Shown piece after piece: positions 1-64,000 of a DNA stretch of 64,000 nucleotides. The DNA lies in the NCBI GenBank assembly GCA_963771175.1, contig CAVYSY010000039.1, positions 192,001 to 256,000 on the forward strand. The letters run 5' to 3'. This DNA is from an uncultured delta proteobacterium (lineage in GTDB: Bacteria; Myxococcota; Myxococcia; Myxococcales; Myxococcaceae). The translations under genes were made by a program, and so were the position numbers. The notes beneath the pieces were generated by a model, which did no database searches, was not told the DNA's origin, and saw nothing but the letters and a program-made list of their open reading frames with translations. Positions within the stretch are counted from its first letter, which is position 1; the number at the start of each line of letters is the position of its first letter.

Positions 1-257
1 CGACGGCGCTCGGCTTCGCGGCGGTGGCGAGCGAGCTCGGCGCGAGGGTGCCGGTGCTGCGCGGTCGCAAGACGCAGGCGATGGTGCTGGCCTTGGGGCT
101 GCTCATCCTCCTGGTGGTGGGCCACATCCCGGTGCTCGGCCCGCTCGCGCTGACGCTGGCGACGATGATGGCCTTCGGCGCGGTCATCCGCACCCGGTTC
201 GGCAACCGCTCGCGGGGCATCCCGGAGCCCATCTTCTCCGAGCACGCACCGGGCTGA
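1..257 (+). CDS. 3' end of a membrane protein (truncated by window edge)
   Basis: Open frame with hydrophobic helices (VLALGLLILLVVGHIPVLGPLALTLATMMAFGAVIRTRFG); stop at 257. Confidence 0.6.
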   Translation, partial: TALGFAAVASELGARVPVLRGRKTQAMVLALGLLILLVVGHIPVLGPLALTLATMMAFGAVIRTRFGNRSRGIPEPIFSEHAPG

Positions 258-336
258 GCGGCGCGCTCACCTGAAGGCAGCACCCTCCGGGGGGCGGCAC
301 GGGGCACGAGGCTCCGGGTCGTCCCCCGAAGTCGTT

Positions 337-831
337 TCAGGCCGGCCCGGCGGCCGGAGGGTGCTTGTGGTGCAGCCCGTGCAGCGCGCCATGCAGGAAC
401 CCATGCCGCAGCAGCAGCGCGGGGCCGATCGCCATCACCAGGTTGGCCGGGAATGCGCACCCCGCCCCGAGCCCGGTAATCGCCGCGAGGAACACGATGC
501 ACCCCACCAGGCCGAGCCGCACCTGGTTACCCCGGCCGAACAGCACCGCCAGTCCGCACAGGAGCTGCCCGAGCGCGATGGGCAGCACGAAGAGCGCGGG
601 ATTCCGGGCGAAGGGCCCCTCGATGAAGGCCTGATAGAGAGGGATCGCCGTGGCCCCGAAGCCCTCCACGTACAGCGATGGATTCATGAGGGCGAGCGCG
701 GCGTTGACGGCACCCGCGGGCAGGAAGACGACGACCACCGCGAGGCGACCCGCCGTATGGGGCCACCGGGCACAGAGCACGACCATGGCAGCGGCCACGA
801 GAAGCGAGACGAAATAGCCGGCGAGCATCAT
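337..831 (-). CDS. Hypothetical multi-TM membrane protein
   Basis: 164-aa ORF, 4-5 hydrophobic segments. Confidence 0.6.
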   Translation of the reverse strand: MMLAGYFVSLLVAAAMVVLCARWPHTAGRLAVVVVFLPAGAVNAALALMNPSLYVEGFGATAIPLYQAFIEGPFARNPALFVLPIALGQLLCGLAVLFGRGNQVRLGLVGCIVFLAAITGLGAGCAFPANLVMAIGPALLLRHGFLHGALHGLHHKHPPAAGPA

Positions 832-984
832 GGGACACCTATCGGTTGCGTTGCGGACCTACCCCCACACAAAGCAGGGGACGTGCCACGCCGAGCCCTT
901 CGGGAGCCCCCCCGCGAGTCCGCGCAACTCCTGCGCGAACGCACGGGAGGAAGGTGCCGCGCCAGTGGGCGGGCTGCTACGACG

Positions 985-1875
985 TCACGCCTCCTCCGGC
1001 CCACCAGCCAGCAGGATTCGCTGGCCGAGCCGGGCGTCCGGGTGCGCGGGCTCCAGCAGCGAGGTGTCGTGCCGCAGCTTCCGGGCGGCCACAAGCCCCC
1101 CGGCCCGCATCACCGAGCGCGGCACGAGCGACGACAGCCGCATCAGCCACCGGTAGGCGAAGCCTGGATATACGAGGGGCGCGGCGCGCTCGAAACCCTC
1201 GAGGGCCTCGCGGGCGCACTGCACCGCGGAAATGCGCAACCACGAGGGAGCCCGCTCGACCAGCTCCTGCGTGCCGGCCACCCCGCAGAACTCGGTATCC
1301 ACCACGGGCCCGGGCGCCACCTGCGTCACCACGACCCCCGTGCTCAGCAGCTCCAGCCGCAGCGCCTCGGTGAAGCCATCGAGGAAATGATTCGTCCCGG
1401 CGTAGACGGCCAGTCCCGGAATGAACACCCGCGGTCCTCCCGAGCTGATGTTGAGGATGCCGCCGCGCTTGTGCTCCACCATGCGCCGCAGCAGCCGGTG
1501 GACGAGCAGCACGGGCGCCGCCACGTTCACCTGGAGCATCTGGTGGATGCGCGACCAGCTCTCCTGCTCGTAGAGGCTGTAGTCCGCCATGCCCGCGTTG
1601 TTCACCAGCACGTCCACCCGGACGAGGTGGCGGTGCAGCGAGTCCAGCAGCGAGTCCACCTCCTCCAGGCGCGAGAGGTCACATCGCTCCACCATCACGC
1701 CCAGCGTGGGATTGCGCGCGTGCAGTTCCTCACTCAACTCCTCCAGGCGCTCGGCCCGGCGCGCCACCAGCACGAGCGTCCGCGCTCTGCGGGCGAGCTG
1801 GCGGGCCATCTCCCGGCCAATCCCCGAGGAGGCCCCCGTGATGAGGACGGTGCCCGAATCGATGGGTGGACGCAT
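985..1875 (-). CDS. Short-chain dehydrogenase/reductase
   Basis: TGASSGIG, VLVNNAG, NISS, YAGTN (degenerate YxxxK); start at MRPPID. Confidence 0.85.
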   Translation of the reverse strand: MRPPIDSGTVLITGASSGIGREMARQLARRARTLVLVARRAERLEELSEELHARNPTLGVMVERCDLSRLEEVDSLLDSLHRHLVRVDVLVNNAGMADYSLYEQESWSRIHQMLQVNVAAPVLLVHRLLRRMVEHKRGGILNISSGGPRVFIPGLAVYAGTNHFLDGFTEALRLELLSTGVVVTQVAPGPVVDTEFCGVAGTQELVERAPSWLRISAVQCAREALEGFERAAPLVYPGFAYRWLMRLSSLVPRSVMRAGGLVAARKLRHDTSLLEPAHPDARLGQRILLAGGPEEA

Positions 1876-2108
1876 GGGCTCCTCCGTGTCCTGACGGAGA
1901 AGAAAAGTAGCCACCCGCCCCTTCCTCCACATGACGCGCCGGGTCGAAAGCCCTCCGAGCGGACGCAAGGCTTGCGCATCCCGTCGTCGTGGGGAAGAGT
2001 TTGCGCGCGAACACCCCACTCCAGGTGAAGCGCCCCTGGCACGCTTCTTCCAGCGATGAAGGGAAGAACCCGCCCCGTTCCGGGGACCGGGTAACGGAGG
2101 GAGCACCG

Positions 2109-2567
2109 ATGCCCACGCCTTCTCGCATCCTGGTACCCGTGGACCTGATGGAGGGTTCCCGGGCGGTCATTGACTACGCGGTCCAGCTCGCACGGCCGTT
2201 CAACGCCTCCATCGAGGTGATGCACGCCTGGGAGCCGCCACAGTACGTGGCACCGGATCTCCTGGTGGCCGCGCCGGGGTGGAACCCGCAGTCGCTGGAG
2301 AAGACCGCGCTCGAGGCCGCGCGCAAGGAGCTGACGACGCTCATCGGCTCGCTCAACGCGCCCGGCCCCATCACCCAGCGACTGGAGGTGGGCGAGCCGG
2401 CCGCGGCCGTCCTCCGGGTGGCCGAGACGGGCGGGTTCGACATGATCGTCATGGGGACGCACGGTCGCCGGGGCCTGCCGAGGCTGCTGCTGGGCAGCGT
2501 GGCCCAGAAGGTCATCGCCCGGGCGCACTGCCCCGTCCTCACCCTGCACGTGATCGAGGAGAAGTAA
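2109..2567 (+). CDS. Universal stress protein (UspA family)
   Basis: RILVPVD, DMIVMGTHGRRG, LGSVAQKV, CPVL; GGAGG RBS. Confidence 0.9.
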   Translation: MPTPSRILVPVDLMEGSRAVIDYAVQLARPFNASIEVMHAWEPPQYVAPDLLVAAPGWNPQSLEKTALEAARKELTTLIGSLNAPGPITQRLEVGEPAAAVLRVAETGGFDMIVMGTHGRRGLPRLLLGSVAQKVIARAHCPVLTLHVIEEK

Positions 2568-2606
2568 GCAGAAGGCGCGGGGGCCCCCAGCCTCCGCGCC
2601 CCGCCC

Positions 2607-3700
2607 TCACCGCTCCGGAGTATCGGCCTTCAGCTCGGGGCTCGCGGGAGGAGCGGCCCGGCGGGCCTTCAGCACGGTAGGCAGGCCGAGCACCAGCATG
2701 GCCGCCATCACGCAGACGGCCCCCAGCAGCTCCCGCGAACCCCACGCCCGGCAGGCCGAGCCAGAGCGGAGAGGAGTCCCGTGGCCACCACGCCCGCGAG
2801 CGACGCTCGAGGCGCGGTTCACCGGGACGCAGAAGGTGTTCTCCCGGTGGTCCAGGAGGATGAGCCCGCCGAAGACGCCGGTGCCCTGCGACAGCACGCC
2901 CGACGAGCGAGCTCCTCGAACACCCGCGCCGCGCACGAGCACGTCCGTGAAGCCGTGGCGGATGTCCGAGCAGCACGGGCCCCTCGCCGATGAGCGCCGC
3001 CACGCCACGAGGATCGGCGACGAGCGCCGGGCGTGGCCACCATCTGCTCCTCGACGAAGTAGCGGATGCTGGCGCGCCGGATCGTTCGACTTGGCCAGGT
3101 GGCTCATGAAGCGCAGCCGGACGAAGTAGCGCGACCAGGTAGATCGCCACGTCGAGCGCCGCCGACCAGCGGTGAGCGCAGGGCTCCGCGCCGGGCGCGG
3201 TGGCCACGCACCACGCGCGCGCGAAGCTCAGCCCGAGCGCCACCCACGAGGGCCACGCGCACGCGGCGCCGGCTCAGCACGTCCACCAGCGGCGCGAGGA
3301 TGAGCACGCCGCCGCGCATGAGCAGCATCATGAAGACGATGGACGTGCCGCTGAAGGTGTAGGCCAGCGTGGTGGTGGCGATGATGGCGGCGGTGCACAG
3401 GCCCGACAGGAACGTCCAGCGGCTGGGGCACGGGCAGCGCGCACGCCGAGCACCGTGCGCGGTGCTCGGCGTACTTCCACCAGCCCAGCGCGGTCAGGAA
3501 GCGCGAACATGCCCACGCAGCGAGGCGAGCGTGCGTGCACGGCAGCAGCTCGAAGCCCGGCAGATGCCGCGCGCCATGCCCGGCAGCGCTCCTCGAGAGA
3601 GCGCCTTGGTGAGCGCGCTGTAGGGCGCGTAGCAGGCGAAGTAGCCGAAGGCGTACCCCCAGATGGCCAGCTCGCTTCGGTGGTTCGTCGTGTCCAAGGG
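2607..3700 (-). CDS. Integral membrane protein (transporter-like), multiply frameshifted
   Basis: Hydrophobic fragments in different frames: IWGYAFGYFACYAPYSALTK, MMLLMRGGVLILAP, GTGVFGGLILLDHRENTFCVPVNRASS. Confidence 0.55.
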
Positions 3701-3807
3701 GTCCTCCTCTATGCCCAATCCAAAGGGTCTGCAAGAGCGGCGCCCGGCTCCGAGGGGACGGGGCTCGCGGCCATGGAAGGCGCTGCGAACCCCCCGGCCC
3801 CTGACCC

Positions 3808-3993
3808 TTGGGCAATCAGGAGCTGAAGGCCGCGGGAGACACAGTGCTGGAGCAGGCAGCTGTGGCGGTGTTCTCGCGGCCGGAGGTGGAGCTGGAGCTG
3901 GCCATCGGCACGCGGCTGGCGGGAGGGCTCGCCCGCGAGAAGGCGCAGCAGGAGCTCTTCCAGGAGGGCAAGGCGCGGAAGGGCCGGCCCTGA
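3808..3993 (+). CDS. Small hypothetical protein
   Basis: 61-aa ORF with GC3-biased codons; TTG start uncertain. Confidence 0.35.
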   Translation: MGNQELKAAGDTVLEQAAVAVFSRPEVELELAIGTRLAGGLAREKAQQELFQEGKARKGRP

Positions 3994-4003
3994 GCGCTCA
4001 CCG

Positions 4004-4492
4004 TCACGAATGAAACCTCCCCCAATATCTCTCAAGTGCGAGCTTGGGAGATTCACCCTGTGGAAAGTAATGTGACGCTTCGTCCCTCGCATACTCCAGG
4101 AATGCCCTGACAGCACTCTTTTGGGCCGCAGTAAGCCCCTCGAATCTTTCGATCTGCCAATCCCTGAGTTCGCGCTCCTCGGGCGAAGACTCGTCATGCG
4201 GAGTCAGTCCATACACTGTCATGGGCATCCGATTGCCATAATCATCCAGTGCCGCCAACAGATAGGCAGGGAGATAGAACCGAAACCCTCCCGAGCTCAA
4301 GAACGAGCTGCTGTGATATTGGAGTTCCTCGTGGGATAGCTCCGACCAGTGCTTGCCCCTGAAAGCCCGCGCCAACTCGGCGCTCTCCCAATCGTCTGGA
4401 TCGTAAGCAATGCGGTCATCTCCAGGGTAAACCGCTTCCGCGAAGGCGGCCCTGACCTGTTGCCTGACGGCATCGATTCTAGAAGTCGGCAT
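4004..4492 (-). CDS. DUF6714-like protein, candidate toxin immunity
   Basis: AAFAEAVYPGD, W.EL, FLSSGGFRFYLPAYL, LTAAQKSAVRAFLEY; immediately downstream of a toxin-like gene; lower GC. Confidence 0.65.
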   Translation of the reverse strand: MPTSRIDAVRQQVRAAFAEAVYPGDDRIAYDPDDWESAELARAFRGKHWSELSHEELQYHSSSFLSSGGFRFYLPAYLLAALDDYGNRMPMTVYGLTPHDESSPEERELRDWQIERFEGLTAAQKSAVRAFLEYARDEASHYFPQGESPKLALERYWGRFHS

Positions 4493-4498
4493 GGTGGA

Positions 4499-4918
4499 TT
4501 ACCGGCACTGCTCCGGACACCGCTTTTCAACCATCATTCGCGAGCAATCCGCGGCTCCCCTCCTGTAGTTCTCGACTTCATCGCGGTGGGTTTTATTTCC
4601 ACCCCGGAAACACTTGTCCATGACTGCAACCCGGGCGCCGATACACCGCTGGTACAGCAAGAAGTTGGTCAGCAACTCGGCACAGCCCTGGGATTCGTAA
4701 CACTTCATACTCGTGGCCTTGCACGCCCGACCCACCTCTTCCTTTAGCTTTTTGTGCTCCTCTGAAGAGCAATCGCCCGGTGGCTGCATCGTCGTTGCAG
4801 CGCTCGGCTCTGCCGCATTCAACGATGCAGGCGAAAGCCACAGGATCGCGAGAAGGAGCAGTGCAGAGGGGCCTCTTCCAAAACGCGGCGGGGAATGGAT
4901 GCGCAGCACAGCTTGCAT
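4499..4918 (-). CDS. Secreted Cys-rich Ntox16-like toxin domain protein
   Basis: Signal peptide (ALLLLAILWLSPASLNA); PPGDC...H..L...V..AC; C..AR....DKCFRGGNKTH. Confidence 0.65.
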   Translation of the reverse strand: MQAVLRIHSPPRFGRGPSALLLLAILWLSPASLNAAEPSAATTMQPPGDCSSEEHKKLKEEVGRACKATSMKCYESQGCAELLTNFLLYQRCIGARVAVMDKCFRGGNKTHRDEVENYRRGAADCSRMMVEKRCPEQCR

Positions 4919-5053
4919 GCTAACACGCCAAAGTGCGACCTTCTCCCACACCTGATTCAACTGGGGGCGTCACGCCCTGCAATCGCTCCGTCGGCCCTTC
5001 GTAGGACCGAGCGCACCGCCCCCGCGCGGCCACTCGCCCGGAGTCCTCGAACC

Positions 5054-5572
5054 ATGTCCAAGCCCCTCTTGTCCGCCCTCGTCGCCTTCAGCATGGCCGC
5101 CCTGCCCGTCTCCGCCCGCGCGGGGGATGACGGCAAGAAGGCGGACACGTCCCACTGCACCATCAGCGTCAAGAAGGGGGACCTCGTCTCCAAGGGCAAG
5201 ACCCTGGTCGTCGAGGGCCAGGGCGCGCTCCGGGACGCGCTGGCCATCGACGGGGACGTGGTGGTCCGCGCGGGCGCCACGGTGAACAAGGTGTCGGCCA
5301 TCCGCGGCAAGGTGACGGTGGAGGCCGGGGCTCGGGTGTCCGGGGACGTGTCGGCCCTCGGTGGGGACGTCCACATCCAGAAGGGCGCCACCGTCGTGGG
5401 GAACGTGAACGCCATCGGCGGCAAGGTTCAGGTCGACAAGGGCGCCACCATCGCCGGCGAGAAGAACCAGCTCACCATCAACCTCAACGGAGAGGAGCTC
5501 GTCACCAGGCTCCTCGGCGGGGCCGACATGGGCAAGGACACCCAGTGCGAGCTCCGCGTCATCGAGGAGTGA
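5054..5572 (+). CDS. Secreted beta-helix (polymer-forming/bactofilin-like repeat) protein
   Basis: Signal peptide; repeats of GATV.G.V.A.GG.V.V. Confidence 0.7.
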   Translation: MSKPLLSALVAFSMAALPVSARAGDDGKKADTSHCTISVKKGDLVSKGKTLVVEGQGALRDALAIDGDVVVRAGATVNKVSAIRGKVTVEAGARVSGDVSALGGDVHIQKGATVVGNVNAIGGKVQVDKGATIAGEKNQLTINLNGEELVTRLLGGADMGKDTQCELRVIEE

Positions 5573-6338
5573 CTGGCTGCTCCTGAATCACGGGCTCCGT
5601 CGTGCCAGCGCTCGTGTGCGGCACCAGCGAGGCCCGGAGCGCGAGAATCTGCTCACGAGCCATCTGCTTGAGCCGCTCCACGTCCGCGAGCGTCATGCCC
5701 TGGGTGGAGATGGGCGTGCCCACCGTCACCAGCGCGCGCGAGGTGGCGAAGCGCCACGAGTGCTTGGGCAGCGCCCGTCGCGTCCCGCTCACCGCCATGG
5801 GCAGCACGTCCGCCCCGGTCTCGATGGCCAGCCGGAAGGCGCCGTCCTTGAAGGGCAGCAGATCCTCCGTCTTCGAGCGCGTGCCCTCGGGGAAGATCAT
5901 CACCGGCATGCCCTTGTCCAGCCAGCGGGCGCAGATGCCCATGGCCGCCTGGGCCGAGTCCTTCTCGCCCCGGCGCACGGGGATGTCCCCGGCCAGCCAC
6001 ATGCTCCAGCCCACCACGGGAATCTTGAAGAGCGAGGCCTTGCCCAGCCACTTCATCTCCCAGGGCAGGTACGAGATGAGGAACGGGTCCGCGTTGGACT
6101 CGTGGTTGCTCACCACCACGGTGCGACCCGAGGGGCGGGTGGGCGTCCCGTGCACGCCGAACTTCCAGAAGGGGTTGAGTTTGGCCGCGGTCACGCCGAT
6201 GAGCCGGAAGGCACGCCCCGTCACCACCTTGCGCCGATCGAAGGGCCAGGTGACGATCAGTGGAGCCTGAATGCAGAAGCCCGTCAGCGCCACCAGGCCG
6301 GTTTCCAGCCACGCATAGATGGAGAGCAGTGCGTTCAT
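5559..6338 (-). CDS. Lysophospholipid acyltransferase (PlsC family)
   Basis: SNHESNAD and IFPEGTRS motifs; FKDGAF. Confidence 0.9.
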   Translation of the reverse strand: MNALLSIYAWLETGLVALTGFCIQAPLIVTWPFDRRKVVTGRAFRLIGVTAAKLNPFWKFGVHGTPTRPSGRTVVVSNHESNADPFLISYLPWEMKWLGKASLFKIPVVGWSMWLAGDIPVRRGEKDSAQAAMGICARWLDKGMPVMIFPEGTRSKTEDLLPFKDGAFRLAIETGADVLPMAVSGTRRALPKHSWRFATSRALVTVGTPISTQGMTLADVERLKQMAREQILALRASLVPHTSAGTTEPVIQEQPVTPR

Positions 6339-6356
6339 GAGATGCCCTCCGGCGTA

Positions 6357-7148
6357 TCAGCGGCGGGCCTTGGGGTCCAGATCCACGCTCACCGGGCAGT
6401 GATCCGAGCCGAGGACGTGGGGGTGGATGGCGGCGCGCTTCACGTAGGGCATGGCCCCGGGCGAGGCCAGCACGTAGTCGATCCGCCAGCCCACGTTGCG
6501 CTCGCGCACGCCGAAGCGCTGGCTCCACCAGCTGTAGTGGCCCCGTCGCCTTCTCGAAGTGGCGGAAGGTGTCCACCCAGCCGGCGCGGATCCAGCCGGT
6601 CGAACTCCTCGCGCTCCTCGGGGAGGAAGCCGCTCGTCTCCCGGTTGTCCTTGGGGCGCGCCAGGTCGATCTCCTGGTGCGCCGTGTTGAAGTCCCCCAT
6701 CACCAGGATGCGCTCGCCGTCGCGCAGGCCCTTCTCCAGCCGCTCGAAGAGGCGCCGGTAGAAGGCCAGCTTGAAGGGCACCCGGCTGTTGTCCCGCTCC
6801 TTGCCGTTGCCGTTGGGGAAGTAGCAGTTCACCACGGTGAGGAGTCCGAAGCGGGCCACCTGCAGCCGGCCCTCGGAGTCCAGCTCCCCCACCCCCAGCT
6901 TCGTCTCCACGTCATCCGGGGCCTTGCGCGCGAAGAGGCCCACCCCGCTGTAGCCGGCGCGCTCCGCCGCCACGAAGTGGGTGGCGTGCCAGCCCTCGGG
7001 AGAGCGCACCTCCTCGGGGAGCTGCTCCTCGCGGGCCGCGCACCTCCTGCACGCCCACCATGTCGGCCGTCTCGGCCGCCAGCCAGTCCAGGAAGCCCTT
7101 CTTGTGGGCCGCGCGCAGCCCGTTCACGTTCCAGGAGACGATCCGCAC
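6357..7148 (-). CDS. xth: Exodeoxyribonuclease III (frameshifted)
   Basis: IVSWNVNGLRA, GYSGVG, YFPNG, MGDFNTAH, C-terminal GSDHCPV; at least two frame changes. Confidence 0.9.
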
Positions 7149-7237
7149 GATACCGCTCTCATTGCCTGACCGGCGCGCGCGGGTCCAGCCCCAACGCGCA
7201 TCGGCCAGCCGGCCGATTCACGGCTCGTGCGGGCTGC

Positions 7238-8207
7238 TCAGGGGGGCCGGGCCAGGTACTGCGGGCCCACCCCACAGGCCTGCCGGAAGGCGCGCACGGC
7301 CTCGGCGATCTCCGTGCCCGCCTCCACCAGCCCCGCGTGGCCCGCGTCCTCGACCAGCAGCCAGCTCCGCGTGCGGCAGGGCCTGACGCATCCGCTCCAG
7401 CTCGCGCAGGGGCACGATGAGATCATTCTTCGCGGCGATGAGCTGCGTGGGCACCTCACCTGGGGCAGCACGTCCCACGAGGCGGCGCCTCCAGCAGGCC
7501 GCGCAGCATCTGCCAGTAGGCCCGCGGGTCCATGCGCTGGAGCCCCTGCATGAAGCTCGTCGATGTCCGCGCGGGGGGCCCGGGCCCGCAGCACGCCCGC
7601 AGCGCGCGACCGACCGGGTACGCCAGCCGCGAGCCAGACGAGATCCTGGACGACCGGCGCCAGCCACGGGCACCAGCGGCGTGCAGGCGTGGAAGGCGCT
7701 GGGCCAGGGTGCCGCGCCCCGCGGCACCGGAACGAGCGCACGGCTGCCCGGGTCCGGGGAGGCCGGCGCTGCCGGCGATGAGCGTCATGGCGGGCACCAG
7801 CTCGGGCCGCCGCCGGTACAGCTCCAGCAGCACCCGCACGCCCATGGAGAAGGCCGACGTGGTGCGGGGGCGGCCCGTCACCGCGAGCCATCATCGTCCT
7901 CGGTGACGCGCTCGAGGTCGTCCACGTGGACGCGCAGACGCGTAGTCCCCGCTGGCGCGACACCTCGCTGCCGCCGTGGCCCCGGTAGTCCCAGTGCACC
8001 ACCCGGTGGTCCTGCTCCAGGTCGCGCGACGATGTAGCGCCAGAAGTTCTCCGAGGTGCCGATGCCGTTGGTGAGCAGCACCCCGCGGCCGGCGAGCCCA
8101 GCGACACTCCGCTCGGTCTCCGCGGGCATCGCCCACATGGCGTGTGGTACGCGATGCGGGTGCCATCGGGGGCGAGGACGAAGCGGGTGAGCGCGGCGGT
8201 AGGGCAT
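7238..8207 (-). CDS. Alpha/beta hydrolase (frameshifted)
   Basis: APDGTRIAYH, WDYRGHG, FSMG nucleophile elbow, ND and GHAG across frames. Confidence 0.75.
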
Positions 8208-8315
8208 GTCCTGCCAACCATTGGGGCGCCCCCGCGCCGGCGCAAGTCCCGGCGTTGCAGTATTGCGCTGATATCGAGCGAGTTCTCGCCGGACGTGGAC
8301 GTTCGCATCCTGCCC

Positions 8316-9333
8316 ATGACGCCTCACCGCCCACTCCCCAGCCCTCGCGCGCTGGCTCGAGCCCCGCGCGCGGCCCCGGACGCGCCTCCCGCGCTCGTGG
8401 CCGTGGGAACGATGAACTTCGGCGCGCGCACGCCCGCCCCCGAGGCCGCGCGCATCGTGGCCCGTGCGCTGGAGCGCGGGCGTGCCCTTCTTCGACACGG
8501 CCAACTCGTACGGGGACGGAGAGGCCGAGCGCATCCTCGGACAGCGCTGCGCGGCCGGCGGGCGGAGGTGGGCATCGCCACCAAGGTGGGGCTCGCGCGG
8601 GTGCGCGGCAAGCCCGAGGGGCTCTCCGGCGCCCAGGTGGTGCGCGCGGTGGAGGACGAGCCTGAAGCGGCTCGGGCACGGACTACGTGGACGTGCTCTA
8701 CCTGCACGCGCCGGACCCCACCACGCCGGTCGAGGAGACGCTGGAGGCGCGTGCGCGGGCTGCTGCGAGCCGGGCAAGGCGCGACACTGGGGCGTGTCCA
8801 ACTACGCGGCCTGGCAGCTCCTGGAGCTGCGGCGCGCTGTGCGACGCGCGCGGCCTGCCGCCGCCCGGCGCTCTCGCAGGTGCTCTACAACCTGCTCGTG
8901 CGCCAGCTGGAGGTGGAGTACCTGCCCTTCACGCGCCGCCACCCGCTCCACACCACCGTCTACAACCCGCTCGCCGGAGGGCTGCTCTCCGGGCGCTACA
9001 CGCCCGGAGCCGCCATTCCCGTCGGGCTCGCGCTTCGACGGGAACCGCTTCTACCAGCGCCGCTACTGGTCCGAGCGCGCTCCTCGAGCTGGCCGAGCGC
9101 CTGCGCGCCGTGGCCGCAGGACAGCGGGCCTCGACGCTGCTGGAGCTGGCGTACGCGTGGCTCGCGGGGCGGCCGGGCGTGGACTCGGTCCTGGTGGGGC
9201 CCGGCGGACGGTGGAGCACCTGGACGCGGCGCTGGACGCCGTGCGGCCCGCGGCTGCCGCCGGAGGTGCTCGGCGCAAGTCGACGAGCGTGCACCGCGAC
9301 TTCCTGGGCACGGACGCCAGCTACGCGAGGTGA
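8316..9333 (+). CDS. Aldo/keto reductase (frameshifted)
   Basis: GTMNFG, FFDTANSYG, IATKVG, DVLYLHAPD, GVSNY, QVLYNLL, YNPLAGGLLSGRY. Confidence 0.85.
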
Positions 9334-9335
9334 GC

Positions 9336-10138
9336 ATGCTGCGCGTGGACGCCGGAGACGCTTCGACATCGACCGGGCCGCTCGCGCACTACGCCGAGCA
9401 CGGCTACGCGCGCCTGGGCACGCGTGCTGGACGACGAGGGCCTGGCGTCGCTGCGCGAGCGCGCGGACGACCTGATGCTCGGCCGGGTGAGCTACCCGGG
9501 CTTCTTCTTCCAGATGGACGCGACCACCGGGCCGCTACGAGGACGCGCCGCTGGGGCTCGGCTGGCAGGGCCCGTCGCTCGACTACCGCAAGCTGGAGAA
9601 GCTGGAGAAGGACCCGCGCTTCCTCGCGTGGCTGGAGAACCCGCTCTTCGAGCGCATCGTCCGGGCGCGCATCCCCGGGGACATCGTGCTCTACCGCGCC
9701 ATCCTCTTCCACAAGGGCGAGCGGGCGGCAGCAACCTGCCCTGGCACCAGGACGGCGGGCAAGCTGTGGGGCCTGACCGCAGGAGCCGGAGCTGCAGCTC
9801 TGGACGGCGCTGGACGACGCGCCGCGAGGACGGCGGCTGCCTGGAGGTGGTGCCGGGGAGCCACCGCGCGGGGCTGGTGACGCCGCTCGGCGGGCGTCGT
9901 GCCGCCGGACCGGGTGGCGGCGCGCGGGCGCGGACGCGCGCGCGGTGCCGCTGCCGGTGCAGGCCGGCGAGGTGCTGCTCGTCCACAACCACGTGTGGCA
10001 CCGCTCGGGCGCGCGAGCCGCACGGGCCAGCGCCGGCGCGGCTTCTCGGCCTGCTACATGAGCGCGGACACGCGGTGCGTGCGCAAGAAGAAGGCGCCGC
10101 GCGTCTTCTTCCCGCTCTTCCGTCACGGCGCCCGCTGA
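9336..10138 (+). CDS. Phytanoyl-CoA dioxygenase (PhyH) family protein (frameshifted)
   Basis: LPWHQD, GCLEVVPGSH, HNHVWHRSG, RRGFSACYM. Confidence 0.8.
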
Positions 10139-10153
10139 GGCGTCGCGGACGCC

Positions 10154-12559
10154 CTACCCCGCCTTCAGCCGGTTCTTGCGGTACGAGGGGAGGCTGATGC
10201 GGAAGGTGCTGCCCTTGCCCACCTCGCTGGTGGCGGAGATCTCCCCGCCGAAGCCGGTGATGATGCCGTGGCAGATGGAGAGGCCGAGCCCCGTGCCCAC
10301 GCCCACCGGCTTGGTGGTGAAGAAGGGATCGAAGATGCGGTCCAGCACCTCGCGGGACATGCCGCAGCCGGTGTCCTTCACCTCGATGATGGCGTGGTCG
10401 TTCTCGGCGTGCAGCGAGACGCGGATCTCGTTCTTGTCCGACTGGCCCTGCGGGAATGGCGTGGGCGGCGTTGATGAGCAGGTTGAGGAAGACCTGACCG
10501 AAGCGGCGCCTCGCTGCCCTCGCACGAGCGGCACCTCGGACACGTCGCTTCACCACGGTGGCGCGGTGGCGCATCTCGCCGCGGGCCAGCGCCAGCGCCG
10601 AGTCGATGACGCGCCGCAGGTCCACCGCCGTGGGCTGCTCCTCGTCGCCGCGCGAGAACGTCTTCAGGTCCTGGACGATGTAGCCGGACGCGGTTGACGC
10701 CCTCGTTCGTCTCCTCCAGCACCTCCTCGCAGCTCGTCCAGGCGCCCCTTGGGCAGCTCCCCGGTGAGCGCGTGCAGCTCCTCGGTGAGGAAGGACAGGT
10801 TGGAGATGACGAAGGCGAGCGGGTTGTTGATCTCGTGGGCCACGCCCGCGGCGAGCGTACCCACCGAGGCCAGCCGATCCGCCACCACGAGGCGCGCTTG
10901 AATCTGCTTGCGCTCGGTCAGGTCGCGCGCGCTCACCAGGGTGGCGGGCTGGCCGGCGAAGACGAGCCGCAGGCTGCTGATCTCCGCCGTGACGATGCCG
11001 CCGTCGGGAGGCAGGAAGCGGATCTCCCGGACGCGGGGAGCGCCCCTGCCGGGCATGCCGTCGAGCTGGCCAGCGGCGGCGGCCCGGTCCTCCGGGTGGA
11101 CGAAGTCCAGCAGCGAGCGGCCCACCAGCTCATTGGCGGGCAGGCGCAGGAAGGCGCACGCCGAGGGGTTGACGTAGAGCAGCGGCCCGCCCCGGTGGAC
11201 GAAGATGGCCTCGGGCGAGCCCTCGATGAGGGCGCGGAAGCTCTCCTCGGAGCGGCGCAGCGCCTCCTCGGCGGCCTTGCGCTCGGTGATGTCGAAGGAC
11301 ACGCCTCCGAGGAAGCGCCGGCCCGAGCTGTCGCGGGCGATGAACCGGTAGGTGAGGAAGTGGCGCGGCTCGCCCTCGGGCGTGGGGATGACGGTCTCGG
11401 ACACCGAGGGCTGACCGGACTTGAAGGCCTGATCGTCCTGGTCCCTCAGGTGGGCCACCGTCTCCGGCGACATGATCTGCTCGTCGGGGATGGTGCTCAC
11501 GTCCACGCCGGGCGACAGCGCGAAGAAGCGCCGGAAGGGCTCGTTGACGAAGACGCGCCGGCCGGACTCGTCCTTCATGTAGGCCAGCGCCGGGTTGTTG
11601 TTGAGGAACGAGTCGAAGAGGTGCTGGCTCTCCTGCAGCGCCGTGACGATCGACGCCACCTCGGTCATCAGCGCCTGCTTCGCCGCGTGCTCGGCGGCGT
11701 TGCCCATGGCGGCCCCGAGCAGACCGGCCATCAGCTCCAGCGTGCGCTCGTCCGAGTCCACGAAGGCATACGGCACCCCCGAGGAGATGCTCACCACGCC
11801 CACCGTCTGGTTGTCGCGCTTGAGCGGCACGTTGAGCATGGAGCGGAACTTGAACTTGCGCGCCTGCTCCTGGTTGACGCGCGGATCCCGCTCGGAGTCG
11901 TCCGTCCGCAGCACCTCGCCCGTCAGCACGCAGGAGCCAGCGAAGGTGTTGGCGATGGGCAGGCGCGCGCCCTGGAACTGCGCGGAGAAGCCCGTGCCGA
12001 CGCGGTAGAACATCTCCTCGCCCTCGACGAGCGCCACGGCCGCGCCCGTCGCGCCGCAGAGGATCATCGCCCGCTCGGCGATGAGCCGCATCACCACGTC
12101 CAGATCCAGGCCGGCCAGCGCGATGTCGTTCTGCGTCTGGATGATGGCCGCCAGCCGCTCGATCTCCCCGCGCGCGGACTCCTCGTGCGTCTGCCGGCGC
12201 ATGAACGCGTAGCTGCGACGCTCGAACAGCTCCACCCGGGCGCGCACGTCCGCCGGGTGGAAGGGCGCCACCAGGTAGTCGTCCACGCCGATCTCCATCA
12301 GTGGCGTGAGCTCCTGGGCCGCCGAGCTCGCGGCCATGCCGAGCACGAACACCTCGGCGGCGCGGATCTGCGCGCGCAGCCGGCTGAACCACTCGGACTT
12401 CTCGCGGACCAGATCGGCCCCGACGATCAGCACGTCCACCAGGGAGATGGTGGCGGCCGTCACCTCGGGTCCCGGGGCGACCACGACGTCATGGCCCATT
12501 CGGGCGAGCTCCGCCCCGATGGGATGGTCACCGTCGCGACTGAGGAGGAGGAAGCGCAT
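10154..12559 (-). CDS. REC-like/GAF/PAS/PAS sensor histidine kinase (frameshifted near 10500-10720)
   Basis: [13 protein letters not shown]-box; [11 protein letters not shown]-box; [23 protein letters not shown] and two PAS segments. Confidence 0.9.
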
Positions 12560-12944
12560 GGAGGGCTGAAGCGGAGATTCTTGGATGCGGGAGATTGCTT
12601 GATCGGAGCCCTTCAGGTCCACCAGGAGCACGACATTCTGGAGGACACGGCTCTCCTGCTGGGTGGAAGCCTACCCTCGTTCGCCGCTCCGAAGGGAGAG
12701 CTGGACTGCTCCGGGGCGGCTGCTGGCCGGCTGCTGGCCCAGGAAACGGCCAGGAGTACGCCGTGTTTGCCTTGTGTGCGACGTTTTCCGGATTTCGACC
12801 TGCTCACTGGTGGTCGGAGTGACCCGGGTCGGGACGGTCCCCCCTGGCATCAAGGCGAGGGCGCCCTATCTCACCCAAGCATCCACCCAGGCAGGCGGAT
12901 GTGTGGGTGGAGCTCGGGGCGGGTCGGTCCGGGGGGATGTCACG

Positions 12945-14096
12945 ATGAAGTGCGTCATCGCGGTGGGATTGTGGATGGTGGCGCTCGGCGCCTGTCAGGT
13001 GGCGACGCTGCCCCAGCAGGTGGAGGAGCGGGAGGAGGTCTCCGCCTCCGAGCTCTTCGGCCCAGACGCCCTCACGGTGATGACGCGCGGCCTGTCCACC
13101 GGAGTCGTCCTGGAGCGGGTGCTGGAGGCGCCCACCCCGGCGGAGCTGCCGGCGCGGACCGCGAAGGCCTTCGAGGCGTTGCACCAGGCGGACCTCGCCA
13201 CCCGGGCGCGGCGACTGGCGGATGAGCTCCAATACGCCCGGCCGCACCTGATCGGGCTGCAGCAGGTAACCGAGGTGCGGCTCCAGTCTCCGGGGGATGC
13301 CATCTTCGGAGGCACCCGGCCGGCGGAGGCGCTGTACCTGGACATGCTGCCCATGCTGCTGGGCGAGCTGGAATCGCGCGGGCTGCACTACCGGGAGGTG
13401 GCCCGGGTGCGGAACGCGGACGTGGAGCTGCCCTTGCTCACCAGCGCCGCGCCCTCCTTCGATGACGTGCGGGTGACGGACTTCGACGTCATCCTCGCGA
13501 GGGCGGACGTGGACGTGAGCGAAGTCCGGACGGGGAACTACCTGGCGCGCCGGGAGGTGGACCGTGCCGGCCTCGGGCCCGTGGAGCTGCGGCGCGGCTG
13601 GGCATCGGTGGCGGCGACGGTGAAGGGCCGGACGTACCGGTTCGTCAGCACGCACCTGGAGCCCGCGCCAGACGAGGCGGGCCTGCGCGTGCAACTGGCG
13701 CAGACGGAGGAGCTGCTCGCGTCGCTGCGCCGCGAGTCCCTGCCGGTGGTGCTGGTGGGAGGCTTCAACACGCCGGCCAACCTGGGGCTGATGGGGGCGC
13801 CCACCTACCGGGAGCTGCTGCTGGCCGGCTACGTGGACGTCTGGACGCGCCGGATGGGACAGGCGGCCTGGAGCAACACGGCGGAGGCGTCGCCCGGAAT
13901 GCCCATGCTGGAGGAGCGCCTCAACCTCGTCCTGGTGCGTCATCCCGTGACGTCCGTGCCCCGGAGGCTCGGCCCGGTGCACGCCTACGTGGTGGGGGGC
14001 TTGCTGGAGGAGTCGCGGTTCGGACCATGGCGGTCGGACCTGTCCGGGGTGGTGGCGCGCCTGCGGATGCCCCTCGCCGCGTCCGTGAGGAACTGA
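12945..14096 (+). CDS. Endonuclease/exonuclease/phosphatase-family lipoprotein
   Basis: Lipobox LGAC; LIGLQQV, STHLE, GGFNT, SD near C-terminus (several catalytic residues degenerate). Confidence 0.7.
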   Translation: MKCVIAVGLWMVALGACQVATLPQQVEEREEVSASELFGPDALTVMTRGLSTGVVLERVLEAPTPAELPARTAKAFEALHQADLATRARRLADELQYARPHLIGLQQVTEVRLQSPGDAIFGGTRPAEALYLDMLPMLLGELESRGLHYREVARVRNADVELPLLTSAAPSFDDVRVTDFDVILARADVDVSEVRTGNYLARREVDRAGLGPVELRRGWASVAATVKGRTYRFVSTHLEPAPDEAGLRVQLAQTEELLASLRRESLPVVLVGGFNTPANLGLMGAPTYRELLLAGYVDVWTRRMGQAAWSNTAEASPGMPMLEERLNLVLVRHPVTSVPRRLGPVHAYVVGGLLEESRFGPWRSDLSGVVARLRMPLAASVRN

Positions 14097-14107
14097 CTCC
14101 CGCGCCC

Positions 14108-15058
14108 CTACTCCACCTGGATGAGGGTGACGCGCTTGGGGTTGAACTTGGGGATGGCCTTGCGGTCGACGAGGTCCACCACGTCGAACTTGAGCGGCGG
14201 GAGGGTCGGCGGCGGCTGGAAGGTGAAGCGGTAGACGCTGCGAATGGAGTCCCGGTGTCCCACCACCTCGGGAGGCGGAGCCGGGAGCGATGCGGCGGCG
14301 GCGCGCAGGTCCGCGAGCACCTCCTCGTCCATGCTCGGGTCGCACGAGGGGAAGCGGATGGAGACCTCTTGGAGCCTGCCCGAGGGCGCCTGGACGAGAC
14401 GCAGCTCCACCTCGCAGGTGCGGCCCGACCTGCGCCGGGCGGAGGTGCCCGTGGCACGCCACGCCGCGAGCAGCACGTCCTGGAGCTGGCCGAAGTAGGC
14501 GTGGACGAAACCACTGCGCACCTTCTGCTGGGCCACGAGCTCGCGCACCATCTCGCCGGGGCCCTTGGGCTCGGGAGCGCGCAGCCGGGTGCCCGGCGCG
14601 CCGGTGCCTGGCTCCGTACCAGGGCGCGAACCCGGGGACACCTGCGCGGAAACCTCCGGGAGGCTCCGGGGCAGCAGGGACTCGCCGCGAACGGGGAAGT
14701 CGGACGTCAGCGCCCGAGGACCCGAGGGGACGTCCGACGCCGCGGAGGCGGAGGCCTTGGAGTCGGTGGAAGCGACGGGAGTCTCTGGCACCTGGGGAGC
14801 CGGAGCCAGCTGAGGGGCCTGTGCGCGCTTCTGGGGCCGCCGGGTCGGCGGGGCCGCGGGAGGAGGCGGAGCGGGTGCGCGGACCACCGGGGCGGGGGGC
14901 CGGGTCACCTCGTGGATCTCCATCTCGACCACCTCGGAGGCCGGAGAGGCGCGGGGCGGAGTCTCCTGGAGCCACAACGCCCGGAAGAGGAAGACGTGCA
15001 GCACGACGCTCGCCGCGATGGCAAGGACGAGAGGCAGGCGGGAGCGGGAACGAGCCAC
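14108..15058 (-). CDS. TonB/TolA C-terminal domain protein
   Basis: N-terminal SVVLH TM anchor; Pro-rich linker; C-terminal beta-beta-alpha domain. Confidence 0.65.
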   Translation of the reverse strand: MARSRSRLPLVLAIAASVVLHVFLFRALWLQETPPRASPASEVVEMEIHEVTRPPAPVVRAPAPPPPAAPPTRRPQKRAQAPQLAPAPQVPETPVASTDSKASASAASDVPSGPRALTSDFPVRGESLLPRSLPEVSAQVSPGSRPGTEPGTGAPGTRLRAPEPKGPGEMVRELVAQQKVRSGFVHAYFGQLQDVLLAAWRATGTSARRRSGRTCEVELRLVQAPSGRLQEVSIRFPSCDPSMDEEVLADLRAAAASLPAPPPEVVGHRDSIRSVYRFTFQPPPTLPPLKFDVVDLVDRKAIPKFNPKRVTLIQVE

Positions 15059-15104
15059 ACCTCATCTTCCGACGAATCGGAGGCGCGGGCTACAGTGGCG
15101 AGCC

Positions 15105-15887
15105 GTGAGTGTCCATCCGGGAGTCCTGGTCGCCGAGCAACCACACTACCTGCCCTGGCTGGACTTCTACGAGCAGGTGGCGAGGGCGGACACACTGCTG
15201 GTGCTGGACAATGTGCAGTGGCTGCGACGGGGCTGGCAGCGGAGGACCCGAGTAGCCCTGCCGCCGGGCACTCCCCTGCCCGCTCCCACGGAGCCGGCCT
15301 TCCAGTGGATGACGATTCCGCTGGAGGGCGCGCACCGGGACACGCTCATCTCCGAGCTGGCGCTGGACACGAGCCAGCCGTGGACACGCAAGCACCTGGC
15401 GACGCTGACGATGCTGTACGGGCGGAGGCCCTATTTCCGAACGCAGGTGCTGCCGAGACTGGAGTCCTTCTACGAAGAGGCGGCGAAGGATCGGGGACCG
15501 GGCTCGCTGCTGCGCACGCTGATGGCGAGCACGGCGCTCTTCTACGAGCCGCTGGGGTTGAAGCCGAGGGTACAGCTCGCCTCCCCGATGGACCGCTCGC
15601 ACCCGGACAAGACGGGGCGGCTGGTGTCGTACTGCACGCAGCTCGGGCTGGACACGTACTACTCGGCGATAGGCTCGCAGTACCTCAAGCCGGGGCCCTT
15701 CAGGGACGCGGGGGTGCGGCTGCTGTGGCAGAAGTTCCGCTACCCCGCGTACGACCAGGGCCGGAAGGGCGAGCGCTTCGTGGTGGGCCTGTCCATCGTG
15801 GACGTCCTGTCGAACGTCCCCGTGGACGAGGTGCGCCGGTGGCTCGAACCCTCCCCGTGGGGACCCTTCGCGAGGTCCCCACCTTGA
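15105..15887 (+). CDS. WbqC family protein
   Basis: QPHYLPW, LDNVQW, WQRRTR, YPAYDQ, GLSIVDVL. Confidence 0.85.
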   Translation: MSVHPGVLVAEQPHYLPWLDFYEQVARADTLLVLDNVQWLRRGWQRRTRVALPPGTPLPAPTEPAFQWMTIPLEGAHRDTLISELALDTSQPWTRKHLATLTMLYGRRPYFRTQVLPRLESFYEEAAKDRGPGSLLRTLMASTALFYEPLGLKPRVQLASPMDRSHPDKTGRLVSYCTQLGLDTYYSAIGSQYLKPGPFRDAGVRLLWQKFRYPAYDQGRKGERFVVGLSIVDVLSNVPVDEVRRWLEPSPWGPFARSPP

Positions 15888-15896
15888 CCCGGGACC

Positions 15897-17661
15897 TCAG
15901 CGCCCCGCGTTGCCCTTGTCGAACCGGACGAAGTAGCTCCTCACCGCGGCGTCGATGAGCTCCTGATCGAGCTGCGGCTCCATGCCCCGGTAGTGGGCCA
16001 TGTCGATCATCTGATCGAGCAGGTCGCGCGGCTGGCACGCGGCGAAGCGGCGGCCGACGGGCTTGTAGTGCCTGTCGATGAGGTACTGCACCATCTCCGA
16101 GTCATAGGGCACGCCACGCTTCTCGCACATGACCTCGAAGATCTGGTGGAACAGGTCCTCATCGGGAGGCTGGACCTCGAGCTTGTAGCGGACGCGGCGG
16201 AGGAAGGCGTCGTCGACGAGGTCGCTCGGATCCAGGTTGGTGGAGAAGGCGGCGAAGACGTCGAAGGGCACCTGCACCTTCTTGCCGGTGTGGAGGGTGA
16301 GCATGTCGACGTCACTCTCCAGCGGGACGATCCACCGGTTGAGCAGGTCCTTGGGGGAGACCTTCTGCCGGCCGAAGTCGTCGATGAGGAGCATCCCGTT
16401 GATGGCCTTCATCTGGAAGGGAGCCTCGTAGTACTTGACCTCGGGCGAGTAGACGAGGTCGAGCATCTCGCAGCGTGAGCTCACCGCCCACGACGACGAG
16501 GGGCCTGCGGCAGCGCACCCAGCGCCGGTCATAGGGAGGCGAACCGGAATCCTCCTCGATGGGCTTGTGCAGGTTGCTGTCGAAGATGCGGACGACGAAG
16601 TCGTCGATGAGGATGGCATGGGGGATGAAGATCTCCCCATCGAAGCAGTTGACCATGCCCTGGCAGATGGCCGTCTTGCCGTTGCCGGGGGGCCCGTAGA
16701 AGAAGATGGCGCGGCCCGAGTTCATGGCGGGGCCGATGCCGTCGAAGATGTAGTCGCGGATGATGAGGTCGCCGAACTTGTCCTCCATCCGCTGGCGGGT
16801 GATGCGGTTGCCGCGGACGGTCTGCTTGCGCACGACGTCGATCCAATCCTGCAGGCGGATGGGAGCGGGACCGTTGTAGCGGTTGCGGTCGAGGATCTGC
16901 CGCAGCACGTCCGTGGCGAACGTGGTGAGCTGGTAGATCATCGTGGACTTGCCCACGCCCGAGCCGCCACCGCCGCGGATGTCGATGTACTTCTGCCGGC
17001 GCAGGCCCTCGATGACGTCCTCGACGATGGAGGTGGGCAGCTTGAGGCGGTTGGCGATGTCCAGGCCCCGCATCTCGCCGGCGTAGAAGATGGCCTTGAG
17101 GATGAGCTCCTCGACCATGCTGGCGGTGAGACCGGTGTCCTCGAGCGAGCGCGGCTGGGCGGGCCAGAAGCGCCAGCCAGCCCCGCCCCCCTCCTCGGCC
17201 GCGGGGGCGGCGGCACGGCGCGGCTGGGTGGAGCCGGCGGGCCGGCGCTCGGAGGCCATGTCGATGCCCGGCCCGGGAGCAGCCGTGCGGCGCTGGGGCT
17301 CGACGATGACGGAGGGTTGGTCCATGGCCGGCACGGGCGGGCCCGAGCGCCTGTCCGCGGGCCCGGGAGGATGCTGCTCCGTGGGGCTCGGGGCCGTGCG
17401 GCGCTGCTCGGGGCTCGCGGGGCGGCGCTCGAGGAAGGGGCTGGGACCGGCGGGACGGCGCTCGGGGGCACCCTGGGCCGGGGGCCGTGCAGGGCCACCC
17501 GGGGCCGCCCCTGCGGGCGCTCGGGGCCGGGGAGGCGAGGAGAGCACGTTCCCGGCGGCGGGCGTGACGCCCTCTCTGGGAAGGGTGCTGCTCGTATCGG
17601 TCTGGAACTCGGGGGGCTCGAATCCGGGGGGATTCGCCCCCGGCCTCCGCTGCTCGGCCAT
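15897..17661 (-). CDS. P-loop AAA-type ATPase with Pro/Arg-rich N-terminus (frameshift near 16470)
   Basis: GPPGNGKT Walker A; VVVGGELT; LLIDDFGRQ Walker B; FSTNLDP, FLRRVRYK. Confidence 0.85.
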
Positions 17662-17783
17662 GCTTGCTCCGGGTTGAGGCGACCGAGTCTAGCAGGAAGT
17701 GGCCGGGAGACTGTTTCCGGAGGTGAAAAAGGGGTGCGAGACACGGGCTCCCCCCGTGCCGGCTCGATGCTAGCTTGGCGGGT

Positions 17784-19446
17784 ATGAGCTTCTTCCAGGA
17801 ACCGCCGAGGCTTGGAAACCAGTACGACGACGACGCGCTGCTCCGGAGCTACCTCGCCCGGGTATTGCCGCAGGAGATGCGGGCCGGGCTGGAGGGCGAG
17901 TTCCGCGAGCTGGGCGAGCTGGGAGGCAGGTACTTCTACGAGTTCCAGCTCAGGGACCGACTGAACGAGCCCGAGCTGACGCAGTGGGACGCCTGGGGCA
18001 ACCGGGTGGACCACATCGAGGTGTCGCCGCTGTGGAAGGAGGCGGAGGCGCTGGCGGCGAAGCGGGGGCTGGTGGCGGTGGCGTACGAGCAGAAGAGCGG
18101 CGAGCTCTCGCGGGTGCACCAGTTCACGCTGAACTACCTGGTGCAGCCGTCGCTGGACGTCTACTCGTGCCCGCTGGCGATGACGGACGGGGCGGCGCGG
18201 ACGCTGCTGTCGCTGGGGAACCAGGAGCTGATCCAGCGCGCCCTGCCCCACCTGACGTCGAGGGACCCGGCGACGTTCTGGACGTCGGGGCAGTGGATGA
18301 CGGAGCGGACGGGCGGCTCGGACGTGGGGCTGACGCAGACGGTGGCGAGGAAGTCGCCCGAGGGGTGGAAGCTGTACGGAACGAAGTGGTTCACCTCGGC
18401 GACGACGGCGCAGATGGCGCTGACGCTGGGGAGGCCGGAGGGGAACGGACCGGGGGGCAAGGGGCTGGCGATCTTCTACGTGGAGACGCGAGGGGCGGAC
18501 GGGAGGCTGAACGGCATCAGCATCAACCGGCTGAAGGACAAGCTGGGGACGAGGAAGGTGCCGACGGCGGAGCTGACGCTGGACGGGACGCTGGCGGTGC
18601 CGGTGGCGGGGCTGACGGACGGCATCCGGAACATGTCGTCGATGCTGAACGTGACGCGGACGTGGAACGCGATGGGCGCGACGTGGAGCATGCGTCGGGC
18701 GCTGGCGCTGGCGAGGGACTACGCGAGCAAGCGGGTGCAGTTCGGGGCACCGCTGTCGGAGAAGCCGCTGCACGTGGACACGCTGGCGGGGCTGGAGGCC
18801 GAGTTCCACGGAGGCTTCCTGCTGGCGTTCCGGGCGGTGGAGCTGCTGGGGAAGCTGGAGGCGAGGACGGCGACGGAGGAGGAGCTGCTGCTTGCAGCGG
18901 CTGGTGACGCCGTTGGCGAAGCTGACGACGGGGCGGCAGGTGGTGCACGTGACGTCGGAGGCGGTGGAGAGCTTCGGCGGAGCGGGCTACGTGGAGGACA
19001 CGGGGCTGCCGAGGATGCTGGCGGACGCGCAGGTGCTGTCCATCTGGGAGGGGACGACGAACGTGCTCTCGCTGGACACGCTGCGGGCGATGGCGAAGGG
19101 CGGCTCGCTGGAGGCGCTGTACGCGGACGCGGAGCGGCGGCTGGGAGCGGCGAAGGACGCGGGCCTGCGGCCGTGCGTGGCGGCGGCGCACGACTCGCTG
19201 GAGAAGGCACGGGCGTGGGTGATGAAGGCGATGGAGAACCCGGCGGGGGTGGAGGCCGGGGCGCGGCGGTTCTCGCTGACGCTGGGCCGCACCTACGAAC
19301 TGGCGCTGCTGGTGGAGCACGCGCAGTGGTGCCTGGACAACGGGCACGGCCCGAGGGCCATGGCCGCGGCGCGGCGACTCATGCGCAACGGCGTGGACCT
19401 GATCGCCGACATGGACCTGGACGACTCACGACTGCTGGTGTCGTAG
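17784..19446 (+). CDS. Acyl-CoA dehydrogenase (AidB-like subfamily), frameshift near 18892
   Basis: CPLAMTDGA, GQWMTERTGGSDV, GTKWFTS, LKDKLGTR, GGAGYVED, IWEGTTNV. Confidence 0.88.
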
Positions 19447-19513
19447 GTCACCCCATGGCGCAGGACAACCAGGCCCCTCTCATTGCGAGAGAATGGAGAG
19501 GGGCCGACCCAGC

Positions 19514-20370
19514 TCAGGGCACGGGATTGCCGCGCTCTTCCGCCTGCGCTCCAGCTCGCGCGAATCGCACCATTTCCTGAAGGATGGCGGGTTGGTCGAG
19601 CACGTCATTGTGGTGCTTCCCTTCAAGAATGCGCGTGGTGGCACTCGGGAACAGCGTCCCCAGTCGCTGCCCCATGTCCACGGGAATGACCTCATCCTGC
19701 GTCCCGTGGACGATGAGCACTGGCAGCTTGAGCCCGGGTGCCTTGGCCGCACTGTCGAACGGATCCCTCACGAGCAGGCTCGCGGGGAGCCACGGGAAGA
19801 CCCTCGCCCCTACCTCCACGATCGAGGTGTAGGGCGTGATGAGCACCAGCCGCGCGCCATGGCCCCGCTTCGCCATCTCGACCGCCACGCCCGAACCGAG
19901 CGACTGCCCCTGCAGCACCGTGAGCTCCCGAGGCACGCTCAACGCTCCGTGTAGATGCTCCAGTGCGGTCTCCGCTGCGGCGTAGATGCCTGCCTCGGAA
20001 AGACCCTGCCCCGCCGCGAGCCCGTAGCCCGGATACTCCACCGCGTAGAAGCCGAGTCCCTCCTCCTGGAAGTGCTGCGCCAGCCACTCGGTGCTCGCGA
20101 GTTGCTCACCGTTGCCGTGGAAATGCACCACCGTCGGTGCCCCAACGGGCGCGGGCACATGCAGCGCGATACACCGTCGACCCCTCTGGTCCGGGAATGC
20201 GCAGGAGCGTGGCTCCGGGCAGCGATGGCTCGCGGGCCCCCGGTGGCACCGGGAATACGATCTGCCTCTGGCTGAGGAACACCAGCAGGCAGAGACCCAC
20301 GTACGCGATGACCAGCGTGGCCAGAATCAGCGAGCAGCATCCGCCTCGCCCTTTGGAGAAAACGTTCCAT
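19514..20370 (-). CDS. Alpha/beta hydrolase (ABHD17/Bem46-like), frameshift near 20170
   Basis: FHGNGE, EYPGYG, GQSLG, HGTQDEVIP, HHND. Confidence 0.85.
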
Positions 20371-20402
20371 GACGGAAGATTAACGCACCCGCGCTCCCAT
20401 CC

Positions 20403-20753
20403 CTATTCAGGATCCAAGGCCCAGGTCCCCTCTTCCCAGCGCTTCAGCGCCTCCCGAGCTTCAAAAGCAGCCAGTCCTACCCCCTTGGCGATCTCCTCCA
20501 AGACTACTTTGGCTTCCGCCGTCCGATGGCGGAGCAGGTAGACCGCAGCCATGCCTCGCACATCCACTCGTGGGTGCGTGAATAGCACGGCGAGCGCATC
20601 CCGTCCGGCATCACCCTAAGCACGCAGCTTTTTGAACGCGTCGCGACGCTTCGGGGCGTGCTTGTTTCCTGTCTTGGCGTTTCCGCGGAAGATCGCATCG
20701 ATCTGCGCCGCCGTATGCTGGGCGAATGCCTCAACAAGATCTACAAGATTCAT
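20403..20753 (-). pseudogene. DUF2019-like (SitI5-type) immunity gene with in-frame TAG
   Basis: MNLVDLVEAFAQHTAAQ...KKLRA*GDAGRDALAVLFTHPRVDVRGMAA...WEEGTWALDPE; stop at 20616-20618. Confidence 0.7.
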
Positions 20754-20783
20754 TATCGAGCCCCCTCTTCCGCAAGAGGAAAA

Positions 20784-21155
20784 TCAAAGGGGCTTGAACG
20801 TGCCCGCCTTCCACTGTTCTAGCGTCCACTCCGCTGAAAAGCCAATCAGACCGTTAGGGGCTTTAGCGAGTTCGGTAAGCACCCGTTCCCCCTCATCTGG
20901 TGCGAACTCCAAGACCGATGCAGCAACCCAGCAACGGGTGCCCAGGTCTGGATCATCGAGCAATCTCAACAACTGTCGCTGCGCATCTAGACCTCTTGCA
21001 CGCAACTCCCTGTCGATTGCGACGAGAAGATCGAACATGCGATTTCCGTCCTTTGGCTTGCCCGCATAAATGGCCCGCCACCTCTCAGCGGAAAGAATCC
21101 TGGTTTTTTCAATGAGCTGCTCCGTTGAGAGTTTCTTCACCTCTGCCTTTTTCAT
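20784..21155 (-). CDS. DUF2019-like (SitI5-type) immunity protein
   Basis: LLDDPDLGTRCWVAA, A..TLEQWKAG; ATGA overlap with the toxin stop; lower GC. Confidence 0.75.
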   Translation of the reverse strand: MKKAEVKKLSTEQLIEKTRILSAERWRAIYAGKPKDGNRMFDLLVAIDRELRARGLDAQRQLLRLLDDPDLGTRCWVAASVLEFAPDEGERVLTELAKAPNGLIGFSAEWTLEQWKAGTFKPL

Positions 21156-21943
21156 GGAATGACCCCGAACTGCCTAAGAACCTTCAACCCGAAAGCGCGC
21201 TGTTCCTCATAGGACTTCGTGCGGAGCCATTCACGCACTACCAGACCACCCGTATCCCGGGATTTGGACGAGTAAAAGGCGCTTATTGCGTCATGCTTTG
21301 ACTTCTCGATCGCAATCACATTCTCGGTGTTGTGAATGGCTTCCGGACCGAAGCGCTCGATGTTCGCCTTGCGCTGTTCGACGATGTGGTGCCAGTGCTT
21401 GCCCTCACCTGCCGGCCCCATGAAGTCCTTGAAGTCATCAAAGGACTTGAACGCACGATAGCCGTTGGGAAGAAGCCTGCCCTCCTTGGGGATCCCACTC
21501 CCGCCTGCGGAGGACTTACCACCGCCGCTCCGGGCAGACATGGCAACGGCCGTGACCGGCAGGACAACTCGGATCGTCCCCTCGGGCACGGAGACGATGA
21601 CCCGCTCGGCCCCGGTTGCCGCATCCACCATGCGCAAGCCGGCGTTGACCTCTACTGCCCTCGAGGCTTGTCCAAAGCCCGGTAGCTTTGGTGCCTTGGA
21701 CACGAGTGCCGCGGTTTCGCCTACGGCCGCCGTCCCCACCATGACGAGAATGCGCACGCTGTTGGGGCCAATGACCCGCCCGAACCGCTCGCCCGCCTCG
21801 CGTAGTTCCGCGAAGGTGGAGGCTCGCGCCGCGTCCTCGGAGAGCTGCGCATACGCCCGGATCAGGTCGAAGAATTCCCATCCGAGGTAGCCCCACATGA
21901 GCACCGTAAACGCAGCGGCCACGCCCTTCGTGACCGGCTCGGG
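21152..21943 (-). CDS. SitA5-type toxin, C-terminal part (HNH-like nuclease tip), separated from its N-terminus by an insertion
   Basis: PEPVTKGVAA...GYLG, ELREAGERFGRVIG, KLPGF, tip WHHIVEQ...HNTEN...H. Confidence 0.8.
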   Translation of the reverse strand, partial: PEPVTKGVAAAFTVLMWGYLGWEFFDLIRAYAQLSEDAARASTFAELREAGERFGRVIGPNSVRILVMVGTAAVGETAALVSKAPKLPGFGQASRAVEVNAGLRMVDAATGAERVIVSVPEGTIRVVLPVTAVAMSARSGGGKSSAGGSGIPKEGRLLPNGYRAFKSFDDFKDFMGPAGEGKHWHHIVEQRKANIERFGPEAIHNTENVIAIEKSKHDAISAFYSSKSRDTGGLVVREWLRTKSYEEQRAFGLKVLRQFGVIP

Positions 21944-21990
21944 AAAGCCCCCAACGACGCACCCCCTTAAAGACGCAGCCGTCGAGAGAT

Positions 21991-22419
21991 TTGGTGGTCA
22001 TCACCCACCCGCTCCATCCGTTCGTGGGTCGCGCATTCCCCGTGCAGCAGCGCCTGCGCTACCTCGGCCGCCCCAGCGTCGTGCTGCTGTTTCCCGACGG
22101 CCGTCTCGCGAGGGTTCCGGAGGATTGGACGGACCTGCGGCCCAGGCCCCCACCGCTCGAGCTCCGAGGGAAATGTCCGAAGCTGCACCCTGAATCGCTC
22201 CGCGAGCTGAGTGCCCTTCTCGATGACTTGAGGCATAGGTCTCAGCTCCATGACCAGGAAGGTAGTGCGTCGGACGAGAAGCGCCAAGGGCCGGTCATCG
22301 CCGGGCGCGCTCTACGCCGCACTCCCCGCGGCGGCCCGGCACGAGCTGCTGGGCGTACTGGCCGACGTGCTGCTCAAGGCCGTCACCAAGGCTCCCGCCG
22401 GAAGCGAGGCAAGCGATGA
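21991..22419 (+). CDS. DUF5372-like (Y4bD/Y4pK-like) small protein; no ATG in the integrated state
   Basis: ITHPLHPFVGRAF...VPEDWTDL; frame closed upstream by TGA at 21931-21933. Confidence 0.65.
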   Translation: MVVITHPLHPFVGRAFPVQQRLRYLGRPSVVLLFPDGRLARVPEDWTDLRPRPPPLELRGKCPKLHPESLRELSALLDDLRHRSQLHDQEGSASDEKRQGPVIAGRALRRTPRGGPARAAGRTGRRAAQGRHQGSRRKRGKR

Positions 22420-22588
22420 CCACCAAGATTCGGCCAGAGCACCTGGCCAGACCCGCGCTGGTGTACATCCGCCAGTCCACCCTGTTGCAGGTCCACGAGC
22501 ACCGGGAGTCGACCGAGCGCCAGTACGCCCTGGTGGAGCTGGCCAAGAAACTCGGCTGGGACGCCACCCAGGTCGAGGTCATCGATGA
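22250..22588 (+). CDS. Small helical ORF overlapping the recombinase start
   Basis: AALPAAARHELLGVLADVLL helix; resembles ORFs preceding this recombinase class. Confidence 0.4.
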   Translation: MTRKVVRRTRSAKGRSSPGALYAALPAAARHELLGVLADVLLKAVTKAPAGSEASDDHQDSARAPGQTRAGVHPPVHPVAGPRAPGVDRAPVRPGGAGQETRLGRHPGRGHR

Positions 22589-24784
22589 GGACCTGGGTCA
22601 GAGCGGTGCCAGTGCCGCCCGGCGCAAGGGCTTCCAGCGGCTGACGGCCGAGGTCAGCCTCGGCAAGGTGGGCGCCGTCTTGTCGCTGGAGGTGTCACGA
22701 CTGGCGCGCTCCTCGTCCGATTGGCACCGGCTGCTGGATTTGTGCGCGCTCTCCGACACGCTCATCATCGACGACGATGGCGTCTACGACGCCAACGACT
22801 TCAACGACCGGCTGGTGCTGGGCATGAAGGGCACCATGAGTGACGCCGAGCGCCACTCCATGCGCCTGCGCCTGCAAGGCGGCATCCTGCACAAGGCGAA
22901 GAAGGGCGAGCTCGTCTATCCCCCGCCCACTGGCTACGTCTTCGAGGACGGTGCGCTCGTCTTCGACCCCGACGAGCAGGTGCAGAAAGCCATCCGTCTC
23001 CTCTTCGAGCGCTTCCGCCTGGAAGGCAGTGTCAGCGGCGCCGTGCGCTACTTCACCCGCAACAAACTGCTCTTCCCCTCACGCCATGCTCACCGGGGCG
23101 CTCCGGCGGAAATTCGCTGGCACGCGCTGGACGTCCCGCGTGCCGTGTCCATCCTGCGCAATCCGGTGTACGCCGGAGCCTACGCCTGGGGCCGCAATCG
23201 CGACCGGCGCGTCCTCGTCGAAGGAGAGGTGCGACGCAAGCACGAGACGCTCCAGGAGCCGGAGCAGTGGCATGCGTTCCTGCGCGATGCGCACCCCGCG
23301 TACATCTCCTGGGAGCAGTACCTGGAGAACTTGAAGCGCCTCGAAGACAACGCCGTCAGAGGGGCGCATGTGCGTGGCCGAGGTGCGCCACGCGGAGGTC
23401 CGGCGCTGCTCCAGGGGCTGGTGCTGTGCGGCAAGTGTGGCCGGCGGATGCACCCGGTCTACTCCGTCGCCGACGACCCCAGCTACCAGTGCAGCCGGCG
23501 CCTGTACGGCGAGGGCAACTGCTGGTCCACGGTCGCGCGCCGCATTGACGACAAGATAGTCGAGACCCTGCTGACGGCTTTCGCCCCGCCCGAATTGGAC
23601 CTGTCGCTGGCGGTCCTCAAGGAGGTGGAGCGGCAGGCCGAGGAGGTCAACCGCCAGTGGAAGCTGCGCCTGGAGCGGGTGCGCTACGAGGCCCAGCGCG
23701 CCGAGCGCCAGTACAACGCCGTGGAGCCGGAGAATCGCGTGGTGGCCCGCACGCTGGAGTCGCGCTGGAACCAGAAGCTCGAGGAGCTCGCGCGGGTCGA
23801 GCATGAGTACGAGCAGGCCAGGAGCACGAGTCCGCTGGAACTCTCGGACAAGGACAAGAAGAAGATACTGGCGCTGGCGGGCGACCTGCCCGGGCTGTGG
23901 AACGCGCCGACCACGACCAACTCGGACAAGAAGCGGATACTGCGGCTGCTCATCCAGGAGGTGGTGCTCTCGCCGGTGGACGTGCCAAAGCGGGCCACTC
24001 GCATCCGCATCCTCTGGAAGACGGGAGCCATCACCGAGTTGCAAACGCCTCGGCCCACGTTTTCTGAATCCAGAAGGACGCCACCCCAGGTCATCGCCGA
24101 GATTCGCAAGCTCGCCAGGAAGCATTACAGCGATCCGCAGATAGCAGAGGAGCTCAACCGGGGTGGCTTGAAGAGCGGCCTGCGTCACGCCTTCACCCGC
24201 CGCCTGGTGGCGGGCATTCGCAAGCGACAGGGCATTCGTGCTGGACGAACTGCTGGAGGATTCAGCATCCGGGCGCCCGAGCGCGACGAGCAGGGGCTTT
24301 ATTCCATCCGCGGTCTGATCGCGCATTTCGGAGTGACGGCCCCCATGGTCCACTACTGGGTCAACCGCGGCCTGATCACCCCCGTGCACAGCCGCACGCC
24401 CATACACAAATGGAACAAGGAGCCCTTCTGGTTCGAGATGACGCCCGAATTGGAGGCGCTCCTGGCCAAGGCGCGCGACCAGGGCTACGCAGCCGGGCAA
24501 GCCGCCGCATCCGCGGTCACAGTGGCCATCCGCGCCCGCCGGCTCGTCTGCCGGACGGCCGCTACTCCACGCGCGGTCTCGTCGAGAAGTACGGAGTAAC
24601 CTGGGACACCGTGCGGTACTGGATAAAGAAGGGCATCCTCACGCCCGAGCGCGCTCTACCGAAGGGCAATTTCTGCTTCCGGCTGACCCACGAGGTGGAG
24701 CGGCACATCCAGGCCGCCCTTGCTCGAAAACGGACGCCACGCGGTCCCACGCAGCACCACCATCATCACCTCCATTCCCGCTAA
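22416..24784 (+). CDS. Large serine recombinase (resolvase, recombinase, Zn ribbon, coiled coil, tandem HTH); frameshift near 24500-24530
   Basis: ALVYIRQST catalytic Ser, EVSRLARS, ILRNPVYAG, LLQGLVLCGKCG, AERQYNAVEPENRVVARTLE. Confidence 0.9.
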
Positions 24785-24810
24785 CACAGGTGTCCTGATG
24801 CAGGTTCCGG

Positions 24811-25449
24811 GGCCAGCAAGAGCGCCATGTACGTCGCGATCGCGAGGCTGACGGTCGCCAGCACCCGCGTGGGGTCGAGCATGGCCCGCACTTCCGCGCC
24901 CACTCCTTCCAGTGCCGGTCCCACCGCCAGGGCCAGGGCAATGCTGCGCTTGTCGTCGGCTTGCAGAAAGGGACCGTCTTCCAACAGCGTCAGACAATCA
25001 CTGGGAGTGCCGCGCCGCTCGCAATAACCCCCATACGACGTCAACAGCTCCGATTGCCCTGCATCTCCACCCGAGCCGCCGGTGCCCGGCGCCAGCCTGC
25101 CGCCATGTTGCACGGGGGCGGAGGAGGCCACCCGCAGCGGAATGTTGAGCACCAGCGTCGCCAGGGCGGCATGGAACTCCGCGTCCCCAATCCGCACCGG
25201 TTCGAAGTCCGTGGGCAACCTGGCGAAGACGAGCACGCCGTTGTCCACCTCATCGCTCCGTGCCGCCGTTCGCTCCTTCGTCTCCAGGGACTCCCGAGGT
25301 GTTGGCCACTGGTCGCGATACGTCGTCAGCCGTCCACCCGGGTGCGCCCCCGTGGAACACGCCCCCAGGAGCACCAGCCCAACTAGAGCCAGCGCGCCCA
25401 CGCGAGAGCACGGTCGCTCACCAAAGGGGGGCAGATGATGAGTAGACAT
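24811..25449 (-). CDS. SitA5-type toxin lipoprotein, N-terminal part
   Basis: Lipobox LLGAC; YGGYCERRGTPSDCLTLL, DDKRSIALALA, YMALLLAP; AGGAGAGG RBS. Confidence 0.8.
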
Positions 25450-25935
25450 GGCCGCACCTCTCCTGGCGAGTCGTACGAGCTGAAACGCGCCGCTTATCCG
25501 AGGGGCCAGATGACAAGTGGTCGAGGTGCTCCCTGTCAAGCCGTCGGGACTGGTGGGGAGTCGGGTCGGTTATTCGAGTCACCCACTACGAACCACCACG
25601 GTCCGTGAGCAACTCGTGAGGAGTTCCGGCGTTCCGCGTCGCGCGCCAGGCTCGAGCGAAACCGCCCGAGACCACGAAGCGGGGAAACGTCACCCACTGC
25701 TCGACGAAGATCCGCGCCAGGACGTCGAAGGGGCCACGGAAGGGCACCGGCGCTGTCATTTCGAGACGGTGACCGCGACCCTGGAGTGCTCCCGCCAGGC
25801 CCTCGCGTGGCCAGCAGCGGCGGCCATACCGGCAAGGGCACTCCAGAGGTGACGCGAGGGGCTCCAGTGATGCGCACGCCTACATCGTACACCCATGAGA
25901 GTGCGCGGCAGTCGCCCCTTCGCGTCCACTCCGTG

Positions 25936-25983
25936 TTGCATTCGTGTCCATTCGACACTATGTTGGTGTACACAAAACACCAA
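25936..25983 (+). promoter_or_regulatory. Sigma70-like promoter overlapped by two NrtR-type GT-N7-AC palindromes
   Basis: TTGCAT-N17-TATGTT; GTGTccattcgACAC (25944-25958); TTGGTGTacacaaaACACCAA (25963-25983). Confidence 0.7.
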
Positions 25984-26000
25984 TAAGACGGAGAAGGACC

Positions 26001-26978
26001 ATGAGCATCCGGTACATGAAGGCGCCGCCGACGACGTACGTGATGCAGTTCAAGGACGGACGGGTGAAGCGCGAGGGGCCGGGCCTCTCCTTCTTCTACT
26101 GGGCGCCCACCACCACCGTGGTGTCCGTGCCGCTCGCCAGCTCGGACGTGCCCTTCGTCTTCAACGAGGTGACGCAGGACTTCCAGGCCGTCACCCTCCA
26201 GGGGCAGCTCACCTACCGGGTGGCCGACCCCAAGCTGCTCTCGGGGCTGCTGGACTACTCGGTGAAGCCCTCGGGCGAGTACGTGTCTGAGGACCCCTCG
26301 AAGCTGGAGGAGCGACTCGTCCAGTTGGCCCAGGTGCGCGCCCGCACGGTGGTGCAGTCCATGCCCCTGCGCGAGGTGCTGGTGCAGGCGGCCACCATCG
26401 AGGGCAAGGTGCTCGCGGCGCTCCGTGAGACGGAGGCGGTGAGGATGCTGGGCGTGGAGGTGCAGGGCTTCGCGCTCCTCTCGGCGCGCCCCACCCCGGA
26501 GATGGCTCGGGCCCTGGAGGCCGAGGCGCGCGAGGCCCTCCAGCGGCGCGCGGACGAGGCCATCTACGCCCGCCGCAACGCCGCCGTGGAGCAGGAGCGG
26601 CGCATCAAGGAGAGCGAGATCGCCACCGAGCTGTCCGTGGAGGCCGGCAAGCGGCAGATCCGCGAGGCGCAGATCGCCGCGGACATCGCCGTGGAGGAGC
26701 AGCGCTCGTCCTTCATGGAGCGCTGGAGCGAGAACGAGCGCAAGGCCGCCGAGGCCAAGGCCTACGCGCTGGAGAAGACGCTCGCCCCGGTGCGAGACAT
26801 GGACTGGAAGGTGCTCATGGCGGCGGCCGGCGGCGGGAACGATCCCAAGCTGAACATCGCGCTCGCCTTCCGCGAGATGGCGGAGAACGCGGGGAAGATC
26901 GGCGAGCTGAACGTGTCCCCGGACCTGCTGCGCTCGCTGCTCTCGGCCCCGTCGGGCAACCAGGGTCGTCATGGCTGA
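26001..26978 (+). CDS. SPFH/band 7 domain protein
   Basis: GLSFFYWAP, TQDFQAVTLQGQLTYRV, coiled coil AVEQERRIKESE. Confidence 0.85.
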   Translation: MSIRYMKAPPTTYVMQFKDGRVKREGPGLSFFYWAPTTTVVSVPLASSDVPFVFNEVTQDFQAVTLQGQLTYRVADPKLLSGLLDYSVKPSGEYVSEDPSKLEERLVQLAQVRARTVVQSMPLREVLVQAATIEGKVLAALRETEAVRMLGVEVQGFALLSARPTPEMARALEAEAREALQRRADEAIYARRNAAVEQERRIKESEIATELSVEAGKRQIREAQIAADIAVEEQRSSFMERWSENERKAAEAKAYALEKTLAPVRDMDWKVLMAAAGGGNDPKLNIALAFREMAENAGKIGELNVSPDLLRSLLSAPSGNQGRHG

Positions 26979-27897
26979 GTACGAGAAGATCGTCCTCGTC
27001 ACCCGGAAGACGCGGCTCGCCGAGCTGGTGGAGCGGTTCAACACGCGCTCGCAGGCGCGCTTCTACCTGGAGCACGCCGGCCAGGACTTCGAGGACTACG
27101 CGCAGGAGGATGACACCTACCGGAAGGCCCTGGACGGGCTGCGGGGGATGCTGGACTTCGGCCTGCCGGTGCAGCAGGTGGACCGGGCGCTGGTGCCCAC
27201 CTTCCTCTTCACCGGCAAGGAGCTGGTGGTGACGGTGGGCCAGGACGGACTGGTGGCCAACGTGGCTAAGTACGTGGGGTCGCAGCCCCTCGTCGGCGTC
27301 AATCCGGACCCGGCGCGCATCGATGGCGTGCTGCTGCCCTTCGGCGTGGACTCGGCCCGGGTGGCGGTACGCCACGTGCTGGAGGAGCGCGCCCGCTTCC
27401 GCGAGGTGACGCTCGCCGAGGCGGTGTTGAGCGACGGCCAGCGGCTGCTCGGGTTCAACGACCTGTTCCTCGGGGCGCGCACCCACGTCTCCGCCCGCTA
27501 CACCCTGCACTACGAGCGCCGCGCCGAGTCCCAGTCCTCCAGCGGCATCATCGTCTCCACGGGAGCGGGCTCGAGCGGCTGGCTGTCCTCGGTGTTCACG
27601 TTGGCCCGAGGGCTCACGGCGGCCACCGGAGGCACGCCGGGCGAGACCTGGCGGCTCGCATGGGAGGACCCACGGTTGGCCTTCGTGGTGCGCGAGCCCT
27701 TCATCAGCCGGCACTCGGCGGCGAGCATGGTGGGCGGGTTCGTCAGCACGGAGACGGAACTGCAAGTGGAGTCCCGGATGCCCACGGGGGGCGTCATCTT
27801 CAGCGACGGAGTGGAGGAGGACTTCCTCGCCTTCAACGCGGGCACCACGGCCCGGGTGCGTCCGGCCGCCCAGCGTGCCCGGCTCGTCGTTCACTGA
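26971..27897 (+). CDS. NAD kinase-like protein
   Basis: VGQDGLVAN, GVNPDP, FNDLF, SSGIIVSTGAGSSGW. Confidence 0.8.
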   Translation: MAEYEKIVLVTRKTRLAELVERFNTRSQARFYLEHAGQDFEDYAQEDDTYRKALDGLRGMLDFGLPVQQVDRALVPTFLFTGKELVVTVGQDGLVANVAKYVGSQPLVGVNPDPARIDGVLLPFGVDSARVAVRHVLEERARFREVTLAEAVLSDGQRLLGFNDLFLGARTHVSARYTLHYERRAESQSSSGIIVSTGAGSSGWLSSVFTLARGLTAATGGTPGETWRLAWEDPRLAFVVREPFISRHSAASMVGGFVSTETELQVESRMPTGGVIFSDGVEEDFLAFNAGTTARVRPAAQRARLVVH

Positions 27898-27920
27898 AGA
27901 CACAGTCGAGGGGTGACGGA

Positions 27921-30900
27921 TCAGCCCGGGGGCGCGGACGCGAGCGCCTCCAGTTGCTGCACCTTCACGTTCGTCACCTTCCCTGTCTTCTCCAGCGTCC
28001 CCTGCCCCACCAGGAACAGCGCGCCGTGGATGTCCTTGCGGAACCGCGCGTACATGTCCGGCGGCACCACCAGGTTCGCGATCCCCGTCTCGTCCTCCAG
28101 CGACAGGAAGCAGAACCCCTTCGCCGTCGGCGGCATCTGCCGGCAGATGAGCATCCCGCCCACCGCCACCCGAGCCCCCGCTCGCACCCGCTCCAGCCCC
28201 GCCGCCGTCACCGCGCCCCGCTTGCGCAGCATCGGCCGCAGCAGCTCCAGCGGGTGCTTCTCCAGCGACACGCCCACCGTCTCGAAGTCCTTGCTCACCC
28301 GCTCCGCCACGTTCATCTGTGGCAGCGCCACCTCCGTCCCGTCCATCGCCATCCCGAAGAACAGGTCCATCTCCTCCAGCGGGCCCAGCGCCTGGATCTC
28401 CCACAGGGCGTCCCGCCGAGAGCCGCTGAGGCTCCCCAGCGCCCCCGCCAGCGCCAGCCGCGCCAGCTCGTGCCGGGGCGCCCGCGTCCTCCGCGCCAGC
28501 TCTCCGATGCTCGAGTACCGCTGGCCCTGCCTCAAGGTCTCCACCCGCCGCCCCGCCGCCTCCTGGAGCCCTCGCACCATCCGCAGCCCCAGTCGCAGCG
28601 CCCCACCCTCCTCCAGCGTGCAGTCCCACCCTGAGTGGTTCACGTCCACGTTCAGCACTCGCACCCCGTGCCGCTGCGCGTCCGCCACCAGCGTGTGCGG
28701 CGCGTAGAAGCCCATCGGCTGTGAGTTCAGCAGCGCCGCCGTGAAGGCCGCCGGGTAGTGGCACTTCAGCCAGGACGACGCGTACGCCAGCAGCGCGAAG
28801 CTCGCCGAGTGGCTCTCCGGGAAGCCGTAGTGCGCGAACCCGCGGAACTGGCGGAACAGCGTGTCCACGTACTCGGGCGTGTACCCCCGCGCCACTCCGC
28901 CCTCCACGAAGCGCTGGTGGAAGGGTCCCAGCCTCTCCTCCGCTCGCTTGTGGGACAGCGCCCGGCGCAGCCCGTCCGCCTCCGCCGGCGAGAAGCCCGC
29001 CACCGCCATCGCCAGCTTCATCGCCTGCTCCTGGAAGAGCGGCACCCCCAGCGTCTTCTGGAGGATCTTCCGCACGTCCTCCGACGGGTACTCCACCGGC
29101 TCCCGCCCCTCCCGCCTCCGCAGGTACGGGTGCACCATGTCCCCGACAATCGGCCCCGGGCGGATGAGCGCGATCTCCACCACCAGGTCGTAGAAGCACC
29201 GCGGCTTCAGCCTCGGCAGCATGTTCATCTGCGCCCGGCTCTCGATCTGGAACACCCCGATCGAGTCCGCGTTGCACAGCATCTCGTAGACCTGGGGGTC
29301 CTCCGCCGGAATCGTGGCCAGCGTCAGCTCGCGCCCGTAGTGCTCCTTGATGAACGTCAGGCACTTCGCCAGCGCCGTCAGCATCCCGAGCCCCAGCAGG
29401 TCCACCTTCAGGACGCCCACCGCCTCCAGGTCGTCCTTCTCCCACTGCACCACCGTGCGGCCCTTCATCGCCGCGTTCTCCACCGGGATCATCTCCACCA
29501 GTGGCTCGCGCGTGATCACGAACCCGCCCACGTGGATGGAGAGGTGCCTCGGGCAGCTCTCGATCTCCTGCGCCAGCGCGAGCGTCTGCCGCACCCGCCG
29601 GTCCTCCTCCGACAGCCCCACCTCCTTCAGCAGCTCGGTCGACATCTCGCCGCCGTGCGAGCCCGCCACCTTCGCCAGCCGGTCCACCTGGTCCAATGAC
29701 AGCCCGAGCGCCTTCCCCACCTCGCGCAGCGCCAGCCGCCCCCGGTAGCAGATGACCTCGCACACCATCCCCGCCCGGTGCCGGCCGTGCTTCTCGTAGA
29801 CGTACTGAAGGACCTCCTCGCGCCGCTCGTGCTCGAAGTCCACGTCGATGTCCGGCGGCTCCTTGCGCTCCATGCTCAGGAAGCGCTCGAAGAGCAGCCC
29901 CATCCGCACCGGATCGATCGCCGTGACTCCCAGCGCGTAGCAGACCGCCGAGTTCGCCGCGCTCCCTCGCCCCTGGCACAGAATCCCCCGCGAGCGCGCG
30001 TACCGGACGATGTCCCAGATGGCCAGGAAGTATCCCGCGAAGTCCAGCGCCGCGATGAGCTTCAGCTCGTGCTCGATCTGCTTCACCACCTCGGGTGGGA
30101 CGCCTCCCGGGTAGCGCACCTGGAGCCCCTGGTACGTCAGCTCGCGCAGCCACGTCGCCGTCGAGTGTCCCGGCGGTAAGTCCTCCTCCGAGAAGTGGTA
30201 GCGCAGCCCATCCAGCGTCGCGTGGCAGCGGCTCGCCAGCTCCAGCGTGCGCTCCAGCGCCTCGGGGCAGTCCGCGAACAGCCGCGCCATCTCCTCGGGC
30301 CCCTTCAGCGTCCGCTCCGCGTTGGGCAGCCGCCGCGTCCCGAGCTGCCCCAGCGTCGTCTTGTGCCGGATGGCCGTGAGCACGTCCTGCAGCGGCTGGC
30401 GGCTCCGGTGGTGCGTGTGCACGTCGTTGTGCGCGCACAGCGGCGCCCCGAGTGCCTTCGCCAGCGCCCGCGATTGGGCCACCCGCGCCTCGTCCCCCGA
30501 GGACAACGAGCGGCTCACGCCCACGTAGAAGCGCTCCGGGAAGGCCTCGGCCAGTGGGGCCACCTTCTCCGCGGACACCGGGTGCGGCAGGAGCGCCAGC
30601 AGGCCCTGGTTGCCCTCCGCCAGCTCACGCCAGGGCAGGCCCGCCTCGCCCTTCGGGTGCATCATCCGGCTCTTGGAGATGAGCCGGCTCAGGTTCGCGT
30701 AGCCCGCCGCGTCCTGCGCGTACACCACCACGCTCGGGCCATCCATGAGCGTCAGCTCGCTGGCCAACAGGAACTTGATGCCCGCCTCCCTCGCCGCGAG
30801 GTGCGCCTTCACCGCCCCGTACAGTCCGTCCCCGTCCGCCAGCGCCACCGCGGCCAGCCCCTGAGCCGCCGCTGCCTGGATCAGTTCCTCGGGGTGCGAG

Positions 30901-30959
30901 GCCCCGCGCAGAAACGAAAAATTCGAGCGGCAGACGAGCTCGGCGTACACGCTCGCCAC
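27921..30959 (-). CDS. dnaE2: Error-prone DNA polymerase DnaE2 (ImuC)
   Basis: SNFSFLRGASHPEEL, GRGSAANS, EPPDIDVDFEH, YGFPESHSASF, C-terminal OB fold. Confidence 0.95.
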   Translation of the reverse strand: MASVYAELVCRSNFSFLRGASHPEELIQAAAAQGLAAVALADGDGLYGAVKAHLAAREAGIKFLLASELTLMDGPSVVVYAQDAAGYANLSRLISKSRMMHPKGEAGLPWRELAEGNQGLLALLPHPVSAEKVAPLAEAFPERFYVGVSRSLSSGDEARVAQSRALAKALGAPLCAHNDVHTHHRSRQPLQDVLTAIRHKTTLGQLGTRRLPNAERTLKGPEEMARLFADCPEALERTLELASRCHATLDGLRYHFSEEDLPPGHSTATWLRELTYQGLQVRYPGGVPPEVVKQIEHELKLIAALDFAGYFLAIWDIVRYARSRGILCQGRGSAANSAVCYALGVTAIDPVRMGLLFERFLSMERKEPPDIDVDFEHERREEVLQYVYEKHGRHRAGMVCEVICYRGRLALREVGKALGLSLDQVDRLAKVAGSHGGEMSTELLKEVGLSEEDRRVRQTLALAQEIESCPRHLSIHVGGFVITREPLVEMIPVENAAMKGRTVVQWEKDDLEAVGVLKVDLLGLGMLTALAKCLTFIKEHYGRELTLATIPAEDPQVYEMLCNADSIGVFQIESRAQMNMLPRLKPRCFYDLVVEIALIRPGPIVGDMVHPYLRRREGREPVEYPSEDVRKILQKTLGVPLFQEQAMKLAMAVAGFSPAEADGLRRALSHKRAEERLGPFHQRFVEGGVARGYTPEYVDTLFRQFRGFAHYGFPESHSASFALLAYASSWLKCHYPAAFTAALLNSQPMGFYAPHTLVADAQRHGVRVLNVDVNHSGWDCTLEEGGALRLGLRMVRGLQEAAGRRVETLRQGQRYSSIGELARRTRAPRHELARLALAGALGSLSGSRRDALWEIQALGPLEEMDLFFGMAMDGTEVALPQMNVAERVSKDFETVGVSLEKHPLELLRPMLRKRGAVTAAGLERVRAGARVAVGGMLICRQMPPTAKGFCFLSLEDETGIANLVVPPDMYARFRKDIHGALFLVGQGTLEKTGKVTNVKVQQLEALASAPPG

Positions 30960-30963
30960 CCTA

Positions 30964-30980
30964 CTGAGCAGCCGTTCAGG
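30964..30980. promoter_or_regulatory. Myxobacterial LexA-box-like site upstream of dnaE2
   Basis: CTGAGCAGCCGTTCAGG vs M. xanthus consensus CTRHAMRYBYGTTCAGS (2 mismatches). Confidence 0.6.
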
Positions 30981-31129
30981 CGGAAGGTCCGCCCCAGTAG
31001 GTATGTTGATCCTACCGGCCGTGTCACGTCACCGCCGAAGTGGGATCGAACAGCGTGACCTTCTCGCGGTCAGCACCACGGAGTCACGTTGACTTCCCCC
31101 AAGCGCGGGCCAAGCATGCGGCGTCCTCG

Positions 31130-32314
31130 ATGCCGTCCTCCATCCGCGGCTCGCCCACCCCGACACGTGGGCTCCTGACAACGACCTCTCCTCGGAAGCA
31201 CCGGAAGCGGCGCGCCCCGGGATGGCCAGGTGTGCTGCTGCTCGCGCTCGGCCTCGCCTGCTCGCGTGGACGTGAGCAACCGCCCCGAGCGCTCCTCCAC
31301 GAGGCCTATGTCTGGCAGCGCGCCTGGAGCCCCGAGCTGGCTCAGGCCGTCACGGAGGCGCCCACCGAGCTGGGCGTACTCCGGGTGCTGGCGCGTGAAC
31401 GGTCGGGGTCGGCGCGTACGCCGGTGGACGTGGCGGTGGACGTGGCAGCCCTGGCTCGGAGCGGCCGCGAGGTCGTGGCGGTGATGCGGGTGGACGGCAC
31501 GGCACCGCTCGATGGCATCTCCCTCCAGGAAGTCACCGCGCATGCTCGGGCCTGGCGGGCACGGGGAGTGCGCGTGCGCGGCATCGAGCTCGATCACGAC
31601 TGCGCCACCGCCGCCCTGGATCGGTACGCGGACTGGCTGGCGCGCGAGCGGGCCGCACTCGGCGACCTGGCGCTCTCCATCACGGCGCTGCCCACGTGGA
31701 GCTCCTCGCCCGTACTCGCCCGGCTGGTCTCCATCCCCGACGACATCGTCCTCCAGGTGCACGCGGTGCGCGCGCCGACGCTCTTCACCCCCGAGGAGGC
31801 ACGAGGATTCACCGAGGCCTGGTCCCAGGCCACCGGCCGCCCCTTCCACGTGGCGCTGCCCACCTATCGCGTGCGGCTACGCGACGGGACACCCCTGTCC
31901 GCCGAGCCCCGAGAGGTAGCGCGCTTCCTCGCCGGGCTGCGCGAGCGCCCCGTGGCGGGAGTGGTGGGCATCCTCTGGTTCCGACTCGGCCACCGGGGCG
32001 ATCCGGAGGCCTGGAGCCTCCCCACGCTCACGGCGGTGGTGCGAGCCGAGCCGCTCGTCCCGAAGCTCCTCCCGCGACTGGTGGACGCGGGCGGGGGCAC
32101 GCTGGACATCGTTCTAGAAAACACCGGCCGCGTGGACGCCGACGCTCCCGCGCGCCTCACCTTTTCCGGCAACCTCGAGGTCCTCGATGGCGTGGGTGGA
32201 TATACCGCGCGAGGGGCCTCTCTCGTGGCGCGCACGCCTCCCCGCCTGCGCGTGGGCGAGCGCCGGGTCGTCGGCTTCGTGCGGGGAACCGAGGTGACTC
32301 TTGCTGTTCCGTAG
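31130..32314 (+). CDS. DUF3142-like protein (TIM-barrel-like), probable lipoprotein; start uncertain
   Basis: EAYVWQRAW, GIELDHDCAT, SITALPTW, VLQVH, ALPTY, WFRL; LAC lipobox. Confidence 0.7.
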   Translation: MPSSIRGSPTPTRGLLTTTSPRKHRKRRAPGWPGVLLLALGLACSRGREQPPRALLHEAYVWQRAWSPELAQAVTEAPTELGVLRVLARERSGSARTPVDVAVDVAALARSGREVVAVMRVDGTAPLDGISLQEVTAHARAWRARGVRVRGIELDHDCATAALDRYADWLARERAALGDLALSITALPTWSSSPVLARLVSIPDDIVLQVHAVRAPTLFTPEEARGFTEAWSQATGRPFHVALPTYRVRLRDGTPLSAEPREVARFLAGLRERPVAGVVGILWFRLGHRGDPEAWSLPTLTAVVRAEPLVPKLLPRLVDAGGGTLDIVLENTGRVDADAPARLTFSGNLEVLDGVGGYTARGASLVARTPPRLRVGERRVVGFVRGTEVTLAVP

Positions 32315-34318
32315 CCTGCTGACGTGCCTGCTGGTCCTGACGCTGCTCGCCCCCGTGCGCCGCGCGGACGCCTGTGGCCCCGACTTCCCCCCCGAGTACC
32401 TGGGCAACCGGCCCCGGACGCTGGCGGAGCTGCCGGACGGGGCCTTCCTGCTCGAGGCCTCGCGACTGCTGCCGAAGCCGGCGGACGACTTCCGCGTGGT
32501 CGAGACCGGGGAGGATCCGGAGGGAGCCCGGACAGGCGGGGCCCGCGAGACGGAGCTGTACCAGGCCGGCGCGAAGGCCTTCCACGCGGGGAGCTGGGAG
32601 GAGGCCCGTGCCCGCTTCATCGAGGTGCTCGCGCTACCCGAGGAGGAGCGCCGCCACTTCTCCACCTTCGCGGCCTACATGCTGGGACGGACGGCGGGCT
32701 CGGCGACGGAGGCGCGGGAGCGCTTCAACGAGGTGCGCGAGCTGGTCCGCCAGGGCTTCCACGATCCGCTGGGCCTCGCCGTGGCGAGCCTGGGCGAGGA
32801 GGCGCAGGACGCACCTGGGCGAGGGCGATGACGCGGGGGCCATCCAGCTCTACGCGCAGCAGGCGGCCCACGGGAGCATGAGTGGAGCCATCTCGCTGCT
32901 GATGGTGGCGCGGGGGATTGCCCTGGGTGAGGAGGCACGCCTGGAGAAGGCGCTGAAGGATCCGCTGGCACAGCGCCTGCTCGCGACCTACGCCTGGACG
33001 CGCGGGCAGGAGCCGCTGTGGACGGAGGACTACGAGCAGACTCCCGAGCCCGCTGCCGCGTCTGATGGATGCGCTCGCGGCCGTGCCCGGGCTGGCCGGG
33101 GCGGATCGGCTGGCGGCGGGAGCGTGGCGCGCGGGCCGCTTCGATCTGGCCGAGCGCTTCGCCGGACAGGAGAAGACCCCGCTCTCCGCCTGGGTGAGGG
33201 CGAAGCTGGCGCTGCGCCGGGGGGATCGGGCGGAAGCGGAGCGGCTCCTCGCGGAGGCCGCGGAGGGGCTCCCGGAGACGGATGACTGGTCGAGCAGTAC
33301 CGAGATGATCGGGTCGCGGCGTCCGAGGTCTCGCGTGGAGGGAGAGCGGGCCCTGCTCGCGCTCGTGCGGGGAGACTTCGCGCAGGCCGCGGAGCGCGCG
33401 ATGGCGAGCTGTTCCTGGCAGGACATCGCCTACGTGGCCGAGCGCGTGCTGACGGTGGAGGAGCTCCAGCGGCTCATCGCGGCCCACGCGTCCGACCCGG
33501 TGACCCGGTGCCAGCCCGAGCAGGCCTTCTTCGACGAGGGCCAGGACGTGGTCTCGCGCCTGCGCCTGGTGCTCGGGCGACGCCTGATGCGGAGCGGAAA
33601 GGGCCAGCAGGCCCTGGAGTACTTCCGGGGGACGAAGTGGGAGGAGCCCGCGCGGAAGTACGTGGAGGCGCTCGAGCGGGGACGGTCGGCCTGGGACGAC
33701 GTGGACAAGGCCCAGGCGCTCTATTCGGCGGCGCGGCTCGCGCGCACTGTCGGCATGGAGCTGATGGGCACCGAGGTGGCACCCGACTGGACGTGGGTGG
33801 AGGGGCTCTATGACCTGGGCGCCCTGGCCGAGGAGGAGCGGGCCGACGAGGACACTCCGGCGTGGACCGAGCAGGACAACGTGCCACTCACCACGGACGC
33901 CGAGCGCCAGCGTCTGACCGCCCACGCGCCGCCGCACACGGTGCGCTTCCACTACCGCTCCACGGCGGCGGATCTGGCCGAGGAGGCGGCGGCGCAGGTG
34001 CCTCCCCGCAGCCAGGCGTACGCGGCGCTCCTGTGTCACGCCGCGCGGTTCTCGTCGTACAGCGATCCGGAGCGGGTCCAGCACCTCTGGCGCACCTACG
34101 TCCAGAAGGGGGCGATCGTCGCCATGACCTTCGGCCAGAGCTGCCCGGAGCCGGACTTCGAGCGACTGCGGAACCAGAAGCTCGCCCTGCCGTGGAAGAC
34201 CTGGCGGCTCCGCACGCTGGCGACGGTGGGAGGAGGCCTCCTGCTGCTCCCCGTGATGGGCGCCGCGCTCTTCCTCCGCCGCAAGCGCCGGGATACGGAA
34301 AAACAAACCCACGGGTAG
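32301..34318 (+). CDS. Large secreted helical-repeat protein with C-terminal TM anchor (two frameshifts)
   Basis: Signal + ACGPDFP; DPLGLAVASLGEEA; DIAYVAERVLTVEEL; GMELMGTEVAPD; RFHYR; C-terminal TM followed by RRKRR. Confidence 0.7.
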
Positions 34319-34424
34319 CGCTGAACCCGAGCAGGCAGGCACCTGCTTCCCCGTCTTCCCCCCTCGGCTGCCCCCCAACGATTGGACTGCATGGGTCAGA
34401 CCTGGGTGGTACATCCGTTCCCTC

Positions 34425-34988
34425 ATGGACGAGGCACAGGGAGAACAGGGCAAGAAGGCGGCGCGTCCGCGGAAGCAACCCCGGAAGGTGTCTCCGCGCT
34501 ACCTGGAGAACGCCTCCCTGCACTACCTGAAGCGGTATGCGGCGACGTCGAGCCAGCTCAAGCGCGTGCTCCAGCGGAAGATCGACAAGTCCATCAAGTT
34601 TCACGGCGGGGATCGCGCCGAGGCGCTCGGCTGGATCGACGCCCTCGTCGCGAAGCTCACCCAGAGCGGGCTCCTCAACGACGAGGCCTACGCCGGGATG
34701 AAGGCCCACTCGCTGCGCACCTCGGGCCGCAGTTCCAGGATGATTGCCCAGAAGCTGCGGATGAAGGGCGTCGCCGCGGACGTCGTCGCGAAGAAACTGG
34801 CCGACGCGACGGCGGAGCTCTCCGAGGAAGAGGCCGCGAAGATCTGGGCGAGGAAGAAGCGGCTGGGTCCCTTCCGCACCCATGCCCAGACCCGGGAGGA
34901 GAACCGGCAGAGGGATCTCGCCTCGCTGGCGAGAGCGGGGTTCTCCTTCGGGATCGCGAAGAAGATCATCGACTCGGACCCTGGGTAG
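34425..34988 (+). CDS. recX: RecX regulatory protein
   Basis: LHYLKRY, GLLNDEAYA, GRSSRMIAQKLRMKGV, LARAGFSF. Confidence 0.85.
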   Translation: MDEAQGEQGKKAARPRKQPRKVSPRYLENASLHYLKRYAATSSQLKRVLQRKIDKSIKFHGGDRAEALGWIDALVAKLTQSGLLNDEAYAGMKAHSLRTSGRSSRMIAQKLRMKGVAADVVAKKLADATAELSEEEAAKIWARKKRLGPFRTHAQTREENRQRDLASLARAGFSFGIAKKIIDSDPG

Positions 34989-34993
34989 CTCGC

Positions 34994-36316
34994 TTGAACA
35001 CGCGCCCCGGCATCGCCTCCGACGACCTGCTCGCCTCCCTCTCCTGGGAAGCGGGGCTCTCGCCCCACACAGTGCACCGCACCACCTCGCTCCTGCCCGA
35101 GCTGCTGGGGCTCGGCCTGGGTGAGGTGCTGCACGAGGTGACACGGCCCGTCCCCGGTCAGTCTCACGAGCGCTTCAGCTACCCCGGCGTTCCGCTGGTG
35201 GAGCTGCGACGGGCCCGCCAGTGGAAACCGAACCGTGACGGCATGTGTGGAGTCCAGGCCAATGCCCACACGATCACCACCTACCAGGCGCTCGACGTCC
35301 ACATGGCGCGGTATCTCGGCGCTCCGCTGCTGTCGTCATGGGTGACGTTCGGCAAGTACGCCGCCCGCGAGGCGGGCTCGTGGATCCGCATCCTCGAGAC
35401 GATGCTGAGCCTCACCCACCCGGTACCCGGAGAGGTTGCGTACGCACGGCGGCTGCGCTTGAGCCGCGCGCTGCTCGCGCTCGCCAGCCAGGATGGCCTG
35501 CTGTCCGCGCTCACCAGCGTGGTCCAGGGGCTGGTGAACGGCTACCCGACGGGAGCGGCGCTGCTGGCCGATGCCCACCGGCTGGCGAGCCTCCTGCCCG
35601 AGCTGCGTCAAATGGGGTGGGCGGCGCGCAACGGACTGGTGGAGGGAAACGCCGAAATGTACCACCGGGTGGGGTTCGCCTTCGACGTCTTCCTCCGGGC
35701 CGAGTCCGTGGGGTGTAACGGAGTAGAAGCCCTCCAGGAGGTCATCGCCGCGGGAGAGCTGGAGGATCCACAGGGCTACCTCCGGGCCGGCTTCGCGCTC
35801 TACCGCGAGGCGCACCTCGTGGGCCTGCTGGCCCGCTCACCCCGGGTGTCTCGCGGCCGCCATCTCGTGCTCGAGTCCTGTCGTCGGCACCTCGTCCACG
35901 AGGCCAACCTGCTCATCGCCGTGCAGGAGCAGGCGCTGGTGCTGCAACGACCCAGCATCTTCACCCACCCGGTCATCCACTCCCTGTTGGGCGCCGTGAG
36001 GCCGGGCCAGTTGCAGATGACGCTCACGCCACGGCCGGGAGGCAGGGGCTACGACCGCTTCCCGATGCTGCCCGAGGGAGGCAACTGGGCGGACTTCGAG
36101 GCGCGGATGGGCGTCCGGGACGTCACGGACGATCCGAACCGGCCCGCTTACACCTACCCCGTCATCTTCCCCGGCACACCTCCCTCCGAGGCGCGCCACT
36201 ACGTGGTGGACACGAACCGGCGGGGCACGATCGTGGACCTCTTCACGCGCTATCTCGGCGGGCCCGCGGGCGAGCAGCTCCATCACGGGCGCCCCCGGGA
36301 GCTCCAGCCCCTCTGA
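34994..36316 (+). CDS. Hypothetical protein
   Basis: Long open frame; ITTYQAL...SWVTFGKYAAREAG, GLVEGNAEMY, ANLLIAVQEQ; start uncertain. Confidence 0.6.
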   Translation: MNTRPGIASDDLLASLSWEAGLSPHTVHRTTSLLPELLGLGLGEVLHEVTRPVPGQSHERFSYPGVPLVELRRARQWKPNRDGMCGVQANAHTITTYQALDVHMARYLGAPLLSSWVTFGKYAAREAGSWIRILETMLSLTHPVPGEVAYARRLRLSRALLALASQDGLLSALTSVVQGLVNGYPTGAALLADAHRLASLLPELRQMGWAARNGLVEGNAEMYHRVGFAFDVFLRAESVGCNGVEALQEVIAAGELEDPQGYLRAGFALYREAHLVGLLARSPRVSRGRHLVLESCRRHLVHEANLLIAVQEQALVLQRPSIFTHPVIHSLLGAVRPGQLQMTLTPRPGGRGYDRFPMLPEGGNWADFEARMGVRDVTDDPNRPAYTYPVIFPGTPPSEARHYVVDTNRRGTIVDLFTRYLGGPAGEQLHHGRPRELQPL

Positions 36317-36340
36317 GACGGAGCTCCCCTCCCCGCCCGC

Positions 36341-36775
36341 TCAGGACACCCGGGTGAGCACGGCCCGGTAGAGCGAGGACAGGCCGGGCACCGCCGAGGC
36401 CACGCCACCAGCGATGTCGAAGTGATCCCGCTGGTAGACGATGCGCCCCTCACGCACTCGCAGGTGGCTGACCCCCTCCAGGGTGAGCTCCGGCCCGAAG
36501 CGCGGCGCGAAGTGCATCCGCCAGGACGCGAAGAGGAGACCGCCCTGCTCGGCCATCTCCTCCACGGTGATGTCGAGCCGGCGGGCGCGGGCCAGGAAGC
36601 GCCGGTTGAGCTCGGCATAGGCGGCCAGGCCAGAGACGCGATGGAGTGGATCCTGGAACTGGAGGTGCTCGTCGTAGAGGGCGAGGAAGGCGGGCAGCGC
36701 CGGCTCGCGCTCCCGGAAGAGCGTCTCGAGCGCCCGTCGCCAGCGCTCGCCCAGCGAGGTGTCCTGTGGGCTCAT
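36341..36775 (-). CDS. SnoaL/NTF2-like protein
   Basis: LYDEHLQFQDP, GVSHL, RIVYQRDHFD. Confidence 0.8.
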   Translation of the reverse strand: MSPQDTSLGERWRRALETLFREREPALPAFLALYDEHLQFQDPLHRVSGLAAYAELNRRFLARARRLDITVEEMAEQGGLLFASWRMHFAPRFGPELTLEGVSHLRVREGRIVYQRDHFDIAGGVASAVPGLSSLYRAVLTRVS

Positions 36776-36795
36776 GTGACTCCTGGTGTTTCCGC

Positions 36796-37890
36796 TCAGG
36801 GACGGATGCTGCCCGTCTCGATGGCGCGGGCCGCCGTCTTCGAGAGGACCTGGACGCCGAAGATCATCGCCGCGAAGCGCTCGTCCTTCGTGAGGCCCTG
36901 CTTGTAGCGGTAGTAGATCTGCTGGGCGATCACCGCCACCTTGAAGAGCGACAGCACGTAGTGGAACGTGATGTCGACTCACGTCCCGGCCGCTCTTCTC
37001 GCGCGTAGCGCGCCACCAGCTCCTCGCGCGTCAGGTTGCCCGGCAGCGTCGTCAGCCCGAACGGCAGCGCCACCAGCTCCTCCGGGTCGTTCGCCTCGCA
37101 CCCAGTACGCCAGCGCCGTGCCCAGGTCCGTCAGCGGATCGCCGATCGTCGCCATCTCCCAGTCGAGCACCGCCCGGATGCTCGGCGAGGTTCGTCGGGG
37201 TCGAGCACCAGGTTGTCGTACTTGTAGTCGTTGTGGATGAGCGTCGGCGCCGCTCGGCCGGGGCATGTGCTCCGCCAGCCACTCCGCGACCTGCTCCATC
37301 TCCGGGATGTCGTCCGTCCGCGCCTTGCCGTAGCGCTCCGTCCAGCCCGACACCTGCCGCCCCACGTAGCCCTCCGGCTTCCCGAGGTCCGCCAGCCCCG
37401 CCGCGCGCCAGTCCACGGCGTGCAGCTCGACCAGGTTGTCCACGAAGTTCTCCGAGAGCCGCCGCATGAACTCCGGCGTCAGCTCGATGCCCTTCGGGGG
37501 CTTCGCCGCGCAGGATGACCCCGTGCACCCGCTCCATCACGTAGAACGGCGCGCCCATCGGCGACTCGCCCTCGTCGCAGAAGACCAGCGGCCGCGGCAC
37601 CTTCGGGTACACCGGCAGCAGCCGCGCTGAGGATGCGGTACTCGCGGCCCATGTCGTGCGCGGCCTTGATGGCCTTGGCTCCGAACGGCGGCCGGCGCAG
37701 CACCAGCTCCTGCTCGCCCATCCGCAGCAGGTAGGTCAGGTTCGAGTGCCCGCTCGGGAACTGCTCCACCGCCAGTGGCCCCGTCAGCGCCCGGCACCTT
37801 CTCGGCCAGGTACGTCTCCAGCCACGCGACGTCCAGCTCCTCGCCCGGACGCACCGGCCGCGTCCGGTCCATCCACTCGGGCGTGCTCAT
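36796..37890 (-). CDS. APH-family phosphotransferase (frameshifted)
   Basis: [56 protein letters not shown]. Confidence 0.85.
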
Positions 37891-39109
37891 TCCTCCCTCC
37901 GCCTTCTTCAGGCCGTAGCGCTCGAGGATGCGCTTCGCCAGCGACGACTTGTGCACCTCGTCGGCGCCGTCGTAGATGCGCGCGGCGCGCTCGTGCCCGT
38001 ACCAGAAGGCGAGCGGCGTGTCGTCGGTCATGCCCAGCGCGCCGTGCGCCTGGATGGCGCGGTCGAGCACCCGCTGCAGCACGTTCGGCCACGTAGAACT
38101 TGATGAGCGGAGATCTCCTCGCGCGCCTCCGTCGCCGCCCTCCTGCTCGATCTTCCACGCCGCGTGCAGCACCATCAGCCGCGCGGCGTCGATCTCCGGC
38201 GCGGCTCTCGGCGATCCACTCCTGCACCATCTGCCGCGTGCCCAGCGGCTTGCCCGGCGAGAGCTCGCCGGCTCGCGGCGCGCTCGCACATCAGGTCGAA
38301 GGCGCGCTCGCAGATGCCGATCCAGCGCATGCAGTGGTGGATGCGCCCCGGCCCGAGCCGCTCCTGCGCGATCACGAAGCCCATCGCCCTCCGCGCCGAG
38401 CAGGTTCGCCAGCGGCACGCGGCAGTCTCGTAGCATGCACCTCGCCGTGGCTCGCCCAGCGCTCGCCCGCGTCGCCCATCACCGAGATGTTGCGCACGAG
38501 CTCGAAGCCCGGCGTGTCCGGTGGGGACGATGATCAGGCTCGCGCGCGGTACGGGTTCGGCGACTCCGGGTCGGTCACCGCCATCACGATGGCGAAGGCC
38601 GCGCCGTCCGCGCCCGAGGTGAACCACTTGTGCCCGTCGATCACGTAGTCGTCGCCCTCGCGCCGCGGCCCGGTCCCCAGCCAGACCGGGTTCGAGCCCG
38701 CGAACTCCGGCTCGGTCATGGTGAAGCAGCTGCGGATCTCGCCGCGCACCAGCGGCACGAGGCAGCGCTCCTTCTGCTCCGCGGTGCCGTGCTTGCGCAG
38801 GATCTCCATGTTCCCGACGTCCGGCGCCTGGCAGTTGAAGACGTAGTGGCCGAGCGGGCTCCGGCCCAGCTCCTCCGCCACGAGCGCGAACTCGATCAGC
38901 GACAGGCCCGCGCCGCCGTGCTCCTTCGGCATGTGCGGCGCGAAGAGGCCCATCTCGCGCACCTCGGCCCGGAGCCTCTCCAGCTCCGGGTGCAGCGCGT
39001 GGAAGCCCTTCGTCTGGAGGGAGCCCTCGAGGGGCTGCACCTTCTCGCGGATGAAGCCGCGGACCTCGGGCAGGAGCGTCTTCAGTGATTCCGGGGGAGT
39101 GAAATCCAT
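37887..39109 (-). CDS. Acyl-CoA dehydrogenase (ACAD10/11-like), frameshifted
   Basis: [54 protein letters not shown]. Confidence 0.88.
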
Positions 39110-39171
39110 GGGTTCATCTCCGTGACAATGACGTCCAGGAAGGACAGGGGGTGCGTCGGGGTGGGGACTGC

Positions 39172-39940
39172 TCACATCGCCGTGGAGCCGCCGTCGACGA
39201 CGAGCTCCGAGCCGGTCATCAGCTTCGACTCCTCCGAGGCCAGGTAACGTCACCGCGTACGCGATGTCGTCCGGCTCGCCCAGCTGACCGAGGGGAATGC
39301 TGCGCACGAGCTTCGCCTTGCCCGCCGCCATGTCGCCGCCCAGGCTCGCCAGCCCGTCCACCATGGGGGTCTCGATGAACGTGGGGTGGATGGAGTTGCA
39401 CCGGATGCCGTAGCCCTTGCGCGCGCAGTGCAGCGCCACGGACTTGGTCAGCAGGCGCACGCCGCCCTTGCTCGCGCAGTACGCCGGGAAGTTGTCCACT
39501 CCCACCAGCCCCGCCACCGAGCTGATGTTGATGATGGAGCCCTTCGCGCCGCACTGCCGCATCCCCCGGACGGCGTGCTTGCAGCCCAGGAACACCCCGT
39601 CCAGGTTCACCGACTGCACCAGGCGCCACTCTTCCAACGAGAGCGCCTCGACGTCCTTGGCGATGCCGATGCCCGCGTTGTTCACCACCACGTCCAGCCG
39701 GCCGAACGTGGCCAGCACCTCGTCCACCACCCGCTGCCAGTCCGCCTCTTGCGTGACGTCCAGCTTCCAGGCGCGCGCGGCCTCGCCGATCGAGCCGGCC
39801 ACGTCCCTCGCGCCGGACTCGTTGCGATCCGTCACCGCCACCCGGGCACCCTCGCGGGCCAGCATCCGCACCATCGCCGTGCCCAGCCCCGACGCCGCCC
39901 CCGTCACCAGCGCCACCTTGCCTTCGACTCGTCCAGCCAT
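39172..39940 (-). CDS. Short-chain dehydrogenase/reductase
   Basis: TGAASGLG, VNNAG, NISS, YCASK, C-terminal VVDGG. Confidence 0.88.
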
Positions 39941-40936
39941 CACTTGCCTCCCACCGGGCCCGCCGGCGTCAACAGCACCTTGCCCTGGCGCCCGCCCTCC
40001 ATCGCCCGCGTCAGCGCTTCCTTGATGTTCTCGAGAGGGAACGTGGCCTCCACCGGCGCATACAGCACGCCCTCGGCCACCAGCTTCGCCATCCGCTGCA
40101 TCAGCTCGGCCTGCTCCTGGCGCGGCGTCTTGTTCATCCAGTTCACCAGCCAGAAGCCGCGCAGCGTCACGTCCTTGAAGATGGTCGCCACGGCGCGAGA
40201 GGCTCGGCCCCTTGCCGCTCATCGCGCCGTAGTTCACCACGATGCCGCCCGCGGCCAGCGAGTCTCCCAGCCGCATCGTCGCCGAGCCACCAATCGCGTC
40301 GATGCCCAGCCGGATGTTCGCGCCACCCGTGGCCTCGCGCACCTTCGCGGGCAGGTCCGGCCCGTCCACCAGCACCACGTCCGCGCCCAGCTCGCGCAGC
40401 TCTGGCACCAGCTCCTCGCGCCGCACGACGTTGACCGTCTTCAGTCCCTCGCGCTTCGCCAGGGTGATGAGGTAGCGACCCACCGCCGAGTTCGCCGCGT
40501 TCTGCATCACCCACTCACCGGGTTGCGGCTGGATGAACTCGTGCAGCAGCAGCTCGGCCGTGGGGGGATTGATGGAGAGCATCGCCATCTGGAGCGGATC
40601 CGCGCCTTCCGGAACGGGCAGCAGCCGCTCCGCCTTGGCCTTCAGGTGCGTGCGCCAGGTTCCCGCGCCCATGGGCAGGAAGACGAGCTGGCCGGGCCGC
40701 ACCGCCGAGCTGCCCGACACCTCCACCACCCGCCCGACGCCCTCGTTGCCCGGCACCGCCGGCAGCTTCGGCAGCAGGCCGTACTGGCCGCTGAGCGTCA
40801 TGATGTCCGAGGGATTGATGGACGTGGCCACGACTTCCACCAGGGCCTCGCCCGGCGCGAGCTCGCCGGGGTTCTCGTCCACCACCTGCACCACGTCCAG
40901 AGGGGGCCCGAAGGCCGAGAAGCGCACCGATTTCAT
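39940..40936 (-). CDS. MDR-family 2-enoyl thioester reductase-like protein
   Basis: INPSD, PGNEGVG, INPPTA, QNAANSAVG, YGAMS, LRGFWL; frameshift near 40195. Confidence 0.85.
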
Positions 40937-41080
40937 GAGACTCCACTCGTCCAGGGTTTCGAGGGGCGCCGAGCCTACCCCGCCCCCCGTCTCGAAGGGC
41001 GAGGAATGTCGGTCACGGCGAGGGGGTTCTGGCGTGCCGCGTTGGCATGGTGGCAAGCTCCAAGCAGACAGGAACATTCC

Positions 41081-41557
41081 ATGGACATCCCTGGCTGGCA
41101 GTTGTGGATCATCGCCGCGGTCATCGCGGGAGCGCTGGAGATCGCCCTCCCGGGCTTCGTGCTGCTCTGGTTCGCCGTGGGCGCGCTGGCCGCCAGTCTG
41201 GTGGCGGCCCTCGGGCTGGGCATCAACCTCCAGCTCACCGTCTTCACCCTCGTCTCCGTGGCGCTCTTCGCCGCGTCGCGCACCCTCTTCAAGAAGGCCT
41301 TCATGCGCAATGCGGGGAGCGTGAAGACGGGCGTGGAGGCGATGGTGGGCCAGGAGGCCCTGGTGACCGAGTCCCTCACCGAGGGGCACGGGGGCACGGT
41401 GCGCATCAACGGTGAGCTGTGGTCGGCGCGCCCGCTCGGGGGCCCGGTGGCCGAGGGCGAGCGCGTCATCGTGGAGCAGGTGGAAGGTTTGAAATTGTGG
41501 GTGCGTCGCCCGGCGACGGCACTCGAAGTTCCATTGAAGAAGAAGGAAGGTAGCTAG
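41081..41557 (+). CDS. NfeD family protein
   Basis: TM helices; GTVRINGELWSAR OB fold. Confidence 0.85.
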   Translation: MDIPGWQLWIIAAVIAGALEIALPGFVLLWFAVGALAASLVAALGLGINLQLTVFTLVSVALFAASRTLFKKAFMRNAGSVKTGVEAMVGQEALVTESLTEGHGGTVRINGELWSARPLGGPVAEGERVIVEQVEGLKLWVRRPATALEVPLKKKEGS

Positions 41558-42625
41558 ATGGGCACCGGAGTTCTCGTCGTCATCGCGATGGCCGTGGTCT
41601 TCGCCCTCATCAAGGGCCTGCGCATCGTTCCGCAGGCGAAGGTGATGGTGGTGGAGCGCCTGGGGAAGTTCCACAGCGTCGCGACCAGCGGGTTGAACAT
41701 CCTCATCCCGTTCTTCGACTCGCCCCGCGCCATGGAGATGCGGGTGGACAACCGCTCCACCCGCACCTACCTGGTGGACATGCGCGAGCAGGTCATGGGC
41801 TTCGAGACCGTGCAGGTCATCACCCATGACAACGTCACCATGGAGGTGGGCTCGGTCATCTATTACCAGATCGTCGATGCGGCGAAGGCGCTCTACGCGG
41901 TGGAGAACCTGGCGCTGGCCATCGAGCAGCTCACCATGACCAACCTGCGCAACATCATGGGCGGGCTGACGCTGGACCAGACGCTCACCAGCCGCGAGAC
42001 GGTCAACACCAAGCTGCGCATGGTGCTGGACGAGGCCACCGAGAAGTGGGGCGTGAAGGTGACGCGCGTGGAGTTGCGCGAGATCGAGCCGCCCGCCGCC
42101 ATCAAGGACGCCATGGCCAAGCAGATGACGGCCGAGCGCGAGCGCCGCGCCGAGGTCACCAAGGCCGAGGGCGACAAGTCCGCGGCCATCCTCCAGGCCG
42201 AGGGCGAGAAGATCTCCCGCATCCTCCGCGCCGAGGCCGAGCGAGACGCGGAGGTCGCCCGCGCCGAGGGCCGCAAGCGCGCCACGCTGCTGGACGCCGA
42301 GGCCAAGGCCGAGGCCACCCGGCTGGTGTTCGACGCGGTCAACGCCGGTGGCGGCGCTACCCCCGAGGTGCTCGCGCTGCGCTACATGGAGACGCTGCAG
42401 GAGCTGGGCAAGGGCGACAACAAGATGTTCGTCCCCTACGAGGCCACGGCGGCGCTCGGCAGCATCGCGACGCTCAAGGAGGTGTTCGCCCGGGAGGGCA
42501 ACGCCAGTCCGCAGCCCGCTCCCAGCGCCGCGGCCCGGAGCGCCCAGTCGATGTCTCGCACCCTGGGGACGCAGCCCCCCGCCATGCCGGTGCGCACTCG
42601 CCCCACCCTGCCGTCCGACGAGTAG
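41558..42625 (+). CDS. SPFH/stomatin-like protein (QmcA-like)
   Basis: VVERLGKF, ITHDNV, WGVKVTRVELREI, QMTAERERRA. Confidence 0.9.
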   Translation: MGTGVLVVIAMAVVFALIKGLRIVPQAKVMVVERLGKFHSVATSGLNILIPFFDSPRAMEMRVDNRSTRTYLVDMREQVMGFETVQVITHDNVTMEVGSVIYYQIVDAAKALYAVENLALAIEQLTMTNLRNIMGGLTLDQTLTSRETVNTKLRMVLDEATEKWGVKVTRVELREIEPPAAIKDAMAKQMTAERERRAEVTKAEGDKSAAILQAEGEKISRILRAEAERDAEVARAEGRKRATLLDAEAKAEATRLVFDAVNAGGGATPEVLALRYMETLQELGKGDNKMFVPYEATAALGSIATLKEVFAREGNASPQPAPSAAARSAQSMSRTLGTQPPAMPVRTRPTLPSDE

Positions 42626-42656
42626 TCCCGGCGGGAGGGCTCAGCCCCCTGTCGCA

Positions 42657-42688
42657 AGCGCCCTCTCCGTACAACTGGAGAGGGCGCT
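42657..42688. terminator. Hairpin between convergent genes
   Basis: Perfect 12-bp inverted repeat AGCGCCCTCTCC / GGAGAGGGCGCT with an 8-nt loop. Confidence 0.7.
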
Positions 42689-42695
42689 CGTGTTT

Positions 42696-43469
42696 TCACG
42701 GGCGCGTCGTGCTCCGCACGAGCGGAATCACCCCGGCGGCGAAGTGGAGCCGCGGCGCATGTCCGAGCATCCTCAACCGGTCGTGGGCGATGACCATCAG
42801 GAGCGCGTAGAACCCGCAGGACACGAGCACGTGCCACCACGCGTGGAACTGTGGGTTGGGGATGCCATACGCGGGAAGCGTCTCATTGAGCGTGGCGCAG
42901 AACTGGTTGTCGCTCATCCACAGCACGACCGCGAGCGCGTAGGAGCCCATGCCGAGTTGGAAGATGCGTCGGGCCTTCACGTCCTGGCCGCGGCGGTGGA
43001 TGAGATAGACGCGCGCGAGGGCGAAAAGCTCGAGAGCCGCGAAGCTCGTCTGGAAGAGGAAGAACTGGAGGCGCCCCCGAGAGAAGGCCGTCAGCCAGGT
43101 CGAGAGCACCGCGTAGCCGAGCAGGGCGAGTGGGAACCAGAGCCCGAACCGCCGCTCGGGGCGATCCTCCACCAGGATGTAGACCATCACGATGGCGAGG
43201 TAGAGCATCGGCAGCTCGTCCAGCATCTGATGCTGGAAGAGGAGCGTCGCGTGGAACGCGATGCTGCCGAGCCCGACCACCGACACCAGCGAGAACGCGA
43301 GCAGGAACCGACGCTCCAGCACGCGATGATGCAGCGCGATGCCGAGCACGCCCGCGAGCACCATCGCCAGACTCGAGAACGAGTTGAACAGCTCACAGAC
43401 GTAGTCAAGGTGCGCGTAGTTCGTCTCGCACCAGTCCACCGTCGCGGTATTCGCGCCCCAGTAGCCCAT
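42696..43469 (-). CDS. Alkaline ceramidase-like protein (CREST superfamily)
   Basis: VDWCETNY, ELFNSFSS, GSIAFHATL, QMLDELPM, FHAWWHVL; about 7 TM. Confidence 0.85.
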   Translation of the reverse strand: MGYWGANTATVDWCETNYAHLDYVCELFNSFSSLAMVLAGVLGIALHHRVLERRFLLAFSLVSVVGLGSIAFHATLLFQHQMLDELPMLYLAIVMVYILVEDRPERRFGLWFPLALLGYAVLSTWLTAFSRGRLQFFLFQTSFAALELFALARVYLIHRRGQDVKARRIFQLGMGSYALAVVLWMSDNQFCATLNETLPAYGIPNPQFHAWWHVLVSCGFYALLMVIAHDRLRMLGHAPRLHFAAGVIPLVRSTTRP

Positions 43470-43649
43470 GCCGGATGCCCCCAGCTGACCCTATGGGGCT
43501 CGCCGATGCGGGGTCCAGGCGGGTTGAAGTCCTACCGTTCCATCGCCCACACTCGGGCCGGTGACGCCGTCGTACGGTTTCCCGGTTCCGAGTTGGAACC
43601 TTTCGCGCCCCCCGCTGTCCGAGCGGGCGCACCCATTCAAGGAGCACCC

Positions 43650-44027
43650 ATGTCGGAAGCCTTCATCGCTGGTGGTTGGGGGATGTATCCCACGCTCATC
43701 GCCGGGCTCGCGCTGCTCGTCACGTGTCTGCGGTACGCCGCCCGTCCGGAGTCGCGCTTCGTGCCGCTGATGTTCACGCTCGGGCTCTTCACGCTCTTCG
43801 CTGGCGGCCTGGGCTTCATCACCGGCGTCATGACCATGCTGCACGCCTACGCCGGCCCCCTGGCCAGCGAGGGACCTGTTGTCCTGTTCCTCGGCGTGTA
43901 CGAGAGCCTCCACAACGTCGCCCTGGCGCTGCTGATGACCACGATTTCCGCGATCGCCGCTTCCATCGGCGCGTGGCGGCTCTCCCGGCAGATACAGGCT
44001 CAGGCCGTCACCGTGCCGGTGCGGTAG
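43650..44027 (+). CDS. Small 3-TM membrane protein
   Basis: AGGWGMYPTL; hydrophobic helices; GGAG RBS. Confidence 0.7.
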   Translation: MSEAFIAGGWGMYPTLIAGLALLVTCLRYAARPESRFVPLMFTLGLFTLFAGGLGFITGVMTMLHAYAGPLASEGPVVLFLGVYESLHNVALALLMTTISAIAASIGAWRLSRQIQAQAVTVPVR

Positions 44028-44207
44028 GTCCGGCCAGGGATTGCGCGAGGGCCCGTCGATAGTTATAAGTCCCGGGCCCTGAGCGCGGTCCTGCTCGAAA
44101 CACGAGGCTTCGTACTCCATTGAAGATCCACTCCTGAATCGTCGGCGCTGTTCCGCTGCCACCCACCGGGCCCCTCGTGCGCGCCCGGAACGATTCCGGA
44201 GTTCCTC

Positions 44208-45711
<1,504 letters not shown>

Positions 45712-45846
45712 GCCGGAGCGGTGGTCGAAAAACCGGGGCAAAGGGTTGATTCCTGAACTCTTCTGCCCCAAGACTCCGCGCCCTTCGCGGACAGGGGGGG
45801 CCAACCCTCCTCAACCGCCAGGCACTACTACCTACGCGAGTCACCC

Positions 45847-46839
45847 GTGCTTCACGCTCACACCCTCCTCTCTACGTTCCTGATGTTCCAGACGCCCGCG
45901 CCCGCGCAGGCGCCCACCCCCGAGCAGACCTCCTCCGCCGAGCGCGCCGCCGCCGCCGCCGAGCGCGCAGCCGAGGCCGCCCAGCGCTCCGCCGAGGCCA
46001 ACGTGCGCATGGCGGAGGCCATCGAGCAGCTCGCCAAGGGCATCGCGAGCTCGGTGCCTCCCGCCGAGCAGCCCGCCGTGGAGCAGAAGGAGACCAAGGC
46101 CGAGAAGAAGGAGGCGGCGAGGAAGGACGTCTGGGACGTGACGGTGGGCCTGGGCCTCATCTTCGTCTCGGGCAATGCCTCCACCATCACGTTCAACGGC
46201 CTGGCCACGGCGGAGCGCAAGACGGAGCACTGGATCTACGCCGTCAGGGCCGCGGGCGTTTATGGCCAGAGCCGGCCTCCCGAGACGACGGAAGAGCAGA
46301 CGGAGTCGCAGGTGGTGGCGCTCAGCGCGTCCCTGCAGTTGCGCGGAGATCGCCGCTTCAGCGAGAAGATCAGCGGCTACCTGCTGGGCGGCGTGGAGAC
46401 GGACCACGTGAAGAGCGTGGAGGCGCGCGGCATCGGCGAGGCGGGTGTCGGCGTCATCTGGTTGGACGAGAAGAGGAAGGACGGCGGCGAGTCCTACCTG
46501 CGCACGGATCTCGCCTTCCGCTACGCCCGCGAGACGCGCTTCCAGTACTACCCCTCGCGCATGGATCTGCCGGATGTGTCCCTCGGCGGCCCCCGCTTCG
46601 GTGCGGCCTTCCGCTACGCCATCACCAAGGACATCTCCTTCGGGGAGGAGCTGAGCGTGCTGCCCAGCCTCATCGAGGGCTCGCGCATGCTCATCACCAA
46701 CCAGACGCAGCTCACCGTGAAGCTCACGAAGGCGCTGGCCATCAACACCACCTTCCTCCTGCAGTACGACAGCGAGCCGGCCGAGGGGAAGGTGCCCACC
46801 GACACCTCGCTCGCGGCGAGCGTCGCGGTGACCTTCTAG
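45847..46839 (+). CDS. DUF481-like outer-membrane beta-barrel
   Basis: SGNAS; amphipathic strands; C-terminal VAVTF. Confidence 0.75.
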   Translation: MLHAHTLLSTFLMFQTPAPAQAPTPEQTSSAERAAAAAERAAEAAQRSAEANVRMAEAIEQLAKGIASSVPPAEQPAVEQKETKAEKKEAARKDVWDVTVGLGLIFVSGNASTITFNGLATAERKTEHWIYAVRAAGVYGQSRPPETTEEQTESQVVALSASLQLRGDRRFSEKISGYLLGGVETDHVKSVEARGIGEAGVGVIWLDEKRKDGGESYLRTDLAFRYARETRFQYYPSRMDLPDVSLGGPRFGAAFRYAITKDISFGEELSVLPSLIEGSRMLITNQTQLTVKLTKALAINTTFLLQYDSEPAEGKVPTDTSLAASVAVTF

Positions 46840-46866
46840 GCCGCACGCGCGGCGGACCGGGGTGGC

Positions 46867-47829
46867 TCAGCCCTCGCTGCCCCGGTACCACGCCACCAGC
46901 TTCGCCAGCCCCTCCTCCAACGGCACCGAGGGACGGAAACCCGTCTCGCGCTCCAGCGCCGTCACGTCCGCGCACGTCACCTCCAGCTCTCCCGGCTGCG
47001 CGGGCCGCAGCTCCACCCAGGCCTTCATCCCGAGCTGCTCCTCCAGCAGGTCCACGAACCGCGCCATCGACACCGGCGCGCCCCGGCCCACGTTCAGCAC
47101 GCGGTACGGCGGCGTGTCCGCGGGCGGCTTGTCCAGCACCCGCACCAGCACCTCCACCACGTCATCCACGTAGGTGAAGTCGCGCTGCATCTTCCCCTCG
47201 CCGTTCAGCACGATGGAGCGGCCCTCCAGCATCGCCCGGAGGAACAGCATCGGCGACATGTCCGGCCGGCCCCACGGGCCGTACACCGTGAACAGCCGCA
47301 GCCCCGTCACCGGCATCCCGTACTGGTGGCTGTAGACGTGCGCCATCATCTCGTCCGCGCGCTTCGTCGCCGCGTAGAGGCTCAGCGGACGATCCGCGGG
47401 CGCCTGCTCGGAGAAGGGCACCGGCGTGCCCGCCCCGTACACCGAGCTCGACGAGGCGAACACCAGGTGCTTCACCTTCGCCAGCCGGCAGAGCTCCAAC
47501 ACCTGCAGGAAGCCCGTGACATTCGTCTCCGCGTAATCCGGCGCCTCCGAGGGCAGCGAGCGTACGCCCACTCGCGCCGCCAGGTGCACCACGCGCTCGG
47601 GCCTCGCTCCGTCGAAGAGCTCCCGACACGCCTTCACGTCGCGGATGTCCATCCGGTGGAAACCGAAGTTCGTCGCCGCCTTCAGCCGCGACAGCCGCGT
47701 CGCCTTCAGCGTCACGTCTCCCGACGTGTCCAGGTTGTCCAACCCGATGACGGTGTCCCCACGCGCGAGCAGCCGCTCACAGACGTGATACCCGATGAAG
47801 CCCGCTGCGCCCGTGACGAGCACCTTCAT
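46867..47829 (-). CDS. NAD-dependent epimerase (UDP-glucuronate 4-epimerase-like)
   Basis: TGAAGFIG, HLAARVGVR, ASSSSVYG, YAATK, FTVYGPWGRPDM, RDFTYVDD. Confidence 0.9.
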   Translation of the reverse strand: MKVLVTGAAGFIGYHVCERLLARGDTVIGLDNLDTSGDVTLKATRLSRLKAATNFGFHRMDIRDVKACRELFDGARPERVVHLAARVGVRSLPSEAPDYAETNVTGFLQVLELCRLAKVKHLVFASSSSVYGAGTPVPFSEQAPADRPLSLYAATKRADEMMAHVYSHQYGMPVTGLRLFTVYGPWGRPDMSPMLFLRAMLEGRSIVLNGEGKMQRDFTYVDDVVEVLVRVLDKPPADTPPYRVLNVGRGAPVSMARFVDLLEEQLGMKAWVELRPAQPGELEVTCADVTALERETGFRPSVPLEEGLAKLVAWYRGSEG

Positions 47830-47920
47830 GACTCACTCCCATCGAGGAGGAGGACCGTGGGTGGGAATACCCTCACCCCACGCCCCTCTCCGAGGCAAGG
47901 GGGACATAACAAAGAGTCCG

Positions 47921-49280
47921 TCAGTCCTCGATCTGCGTTTCCAGGAAGGGTCGCTGACGGCCGCGCCAGTCCCTGGAACTCGCGCCTTCCGAGATCAACC
48001 GACCCACGAAGAGCCCCGCCGCGCACGCGTGGTGAACGTTGTCGTGGACGAAGAGTGCACTCCGCCCCAACGGGTAGAGGCCCTCCACCCCACTCAATGC
48101 GGTCAGCGCCCGATCCCGCACCGCGTCGAAGCCCTTGCGGTACAGCGGATAGGCCGTCGCCATGCGCCGCACTCGCGCTCCGAGGATGTCCACTCCCGCG
48201 AGCCCCGCTCGCTCCAGCGCCGGGCGCACCCGCTCCGTGAGCTCCTCCGGCGACGCGCCGCCAGATGGCATCTCCCACCGCGCACGGCAGATCGAAGCCC
48301 ACCACCGTGCGCCCCACGGGTCCCTCACCTCCTGAGAAATTCTTGGCCTCGAAGAGGCGGTTCGCCGGGAGGCGCTCGTCCGCGAAGTAGTGCACGTCCT
48401 GCGACGTGCCCCTGTCCCGCGCGAGCTCCAAGTACAGCAGAGTCAGGGCCCGGTAGCTCAGTCCCTCGGCCGCCTCGGGTCGCCCCGTCCACCCGCACAG
48501 CAGTGGCAGCGGAACCGTCGCCACCACCGACTCCGCCGGCAGCTCGCGCCCCTCCACCACCACGGCCCTCACCCGCCCCCGCTCCAGCACCAGCCCCTCG
48601 GCCGCCGCTCCGCAGCGCACCTCTCCGCCGGCCCGCCGCAGGTTCTCCGCCAGGCCCTCCGCCAGCGCCCCGAAGCCGCCCTCCGGGTAGAAATAGCGCC
48701 GCCCCGCGGACGAGCCTCCGCGCCCGAGCGCCGCGCGCACCACCGCCAGCGGGCCGCCCTTCTGCACCCGCGCCCGGCCGAGCGAAGCGTCCAGCTCCTC
48801 CGGTGGCAGGCCCCACACCTTCCGCGCCGCCGGCTCGTACAGCACCCGCGCCGCATGCCGCCCCAACCGCCTCGCCGCCTCCGCGCCGAAGTGGCCGCCC
48901 TCCGGCGGACGGACCCGCGCCGCTACCGCCGACAGCCCGTGCCTCACCACCTCGACGAGCCCCAACCCCCGGGCAATGCCCAGGAGCGACAGCGGGTACG
49001 GCAGCCTGCGCCCGCCCACGTGCACCATGCCGCTGCGCGCTCGCACTCGGAGCGTGCCGCCCAGGGCCGCCCGGTAGAGTTCCAGCACCTCGGGCCCCGC
49101 CGCGTGGTGCAGTCGGTGCGGGCCGTAGTCCACCTTGAAGCCCGCGAAGTCGAACGAGCCCGAGAGACCCCCCACCTGCGCGGACGCCTCGAGCACCACC
49201 ACCCGCCTGCCGGCCTGGACGAGCGCATGCGCCGCGGCCAGTCCCGACGGCCCCGCGCCGATGACCACCGTCGCGCTCAC
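47921..49280 (-). CDS. FAD-dependent oxidoreductase (UDP-galactopyranose mutase/HemY-like), frameshift near 48280
   Basis: IGAGPSG, VGGLSGS, DYGPHR, YFYPEGGFG, AYPLY, LGRSA. Confidence 0.75.
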
Positions 49281-50002
49281 CCCGCGCTCCCCACCGCCGG
49301 CAATTCCAGCGACACGAGCGCCCTCGGCGCCCGGCCCGCGCGCAGCCAGCCGATGCCTCGCGCCACCGTGCGCCCCATCAGCCACGTGTCCCGCACCGGC
49401 CGCCACTTCGAGCAACCCACGCGTGCGTGGTAGGCGATCGGCAGGAAGACGATGGGGTCCCCCGCCGCCGCCAGCGCCAGCGTCAACGTCGTGGTGAGCG
49501 AGAAGCGATCCGGCAGCACCGGCGCGAGCGACAGCAGATCCGCCGTGCGCAGCACCCGCAGGCCCGAGTTGAGATCCGGCGCCTCGAAGCCACCCACCCA
49601 GCGCACCGCGCCCCGGAAGAGCGCCTTCACCGCCGAGCGCGCGAAGGGCTCGGAGGCCCCGAGCTTCGGGCGGGCGCCGATCGCCTGCCGGGCCCCCCCT
49701 CGCACCGCCGCCACCAGCGCGGGCAGCGCCGACTCCGGGTACGTCCCGTCCGCGTCGATGATCGCCAGCAGCGAGCCGCGCACCTGGGCGACCCCGGCCT
49801 TGATCGCCGCGCCGTAACCCACTCCCGTCAACGTGAGCACCCGCGCCCCGGCCTCGCGCGCCACCGCACCCGTGCCGTCCCGCGAGCCATCATCCACGAC
49901 GAGGATCTCGTGCGACTCCCCCGCCAGCGCCACACCCACCCGCCGCACCACCTCGGCGATGGCACCCACCTCGTCGCGAGCGGGGATGACGACGCTGATC
50001 AT
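49277..50002 (-). CDS. GT2 glycosyltransferase (polyprenol-phosphate sugar synthase-like)
   Basis: ISVVIPARDE, VDDGSRDGT, GYGAAIK, IDADGTY, DLNSGLR. Confidence 0.88.
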   Translation of the reverse strand: MISVVIPARDEVGAIAEVVRRVGVALAGESHEILVVDDGSRDGTGAVAREAGARVLTLTGVGYGAAIKAGVAQVRGSLLAIIDADGTYPESALPALVAAVRGGARQAIGARPKLGASEPFARSAVKALFRGAVRWVGGFEAPDLNSGLRVLRTADLLSLAPVLPDRFSLTTTLTLALAAAGDPIVFLPIAYHARVGCSKWRPVRDTWLMGRTVARGIGWLRAGRAPRALVSLELPAVGSAG

Positions 50003-50619
50003 CCCGCCGCCACCTCCGGGGCCGGCACCGGCCGCCACATCTCCCACAGTGGCCACAGCAGCATCGGCGACCAGCCCACCGCCGCCCCCACCACCGACAC
50101 CGGCATCAGCCAGCCCCACTGCGGTCCCACGAAGCGCACCAGCAGCGGGGCCAGCAGGTGGACGAACGTGGCCACCGAGGCCAGGGTGATGACGCCCACC
50201 TTCAGCCGCGTGGACAGCGCCGTCAGCATGAACAGGTGCCCCACGATGAGCAGCACCACCGGCACGGTGAAGAGGTGGAAGTGGAACGTCTCCATCACCT
50301 GCCGCGCGGGCTTCTCCAGCCGCATGGGCGCGGCGGCCGCCGTCTCTCCGGGCAGCTCCAGCGCGGGGCCGTCCGAGGGCAGCTCCAACGCCGGGCCTCC
50401 CGCCGCCTCCTCCGCCGGAGCGGGCGCGGGCTCGTGCGCGGCGGCGCCACCCCGGTAGTACTCCGCCGAGCCACGCGCGGACAGTCCGCCGAACGAGTCC
50501 GCGTACAGCCACACGGAGGAGACGAACCCCAGCACGAGGAACAGCAGGAACCCGGTGTAGAGGACGCGGGCCTCGAGCGAGAGGCGGGTGATGGGAAACG
50601 GCCGGGCGTACTGACGCAC
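49999..50619 (-). CDS. 4-TM membrane protein with His motifs
   Basis: ETFHFHLF, GHLF, FVHLL in or near TM helices. Confidence 0.7.
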   Translation of the reverse strand: MRQYARPFPITRLSLEARVLYTGFLLFLVLGFVSSVWLYADSFGGLSARGSAEYYRGGAAAHEPAPAPAEEAAGGPALELPSDGPALELPGETAAAAPMRLEKPARQVMETFHFHLFTVPVVLLIVGHLFMLTALSTRLKVGVITLASVATFVHLLAPLLVRFVGPQWGWLMPVSVVGAAVGWSPMLLWPLWEMWRPVPAPEVAAG

Positions 50620-50626
50620 GAGAAGA

Positions 50627-51244
50627 CTACCCCTTGGGAGCGCTCGGAGCGGCGGTCTGGGCGCCGCTCAGTGCCCCGGGCTTGAGGATGAGCTCGTCCA
50701 GCAGGACGAGCGCGCGACGCACTCCGATGGCCATCGACCGCGACGAGATGGTCGCCCCCGTCACCACGTCGACGTCCACTCCGGCCCGCACCGGATCCTT
50801 CGCCGTCTTCCCCTGGAACTGGCGCCGGAAGCGCGCATCGGTGATCTCCTCACCGTACTTCTCCCGGTACACCATCACCTCGTGGCGCTCGACCACGCCC
50901 TCGGGCGACAGCTTCACCGCGAAGGTGATCTGCTCGTGCTGGCCGAGCTCCTCGTCGATGACCGCGTAGCCATCCACGTGCTCACCGGTGGTGGCCACGA
51001 AGATGACGTACTCGGGCTTCGTCGGCTTGTAGCCGAGCCGCCCCTGCACCGCGGCCAGCTCGGCCAGGCCGAGCTTCACCTTGCGATAGGAGACGCGCTG
51101 GCTCTTGGGGAAGAACTCCTTGAGGACCTGCGGCGTGGTGAAGAAGGTGCCCGCCGCCTCCGCGGGGAGCGACACACCGACCCACAGCCATACCGCCAGT
51201 GCCAGCGAGAAGTGCTTCACGGGCCATCCCCTTACCATGTTCAT
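50627..51244 (-). CDS. Exported FMN-binding domain protein
   Basis: Signal peptide; YREKYGEEI, F..QF.GK, DVVTGATISS flavinylation motif. Confidence 0.88.
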   Translation of the reverse strand: MNMVRGWPVKHFSLALAVWLWVGVSLPAEAAGTFFTTPQVLKEFFPKSQRVSYRKVKLGLAELAAVQGRLGYKPTKPEYVIFVATTGEHVDGYAVIDEELGQHEQITFAVKLSPEGVVERHEVMVYREKYGEEITDARFRRQFQGKTAKDPVRAGVDVDVVTGATISSRSMAIGVRRALVLLDELILKPGALSGAQTAAPSAPKG

Positions 51245-51765
51245 GGCAACTCCCGAACCGCCTGGATGACGGCCTGCCGGACATGCGAGCGCCAATCCGT
51301 CCGGGCGCGATAGAGACTCTCCGAGGTGATGGCGCGGCGCTCATCGCTCGACAGGACCCGGCCATCCGGGCCCACCACCATCGACTGCAATTCCACTTTC
51401 ACCTGGCCGAGCGACTGGAGCGAGGACAGGTCCAACCGGGTCAACACCAGCACCACCGTGGCGTCCGCCTGGTACTGGCGCGCCACCGCCGAGGCCTGCT
51501 CCACCGTGGGGGCGGGCCCCGACATCGTCTCCACGCCCAGCACCGAGTAGCCCCGGGAGCGCAGGGCCTCCGCACCCTCCCGGGCCACCACGTCTCGGGG
51601 CTCCTCTCCGCCAAGCACGTCCCCGATGAGCCCTCGGGGCGCGGGCTTCGACGCCACCGACGCGGCCAGCACCACCACGCGCGCGGGTGAGCCCTCCGAG
51701 CGCCGGGGCGTCCCGGCACAGGCGGCGGTCAGCATCACGACGGTGGCGAGCAGGAAGGCGCGCAT
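51241..51765 (-). CDS. Hypothetical lipoprotein
   Basis: MRAFLLATVVMLTAAC lipobox. Confidence 0.7.
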   Translation of the reverse strand: MRAFLLATVVMLTAACAGTPRRSEGSPARVVVLAASVASKPAPRGLIGDVLGGEEPRDVVAREGAEALRSRGYSVLGVETMSGPAPTVEQASAVARQYQADATVVLVLTRLDLSSLQSLGQVKVELQSMVVGPDGRVLSSDERRAITSESLYRARTDWRSHVRQAVIQAVRELP

Positions 51766-51779
51766 CGGTTCCCTGGCTC

Positions 51780-53174
51780 TCAAAAGAGGTAGGCCACGCT
51801 GGCGAGGAACGTCCCGTGACCGTCCTGCCAGAACCCGCTGGACCACGCGTGCGGCATCTCCCCGTTCCCGCCGCTCTTCTCCCAGAAGTAGCTGGCCTTG
51901 AGGACGTAGGGAGGCAGCGGCCGGAAGTTCAGGCCGAGCGTCAGCCGCGCCACGTCTCCCGCGGTGACGAACTCCGTGTCGGTGTCCTTCTCCTCGTAAC
52001 GGAGGGAGGCGGTGAAATGCCCGTCGTGCCACTCGTCCGGGAGCAACCGGAAGAAGGGCTCGATGCGGAAGCGGTAGTTGGCCTGCCCGTAGAAGCCGAA
52101 CATCCCCGTGGGCACGGGGTCGCGGGTGTTGGCCGTCGAGCCATCCGGGAAGCCCTGCACGTAGCCAGGGTCGATGAAGGCGCGCACCACCTCGCCCGTC
52201 AGGTCCAACGCGCCGAGCCGCCAGAAGACATCGGCGTTGACCATGTTCACCCGACGGCCCTCGAGGTCATACGCGCCCGTGTAGCCGGACAGGCCCGCCT
52301 CCAGACCCAGGAAGGGCGAGACGGACACGCGCCCGGTGAGGGCCTTGTCGTCGTTGTTGTCCTGCAGGTGGCTGCCGCGCGCCGCCCGGAAGCCCTGGCC
52401 GTCGAGGATCTTCGCGTCGAGGCCGTTGACCGCGTACACCTCGTAGTTCAGCCGCCAGTCCCGGCCCAGGTCGAACTTGCCCAGGAAGCCGGCGCCGGAC
52501 TCGAACCAGGTGGTGGGGACGACCGTGGTGTATGCGATGGGCCGCTCGGGCAGTTCCTGCGCCGGCGCATCGTGACGCAGGTTGTACGCGCCCACCGGCA
52601 CGAGGATGACGCCCGCCCGGAACGTGGCCCAGTCCGTCAGCATCAGGTCCACCACGGAGAACTCGAGCAGCACCTCGCCCGCGCCCAGGATGCCGTCGCG
52701 CTTGAGCGGGCTGCCCGCGAACTCGAACTCGATCTCCGTCGCCGTGGAGATGCGCTCGGAGATGTGGCTGTAGACGAAGAGCACGTACCGGTGGTTGCGG
52801 AACGTGGACACTCCCTGCTGGGGCAGGATGAAGTCGTGCTCGGCGTAGCCGCCCAGCGTCGTGCGGTCGAGGATGGCCGCCGCCCGCTGCGCCAGCGTGG
52901 TGGTGGGCTGGAGCCGCTCGGTGAAGGTGTCCTTCGCGACCTGAGCGGGCGCCTCGGCGTTGGGGGCCGGGGTCGCCGCCGTGTCCGTGCCGGCGGGATC
53001 CTCCAGACCCTCCAGGTCCAGGCGAGGACCGTCGTCCTGCTTCGAGCGCTCCGCGTCGGGCTGCCGGGGAGCATCCTCCGCTGGCGTGGCGGGCGCGGAG
53101 CCCTCCTCTTGCGCCAGTCCGGAGAGGGGCGCGAGCAGCAGGGGCAGCAGGAACAGGTGGTAACGGCGCGACAC
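51780..53174 (-). CDS. Outer-membrane porin (OprO/P-like beta-barrel)
   Basis: Signal peptide; TTLGGYAE, EIEFE, VPTTWFESG, DNNDDKA, C-terminal VAYLF. Confidence 0.8.
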   Translation of the reverse strand: MSRRYHLFLLPLLLAPLSGLAQEEGSAPATPAEDAPRQPDAERSKQDDGPRLDLEGLEDPAGTDTAATPAPNAEAPAQVAKDTFTERLQPTTTLAQRAAAILDRTTLGGYAEHDFILPQQGVSTFRNHRYVLFVYSHISERISTATEIEFEFAGSPLKRDGILGAGEVLLEFSVVDLMLTDWATFRAGVILVPVGAYNLRHDAPAQELPERPIAYTTVVPTTWFESGAGFLGKFDLGRDWRLNYEVYAVNGLDAKILDGQGFRAARGSHLQDNNDDKALTGRVSVSPFLGLEAGLSGYTGAYDLEGRRVNMVNADVFWRLGALDLTGEVVRAFIDPGYVQGFPDGSTANTRDPVPTGMFGFYGQANYRFRIEPFFRLLPDEWHDGHFTASLRYEEKDTDTEFVTAGDVARLTLGLNFRPLPPYVLKASYFWEKSGGNGEMPHAWSSGFWQDGHGTFLASVAYLF

Positions 53175-53256
53175 GGTGGCTCCCGAAGTCACTCGGAGGA
53201 AAAGGTCGGGCCGGGGCCGCGCGAGCAGGACCCCGGCCGGGAGGTTCACGACAGGC

Positions 53257-54327
53257 TCAGGCCTTCACGTCGATGGCGAAGACGGTCTCCAGCTCGCCGA
53301 GCAGCTCCGTCGCCTTCATGTCGGTGATCCAGGTGGTGTCGCCGTTCTTCGCCTTGGCGATCGCGGCGTCGAAGGCCGTCCGCAGCTTCGTGGCGAGGTT
53401 CGCCTTGGCGCTGCCCTCCGGAGCGTTCTTCATGTACGGCTCCAGCGTCCGGAAGAAGCCCTCGCCCTCGACGAGCTTCACGTAGGCGGCCTCCGGCTTC
53501 GTCTTGTTGAGCTCGATGTCGTAGAGCTCGTGACCGACGGAGTACGCGAAGACGCTCTGCAGCTTGGCATCGAGGCGCTGGACGAAGCGCGAGTACTGCT
53601 CGTCATCGCCGAACGCCATGGAGTCCGCGCCCTTGGCCTTCAGCGCGCCCTGGATGATGCAGGAGCCTTCCTTGATGAGCGCGAAGAGCTCGGCGCTCAG
53701 CGTGGTGCCGTTGTTGCCGTCGCGGCCCGTGGCCAGCTTCGCGAGACCCCGGCGACCGGCCTCCGCGTTGCTCGCGCCGGTGCCGAGGTAGCCGAAGGCC
53801 TCGTCGTAGTGCAGGAAGGACGGCTCGTCGTAGAGCTCCTCCATCACCGACAGGTACAGGAAGCGGTAGAGGCCCGCCTTCTGGAAGCGCTGCTTGGCCA
53901 GCGACACGTCCAGCGTCTTGGTGGCCGCCGCCAGCTCATCGAGCGAGCCCAGGATGGCCGCGTCGATCGCGGGGCCCACGGCGGCTGCATCCCCGGTGAA
54001 GTGCTTGTCCTCGCGAGCCAGCACCTTCGCCTGGAGGTTGGTGGTCGGATCCTTGTACTTCGCCCGGATGGCCTCGGCCACGGAGGCCGACTTCGTCCAA
54101 TCGCTCTCCGCCTGGCCGAACAGCGCCACCATCTCGTCGATCGCCACCAGGCGCTTGTCCTGGGGCTCATGGTGGGTGACGTCGAACGCGGTGTACTCGG
54201 CGATGGACTCATCGCACTGCGCGGACACGGCCGGCGTCTCCGGAGTCTCCGGCTTGTCCTCACCGCAGCCCACCAGCAGGGCCACCGACAGGAACATCCC
54301 CATTCCAACCGACTTCGTGCGCTTCAT
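53257..54327 (-). CDS. Helical lipoprotein, FEA1/DUF4856-like (putative iron binding)
   Basis: LVGC lipobox; HYDEAFGYLG; EGEGFFRTLEP. Confidence 0.6.
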   Translation of the reverse strand: MKRTKSVGMGMFLSVALLVGCGEDKPETPETPAVSAQCDESIAEYTAFDVTHHEPQDKRLVAIDEMVALFGQAESDWTKSASVAEAIRAKYKDPTTNLQAKVLAREDKHFTGDAAAVGPAIDAAILGSLDELAAATKTLDVSLAKQRFQKAGLYRFLYLSVMEELYDEPSFLHYDEAFGYLGTGASNAEAGRRGLAKLATGRDGNNGTTLSAELFALIKEGSCIIQGALKAKGADSMAFGDDEQYSRFVQRLDAKLQSVFAYSVGHELYDIELNKTKPEAAYVKLVEGEGFFRTLEPYMKNAPEGSAKANLATKLRTAFDAAIAKAKNGDTTWITDMKATELLGELETVFAIDVKA

Positions 54328-54386
54328 GGTGTGCTTCTCCGTTGCAACCAAGGTGTTGGCACTCCGGGGCTCCCGGGTGCGAAAGG

Positions 54387-55073
54387 TCACTCGCCCGTCT
54401 CTTTGTCCACGCAGCGGCCGCGCAGGCACGTCTTGTCCGCGGTGCAGTGGGCATCCACCTCGCAGCACACGCTCAGGCAGGCGCAGCAGGCGGTGCCCTC
54501 GGGCGCGGTGCCGGCGAGGCACTCGGCGGACGCGACGCAGTTGGGCGGATCCACGCACACCACCGCCTTGGGCGCGTTCGACTCGCCGATGTACGAGACC
54601 GTGCCGTAGTAGGAGTCCACCACCTTGCGGCCCGGCTCTCCCATGTTGGTGTCGAAGTACTCGTAGACGCCCGGCTTCGGGAACTGGTAGCGCCAGTAGG
54701 AGTACGTCTCGTGGCTCTCGGTGCGGACGTTGTAGGGCTTCACCAGGTTGGGGCTGAAGAGCGCCGAGGGCGCCGACAGCGAGGTGACGTTGGTGGGCAC
54801 GTCGGCCTGGTAGTTGCGGAACTCGACGATCTGCCCCGGCCGCATGGACAGGCCCCCCGCCGGCTGGATGTCCGCGGGGTCGCTCACCACGTACTGCTGC
54901 CCGATGCACATGGGCGCGATGGTGCGGTAGCGGCCGGAGATGATGCGGTTCATGGACACGGAGATGCGGGGATCTCCCTTCGCCGAGTCCTGGACGGGCC
55001 GGAAGTCCTCGGGGACGGGGCCCTTGCAGGCGGCGAGCAGGAGCGCGAGGCAGGGAGCGAGACGGGCGCGCAT
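54387..55073 (-). CDS. Cupredoxin-like lipoprotein with Cys-rich tail
   Basis: LAAC lipobox; LSMRPGQIVEFRN, YQFPKPGVYEYFD; 11 Cys in the last ~60 aa. Confidence 0.6.
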   Translation of the reverse strand: MRARLAPCLALLLAACKGPVPEDFRPVQDSAKGDPRISVSMNRIISGRYRTIAPMCIGQQYVVSDPADIQPAGGLSMRPGQIVEFRNYQADVPTNVTSLSAPSALFSPNLVKPYNVRTESHETYSYWRYQFPKPGVYEYFDTNMGEPGRKVVDSYYGTVSYIGESNAPKAVVCVDPPNCVASAECLAGTAPEGTACCACLSVCCEVDAHCTADKTCLRGRCVDKETGE

Positions 55074-56565
55074 CAGAGGACCTTGTGCGGAGTGGCCGGC
55101 GGCGCGGGCCGGTAGTGGAAGAGGACGATGTCGTGGGCGTGCGAGCGCACGCGCCGGTCGCACGCGAAGCGCGAGACGGGCTCCAGGTGGGGCGCGAGCG
55201 CCTCGGCCCCGGGAGCGGTGGAGGTGACGTAGACGTCCGCCCCGGCGGCGGCCACGCGCTCCACCTCGCGGCGGAGCTGCTCGCCCGTGGCGGGACGGCC
55301 GGCGCGGTAGTGGGGCACGTAGTGCTCGAAGAGGCGGGCCTCCTCGCCGGTGAAGAGCAGCGTGCCGGCCGGGGGCAGCGTGCGGGACACGTGGGACACC
55401 AGGAGCGCCGCGGGCGCGGGCTCGGAGCCCTGGGCGAGCGCCACCGGCAGCATCACCGCCGCGGTGGTCGCGGCCAGCGCCCCGGCCAGGGGGAGGAGCA
55501 CCCGGGGGGCCCAGGCGCGGGCGAGGACCGCCACGCCCACCGCCACCAGCAGCGCCAGTGCGAACACCACCGGCAGGGCATGGCGCGCCTTGAGCAGGTT
55601 CTGCCCGAGGAACATCCACGCGCCATAGGGGACACCCAACGCCAGGGCGAGCCGCGCCACCCGGCGCTCACCGGAGGACAGCACACCGCGCAGCGCCGCG
55701 CGGACGAACGCCACCAGCGCGCCGGAGAAGCCCAGGGCCAGGAGGAAGCGCGCGACCCGCAGGGCCACGGAGTCACCGGCCGAGGCCGGGCCAGGGCAAC
55801 CCGAGGCCCGCGGCCACGATGTCGAACCCGAGGTGCTCCAGCCGCCAGCCGAGGCTCCGGGCGCACGGCGACGGTGCCGCCCCACTGGCCCGCGTGGCCC
55901 CCCAGGAAGCCCGAGCCGATGCGCAGCAACTCCGCCGGGCCCGTGAGGACCACCATCGGGAGCAGCCACACCAGCACGCCGAGCCCGCCACCCGCGAACG
56001 CCGCCAGCCGCCGACCGCGAGGGACCACCAGGGCCAGGCCCAGCAGCGCCGGGAGGAACGAGGGCCGGGCCCCGAGCGCCACGCCAGCCACGGCGCCCGC
56101 GAGCACCGCCGCCCGAGGCGCGGAGTCGCCAGCCGTCAGCACGGCGCAGGCCGTGAGAACCAGGAGCGCGAGGCCCGCCCCATCCGAGCCGGGGGTCGCG
56201 CCGAAGAGGACGGGAAGGGGCAGGAGCGCCAGCAGGGCCACGCCCACGAGCGCCCCGGCCGCCCCGAGGTACGGCCGCAGGACGAAGCCCAACAGGCCGA
56301 TGGCCACCGCCCCGAGCACGAGACCGGGAAGGGCCAGCGCGAGCACCTCGGGGGCACCAGCGGCCGAGGCCAGCCGGGCCATCGCGACATACACCGGGTA
56401 GCCCGGGAAGTGAGGAGCCTGGGCGGCCAGGTCGAACCCATGGAGGGCGCGCGCGAAGTTCACCGAGTCCAGGTCCGGCAGGAGCCGGGGCAACGCGAGC
56501 AGACGCGCCGCCACTCCGGCCACCCCCAGCAATGCGACGGAGCCAGCGAAGGCCCGGGGAGTCAT
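55073..56565 (-). CDS. GT-C/PMT-like multi-TM glycosyltransferase (frameshift near 55860)
   Basis: DLDSVNFA, PHFPGYPVY, GARP, KARHALP; many TM helices. Confidence 0.7.
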
Positions 56566-56601
56566 CGTCCCCTGCCCCGCTTCTGGCGCGCCATCTGCTG
56601 G

Positions 56602-56632
56602 GTGAATGATTTTGAAAGTCATTCTCAATAAC
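56602..56632. promoter_or_regulatory. Fur-box-like site between divergent transcription units
   Basis: GATTTTGAAAGTCATTCTC (56608-56626) matches 14/19 of GATAATGATAATCATTATC; AT-rich island in GC-rich DNA. Confidence 0.7.
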
Positions 56633-56726
56633 CCGGAATGGTTGGAATACTACGCCCACGACATAGGGTCAAGCCGAGGTCGAGGCTGGCGCGCCTGGGT
56701 CATCCATGGGACAGAGGGCGGCCATC

Positions 56727-57741
56727 ATGATGATGAGTGCCCTGCTGGTGGTCCTGGCCGCAGCACCCGCTCCACAGGTCCGCACCGAGACGCGTCCGAT
56801 GATGGGGACGACGGTGACGGTGACGCTGGTGGGAGGCACGCCCGAGAAGGCGCGAGAGGGCTTCGACGCGGCCTTCGGGGCCTTCGAGCGCGTCAACCAG
56901 GTGATGAACGAGTGGCGCCCGGACAGCGAGCTGTCGGCGGTGAACCGCAAGGCGGGAGACGGGGAGCTGGTGGCGATTCCCGAGGACCTGTGCGCGGCGC
57001 TGAGGCGCGGGGTGCAGGGGGCGGAGCAGACGGGAGGGCTCTTCGACCCGACATGGGCGGCACTGCGAGGCATGTGGCGCTTCGGGACGGACCTGACCCC
57101 TGCCCTGCCGGACCCGGCGGAGCTGAAGAAGCGGTGCGAACTCATCTCGTACAAGGATCTGGAGTTCGCCCCGGCGGGAGACGGTGGCGAGCCCGGGTGC
57201 AAGGTGCGGCTGAAGCGAGCGGGGATGCAGCTCGGGCTGGGAGGGCTGGCGAAGGGCTGGGGCGTGGACGAGGCGGTGAAGAAGCTGCGAGGGCTGGGCT
57301 TCAAGAACTTCTTCGTGCAGGCCGGGGGAGACTTCTACGCGGGGGGGAAGAAGGCGGGCCGACCGTGGAAGGTGGGGATCCGGGATCCGCGAGGCGAGCG
57401 GGACAGCGTGTTCGCGGTGCTCGAGGTCTCCGACGCGGCCTTCTCGACGAGCGGCGACTACGAGAACTTCTTCATCCTGGAGGGCAAGCGCTACCACCAC
57501 ATCATCGATCCGCAGGACGTGCTACCCGGCGACGGCGTCACGCTCGGCGACGATCCTCGCGCCGAGCGCGGTGGACGCGGAGGTGCTGACGAAGTCCGTG
57601 TTCATCCTCGGAGCCAAGGAGGGACTGGCGCTCGCGGAGAAGCACGGTGCCTCCGCCGTGGTGGTGACGGCGGACAACCAGGTGGTGGTGTCACCCAAGC
57701 TGGAAAAAAAGCTGAAGCGGCTGAGGTCCCCAAACCCGTGA
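56727..57741 (+). CDS. apbE: FAD:protein FMN transferase (frameshift near 57520)
   Basis: MMGT, SELSAVN, GLFDPT, LGGLAKGWGVD, AGGD, STSGDYE, YHHIIDP. Confidence 0.92.
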
Positions 57742-57850
57742 ATATGGTCAGATGAACCCGCTCTGGAAAGGCGACTGCTATGCCTGCTTTCGGCTGTGCG
57801 AGGGCCAGCGCCAGTGGCCATTTCACCTATGTAAACCGCGAACATAACGC

Positions 57851-58222
57851 ATGAACGAAGAAACAGATTGGGAAGAGGTACGAGCGTTAGCGGAACAGAT
57901 TGAGCGGGGCCAACCGCTCGAACTCACTGTGTCTGTGTGCGATCTCTTGCGGCGTGCAGCCCGACAAGTGGCTCTGTCCGATGATGACGCGGCACAGGGC
58001 ATCCGCTCTCCCTCGGATGCAGCAACCCTCGTGGCGAAGATTTCTCGGAGAATCCGCGTCGGCTCTCGGCGTTTGTCCCGCGCCATCGTGGATGCCAGCC
58101 GTCTTCAGGACGCCGGGGATATACAGGGCGCACGGAAGTTGTTCGAAAACGTGCTGGCCGTCGAGGTCGTGCCGCTGTACCGGGAGATTGCTCAAACGCA
58201 GTTGAATGCGTTGGAGGAGTAG
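57851..58222 (+). CDS. Myxobacterial DUSAM-like domain protein
   Basis: DWEEVRAL, RRIRVGSRRL, VLAVEVVPLYREIA. Confidence 0.75.
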   Translation: MNEETDWEEVRALAEQIERGQPLELTVSVCDLLRRAARQVALSDDDAAQGIRSPSDAATLVAKISRRIRVGSRRLSRAIVDASRLQDAGDIQGARKLFENVLAVEVVPLYREIAQTQLNALEE

Positions 58223-58229
58223 AGCGGCC

Positions 58230-59782
58230 CTAATCAAAGAGACCCTGCAGGTAGAAGCGCCCGTCCCGCGCGTCCCTGAACACCCACACCGACCCCAGCC
58301 CTTCGAGGTGCAGGCGGTAGTAGTCGCGGCTGTAGGGCTCGGGCGCCCACCAGTCTCCGCTCAGCGCTCGGGCCCCGTGAGCGCCGACCACGCGGCGCCG
58401 CGCGCCCTGGAGGCGTGCGGAGCGCAGCTCCCCCTCCGGGCCCATCTCCACGTCCAGCGGCGTGGGCACGGCACGAGCACGGCTGGGGCGCTCCTGCTTC
58501 GCGTCCCCGGGGGCCGCAGTCGTCTGCCCACTTCCCTCACCCTTTCCCTCTCCCAGAGGGAGAGGGGACTGGAGCGCGAGCTCCGCCTCCAGTCCTCGAC
58601 TCTGACGTGGCGGACGGAAGGCTCCGCGCCACATACGCCTGCTCGGGCCGGTGCACCCCCTGCACCGCCGCGACGAAGAGCGCGTCCTCCCCCAGCGCCG
58701 TCGCGAGCCGCGAGAGCACCACCTCCAGCGCCGCGTCCCCCTGCGGGCCCGTCCCCCAGCGACAGCTGCTGCCCCGGGTCCTCGCAGTCCTCCTCCACCC
58801 GCGCGATCAGCCCCGCCACCGGCCGCTCCAGCCGCAGGTTCTCGACAGCGGTGCCGCGCGAGATCCAGCAGCAGCCGCGCCTGCGCGCTGGGCCGCGCGA
58901 GCGTCAGCGGCAGCACCGCCTTGCCTCCCGGGTCCAGCTGCAGCGTCGAAGCGCAGCCGCACCGCCGCGCGCCGCCGCCCGCCAGCCGCCCGCGCAGTGC
59001 GGTCCAGCACCGTCTTGAGCGCGAACTGCAGCGGCTCGAAGCGACTCGGCCGGGAAGTCCAGCGCCAGCCGCTCCTCCAGCACCTCCTCCAGCGCCTCGG
59101 CGACGAAGGGCGTGTCGTCCCCGCCCCGGCAGCGCGCGTGCGCCCGCAGCCCACCGCGCCACCTCGCGCCGTCACCGCCCCCACGGGCAGCGCCGCCACC
59201 TCGCCCAGCGTGGTGAGCCCGAGCGCCGCGAAGGCCGCCCGCGCCGGGCCCTCCAGCGCCCACAGCGGCAGCGGCGCCAGCGCGCGCGCCCCCTCGCCGC
59301 CGGCACCACCTCCTCCGCCGGCCCCCGTGCCTCGCCAGCGCCCGCGCGGTGAAGGCCTCCGAGGCCACCACCACCGCCCCCGCGGCAGCCGTGCTCCGAG
59401 CACAGCGCCAGCACCCTTCGCGCCAGCCCCTCCTCCCCGCCCACGAGCGGCGCCGCACTCGCGTCCAGCCACAGCCCGTCCGGCGCGCGAGAGCTCGAAG
59501 CCCGGCGCCAGCGCGATCAGCGTCTCGCCCAGCCCACCAGCGCCCGCCACTCTCCTCCTCGGGCCGGTACGGGAAGGGCCCAGCGAGGGCACCATCGCGC
59601 TCGCCGCCGTCAGCGTCATCCCCGGCCGCACGCCGGCGCTCAGCGCGCGCTGGAGGCGCCCGCGATCCGCCGCTGGCCGCGCACCTCCTCGATCAAGGCG
59701 AAGGGCCTGCCCGCGAGCACCGGCAGCTCGAGCACCTGGCGCTGACCGGGAAGCGCGGGAGGTGCAGATAGGCGCGGCGCAT
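58230..59782 (-). CDS. imuB: ImuB Y-family polymerase-like protein (heavily frameshifted)
   Basis: MRRAYLHLPRFPV, VRPGMTL, LGLTTLGEV, EPLQFALKTVLDR, ALSGDWW, RDYYR, FYLQGLFD. Confidence 0.85.
58534..58568. repeat. REP-like palindromic element inside imuB
   Basis: CCCTCACCCTTTCCCTCTCCCAGAGGGAGAGGGGA; degenerate copy near 47870-47904. Confidence 0.6.
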
Positions 59783-59784
59783 CA

Positions 59785-60682
59785 CGGCAGTCCGTTCCCC
59801 TCCCCTCGCCTCGAGTGCAGGGGCCCGAGCCCGCGTCCGAGGCTCGCGCGCAGCGACGGCATGGCAGCGTCCCGTCCCGGACGCTGCGCCAGGATTCCGC
59901 GTGGCCGTCACGCGGCGCCTGCGCGCTCGCGGCGCAGCTCCGGCACGCGTCGCGTCCTCGGCCGGGAGCAGCTCCGCCCGCCACGGCGTCTCCCGACTCG
60001 CGCCAGCTCCGGGTAGAGCGCCGCGCCAGGGCACCAGCGCTCGCAGCCGATTCCACCCTGCCGGCTGCGCACCACCTCCACCGAGAGCCCCTCGTCTCCG
60101 CGCGCCCGGTGCGCACGCGCATCATCCCGTCCCCCGGCGCCTCCGGCGCCGTGAGCAGCAGCAGCAGGGTCCGCCCCGCGCACCGCCGCCTCCTCGAGCC
60201 GCTTGCCCTCCGCGGGGACAGCCGCACCCCGCCCTCGCCCTTCCGTTCCCGGCGGGGCCCGCGTCAGATCCAGCACCACGCACGCGAACGCCCCGCTGCG
60301 CACGAGCTGCACCGCCGACCACGCGAGCTGCTCGGCCGTCTTGGGCCGCACGATCAGCAGTCGCGGAAGGATCCACCCCCGCGGCCATCGCCGCTGGCGG
60401 GTAGAGCTCCCACGGGCCGTCCACGTACGCGCACAGCCGCCCTCCCGGTGCGCCGACGCCCACCGCCCTCAGCGCCAGGCTGGTCCGCCGCGAGGCCGCC
60501 TCCCCCCACAGCTCCACCACCTGCCCCAGCGGCAGCCCCCCGGCCGGCAGCAGCTCGTCGAAGGCGCTCCACCCCCGTGCGCAGGGTCGCCAGGTAGCTT
60601 CCGCGGCGCCGCCTGCAGCCGGCGGATGCGCTCGCGCAGCTGCTCCACCGTCGCCGACATCTGTCTCCGCCGTCGCACTCAT
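59785..60682 (-). CDS. imuA: ImuA RecA-like protein (frameshifted; 3' end approximate)
   Basis: VEQLRERIRRLQAAPR, GGLPLGQVVELWGEAAS, AYVDGP.ELYPP, RSGAFACVVLD. Confidence 0.8.
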
Positions 60683-60706
60683 TACGTCCCTCGTCCGGCA
60701 CAGGAC

Positions 60707-60723
60707 CTGAAACGCACGTTCAG
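60707..60723. promoter_or_regulatory. LexA-box-like site upstream of imuA
   Basis: CTGAAACGCACGTTCAG; removing one A gives the palindrome CTGAAC-N4-GTTCAG. Confidence 0.6.
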
Positions 60724-60869
60724 TATGGCAAGAGCGGTCTGACATACGCCAGGAAATGTCGCCTGGTGGGCAGGCAAGCTGCCCTTTTGGGCAGCTCGGG
60801 GCTACGGGCACGTAGGGAGGACTACATCCCCCCACCCCAATCCCCTCCTGTTATGACGCCGCCGAAGCG

Positions 60870-62083
60870 TCAGCCCGCGCAGAGCAGGCTTGACCTGGAG
60901 CTTCTGGTCGGTGGCCCGACGCGGGCACGCGGACTGGAAGTACAGGCGCGCCGAGCGGCCCTCCGCCGCCGGCTCGTAGGACAGGTCGCCGCCCGCCACG
61001 CTACAGGTCTGTACCGTGCCGTCCTCCCGCGTCACCTCCACCCGGACCAGCAGCGGGTCCGGCAGGTTCACCACCTCGATGCTCTGCGCCGTCGTGGCCA
61101 GGGTGGCGATGGACACCAGCGTGTCCCGGAAGCTCGCCCGGCAGATGGAGTCCAGGTTCAGCAGGCCCGTGTCGAACCGCAGCGCCATCTCCCGCTGGCG
61201 GTAGCCCGGCCCGTACGAGGTCGGGCAATCCACGTTGCGCACGAACGTCCCCTGGGGAGTCGTGTCCTGCACCGCCTGGGCCCGCTTGTCCGTCAGTGCC
61301 ACCGGGCCGATCGTCGCCCACAGCACCTCCCGCGTCGTCCCCGTCCCGTCCTCCAGGTTCCGGAAGAGGCGCACGTAGTCCTCCACCGGCGTCAACAGGT
61401 CCGACTGCTCGCTGCACACGTCAACCGACGTGTCCTCCGTCAGGCGGACCGGCGGCGGCCGCTCGGTGGAGCTGCAGTCCTCCTCGTCCGAGACCACCAC
61501 CACCAGCAGCCGGGCCCCGTCCCGCAGGAAGCCGCCGTTGCCCCCGTCTCCAATGGCCGTGGTGGACAGCGGAGACGTCACCGCCAGCCGGACCGCCTCG
61601 AAGGGGGACTCCTGGCCGCTGCCACTGGTGCCGCGCTGCACCAGCCGGCGGAACTTCCCCAGCAGCTCCGGGTCTCCCGAGTCGATGAAGCGCTCGGCCG
61701 AGGGGCGTCCCAGCTCGTCCGGCACCGGCTGCAGTTTGCCGGCCTGGTCGGGAAAATAAGCGATGTCCGTCTTTGTTATCGAAAAACGCGCGCTGGTACA
61801 CCGTCGTGGTGATGACCCCGACCCGGAAGTCCTGCTCCACCCCGTTCCCCCGCCGCAGCTCGTCGATGAAGGCGGGCAACTCGGTGGCGATGGCCGCCTG
61901 CTCCTCGGCCATGGAGCCAGAGTTGTCGATGACGAAGAGGATGTCCGTCTTCTGGGCCGAGATGAGCGGGGCCTCCTCCTGGCACCGGCCGGGCAACGTG
62001 GAGCCGGGCTCCTCCACGGGGGAATGGCAGGCCGCCCCCCACAGGGCGAGGGCCAGCAGCGCGCTCGAGCGGATGGGATGCAT
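60870..62083 (-). CDS. vWA-domain lipoprotein (frameshifted)
   Basis: GAAC lipobox; DILFVIDNSGSM MIDAS motif; FRVGVITT; VVVSDEEDCS. Confidence 0.8.
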
Positions 62084-62204
62084 CAAGGGGTTCTCCTGAG
62101 GAACGCGGCGCAACCGGGTGCGCGGATACGGCGTAACAAAGGTGGAGCAGCAACATGCCCCACCCAGGCAGTATGTGCGAGCAACCGTCCGGAGTTCCAA
62201 CCGT

Positions 62205-62221
62205 CTGGCACCCGACTGGCT
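62205..62221 (+). promoter_or_regulatory. Sigma54-like promoter upstream of lon
   Basis: CTGGCACCCGACTGGCT (-24 GG / -12 GC spacing). Confidence 0.55.
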
Positions 62222-62359
62222 CCAGGAAAAACGCAGGTCGCGTTTGCCATGTCCGTTTTGGTTGCTACGTTGAGTCAACTTTCACAGAAGATCGACAACG
62301 AAGTAGTTCAACCAGCCTGGACGCTGTCCGACCGGGCTGGAAACCGAGGCATCGACTAC

Positions 62360-64000
62360 ATGTCCGACGAGAAGAAGAAGGGCGGATCCGCAGCAGCCAT
62401 GCCGGCCGCCATGGCACCCCCGGGGATGATCAACAAGGAGGACATTCCGCAGGTCCTTCCGATCCTCCCCCTGCGCAACTCGGTGTTCTTCCCGGGCGGC
62501 GTGCTTCCGCTCGCGGTGGGCCGCCAGAAGACGATCGCGCTCATCAAGGACGCGGTGCGTGACGACCAGGTGATCGGCGTGGTCACCCAGCGCCGGGCCG
62601 AGGAAGAGGATCCGGGCGCGTCCGACCTCTACTCGATGGGCACCGTCGCCCGCATCGTGAAGCTCCTGAAGATGGGCGAGGACAACTACTCGCTCGTCGT
62701 CCAGGGCCTGGCGCGCTTCCGCGTCATGGATCTGGTGCAGGAGGCCCCCTACCTCAAGGCCCGCGTGGACGCCGTGGAGGACAAGACCTCGGCGGAGAAC
62801 GTCGAGGTCGAGGCCCTGGGCATCAACCTCAAGAAGCTGGCCCGCGAGGTCATCGAGCTGATGCCGGAGCTGCCGGCCGCGGCCACCGAGCTGGTCGAGT
62901 CGCATCACGCATCCGGGTCACCTCGCGGACCTGATCGCCGCCAACGTGGACGTGCCCATCGAGGAGAAGCAGGCCGTCCTCGAGACGGTGGATCTCAAGG
63001 CGCGCATGAAGCTGGTGCTCGAGCTGCTCAACCGCAAGCGCGAGATCCTCAAGCTCTCCAACAAGATCGACTCCGCCGTGAAGGGCGAGATGTCGAAGAC
63101 CCAGCGCGAGTACTACCTGCGCCAGCAGCTCAAGGCGATCAAGGAAGAGCTCGGCGAGATGGGCGAGGAGGAGGAGGAGCTCGACGAGCTGCAGGAGCGC
63201 CTGAAGAAGGCCGGCCTGCCGCCCGACGTGGAGAAGGTCGCCAACAAGGAGCTCAACCGCCTGAAGACGATTCCGGCGGCCTCCAGCGAGTACACCGTCG
63301 CGCGCACCTACCTCGATTGGATCGCCGACCTGCCCTGGGCCAAGCTCAGCGAGGACAACCTCGACATCGAGAACGCCCGGCAGACGCTCGACAAGGACCA
63401 CTACGGCATCAAGAAGGTGAAGAAGCGCATCCTGGAGTACCTGGCGGTGCGCAAGCTCAAGAACGACATGCGTGGGCCCATCCTCTGCCTGGTGGGGCCG
63501 CCGGGCGTCGGCAAGACGTCGCTGGGTCAGAGCATCGCCAAGGCGGTGGGCCGCAAGTTCGTGCGCCTGTCGCTCGGCGGCGTGCGTGACGAGGCGGAGA
63601 TCCGTGGCCACCGGCGCACCTACGTCGGCGCGCTGCCGGGCCGGTTCATCCAGAGCATGAAGAAGGCCGGGACGAAGAACCCGGTGATGATGCTCGACGA
63701 GATCGACAAGCTCGGCGCGGACTTCCGCGGCGACCCGAGCGCCGCGCTGCTCGAGGTGCTGGATCCGGAGCAGAACAACAGCGTTCAGCGACCACTACCT
63801 GGACGTGGCGTTCGACCTGTCCAAGGTGCTCTTCATCGCCACGGCGAACCAGCTGGATCCGATCCCTGGGCCGCTCCGTGACCGCATGGAGATCATCGAG
63901 CTGTCCGGCTACACCTTCGAGGAGAAGCAGAGCATCGCGCGCATCCACCTGGTGCCCAAGCAGCTCAAGGAGCACGGGTTGAGCGAGGACCACATCACCA
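62360..64000 (+). CDS. lonD: ATP-dependent Lon protease (LonD/BsgA type), truncated; frameshifts near 62900 and 63785
   Basis: MSDEKKKG...[47 protein letters not shown]. Confidence 0.93.

Follow-up and report, generated by a model that had tools for sequence, protein, structure and literature searches.

The window, by which we mean the whole 64-kb stretch analysed, carries a sitA5 lipoprotein-toxin gene on the minus strand that is cut in two by a 2,867-bp insert (Table 1). The N-terminal half starts at an ATG at 25449, reads ...YMALLLA-PEP up to the insert, and continues for six codons inside it (tail ...ASGHLC) to a stop codon at 24781-24783. The frame of the C-terminal half opens past a pair of TGA codons near 22000; from 21943 it reads ...PEPVTKGVAA and runs to a stop at 21152. 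Counted from the ATG, residues 25-31 of the translation read ...LVLLGAC, which we take to be a lipoprotein lipobox with its cysteine.

Table 1. Features of the interrupted sitA5 locus, with positions numbered along the window.
Feature	Position	Strand	Description
DUF2019 fragment	20403..20588	-	61 aa; PF09450 profile 54-87 only, E 0.0081, below family cut-off
DUF2019 ORF, candidate cognate immunity gene (sitI)	20784..21155	-	123 aa; PF09450, E 1.8e-5
sitA5 3' part	21152..21943	-	263 codons + stop; end of escort domain and C-terminal toxin domain (invariant W-H-H...N...H-N...H)
Inferred 2-bp crossover core, host-side copy, left junction	21942..21943	.	GG on + strand, CC on coding strand
Integrative element, two genes (DUF5372 + large serine recombinase)	21944..24810	+	similarity to L001-L010 ends here
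DUF5372-family small protein	21991..22419	+	142 aa, TTG start; PF17342, E 5.4e-9
Large serine recombinase, frame A	22416..24599	+	727-codon ORF; residues 1-695 match 789-aa relatives
Frameshift region of recombinase gene	24489..24511	+	one extra base, two missing relative to L001 and other copies (net -1)
Recombinase C-terminal piece, frame B	24512..24784	+	matches residues 700-789 of P0121
sitA5 5' part	24811..25449	-	213 codons; signal peptide, lipobox-like LLGAC, first two thirds of SitA5 escort domain

Against the NCBIfam family NF050093 (SitA5_escort, 262 positions), the N-terminal half matches profile positions 24-187 (E 3.1e-28, 99.0 bits) and the C-terminal half positions 182-262 (E 2.4e-27, 96.1 bits). 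The halves thus abut in the family profile and together span positions 24-262, which places the protein among the SitA5 escort-domain proteins; each half stays under the 160-bit family cut-off because it holds half a domain. The escort-domain motif is near-invariant in the family, with its P, P and K columns at 90% or above.

To rebuild the gene in silico, we joined 25449-24811 to 21943-21152. The scripted join is 1,431 nt long and in frame, with 476 codons and no internal stops; a coding gene is interrupted, and precise removal of the insert restores its reading frame. The sequence-only reading had proposed that uninterrupted alleles be sought in relatives, and four homologs indeed read across the junction unbroken: P0002 (468 aa), P0004 (478 aa), P0006 (474 aa), and P0016 (476 aa). 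At the junction, P0002 has the same residues as the rejoined gene (...YMALLLAPEPVTKGVAAAF...), P0006 has one difference, P0004 has two extra residues, and P0016 is more divergent. Overall, the rejoined product is 88.0% identical to P0004 (419/476 aligned, one 2-residue gap) and 84.6% identical to P0002 (396/468, no gaps), the latter reaching 92% over the C-terminal half. The continuous 476-aa lipoprotein described from the letters is therefore confirmed, as is the statement that neither toxin half carries another lesion.

In the C-terminal domain, residues W83, H84, H85, N93, N104, and H116 do not vary, and H103 is almost invariant. The tip of the toxin had been called HNH-like, a description that is weakly borne out: HNH_2 (PF13391) weakly matched 7 of 34 homologs (best E 0.0018) and gave no match in the window's own copy. 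An AF2 model of the domain reached a pLDDT of 79.7, and a fold search with the domain returned no PDB match at E <= 0.001, with several HNH nucleases among the weak hits. The start of the 123-aa DUF2019 ORF overlaps the sitA5 stop by 4 nt, and the ORF is intact. Its position, as in the sitAI operons described in the available text of PMC8546572, makes it a candidate for the cognate immunity gene. According to the same text, SitA toxins move by TraA/TraB-dependent outer membrane exchange, and a genome carries 25-80 sitAI loci (PMC8546572).

The insert is compact, with non-coding DNA limited to ~47 bp on the left and 26 bp on the right, and is present once in the window. Its recombinase contains the domains Resolvase (PF00239, E 1.2e-20, residues 15-165), Recombinase (PF07508, 5.5e-14), and Zn_ribbon_recom (PF13408, 3.9e-8). 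With these in the insert and NF050093 in both flanks, the view that a serine-recombinase element splits a SitA5-type toxin gene holds. The catalytic residues Y17, R19, and S21 (Y-x-R-x-S) and the zinc-ribbon cysteines C338, C341, C359, and C369 do not vary among the 35 sequences aligned, and by sequence the SPbeta integrase SprA/YokA is the closest protein with a solved structure (E 1.2e-17). Intact relatives are 789 aa long and are ordered as catalytic domain, recombinase domain, zinc ribbon, and C-terminal MerR-like HTH modules. The stop codon of the DUF5372 gene and the start codon of the recombinase gene overlap (ATGA). In all ten close loci the recombinase is preceded by a DUF5372 ORF, and 8 of 46 distant upstream ORFs matched the family at E <= 0.001. 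Both element genes are under purifying selection, with dN/dS values of 0.13-0.24 (recombinase) and 0.18-0.31 (DUF5372 core). By position and conservation, the DUF5372 protein is a candidate accessory or directionality factor partnering the recombinase.

Ten close copies (L001-L010) with the same ends were found in other genomes of Archangiaceae and Myxococcaceae, with 77-98% best-segment identity in the recombinase. Similarity to these copies stops at 21935-21945 on the left (at 21915 and 21768 in the cases with SitA5 flanks) and at 24808-24810 on the right, in agreement with the insert bounds 21944-24810 deduced previously. The final two bases of the element, at 24809-24810, are the twin of the core dinucleotide at the left junction. 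In all ten copies the left and right dinucleotides are identical and co-vary (GG in six, AA in three, GA in one); L001, whose contig stops at that point, lacks a right flank. No target-site duplication was found at the element junctions of the ten copies compared, and exchange at the shared 2-bp core would probably be conservative. In the ungapped register, the only one compared, the element ends show modest symmetry, at 9-12 of 24 positions where ~6.5 would be expected (p 0.004-0.18); the target arms, with 3-9 of 24, do not exceed the null. A classic att-site anatomy is weakly indicated.

The element is multi-copy in related genomes. Three copies lie in one Cystobacter fuscus chromosome, two copies that are 99.9% identical (2867/2869) share one Archangium gephyra contig, and several relatives occupy contigs of element size (for example, 2846, 2864, 2863, 2869, 2865, and 2862 bp). 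Such a repeat, often assembled as a stand-alone contig, might have been misplaced inside sitA5 by the assembler, and at least one further likely indel error is present in the window. Yet the same two junctions occur at the same escort-domain position in L002, L004, and L010, which are independent assemblies, and the junctions carry the shared core dinucleotide expected from real integration. Moreover, the element-derived tail ...PEPASGHLC ends 6 of the 45 N-half-like proteins inspected out of 48 listed, five of them records other than the window's. We therefore regard an assembly artefact as highly improbable.

Examining the insertion sites revealed a repeated target. The sitA5 gene is split at NF050093 profile positions 182-190 in the window, L002, L004, and L010, and each of the five further tail-bearing proteins is at most 73% identical to these four alleles, which are known at the DNA level. 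The same escort-domain motif is thus interrupted in at least nine different sitA5 alleles. The element in L004 is 95.7% identical to that of the window, whereas its flanks are just 71.1% and 66.7% identical. The elements of L001, L003, and L004 are 95.7-96.8% identical to the window's, and elements so much more alike than the sitA5 flanks indicate recent independent insertions. Among the ten close copies with at least one flank (window included), the target was SitA5 in four, a second lipoprotein family in four (L005-L008), a DUF4230 gene in one (L001), and intergenic DNA in one (L003, 18 bp upstream of an mlaE-like gene). More distant relatives form repeated units of 2.6-2.95 kb that share up to 99.7% identity. 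In L025 and L045 such a unit splits IstB_IS21 near profile position 100, and in L030 at 180. The units of L016 and L018 are flanked on the left by a group II intron RT, which begins at profile position 79 right at the boundary. The target class tracks the recombinase clade.

The sequence-only reading had left two inferences standing, a reversible switch and a recent parasitic insertion. The presence of relatives at the same spot in many sitA5 copies points to a homing parasite rather than a host-built switch, and the hits in the same motif of at least nine alleles, together with the other targets, favour parasitic insertion. We conclude that the insert is most probably a selfish element that homes into conserved coding motifs of multi-copy genes and did not evolve as a host switch (probability about 0.8). 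A switch exploited by the host, in which the element is excised in a subpopulation or on a signal (development, stress, or contact) and the toxin is re-armed, would fit the exact restoration of the ORF in silico, the unblemished toxin halves and immunity ORF, the occupation of one site in so many alleles, and a small, conserved partner protein with a possible directionality-factor role; gene-restoring large serine recombinase elements also provide precedents (available text of PMC5595907). However, the same lineage is also found in a DUF4230 gene and in intergenic DNA, and relatives split istB, so that target choice follows the element, not host need. Closely related alleles such as P0002 are uninterrupted, the elements resemble each other much more than their flanks do, and the window's recombinase is frameshifted. 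Tests for a promoter-like site or an RNA family that would hint at regulation, which were weak ones, found neither, and nothing in the sequence comparisons points to a host-programmed switch. We thus consider a switch improbable.

Under the homing reading, the compact 2,867-bp element would integrate by conservative site-specific recombination, with exchange at a 2-bp core inside the codons of L-A-P-E-P-V, a near-invariant motif in the SitA5 escort domain. Insertion would sever an otherwise intact sitA5-sitI toxin-immunity operon, leaving an N-terminal piece that retains the lipoprotein signal and lacks the toxin domain, and a C-terminal piece with no signal peptide. Since signal and toxin domain would lie on separate pieces, the toxin is most likely off while the downstream immunity ORF is intact. 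The homing target would be the many sitA5 paralogs of Archangiaceae, abundant and individually dispensable, and homing into toxin genes presumably costs the host little. As no bases are gained or lost in serine recombination, an excision event would rebuild sitA5 exactly. The window's copy may be mobile and could occasionally excise. The intact halves and immunity ORF fit a recent insertion or, equally, a maintained excisable state.

Whether the window's copy is still autonomous we judge to be about an even bet, because its recombinase is frameshifted after codon 695, a lesion that the sequence-only reading had passed over. Past this codon, the last 94 residues are replaced by 32 out-of-frame residues that close frame A; the displaced frame B piece encodes the second MerR-like HTH module (PF13411, E 6.9e-5) and a His-rich end. 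The reading frame is unbroken through this region in 8 of the 10 close loci (in L009 as far as the contig reaches), and all eight single-frame copies keep the second HTH module that the window's frameshift removes. These observations, and the lack of a second copy in the window that could act in trans, would suit a dead-end insertion, in which a crippled recombinase leaves the element stuck and sitA5 a permanent, decaying pseudogene. Against this, relatives of 693-717 aa naturally lack the second HTH module, and one of them, P0159 (694 aa, 63% identical), stops where the window's frame breaks; the domain set of the truncated protein therefore exists in nature. Copies elsewhere in the genome could also act in trans, and the toxin halves are free of decay. 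We judge a dead end to be less likely than not, though of appreciable probability. A second frameshift lies 5 kb away, in a housekeeping-type gene for an AidB-like acyl-CoA dehydrogenase, which raises the chance that both frameshifts are indel errors of the assembly.

The homing element resembles skin, SPbeta, and gin in that a coding gene harbours a large serine recombinase element with no target duplication, and excision rebuilds the ORF. Excision of those three elements restores sigK, spsM, and gerE, respectively, and the gin element of Bacillus cereus, a non-phage element, is further alike in that its recombinase GirC requires a small partner, GirX (available text of PMC5595907). Those elements are large (gin has 31 genes), and each resides in a single dedicated sporulation gene, from which it is excised in a terminal cell type, whereas the present element packs two genes into 2.9 kb, exists in multiple copies, and enters many toxin alleles as well as unrelated sites. 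The earlier comparison with skin and sigK thus stands for the chemistry, a conservative large serine recombinase, and fails for a dedicated developmental role: the close copies are not dedicated to one host gene.

IS607 elements, whose HTH is of the MerR type, encode TnpA, a small serine recombinase that binds DNA through an N-terminal domain and shows hardly any target specificity past GG. In contrast, the present enzyme belongs to the large serine recombinases and has a recombinase and a zinc-ribbon domain, and the element's target specificity is long enough to single out one motif in a gene family. The two are alike as tiny two-gene serine-recombinase elements with GG exchange and neither terminal inverted repeats nor target duplication (available text of PMC6188088). 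We rejected membership in the IS607 family on the N-terminal catalytic domain, the C-terminal HTH modules, and the length of 789 aa in intact relatives. The TndX/TnpX-like multi-targeting clade (Durrant et al. 2022) is similar in that closely related recombinases occupy a variety of target genes. DUF4368 is the marker of that clade and AT-rich relaxed sites are its targets, whereas the present element uses specific conserved coding motifs, has one or two C-terminal MerR-like HTH modules, and carries a DUF5372 partner gene. DUF4368 was not matched in the window's recombinase at E <= 0.01, and we did not assign it to this clade. The terms Archangium, Cystobacter, Corallococcus, Myxococc*, DUF5372, and MerR are absent from the portion of the supplementary text of Durrant et al. 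2022 that was searched.

The rejoined protein shares with other SitA5 polymorphic toxins the lipoprotein signal, escort domain, putative C-terminal nuclease-like module, and overlapping downstream small ORF; unlike them, the window's allele is interrupted. The literature searched yielded no account of a recombinase element interrupting a sitA gene. Beyond the candidate immunity gene lies the 61-aa DUF2019 fragment, possibly a remnant of an orphan immunity gene.

In the window, the minus-strand gene for the lipoprotein toxin SitA5 is split by a 2,867-bp element at positions 21944-24810. This observation is confirmed by NF050093, the NCBIfam model of the SitA5 escort (262 positions), which matches the N-terminal piece at model positions 24-187 (E 3.1e-28) and the C-terminal piece at positions 182-262 (E 2.4e-27); the two pieces are therefore neighbouring parts of one escort domain. 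The ORF of the N-terminal piece runs on through six foreign codons past its last native residues before it stops. Removing 21944-24810 by script left 1,431 nt, in frame, with 476 codons and no internal stop, and the rejoined product is 88.0% identical, with one 2-residue gap, to P0004, an uninterrupted 478-aa SitA5 homolog. Uninterrupted alleles, which the sequence-only reading had suggested looking for in relatives, do exist: homologs of 468-478 aa cross the junction without a break. All the numbers that this reading gave for the split gene proved correct, and its claim that precise excision restores the toxin gene holds in silico. A scan of 20300-25900 returned no promoter-like sites and terminators at chance level, and an Rfam scan of 20000-26000 returned no family.

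Features of the split sitA5 locus and its surroundings (window positions)
Feature	Coordinates	Strand	Remarks
AidB-like acyl-CoA dehydrogenase gene	17775-19446	+	frameshifted; 5 kb away
DUF2019 fragment	20403-20588	-	61 aa; downstream of candidate immunity gene
sitA5 C-piece	21943 to 21152	-	frame opens past two stop codons near 22000; ...PEPVTKGVAA
DUF5372 protein gene	21991-22419	+	142 aa
Large serine recombinase (LSR) gene	22416 onward	+	Resolvase, Recombinase and zinc-ribbon domains, then MerR-like HTH modules
sitA5 N-piece	ATG at 25449, stop 24781-24783	-	lipoprotein-like N-terminus, up to ...YMALLLAPEP
SPFH/Band 7 gene	25944-26978	+	ordinary chromosomal neighbour
DnaE-type polymerase III alpha gene	27921-30959	-	ordinary chromosomal neighbour

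The proposal that the toxin carries an HNH-like tip found weak support. The pattern W-H-H...N...H-N...H is conserved among homologs, with H103 near-invariant and the other positions invariant, and HNH_2 matches seven of 34 such homologs (best E 0.0018). A significant fold match did not emerge, as a fold search of the C-terminal model against the PDB gave no match at E <= 0.001, and PDB sequences searched with a profile yielded chance-level hits and nothing more. An HNH-type tip is plausible rather than established. The overlapping DUF2019 ORF, a candidate immunity gene, is untouched by the insertion. The DUF2019 fragment beyond it lies in a stretch (20400-21400) whose G+C is 0.53-0.59, against about 0.68-0.70 around it, and looks like the remnant of an older immunity cassette. 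Housekeeping-type genes, among them those at 25944-30959, flank the sitAI locus, and no obvious island is apparent.

The element consists of two plus-strand genes, whose stop and start codons overlap in ATGA. The catalytic-motif residues and the four zinc-ribbon cysteines are invariant among 35 LSR relatives; among proteins of solved structure, the SPbeta integrase SprA is closest in sequence. Purifying selection acts on both genes, with dN/dS of 0.13-0.24 for the LSR and 0.18-0.31 for the core of the DUF5372 protein. The last third of the DUF5372 gene (22246-22416), which encodes a basic tail, has diverged very little at synonymous sites, with dN/dS > 1; in the comparison with L005, a close copy of the element, dS was 0.077 in the tail and 0.635 in the core. 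This suggests constraint on the tail at the nucleotide level, for example by an LSR promoter, a ribosome-binding site or an overlapping frame. A fold search with the DUF5372 model gave no match at E <= 0.001; KOW/SH3-like barrels align structurally with the first 47 residues of that model at an rmsd of about 2.4, a likeness that says little about function. A His-rich tail (...QHHHHH.HSR) is conserved at the end of the LSR family, at 24755-24784 (plus strand) near the right end of the element.

We scanned one genome per species and recovered 61 loci for relatives; the close ones number ten (LSR best-segment identity 77-98%). In eight of these ten, similarity to the window ended at 21935-21945 and at 24808-24810. 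L009 makes up a contig by itself, and the only flanks that continued the similarity were themselves sitA5 (L004 fully, L002 on both sides, L010 on the left). The same dinucleotide lies immediately outside the left end and closes the right end in every one of the ten copies. Its identity differs by lineage (GG in six copies, AA in three, GA in one), and target duplication is absent. Equal, co-varying end dinucleotides without duplication are exactly what a 2-bp crossover core common to element and target predicts. Mobility is further indicated by three copies on one Cystobacter fuscus chromosome, two copies of 99.9% identity on one Archangium gephyra contig, and several relatives on element-sized contigs. 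Inverted-repeat anatomy of the att type is weak at the element ends and not visible at the targets, and a search within 21800-24950 found no terminal repeats of note. The phage collection held no match to the element, and the plasmid collection held only partial matches to the LSR gene (238 records, at most 21% coverage, 60-80% identity).

Ten close copies, counting the window's, have flanking sequence on one or both sides, and their targets revealed a recurrent site. The SitA5 escort domain is split at profile positions 182-190 in four (the window, L002, L004 and L010), and the split alleles differ: the L004 element is 95.7% identical to that of the window, whereas its flanks are just 71.1% and 66.7% identical. 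A protein search with the N-terminal half returned 48 proteins, and six of the 45 inspected, the window's own among them, finish with ...PEPASGHLC, a tail that comes from the element. None of the other five exceeds 73% identity to the four alleles recovered at the DNA level, which brings the sitA5 alleles split at the same motif to at least nine. One tailed protein, F0U61_29265, is two locus tags from F0U61_29255 (P0013), which has the C-terminal half only. The targeted motif is near-invariant across the sitA5 family. Two further copies of the same lineage as the window's lie within a DUF4230 gene (L001) and, in L003, 18 bp upstream of an mlaE-like gene. L005-L008 form a sister lineage, whose core is AA or GA, and they split a second lipoprotein family, again in frame. 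Members of that family are about 725 aa long with an LAGC lipobox, and the element boundaries fall at about 7529 and about 10397 (220 and 3087 in L008). No Pfam or NCBIfam model matched this family; over its last 130 residues it looks like toxin domains of the restriction-endonuclease fold, with Atlas scores of 0.80-0.87, which are leads only since all are below 0.9. This may be another toxin family that the elements target.

The split toxin is most probably switched off, because the N-terminal piece lacks the toxin and the C-terminal piece lacks a signal peptide. Most likely, a selfish site-specific element homes into a motif that is present many times per genome; 25-80 sitAI loci per genome are given in PMC8546572. 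The sequence-only reading had offered either a parasitic insertion or a reversible switch that arms the toxin. We favour the former, sharpened to recurrent homing. A regulated on/off switch through excision stays alive as an idea because excision would restore sitA5 exactly; nothing among our findings links excision to a programme of the host, and, judging by the spread of targets, site choice lies with the element rather than the host.

Recurrent homing gains breadth from the distant relatives, whose LSRs are 35-45% identical and come from Acidobacteriota, Actinomycetota and Pseudomonadota. Their units measure 2.6-2.95 kb, and repeats within a genome are up to 99.7% identical. Pfam detects a DUF5372-like ORF upstream in eight of 46 (E <= 0.001), and alignment does so in more; the DUF5372 profile itself, with the same cut-off, matches 4,748 representative clusters. 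We examined flanks at nine distant loci. Five have IS21 IstB flanks (L025, L045, L030, L039 and L029), and three of these are clean splits of istB: L025 and L045 at profile position about 100 (the Walker A region), L030 at position 180 (the Walker B region). This looks like an element family parasitising another mobile element. L016 and L018, two copies that share 99.6% identity and come from a single Solirubrobacterales genome, have at the left boundary, near 7492, the reverse transcriptase (RT)/maturase ORF of a group II intron, which begins at RVT_1 profile position 79. Their right flanks gave no match to the RT N-terminus, so a split RT here rests on the left flank. One locus lies at the P-loop end of a helicase-like gene, and the flanks of the remaining one, L013, gave no assignment. 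In a tree of 22 sequences, target class tracks recombinase clade. A Microvirga plasmid carries the pair beside an IS21 istA, with the bare annotations "hypothetical protein" and "recombinase family protein". Directly after the element in L029 (10261-10794 and beyond) come a second DUF5372-like ORF and further recombinase-like DNA, perhaps from another copy in tandem or nested arrangement.

Taken jointly, these data would fit an unnamed class of "homing insertion sequences", to which, as a whole reading, we give a probability of roughly one in four. Under this reading, DUF5372-plus-LSR units of 2.6-2.95 kb in several phyla would home into lineage-specific conserved motifs of multi-copy, often selfish, families: the Walker A/B motifs of istB, the SitA5 escort, probably the group II intron RT, and a second lipoprotein family that would probably be nuclease-tipped. 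The DUF5372 protein would be the obligatory direction-setting partner (for directionality factors, see PMC12286644), and myxobacterial kin-discrimination toxin cassettes would be reversible. If so, a strain could have its toxin repertoire rewritten without loss of immunity or sequence. SitA toxins act as a myxobacterial "barcode" that decides who merges with whom, according to PMC8546572. Insertion into sitA5 would create immune non-killers, reversibly in principle, and the repeated, scarless knockout of sitA5 alleles with the candidate immunity ORF intact would be a route to toxin gain and loss that the literature searched does not report. The strategy amounts to parasitism of abundant, individually dispensable targets, istB of IS21 included. 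The related LSRs, with natural targets from many independent insertions and candidate partners, also offer material for studies of specificity change.

Known systems resemble the element in part. Compared with skin, SPbeta and gin (PMC5595907), chemistry and outcome are alike, but those elements have a dedicated host gene and this one does not. Its lifestyle is similar to that of the multi-targeting LSRs of Durrant et al. (PMC10083194), which carry DUF4368, whereas the window LSR has none; the relevant genera, DUF5372 and MerR are absent from the eight text supplementary files of that study. Small size, GG exchange and lack of duplication are shared with IS607 (PMC6188088), whose enzyme architecture differs. 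The size of the element is near the minimum for an LSR element, and its distant relatives are also small. The literature searched contained no paper with "DUF5372", no recombinase-interrupted sitA gene and nothing on serine-recombinase elements within istB.

As assembled, the window copy of the LSR carries a frameshift. Aligned with its nearest relatives (780-791 aa), residues 1-695 lie in one frame and 700-789 in another, and alignment with other copies places one extra and two missing bases within 24489-24511. A single frame is kept across this region in eight of the ten close loci. The weight of the lesion is limited by two observations. The second HTH module is absent from natural LSR relatives of 693-717 aa, and one such relative stops at the window's frame break; and assembly indel errors are possible, since the AidB-like gene is also frameshifted, near 18850-18900. 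That gene matches Acyl-CoA_dh_1 at profile positions 2-79 in one frame, and at 87-147 together with ACDH-11_C in another, which points to either a pseudogene or an indel error in the assembly. We also considered whether the LSR frameshift is common to L001, L003 and L004, and ruled this out: L001 is intact, and the lesion in L003 and L004 differs. Both of the latter, from Archangium gephyra PVMSAZ, have a +1 at codon 475 (near 9425) in the same CTGGAG site; the inserted base differs between the two (G and A), and the +1 is most likely a systematic sequencing error, not a shared mutation.

Follow-up and report, generated by a model that had tools for sequence, protein, structure and literature searches.

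An integrative element whose DUF5372 reading frame spans its attachment site, with start signals that excision would bring together

The 64,000-nucleotide stretch of DNA analysed here (hereafter the window) carries, at 21944-24810, a 2867-bp element that contains a DUF5372 gene and a large serine recombinase (LSR) gene, and that is a minimal LSR-type integrative element with two genes and no cargo. Our analysis indicates that the first gene, DUF5372, is probably built across attP, that its start signals would be assembled on excision, and that its product probably binds the recombinase and steers it. The right end, past the recombinase gene, would supply a putative SD-like signal, an ATG and four codons, and the other 158 codons would follow from the left end onward; in the chromosomal state the gene would exist as two pieces that are 2.9 kb apart and in reversed order. 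The anatomy of the element, its ends, the joined frame and the conservation of that frame are established from the sequence. Autonomous LSR systems of this kind range in size from 2.4 to 3.3 kb.

The boundaries are placed where similarity to nine relatives in different flanks stops, which is at 21935-21945 on the left and at 24808-24810 on the right. The crossover is marked by an identical 2 bp at both ends, without a longer target duplication: the left copy (attL) is a GG at 21942-21943, found just before the conserved left end in every GG-type relative, and the right copy is a matching GG at 24809-24810 (forward strand) that closes the right end. Relatives carry AA/AA, GA/GA or TT/TT pairs, and have AA or GA instead of GG at the same left-end position. 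The element interrupts a gene of the SitA5 family of polymorphic toxins on the reverse strand. The N-terminal part of this host gene (24811-25539) corresponds in alignment to residues 1-205 of P0280, which is an intact SitA5 homologue, and the C-terminal part (21152-21943) to residues 206-468, so that the alignment passes from residue 205 to residue 206 without a gap. Given the points at which similarity ends, the flanking GGs and this gapless alignment, the join point is not arbitrary, and any excision that restored the host frame would produce the identical DUF5372 frame. Paralogous flanks adjoin the element at the same residue in eight other loci, and the insertion target is one conserved motif of sitA5 toxin genes. 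Across relatives the targets include toxin genes, IS transposase genes and group II intron genes, and close relatives vary in both target family and crossover dinucleotide (GG, AA, GA). There are also indirect signs of mobility, in that several copies per genome occupy different paralogous targets and many homologues are found on element-sized contigs (2.6-2.9 kb).

The two ends are read as the arms of attP. The left end (21944-21969, forward strand), where similarity to relatives begins, is the P′ arm and at the same time supplies codons 5 to about 13 of the leader, and the right end (24783-24808, forward strand), which is kept in nine of nine loci that have a right end, is the P arm. The two arms appear to be related by an imperfect dyad symmetry. 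In the window, 11 of 26 positions match between the left arm and the mirrored right arm, compared with 6.6 in shuffles, and the matches include a GGTG/CACC pair. Mirror symmetry across the roughly 50-bp attP of the various elements amounts to 9-13 of 26 positions versus about 6.5 in shuffles, with 18 to 367 of 2000 shuffles equalling the observed value.

When 24798-24810 is joined by script to 21944-22419, a frame of 489 nt with a single terminal stop is obtained, which encodes 162 amino acids from ATG 24798 and in which the crossover falls at codons 4-5. This reproduces the junction frame without internal stops that an earlier note on this DNA had proposed, and the coordinates on which that proposal was built all hold (TGA 21931-21933 and ATG 24798, with the AGGTG placed at 24788-24792). 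In the integrated copy, the DUF5372 frame meets the TGA at 21931-21933, and the ATG at 24798-24800 opens a frame of 17 codons that leads only into the flank. The ATG and first four codons of the junction-spanning gene (24798-24810, forward strand) come into frame with DUF5372 once the ends are joined. An SD-like AGGTG (24788-24792, forward strand) lies 5 nt ahead of the ATG, with the same spacing in eight of eight myxobacterial elements checked, and overlaps the mirrored outer att motif that appears as CACC in the other arm. An in-frame ATG in the window copy alone would be a one-in-three event, and it is the comparative data that raise the finding above chance.

The same arrangement recurs in relatives. 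In every one of the 23 elements for which both ends were placed, an in-frame start codon precedes the crossover by 8-14 nt and no stop intervenes ahead of the domain; these comprise 10 myxobacterial elements (including that of the window), seven rhizobial ones, and L037, L038, L027, L031, L034 and L028, where elements within a lineage are closely related (L008-L010 are the three copies of a single genome, that of Cystobacter fuscus Cbf 10, and the flanks of L021 and L026 are shared) and the ends of L028, L037 and L038 were placed from single copies and from the reading of split host genes. The earlier note had named as its own test whether an in-frame ribosome binding site and ATG recur in the joined ends of other DUF5372-recombinase elements, and the recurrence across four deep lineages passes this test. 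Left out of the 23 are seven plasmid loci in which the recombinase is missing or broken (L020, L029, L030, L032, L033, L035 and L036; in the actinobacterial loci L029, L032 and L033 it is broken or replaced and no right end was placed), as well as an orphan DUF5372 remnant (L017) and a locus that stops at a contig edge (L013). The four lineages share 40-47% identity in the recombinase and 24-46% in DUF5372. End DNA is largely diverged between lineages.

The junction start codon is ATG in 22 of the 23 elements and GTG in L037. Most starts are at position -11 relative to the crossover, whereas L038 and L028 use -14, L034 has starts at -14 and -8 but not at -11, and L037 has GTG at -14 and AAA at -11. 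Every position in this turnover is in frame. SD-like motifs precede the junction start in lineages B, C and D as well, and in Chlorohelix AGGAGGTG lies 4 nt ahead of the ATG. The Chlorohelix ends were located through the split reading frame of an ISL3 transposase; no empty site was found for this DNA, since its right flank matched only its own locus.

It is conceivable, but in our judgment very improbable, that these features are a by-product of the attachment site, such that the right end is kept for recombinase binding, the frame is open because of G+C content, and no translation crosses attP. The apparent dyad symmetry of the arms, with its mirrored GGTG/CACC, fits this explanation, as does the rarity of stops at 67% G+C and the proline codon at position 4, which follows from a conserved CC beside the crossover. 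Moreover, the leader (21944-21993, forward strand), which has no ATG of its own, is open and ungapped in 17 of 17 aligned left ends, but its variable columns fall at codon positions 1, 2 and 3 in the ratio 8/11/7. With no third-position excess, its amino acid sequence is under no visible selection, and its conserved motifs may be att-site DNA. An outer DNA-binding domain of the LSR is expected at the location of AGGTG in the arm (PMC12286644, in part) and the ATG is within the inner 12 bases, so that conservation of the right end may partly reflect recombinase binding. However, in most lineages the opposite arm contains no mirror image of the ATG, and the distance from the ATG to the crossover changes in steps of 3 nt, with AGGTG moving along. 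In 10 representative elements, the final 30 nt ahead of the crossover contain 11 ATGs, of which 10 are in the DUF5372 frame, and leaders differ in length by whole codons only (21 to 26) among lineages with no more than 40-47% recombinase identity. Furthermore, if nothing were translated across attP, several lineages would possess a conserved domain without any start codon.

Whether the integrated copy could also be translated depends on codons within the left end. Between TGA 21931-21933 and the domain, the only in-frame ATG, GTG or TTG codons in the window are TTG 21991 and GTG 21994 (21991-21996, forward strand), of which the TTG is not kept and the GTG is present in every one of the 17 myxobacterial left ends that were aligned. 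An unlikely alternative holds that this GTG, or a near-cognate codon elsewhere, yields the bare domain from the chromosome and that the ATG of the circle adds a 23-residue leader; with similarly low probability, the integration state would then alter the form or amount of the protein rather than its presence or absence. Besides conservation of the GTG, annotation is consistent with two such isoforms, because four of eight database homologues have a PGAP-style start at this position and many representative proteins are called from the start of the domain. The leader is also unstructured in our model and is not among the named parts of the predicted interface described below. Nevertheless, no SD-like 4-mer occurs within 22 nt upstream of the GTG position in eight of eight elements, and a valine would be expected there even if the codon were merely internal. 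Outside the window family, no in-frame ATG, GTG or TTG is found from the left end to the domain motif in six of seven rhizobial copies or in L037, L038, L027 and L031, and the first in-frame canonical start in L031 is at codon 115. Possible starts for the integrated state are an internal ATG in L007, an ATG at the motif in L034 and a TTG in L028. Hence, a full-length protein in lineages B and C could mostly be started canonically only across the junction, in agreement with the earlier idea that the gene is complete only in the circle. This idea needs qualification for the window family, where GTG 21994 could give the whole domain from the integrated copy and a switch may therefore be between long and short forms and not between on and off.

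Downstream of these codons, the DUF5372 domain (22000-22230, forward strand) matches Pfam PF17342 with an E value of 7.5e-9 and a score of 35.9 bits, where the cut-off is 25, covering residues 23-99 and positions 1-77 of the 78 in the Pfam model. It is a small beta-barrel followed by a helix, with a pLDDT above 87 in the AF2 model and a coding signature (22/11/49 at codon positions 1, 2 and 3). An Arg-rich tail of low confidence (22231-22419, forward strand; pLDDT 52-64) extends to TGA 22417-22419 and has codon-position counts of 29/26/22; neither the leader nor the tail carries a coding signature in any frame. At 22416-22419 the sequence ATGA overlaps the DUF5372 stop with the recombinase ATG, and the DUF5372 frame is open to this overlap in 10 of 10 myxobacterial elements (lineage A). 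By comparison of frame ends with annotated recombinase starts, a stop/start overlap is also seen in lineage C loci L031, L034 and L036, and a one-base overlap in L027. This overlap, together with start signals 13 nt past the ancestral recombinase stop, fits the closed-loop operon that had been suggested for the circle. Another frame that overlaps this region (22250-22588) has no Pfam match and no clear coding signature.

The recombinase gene (22416-24784, forward strand) is wholly within the element, and DUF5372 is the gene that is split. It encodes Resolvase, Recombinase, Zn_ribbon_recom and MerR-like domains, with matches to PF00239 (E 1.2e-20), PF07508 (E 5.5e-14) and PF13408 (E 3.9e-8) that are found likewise in an intact relative (L001), and it has its own SD, a GAGG 6 nt ahead of ATG 22416. 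The match to the SPbeta integrase chain 9dxh is weak. Intact relatives are 789 amino acids long, but the window copy is frameshifted at 24492-24510, where it has one additional base at 24492 and a loss of two bases after 24510. Because of these indels, TAA 24782-24784 is the stop of the intact 789-amino-acid form and not of the window copy, whose frame from ATG 22416 stops at 24599. The spacing of 13 nt between the recombinase stop and ATG 24798, as originally described, is thus correct for the ancestral TAA but not for the present window frame. With its frameshifted recombinase the window copy may be immobile; the recombinases of L002 and L003 are frameshifted as well. It is a serious possibility, although we lean the other way, that the window element is a fossil that no longer excises and in which the split gene is never rejoined, since the two indels take the second MerR-like repeat out of the recombinase frame. 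Yet the indels, which lie within a G+C-rich stretch, may be errors of sequencing, and an intact copy at another genomic location could act in trans; moreover, the DUF5372 frame, both ends and both GGs are intact.

Structure prediction points to a partnership between the two proteins. A fold model of DUF5372 with the LSR scored 0.67, compared with 0.21 for the best of three controls. Of the solved complexes, 116 of 157 attained this level, as did two of 215 mismatched pairs, counts that are approximate as our own alignments were used. Contact agreement among the DUF5372-LSR model runs was at least 89%, with a partner pLDDT of at least 68. The predicted interface on the LSR involves residues 337-343, 364, 388-404 and 474-540, which correspond to the zinc ribbon (Pfam 331-372) and to segments flanking a putative coiled coil; the predicted contacts include LSR residues 508-512 and 533-538 and DUF5372 residues 83-95. 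Verified RDFs are predicted on the same zinc-ribbon/coiled-coil junction (PMC12286644, in part). DUF5372 thus most likely binds the recombinase at this junction, as judged from the models. In being a small protein that is encoded with an LSR and predicted at this site, it resembles LSR RDFs such as gp47, gp3 and SprB, which are diverse in fold (PMC12286644, in part). Unlike them, it has no relative, by sequence or by fold, in the set of solved structures; a Foldseek search of the PDB returned only generic small barrels, eS4 and NdhS, with a best E value of 4e-3 (eS4-type barrels). A family assignment for DUF5372 based on fold was rejected on account of these generic matches. The terms DUF, SH3, beta-barrel, transposon and TnpX do not occur in PMC12286644.

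From these features we infer a translation start at the junction ATG, binding of DUF5372 to the LSR and a direction for its effect; the case for state-dependent DUF5372 expression is computational throughout and is drawn from DNA. Excision would join the ends and thereby place attP within codons 2 to about 13. The circle would form a closed polycistron, in which SD and ATG, leader (with attP), DUF5372, ATGA overlap, recombinase and a 13-nt spacer lead back to the same SD and ATG. Since the start signals are split, efficient synthesis of full-length DUF5372 would depend on excision (or on a tandem arrangement), and the overlapping stop and start would probably provide extra recombinase under the same condition. 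DUF5372 would then set the recombinase reaction, most plausibly by favoring re-integration of a circle that is unable to replicate. Of the roles that had been offered for the protein (directionality, replication or regulation), directionality gains support from the predicted LSR contact, and nothing was found in support of replication.

More tentatively, and with considerable doubt, we suggest that DUF5372 is a directionality factor that works opposite to known RDFs and whose synthesis is controlled by the topology of the DNA that encodes it. The recombinase alone would excise the element rarely, whereupon excision would assemble the DUF5372 start signals. Newly made DUF5372 would clamp the zinc-ribbon/coiled-coil junction and turn the enzyme to integration, by which the gene would again be dismantled. 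If true, this would be a self-contained two-state switch with the crossover as its sole regulator, conserved across at least three phyla. Alternatively, if DUF5372 were a classical RDF, that is, an excision factor, synthesis in the circle only would mean that re-integration is hindered. Known RDFs are produced while the element is integrated and permit excision, whereas the start signals of DUF5372 would be assembled by excision.

Expression that depends on the state of a mobile element has precedents. State-dependent promoters operate across the joint in Tn4451 (tnpX) and in the circle junctions of IS911 and IS30. In mycobacteriophage BPs, attP is within a regulatory gene and the integrated and free states give different products; phages of this type use tyrosine integrases, and it is the 3′ end of the repressor gene that is removed. 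Here, by contrast, 5′ start signals are removed, and a tblastn search of 50,697 phage records revealed no DUF5372 match at E ≤0.01. Integration-dependent immunity in BPs and its relatives is described in PMC4557955 (in part). In ICEKp1, switching of the int promoter is such that the joined ends alter recombination-gene expression with a bias toward re-integration (PMC13023037, in part). Unlike the transcriptional arrangements of ICEKp1, Tn4451 and the IS circles, the arrangement found here splits a translation start and has an open reading frame that runs through attP. A scan for sigma-70-like promoters found none within 21700-25000 of the window and none within 80 nt on either side of six representative joined junctions (threshold of at least 8 of 12 matches). 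A transcriptional switch through a junction promoter was accordingly dropped for promoters of the sigma-70 type, the only type to which these scans apply.

A recombination site inside an element's own gene is shared with the SSV-type 'suicidal' integrases of archaeal viruses and plasmids (SSV1, pTN3 and pT26-2), where integration splits a gene that is whole only in the circle (PMC8371274, in part). These are tyrosine recombinases whose own gene is split into two large pieces, and self-disrupting recombinases are exclusively archaeal according to the same review (PMC8371274, in part). In contrast, the present element is bacterial, and the split leaves its serine recombinase gene intact and deprives an accessory gene of no more than its SD, ATG and four codons. 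Another comparison is provided by the gin element in gerE of Bacillus cereus, a very small non-phage LSR element whose excision restores the host gene; it is developmentally programmed and occupies a single site, and the accessible text makes no mention of an attP-spanning gene (PMC5595907, in part). The elements described here are instead multi-copy and target paralogous gene families. Within state-dependent expression in mobile elements, the variant that is new here is thus translational, bacterial and associated with a serine recombinase. It adds translational sensing of the integrated versus free state, in which an SD and start codon are split off, and it proposes a concrete and testable function for the uncharacterised DUF5372 family. 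Compact autonomous LSR systems that carry their own candidate directionality partner may also be of use in tool building.

The family comprises 151 representative clusters at E ≤0.001, and the serine recombinase clade that accompanies it includes 7988 scored relatives at E ≤1e-10. No mention of DUF5372 was found in the papers searched. A start codon at the opposite end of the element would explain recurrent annotation failures, in which DUF5372 is truncated, uncalled or given an odd start. No DUF5372 gene is annotated in L027, L031 and L034, and the annotated start is CTG in L019 (position 5043) and ATA in L022 (position 447, by count from the aligned left end).

A 2867-bp insertion occupies positions 21944-24810 and carries two + strand genes, of which a DUF5372 frame comes first. 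This frame opens behind a TGA at 21931-33, and, counted from stop to stop, its residues 23-99 match PF17342 (E 7.5e-9). Its own stop (TGA, 22417-19) overlaps the ATG at 22416 that begins the second gene, which encodes a large serine recombinase (LSR) in which resolvase, recombinase, zinc-ribbon and MerR-like parts are recognized. The sole in-frame ATG, GTG or TTG codons ahead of the DUF5372 domain are a TTG at 21991 and a GTG at 21994. At the opposite end of the element, AGGTG (24788-92) and then an ATG (24798) lie 3′ of a TAA at 24782-84, all on the + strand and exactly where an earlier note had placed them when it proposed that this ATG starts the DUF5372 gene in the excised circle. The note set the ATG after the recombinase stop, which is true of the 789-aa recombinase of intact relatives, terminating at TAA, but not of the window copy, whose frame from 22416 stops early, at 24599. 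Compared with seven relatives, this copy has one base extra at 24492 and has lost two bases after 24510, and its last MerR-like repeat is now in another frame (24410-24784). Because its recombinase is frameshifted, the switch considered here may never be thrown in the window. In two related loci, L002 and L003, the recombinase gene has a +1 elsewhere, at about the equivalent of 23839.

A genome scan returned 18 loci, every one from Myxococcota, and in elements with unrelated flanks blastn similarity to the window ends at 21935-21945 on the left and at 24808-24810 on the right. Alignments place the same dinucleotide at both element edges: GG in the window and loci L001-L004 and L007, AA in L008-L010 and GA in L005. 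The interrupted host gene (minus strand, 21152-21943 and 24811-25539) belongs to a family that the sources name SitA5 polymorphic toxin, and its N and C fragments match an intact homologue (P0280, 468 aa) to residue 205 and from residue 206, respectively, with nothing missing. The conserved ends and this gapless alignment, in agreement with the crossover dinucleotide, therefore bear out the proposed join of 24810 to 21944, and excision of whatever kind that restores the host frame yields the identical DUF5372 frame. In eight other loci, paralogous flanks of 40-67% identity adjoin the element at the same residue. The element therefore homes to a single conserved motif shared by a family of paralogous genes, and its insertions are independent events.

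When this join was scripted, it reproduced the predicted stop-free junction frame of 162 aa (489 nt, single terminal stop). The same join is in frame in all ten myxobacterial elements with both ends (window, L001-L005, L007-L010), eight loci cut by contig ends having been left out (L006, L011, L012, L013, L014-L016, L018). Because these ten are 78-97% identical in DNA and lack indels near their ends, they would by themselves be weak evidence for a junction frame.

More distant DUF5372 genes were found by tblastn against plasmids. Together with the myxobacterial lineage A they define lineages A, B, C and D, whose recombinases are 40-47% identical and whose DUF5372 domains are 24-46% identical. 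Lineage B (Sinorhizobium, Rhizobium, Microvirga) has three genes, DUF5372, HTH and LSR, in a shared block of about 3.3 kb; in 58 records, a single place spans 80% or more of the query. Seven copies in at least five different flanks define a TT crossover; the junction is in frame in all seven, and six have no in-frame ATG, GTG or TTG from the left end to a conserved THPFHP motif. The annotated DUF5372 start is an ATA by our count (position 447) in L022 and a CTG (5043), 42 nt inside the homology, in L019. Two relatives of B differ at the start itself: Burkholderia sp. RPE67 (L037) has AAA at the ATG position and retains an in-frame GTG one codon upstream, and Caballeronia (L038) has ATG at that upstream codon and a leader two codons longer. 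Lineage C, from Pseudomonas putida pWW53 (L027), Mycetohabitans (L031) and Mesorhizobium (L034), provides three copies with different flanks, common ends and an AA crossover, with the junction in frame in 3/3. Here L034 has ATGs at -14 and -8 and none at -11, the first canonical in-frame start comes at codon 65 in L027 and at about codon 115-119 in L031, and the DUF5372 gene is absent from all three annotations. Lineage D is a single copy from Candidatus Chlorohelix (Chloroflexota; L028), whose TT crossover was placed by reading the ISL3 transposase frame split by the element; its junction is in frame, with AGGAGGTG 4 nt ahead of the ATG.

Joining the ends of other elements in silico, the check that the earlier note had suggested, thus puts a start codon in frame 8-14 nt ahead of the crossover, with the reading frame stop-free to the domain, in 23 of 23 elements, the ends of L028, L037 and L038 having been placed from printed sequence rather than from an empty site. 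Seven plasmid loci whose right end could not be placed were left out (L020, L029, L030, L032, L033, L035, L036); three of these, L032, L033 and L036, have a GTG close to the domain start. Within the last 30 nt of ten representative elements, 10 of 11 ATGs are in frame, the exception being the final sense codon in the recombinase gene of L037. Counting each lineage once, 4/4 are in frame; with a chance of one third for each, we calculate a probability of about 0.012. Leaders of 21, 22, 23, 24 and 26 codons differ by whole codons only.

Conservation of AGGTG and the ATG might instead reflect att-site function, that is recombinase binding, alone. The joined ends have modest dyad symmetry (9-13 of 26 positions, versus about 6.5 in shuffles, with 18 to 367 of 2000 shuffles reaching the observed value), and a CACC in one arm mirrors, in the window's family, the GGTG within the AGGTG of the other. 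In the half-site scheme outlined in PMC12286644, the zinc domain binds the outer segment and the recombinase domain the inner 12 bases, so that att-site function confounds the conservation of both signals. Nor does the leader have a third-position excess (8/11/7, versus 22/11/49 in the domain). However, the ATG has no mirror copy in most lineages, its position relative to the crossover moves in multiples of three, a Shine-Dalgarno (SD)-like motif lies 4-8 nt from whichever start is used in every element but L034, and several lineages would otherwise have a well-conserved domain without any start codon. Alternatively, translation could begin in the integrated state at TTG 21991 or GTG 21994, as the note itself had allowed. 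Both codons are present, but none of eight elements of the window's family has an SD-like 4-mer ahead of the GTG, whereas AGGTG precedes the junction ATG in 8/8 and GAGG the recombinase ATG in 7/8. In this family a switch between a long and a short isoform is possible.

If the junction ATG is the start, the chromosome would hold the DUF5372 start signals and body at opposite ends of the element, and excision would join them, making the circle a closed polycistron. The closed-loop operon of the earlier note agrees with the stop/start overlap at 22416, the start signals 3′ of the TAA and the open joined frame. The form that produces DUF5372, and by coupling the recombinase, would then be the one that faces loss unless it re-integrates. 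We favor an integration-promoting or otherwise state-setting role for DUF5372, because an excision factor of the classical kind, if synthesized only once the element is out, would prevent re-integration.

In the AlphaFold2 model of DUF5372 (136 sequences, mean pLDDT 79.5), strands 20-62 form a small beta-barrel, residues 86-111 form a helix, and the tail is of low confidence; the closest folds in the PDB are generic barrels (E 4e-3). The tail lacks a codon signature, yet is open as far as the recombinase ATG in 10/10 elements, and comparison of frame ends with annotated starts revealed the stop/start overlap in lineage C as well; this fits selection acting on translational coupling and not on the peptide that the tail encodes. 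The predicted complex with the intact L001 recombinase scores 0.67, versus 0.21 for the best of three controls, against a mark reached by 116/157 solved complexes and 2/215 mismatched pairs, which is rough as our own alignments were used. At least 89% of contacts recur between runs, with a partner pLDDT of at least 68. The prediction supports binding of DUF5372 (25-30, 53-59, 74-106) to LSR residues 337-343, 364, 388-404 and 474-540, these being the zinc ribbon and the segments on both sides of a stretch that we read as the coiled coil. Every verified recombination directionality factor (RDF) examined in PMC12286644 is predicted to bind at the same zinc-ribbon/coiled-coil junction. Solved LSR-RDF complexes exist (SPbeta), and likeness to them may account for part of the pass. 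The directionality role raised in the note is thus in keeping with the predicted contact, the direction of the effect being one that we infer.

State-dependent transcription across the joint is familiar from Tn4451 and IS circles. It is also described for ICEKp1 (PMC13023037), where the joint changes transcription; in DUF5372 elements, in contrast, the split would be translational, because neither the ends nor six junctions yielded a sigma-70-like promoter. Genes split by an attachment site, as here, are already known from SSV-type integrases (PMC8371274) and from integration-dependent immunity in mycobacteriophages (PMC4557955). The literature searched, mostly outside subscription journals, yielded no mention of DUF5372 and no description of a bacterial serine-recombinase accessory gene that gains its SD and start codon by circularization.

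Several minor features were also seen. A 112-codon ATG frame (22250-22588, +) lies in a third frame over the DUF5372 tail and recombinase start; its product reads like a helical protein but matches nothing in Pfam, and its codon positions show no clear signature. The SitA5 target motif sits between two hydrophobic stretches. Directly downstream of the toxin gene is a DUF2019 frame (20787-21155, minus; E 1.8e-5), followed by a second DUF2019-like frame (20406-20753, minus), apparently broken and split over two ORFs; both are plausible candidate immunity genes for the toxin. The flanks of L008-L010, L005 and L018 reveal a second myxobacterial target family, a short + strand frame that the elements break about 25 codons past its ATG; the crossover there is AA or GA, not GG, so close relatives differ in crossover dinucleotide as well as in target. 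Other lineages sit inside genes of mobile elements: IS21-family istA, group II intron reverse transcriptase/maturase and ISL3 transposase, as read from the flanks of L019, L021-L026 and L037; L027, L031 and L034-L036; and L028 (7373-9013). In each, the site of insertion looks like a conserved motif of the protein, read from the other strand, the motif arguments for lineages C and D likewise coming from printed sequence and not from an empty site. A few kb upstream of the DUF5372 element, rhizobial and Paraburkholderia plasmids have another recombinase gene, itself preceded by a small ORF (L019, 1876-4102; L020, 2212-3769). Many recombinase homologues (P0165, P0170, P0172, P0174, P0181, P0191 and others) come from contigs that are only as long as the element itself (2.6-2.9 kb), either collapsed multi-copy repeats or possibly assembled circles. 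Locus L006 (2762 nt) has by contig names a coverage of 66.7 versus 18-25 for flanking contigs, which fits a three-copy repeat.

Follow-up and report, generated by a model that had tools for sequence, protein, structure and literature searches.

EfeO combines a cupredoxin domain with an M75/imelysin domain, and oxidation of Fe(II) during uptake is the proposed mode of action of EfeUOB and of FTR1/P19-type systems. Lipid-linked sugars and GT-C enzymes act together in envelope modification pairs such as ArnC/ArnT, Ppm1/Pmt and RgtE/RgtA-D, for which placement in a Fur-type iron operon is not, to our knowledge, a feature. FMN_bind proteins have been linked to P19/FTR1 iron uptake (Meheust et al. 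2021, PMC8238504), and the iron clusters in the available part of that paper are of P19/FTR1 or PepSY-like/FoxB type; in that paper the terms 'porin', 'glycosyltransferase', 'cupredoxin', 'Fea1' and 'imelysin' have 0 occurrences each. In addition, four-His haem-b partners of flavinylated proteins have been described (Huang et al. 2024, PMC11334425).

We analyzed a 64,000-nt stretch of DNA from an uncultured delta proteobacterium (hereafter, the window). ORFs, GC3 frame analysis and start codons delineated a translationally coupled minus-strand operon of ten genes, divergent from apbE, at positions 46867-57741 (Table 1, which lists the genes in their minus-strand order from GT-C to the epimerase). 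At four junctions the stop codon of one gene overlaps the start codon of the next (GT-C/lipoJ, by 1 nt; lipoG/FMN_bind; memE/GT2; GT2/flavoenzyme), and the remaining intergenic gaps are 7-91 nt. An earlier, sequence-only reading of the window had described this gene set, and every gene that it named was found in the order given, as was the Fur-like box that it placed between apbE and GT-C. Its left border at 47921 encloses nine of the genes but is not the end of the operon, which a tenth gene, the epimerase, carries to 46867. Its statement that FTR1, Feo and TonB-dependent receptor genes are absent also held, as FTR1, Plug and FeoB_N had no match within the window. Similar to the clusters in the available part of PMC8238504, the locus has an extracytosolic FMN_bind protein with an ApbE motif, a nearby apbE and a genomic link to iron uptake, and the lipoI family is found fused to P19. 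Unlike the clusters covered there, the operon has no P19, FTR1, PepSY or VIT1 gene, the membrane protein partnered with FMN_bind is of another, 4-TM family, and a dedicated porin and glycosylation genes are added. Our literature search found no paper on this operon.

Table 1. Positions in the window of the operon genes, the divergent apbE and the intervening operator
Feature	Position	Strand	Evidence
apbE, FAD:protein FMN transferase	56706..57741	+	Pfam ApbE 1.4e-64 (residues 1-275), 8.1e-7 (tail)
Fur-type operator TGATTTTGAAAGTCATTCTCA	56607..56627	.	AT-rich, 21 bp, apbE/GT-C divergent intergenic region
GT-C-fold membrane glycosyltransferase-like protein	56565..55073	-	PMT_2 4.1e-7, 30.8 bits vs cut-off 26.1
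lipoJ, 228 aa, lipoprotein	55073..54387	-	lipobox; cupredoxin-like beta domain; Cys-rich C-terminal tail
lipoI, 356 aa, all-helical lipoprotein	54327..53257	-	rare family, distantly tied to DUF4856
Outer-membrane porin	53174..51780	-	Porin_O_P 24.8 bits vs cut-off 20.9, E 1.6e-5
lipoG, 174 aa, lipoprotein	51765..51241	-	lipobox in sequence
Exported FMN_bind protein, predicted ApbE substrate	51244..50627	-	PF04205 33 bits vs cut-off 22
memE, 4-TM membrane protein	50619..49999	-	Pfam label PF27139 Aq_1264_TM
GT2 glycosyltransferase	50002..49277	-	Glycos_transf_2 1.9e-15
FAD-dependent flavoenzyme, amine-oxidase/PRK07208 type	49280..47921	-	Amino_oxidase 7e-22, NAD_binding_8 8e-16
NAD-dependent sugar-nucleotide epimerase, last operon gene	47829..46867	-	Epimerase 5.6e-61

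Four single-base insertions break three of these genes: one in apbE (near 57513, because of which the gene reads in two frames as assembled), two in GT-C (~55853 and ~55780) and one in the flavoenzyme gene (~48260). All four extra bases were missing in every covering contig from four public runs of two studies, including 3/3 runs covering the apbE site and 4/4 runs for the flavoenzyme. These frameshifts are therefore probably assembly errors rather than decay. In relatives, apbE occupies a single frame and GT-C is intact. A 3'-truncation flag was carried by 2338 of 10956 ORFs (21%) in the genome of the window, compared to 17 of 190 (9%) in loci of other genomes, a comparison set of which 8/10 came from complete or near-complete assemblies.

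The FMN_bind protein is RnfG-like (2e-7) and contains the motif DVVTGATISS (50770..50741), within which the flavinylation motif TGAT lies at 50761..50750. Residues G164, A165, T166 and S168 were invariant in 20/20 aligned orthologues; this, together with the adjoining apbE, agrees with the earlier prediction that the protein can be flavinylated. In 22/22 genome loci with upstream sequence, its gene precedes memE in the same orientation; among 24 metagenome loci, it lies immediately before memE in 22. In memE, four His residues in TM helices (H113, H115, H128 and H154; alignment A4) are invariant and form part of an invariant His/Glu set along the helices. No match to memE was found in the local Pfam copy; however, the precomputed Aq_1264_TM label was present in 120/120 of the homologues listed, and Atlas gave the same label. 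An AF2 model (pLDDT 83.4) consisted of four long helices, for which structure searches returned no specific match. By sequence and comparison, the conserved core thus pairs an exported FMN_bind protein with a 4-TM, four-His membrane protein of the unstudied Aq_1264_TM family. In the available part of PMC11334425, MsrQ-like, PepSY-like, DUF4405 and FezC proteins are likewise small membrane proteins beside a flavinylated protein, with four conserved His in TM helices, but they have 6 TM helices rather than 4, and memE matched these cytochrome families neither in Pfam nor by a specific fold. We regard haem binding by memE as a guess, and its His/Glu ladder might just as well coordinate a metal ion.

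The module was detected in only 31 of 301 sampled Myxococcota genomes. Conservation extends to FMN_bind and memE alone, in most cases accompanied by the porin and often by a GT-C, whereas lipoproteins and sugar genes are lineage-specific; a view of the nine genes as one indivisible system is thus not supported. apbE adjoins the core in the Archangium/Cystobacter lineage. The porin is weakly Porin_O_P-like, with an N-terminal stretch rich in Pro/Thr/Ala. Of the 24 genome loci examined with tblastn, 14 gave a porin match, and in Polyangia-type loci the porin has its own upstream Fur-type site. lipoG, which had no match in Pfam, NCBIfam or PDB sequences, was found only in Myxococcia-type clusters.

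Sugar synthesis or transfer accounts for four of the ten genes. GT2 resembles polyprenyl-phosphate hexose synthases, with matches to AglJ (6.9e-19) and dolichyl-phosphate hexose transferase (3.8e-16) that are both below curated cut-offs. The best solved relatives of an intact flavoenzyme orthologue were UDP-galactopyranose mutases (3hdq, 7.5e-9; 4dsg, 7.8e-8, aligned over ~260 residues). The epimerase matched GalE (3e-42) and TviC (3.7e-33), both below cut-off; it keeps its syntenic position in Archangium and, of two Cystobacter fuscus loci, in L071 but not in L072, and was not seen in Vulgatibacter-type loci. A GT2 of this kind, a PMT_2-type GT-C and nucleotide-sugar enzymes recall the ArnC/ArnT-type pairs; in contrast to those pairs, the sugar genes here sit inside a Fur-type iron operon. 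Such content might mean that the operon mainly serves iron-regulated envelope-glycan modification in this lineage, with the flavoprotein module as a co-regulated passenger. GT-C homologues do recur next to the module in several arrangements; those of L083, L119 and L122 have Fur-type sites of their own, and a further homologue lies in L107, where no such site was seen. However, FMN_bind and memE occur without a glycosyltransferase gene in many loci (e.g., L078-L082, L085 and L089-L094), GT2 and the flavoenzyme are confined to Myxococcia-type clusters, and the porin and lipoproteins would be left unexplained, making this a very unlikely account.

The operator TGATTTTGAAAGTCATTCTCA carries the full TGA-N3-TGA-N3-TCA-N3-TCA skeleton and, by our own comparison, matches 16/21 positions of an extended Fur consensus. 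It was invariant or nearly so in 6/6 aligned Archangium intergenic regions, the flanks of which vary. In a scan with a self-made skeleton, it was the joint top-scoring site of the 9.83-Mb genome. Normal-GC DNA of this genome contained only five sites scoring at least 18/21, including the operator; one of the others precedes a TonB-dependent receptor/PiuC-like locus and another an FTR1 gene, and sites scoring 17 precede tonB and an Fe/Mn superoxide dismutase gene. Among 36 related genome loci (0.535 Mb), 32 merged sites scoring at least 18 were detected, 26 of them between -60 and +250 relative to the estimated start of a GT-C, apbE, lipoI or FMN_bind gene and the other six preceding porin or DHOR genes. 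Fur-type sites were located upstream of module genes in 25/36 genome loci and 16/36 metagenome loci, although such counts overstate independence because many loci are close relatives. With the box maintained across orthologous promoters and sites enriched in related loci, Fur control of the operon is well supported by comparison, and the earlier proposal of Fur-type control is strengthened by recurrence of the box before module and iron genes.

Boxes of the Fur family are indistinguishable from PerR or Zur boxes on sequence alone, and the operon might instead function in oxidative-stress defence or periplasmic redox repair under PerR-like control, delivering electrons to a peroxidase or repair enzyme rather than to iron. 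The neighbours bear on both possibilities. A fur gene directly adjoins the module in L078, L083 and L101; PerR models rank second for the adjoining regulators, but among NCBIfam models those of L078 and L083, the two scanned, match Fur best (1e-30 to 1e-33, compared to ~1e-22 for PerR and 1e-16 for Zur), 8 to 10 orders of magnitude better than PerR. A stress role would fit the box before the superoxide dismutase gene in the same genome, and rubrerythrin (L085) and a thioredoxin-like/PMSR protein (L079) as neighbours; the other top boxes of the genome, however, precede tonB, the TonB-dependent receptor and FTR1. The di-haem oxidoreductase DHOR, a putative peroxidase, could be counted in its favour too, but it is encoded together with imelysin directly upstream of the module in L084 and L105, a pair usually read as iron-related, and the imelysin protein matches EfeO at 1.7e-14. 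In addition, a complete FeoB is divergent from FMN_bind-memE in L122, which together with the P19 fusion provides iron-specific links. We therefore consider a stress function unlikely, and the iron context suggested by the earlier reading is borne out by these fur, feoB and imelysin/DHOR neighbours and the P19 fusion in other loci. The neighbours in Polyangia-type loci give no specific indication of iron: they are a response regulator, a heparinase-like protein and a Crp regulator, joined in single cases by a multicopper oxidase, rubrerythrin or a MopE-motif protein.

The lipoproteins had been called cupredoxin-like and FEA1-like. lipoJ had no Pfam match; 11 of 14 matches of its profile to PDB were cupredoxins, all weak (E 0.16-1.5), and two homologues are named 'cupredoxin domain-containing' in source records. 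The name is thus weakly supported as to fold, and copper ligands are not conserved: the domain lacks an invariant His, Met or domain Cys (alignment A3). This absence argues against a role in copper or other metal handling, in which lipoJ would bind periplasmic copper and the flavoprotein would alter the redox state of the metal. Fur-type regulation and Fur-resembling regulators argue in the same direction, and although a multicopper oxidase adjoins memE in L089 and a MopE-motif protein adjoins FMN_bind in L087, such neighbours were seen once each. We regard the copper explanation, for all the cupredoxin likeness of lipoJ, as highly improbable.

lipoI (AF2 model, pLDDT 89.9) matched no Pfam family even at E 10, and its profile retrieved 73 proteins among 1.84 billion representatives. 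Among 35 distant matches scanned, DUF4856 was present in five (three above cut-off). One distant match, P0219 (hhalign probability 97%, E 8e-11), is a P19 fusion with an Fea1 match of 23.3 bits, below the cut-off of 25. The FEA1-like assignment is thus indirect, through relatives and not through lipoI itself. Five complete Archangium genomes have the remainder of the cluster but no lipoI, which is therefore, on genomic grounds, dispensable.

A cupredoxin-like periplasmic protein encoded beside a helical one, under Fur-type control, is reminiscent of EfeUOB with the parts of EfeO split, and in L084 and L105 the place of lipoI next to the module is taken by imelysin/EfeO-like genes. The cluster differs in lacking an EfeU/FTR1 permease and a DyP peroxidase, and lipoI is not detectably M75 (hhalign probability 0.4% against the imelysin/M75 domain). 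Such logic would allow the reverse redox direction, in which Fe(II) is oxidised during uptake and the electrons leave via flavin and memE for the quinone pool, with memE itself or a distant FTR1 as permease. The P19 fusion of the lipoI family, the His/Glu set of memE and the FTR1 gene with a Fur-type box elsewhere in the genome are consistent with this direction. On the other hand, besides the lack of M75 similarity in lipoI, no FTR1 occurred in any annotated module locus, and the sole adjoining importer found was FeoB, an Fe(II) importer. Flavins at typical potentials also reduce Fe(III) chelates better than they oxidise Fe(II). Oxidation during uptake thus seems unlikely.

On balance, we lean towards reading this myxobacterial operon as an envelope iron-acquisition module that Fur represses and that requires covalent flavinylation. 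At low iron, Fur would leave the shared apbE/GT-C operator, and in the periplasm Thr166 of the FMN_bind protein would receive FMN from ApbE. memE, probably a haem-b protein with four-His ligation by analogy with PepSY-like, MsrQ-like and DUF4405 partners, would pass electrons across the inner membrane to this flavin, which would reduce Fe(III) species entering via the porin. In this lineage, iron may be bound or relayed by lipoJ, whose cupredoxin-like sandwich lacks copper ligands, and by lipoI, a DUF4856/Fea1-like helical protein. A ferrous importer encoded at another locus would then take over the Fe(II). Against this reading, no inner-membrane iron permease was found in the operon or window, and in the 82%-complete genome of the window no FeoB was convincing (best FeoB_N match E 1.9e-14). 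GT2, GT-C, the mutase-like flavoenzyme and the epimerase may make a lipid-linked sugar and pass it to a periplasmic or outer-membrane acceptor. The operon would thus most likely reduce and capture iron outside the cytoplasm.

Genes were called from open reading frames (ORFs) together with third-position GC bias, which was used because the window is ~70% G+C, and start codons were then fixed. Ten minus-strand genes span 56565 down to 46867 (see the table below), with start and stop codons overlapping at four junctions and gaps of 7-91 nt at the others. The genes named in the sequence-only reading were recovered by these calls and by Pfam, and no match to FTR1, Plug or FeoB_N was found within the window; its description of the locus, including the absence of FTR1, Feo and TonB-dependent receptor genes from this stretch, was therefore correct. 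The sugar epimerase carries the operon past the left border drawn in that reading. Scanning 46700-57900 for promoters and terminators gave no promoters and three terminator-like sites, a number not above that in shuffled sequences.

Positions of the operon genes, apbE and the Fur-type box in the window
Feature	Position	Strand	Pfam match or remark
GT-C membrane protein	56565..55073	minus	PMT_2, 30.8 bits
lipoJ, 228 aa	55073..54387	minus	no Pfam match
lipoI, 356 aa	54327..53257	minus	no Pfam match
porin	53174..51780	minus	Porin_O_P, 1.6e-5
lipoG	51765..51241	minus	no Pfam match
FMN_bind protein	51244..50627	minus	FMN_bind, 33 bits
memE (4-TM)	50619..49999	minus	no match in local Pfam copy
GT2	50002..49277	minus	Glycos_transf_2
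FAD flavoenzyme	49280..47921	minus	Amino_oxidase, NAD_binding_8
sugar epimerase	47829..46867	minus	Epimerase
apbE	56706..57741		divergent from the ten-gene minus-strand run
Fur-type box TGATTTTGAAAGTCATTCTCA	56607-56627		inside the 140-nt apbE/GT-C spacer

Three genes, apbE, GT-C and the flavoenzyme, read in more than one frame as assembled. Alignment with three relatives revealed four single-base insertions, near 57513 (apbE), 55853 and 55780 (GT-C) and 48260 (flavoenzyme); all remaining coding indels were multiples of three. When contigs from four public sequencing runs (two studies) were aligned to the operon stretch, one 23-kb contig covered all of it with 175 differences, and each of the four extra bases was absent from every run contig covering the site. 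Two RNA runs, X19 and X20, contained no more than 5-6% of the sampled words. Frame breaks were also in excess elsewhere in the genome, which is rated 81.7% complete. A crude 3'-truncation flag, marking ORFs whose coding signal ends well before the stop codon, was raised for 2338 of 10956 ORFs (21%) there versus 17 of 190 (9%) in loci of other genomes, 8 of 10 of which came from complete or near-complete assemblies. In addition, a second ApbE gene of this genome is split in two and its main fur gene contains an in-frame TGA. Because the four bases are missing from the run contigs and frame breaks are in excess genome-wide, the frameshifts are probably assembly errors, and the pseudogene reading was dropped as first choice; the alternative is real decay restricted to this one strain. 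The genome appears rich in frame breaks, for example at C6:156655-157382 and C46:110980-111315.

Using memE as query, we retrieved 36 genome loci, all from Myxococcota, and 36 metagenome loci. Twenty-four more distant genome loci were examined by tblastn; FMN_bind was present upstream of memE on the same strand in all 22 that include upstream sequence, and porin was found in 14 of the 24. Of the 24 metagenome loci with room upstream, 22 have FMN_bind immediately before memE. GT-C, lipoJ, lipoI, lipoG, GT2 and the flavoenzyme were limited to Myxococcia-type loci, except that GT-C recurs beside the FMN_bind-memE pair in other arrangements (L107, L119 and L122). This comparison of genome and metagenome loci identifies FMN_bind and memE, usually with porin, as the conserved core, the other genes being lineage-specific. 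The memE family itself occurred in 31 of 301 sampled Myxococcota genomes and 17 of 136 genera.

The names under which sources list homologues assign the window to Archangium. The whole gene order was repeated in seven retrieved loci possessing lipoI, two of which belong to Vulgatibacter-type genomes where apbE and the epimerase are not nearby. Five complete Archangium genomes (L042-L046) have the same order with lipoI cleanly missing between lipoJ and porin; together with window positions 53257-54327, they provide a natural presence/absence pair for lipoI with the other cluster genes in place. Overall, lipoI was present in 10 and lipoJ in 19 of 41 related genomes.

The FMN_bind domain (PF04205) scored 33 bits, above the Pfam cut-off of 22 (E 9.4e-8). 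The sequence-only reading had noted a TGAT motif in this protein, and DVVTGATISS was indeed read directly at 50770..50741; it fits the flavinylation motif Dxx[ST]GA[ST]. Residues G164, A165, T166 and S168 were invariant in 20 of 20 orthologues, and the N-termini resemble, by eye, signal peptides or anchors. Three ApbE loci were found in the genome, one of them adjacent and divergent to the operon. Judged by domain, motif and the ApbE loci, the FMN_bind protein is a predicted ApbE substrate of the NqrC/RnfG type.

Its neighbor, memE, belongs to an unstudied family. All 120 homologues among the matches listed carried the precomputed label PF27139, and the Atlas names the same family, Aq_1264_TM. 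Residues H113, H115, H128, H154, E16, E110 and E193 were invariant; the four His, which lie in TM helices, were so in 20 of 20 sequences. The predicted model (pLDDT 83.4) consists of four long helices. Searches with memE gave no Pfam match at E 0.01, a best Foldseek E of 2.5 and a best VIA Z of 8.8, the latter to generic helix bundles. Known membrane partners of flavinylated proteins, namely the PepSY-like, MsrQ-like, DUF4405 and FezC cytochromes, bind haem b and have four His as their most conserved residues, according to the accessible text of one report (PMC11334425). Neither homology to these proteins nor their six-TM architecture was found for memE by Pfam, model, Foldseek or VIA, and the likeness is confined to the four conserved TM histidines.

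A Fur-like box between the operon and apbE had also been proposed from sequence, and this proposal held. The box retains the full TGA-N3-TGA-N3-TCA-N3-TCA skeleton, agrees with the extended Fur consensus at 16 of 21 positions in our own comparison, and shows little or no change across 6 of 6 Archangium promoter regions, whose flanks are variable. A search with the exact 21-mer, allowing up to four mismatches, detected no other copy in the genome, and looser motif scans were needed. We used a self-built Fur skeleton requiring A/T at nine filler positions. In normal-GC DNA of the genome, ten loci scored at least 17 and five at least 18, and the operon box tied for the top score. Iron-related genes adjoin four of the nine other loci scoring at least 17, namely a TonB-dependent receptor accompanied by a PiuC-like hydroxylase, tonB, FTR1 and an Fe/Mn superoxide dismutase gene. 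Sites without an obvious iron link were at MFS/Hpt, a locus of unclear family, tryptophan halogenase/prnB, a peptidase/truB spacer and a Kelch-repeat gene.

Several other features were noticed during these scans. The tryptophan halogenase and PrnB homologue (pyrrolnitrin-type) are located just downstream of a site scoring 17 at C57:189322 (L056 4044-6917). A common sequence centered on CAAAGTCATCCGT(T/C)TTGA occurs three times, at C26:652235, C42:10814 and C58:44546, and might represent either an operator present in several copies or a repetitive element. Many AT-rich motif matches fell in a stretch of contig C11 (~195,000-208,000) with 26-28% G+C inside a ~70% G+C genome; this stretch may have a foreign origin or reflect mis-binning of the contig.

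The same skeleton detected 32 merged sites scoring at least 18 in the 36 genome loci (0.535 Mb), many of which are close relatives. Twenty-six of these sites fell between -60 and +250 relative to the estimated start of GT-C, apbE, lipoI or FMN_bind, and the other six preceded a porin or di-haem oxidoreductase (DHOR) gene. Of the 36 loci, 25 carry one or more such sites; most of the remaining 11 are contig-edge fragments or have sites scoring 16-17. Fur-type sites were also found in 16 of 36 metagenome loci. Studies of Myxococcus xanthus, in the portions of the papers available, identified Fur boxes with enterobacterial matrices and reported that Fur (MXAN_3702) represses siderophore genes (PMC9548883, PMC11388931), which makes a canonical-looking Fur box plausible in Myxococcales. 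Fur-type repression is the best explanation for the predicted control of the operon. At Polyangia-type loci L085, L086, L088-L092 and L094, a Fur-type site overlaps the first FMN_bind codons (peptide MKIVFNFK...), and these codons end in A/T, which is unusual in such GC-rich genomes; the DNA rather than the peptide therefore seems to be under selection there.

Genomic neighbors in relatives gave additional clues. A fur gene directly adjoins the module in L078, L083 and L101. A rival explanation is that the module serves a peroxide-stress role. For the regulators of L078 and L083, the strongest NCBIfam match was to Fur (1e-30 to 1e-33); PerR (~1e-22) and Zur (1e-16) followed, and none of these matches reached the curated cut-off. 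In L122, a complete FeoB is followed by GT-C; these genes and FMN_bind-memE are transcribed divergently, and both spacers contain Fur-type sites. DHOR and imelysin genes are located directly upstream of porin-FMN_bind-memE in L084 and L105, and the imelysin protein of L084 matches EfeO (1.7e-14). In another rival the redox direction is oxidative and Efe-like; the FeoB neighbor of L122 bears on the reductive direction that we favor. Polyangia-type neighbors (response regulator, heparinase II/III-like protein, HisKA protein, Crp regulator, GT1 and asparagine synthase) offer no pointer to iron. A multicopper oxidase (L089 9567-10538), a MopE-motif VWA protein (L087 4626-6008) and a rubrerythrin (L085 4486-4944) were each seen once beside FMN_bind-memE and likewise do not indicate iron.

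The lipoprotein lipoI has a confident, all-helical predicted model (pLDDT 89.9), and a search of 1.84 billion representatives with its profile found only 73 proteins. Relaxing the threshold to E 10 still gave no match to FEA1 (PF07692), DUF4856 (PF16148) or another relevant Pfam model for any of 27 family members. Distant relationships gave hints of these families: among 35 distant profile matches, five matched DUF4856 (three above cut-off), and 28 of 30 Atlas feature neighbors were in the DUF4856 set. In one 504-aa library protein, P0219, a P19 domain (Fe2+ transport) is fused to a helical domain resembling lipoI (Fea1 23.3 bits, under the cut-off of 25), and hhalign aligned the lipoI family to this protein with 97% probability over 232 columns. 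Structure searches were less informative. Foldseek gave nothing at E <0.26, VIA (wide search and second look) matched solely the C-terminal four-helix bundle, to b562-type bundles, and the profile search against PDB returned kinase noise only. Imelysin/EfeO chains were among the Foldseek results as weak matches (E 0.84-1.2, TM 0.16-0.23) and were absent from the best 50 VIA results. An assignment of lipoI to imelysin/M75 was rejected, with no Pfam match and an hhalign probability of 0.4% between the family alignment and the L084 imelysin protein.

Searches with lipoJ pointed weakly to cupredoxins: 11 of 14 weak profile matches in PDB (E 0.16-1.5) were cupredoxins, one of 21 members matched Cupredoxin_1 (E 0.018), and two homologues are named cupredoxin domain proteins by their sources. 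These matches would fit a rival explanation in which the operon handles copper. The type-1 copper ligands (His, Cys, His, Met) are not conserved, however, as the family alignment contains no invariant His or Met. The positions that never vary hold Asp, Asn, Tyr, Arg or Trp or belong to a Cys-rich tail, and the conserved Cys are in the lipobox region and this tail. The porin matched Porin_O_P (PF07396) with 24.8 bits against a cut-off of 20.9, over profile positions 52-186 of 370 only and with no single stretch passing. No match for porin, lipoG or GT-C was found by sequence search of PDB.

GT2 (Glycos_transf_2, 57.7 bits) and GT-C (PMT_2, 30.8 bits) are encoded together, both above cut-offs. 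GT2 resembles polyprenyl-phosphate hexose synthases, with AglJ-like and dolichyl-phosphate hexose transferase-like NCBIfam matches below curated cut-offs. UDP-galactopyranose mutases were nearest to an intact flavoenzyme orthologue among solved structures, which is the sole clue to the sugar involved, and the epimerase resembles GalE/TviC-type enzymes (NCBIfam). Together, GT2, the flavoenzyme, the epimerase and GT-C look like a putative pathway for a lipid-linked sugar transferred on the periplasmic side. The rival that follows the sugar genes sees the operon as modifying glycans under iron control, with the flavoprotein module carried along as passenger; the sugar genes are among the lineage-specific parts, and it is FMN_bind and memE that recur across the loci. 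Pro/Ala/Thr/Glu-rich regions of variable length among relatives were observed in the memE periplasmic loop (50330-50450) and the porin N-terminal region (53030-53174), making both regions possible substrates of the GT-C encoded in the operon.

Taken as a whole, the operon is best explained as a periplasmic redox module that depends on ApbE, is repressed by Fur and serves to acquire iron. The comparisons establish its gene content, its conservation, that of motif and operator, and its neighbors; activity and direction are predictions. The porin would admit iron species, memE would hand electrons to the covalently bound flavin, and the flavin would reduce Fe(III); the resulting Fe(II) would pass to an importer encoded elsewhere, FeoB adjoining the pair at a single locus. 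Iron binding in Archangium would fall to lipoJ and lipoI. We also put forward, tentatively and as less likely than not, a broader proposal: that Aq_1264_TM is a new minimal class (4-TM, four-His) of transmembrane electron conduit for flavinylated proteins; that, with its obligate FMN_bind partner and dedicated porin, it would constitute a Fur-repressed ferric reductase for iron uptake without TonB or siderophores; and that the Archangium-type route recruited its own iron-binding lipoproteins and iron-regulated periplasmic glycosylation.

A 2021 survey of flavinylation clusters ties FMN_bind to P19/FTR1 iron uptake and, in its accessible text, names five uncharacterized membrane systems, the memE family not among them (PMC8238504). 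The words porin, glycosyltransferase, cupredoxin, Fea1 and imelysin are absent from that survey. Available portions of the M. xanthus iron and Fur papers (PMC9548883, PMC11388931) do not mention the operon. We found no paper on DUF4856 or on Aq_1264, and literature searches combining ApbE, FMN-binding, Fur, porin and iron uptake found no description of the operon. This analysis adds the Archangium expansion of the core and the Myxococcota-wide evidence.

The usual accounts of how bacteria take up iron invoke siderophores with TonB-dependent receptors, or else transporters of the Feo, Efe and FTR1 types. The operon may represent a separate, widespread low-iron-induced module composed of a porin, a flavinylated periplasmic protein and a new membrane-protein family. 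The form found in Archangium lends itself well to testing, as it is intact in cultivable relatives and has natural variants with and without lipoI. If the operon is such a module, it would give a function to the Pfam family Aq_1264_TM and to DUF4856/Fea1-like lipoproteins, widen the known set of membrane partners of ApbE substrates, and provide Gram-negative envelopes with a reductive step that has been missing ahead of ferrous importers.
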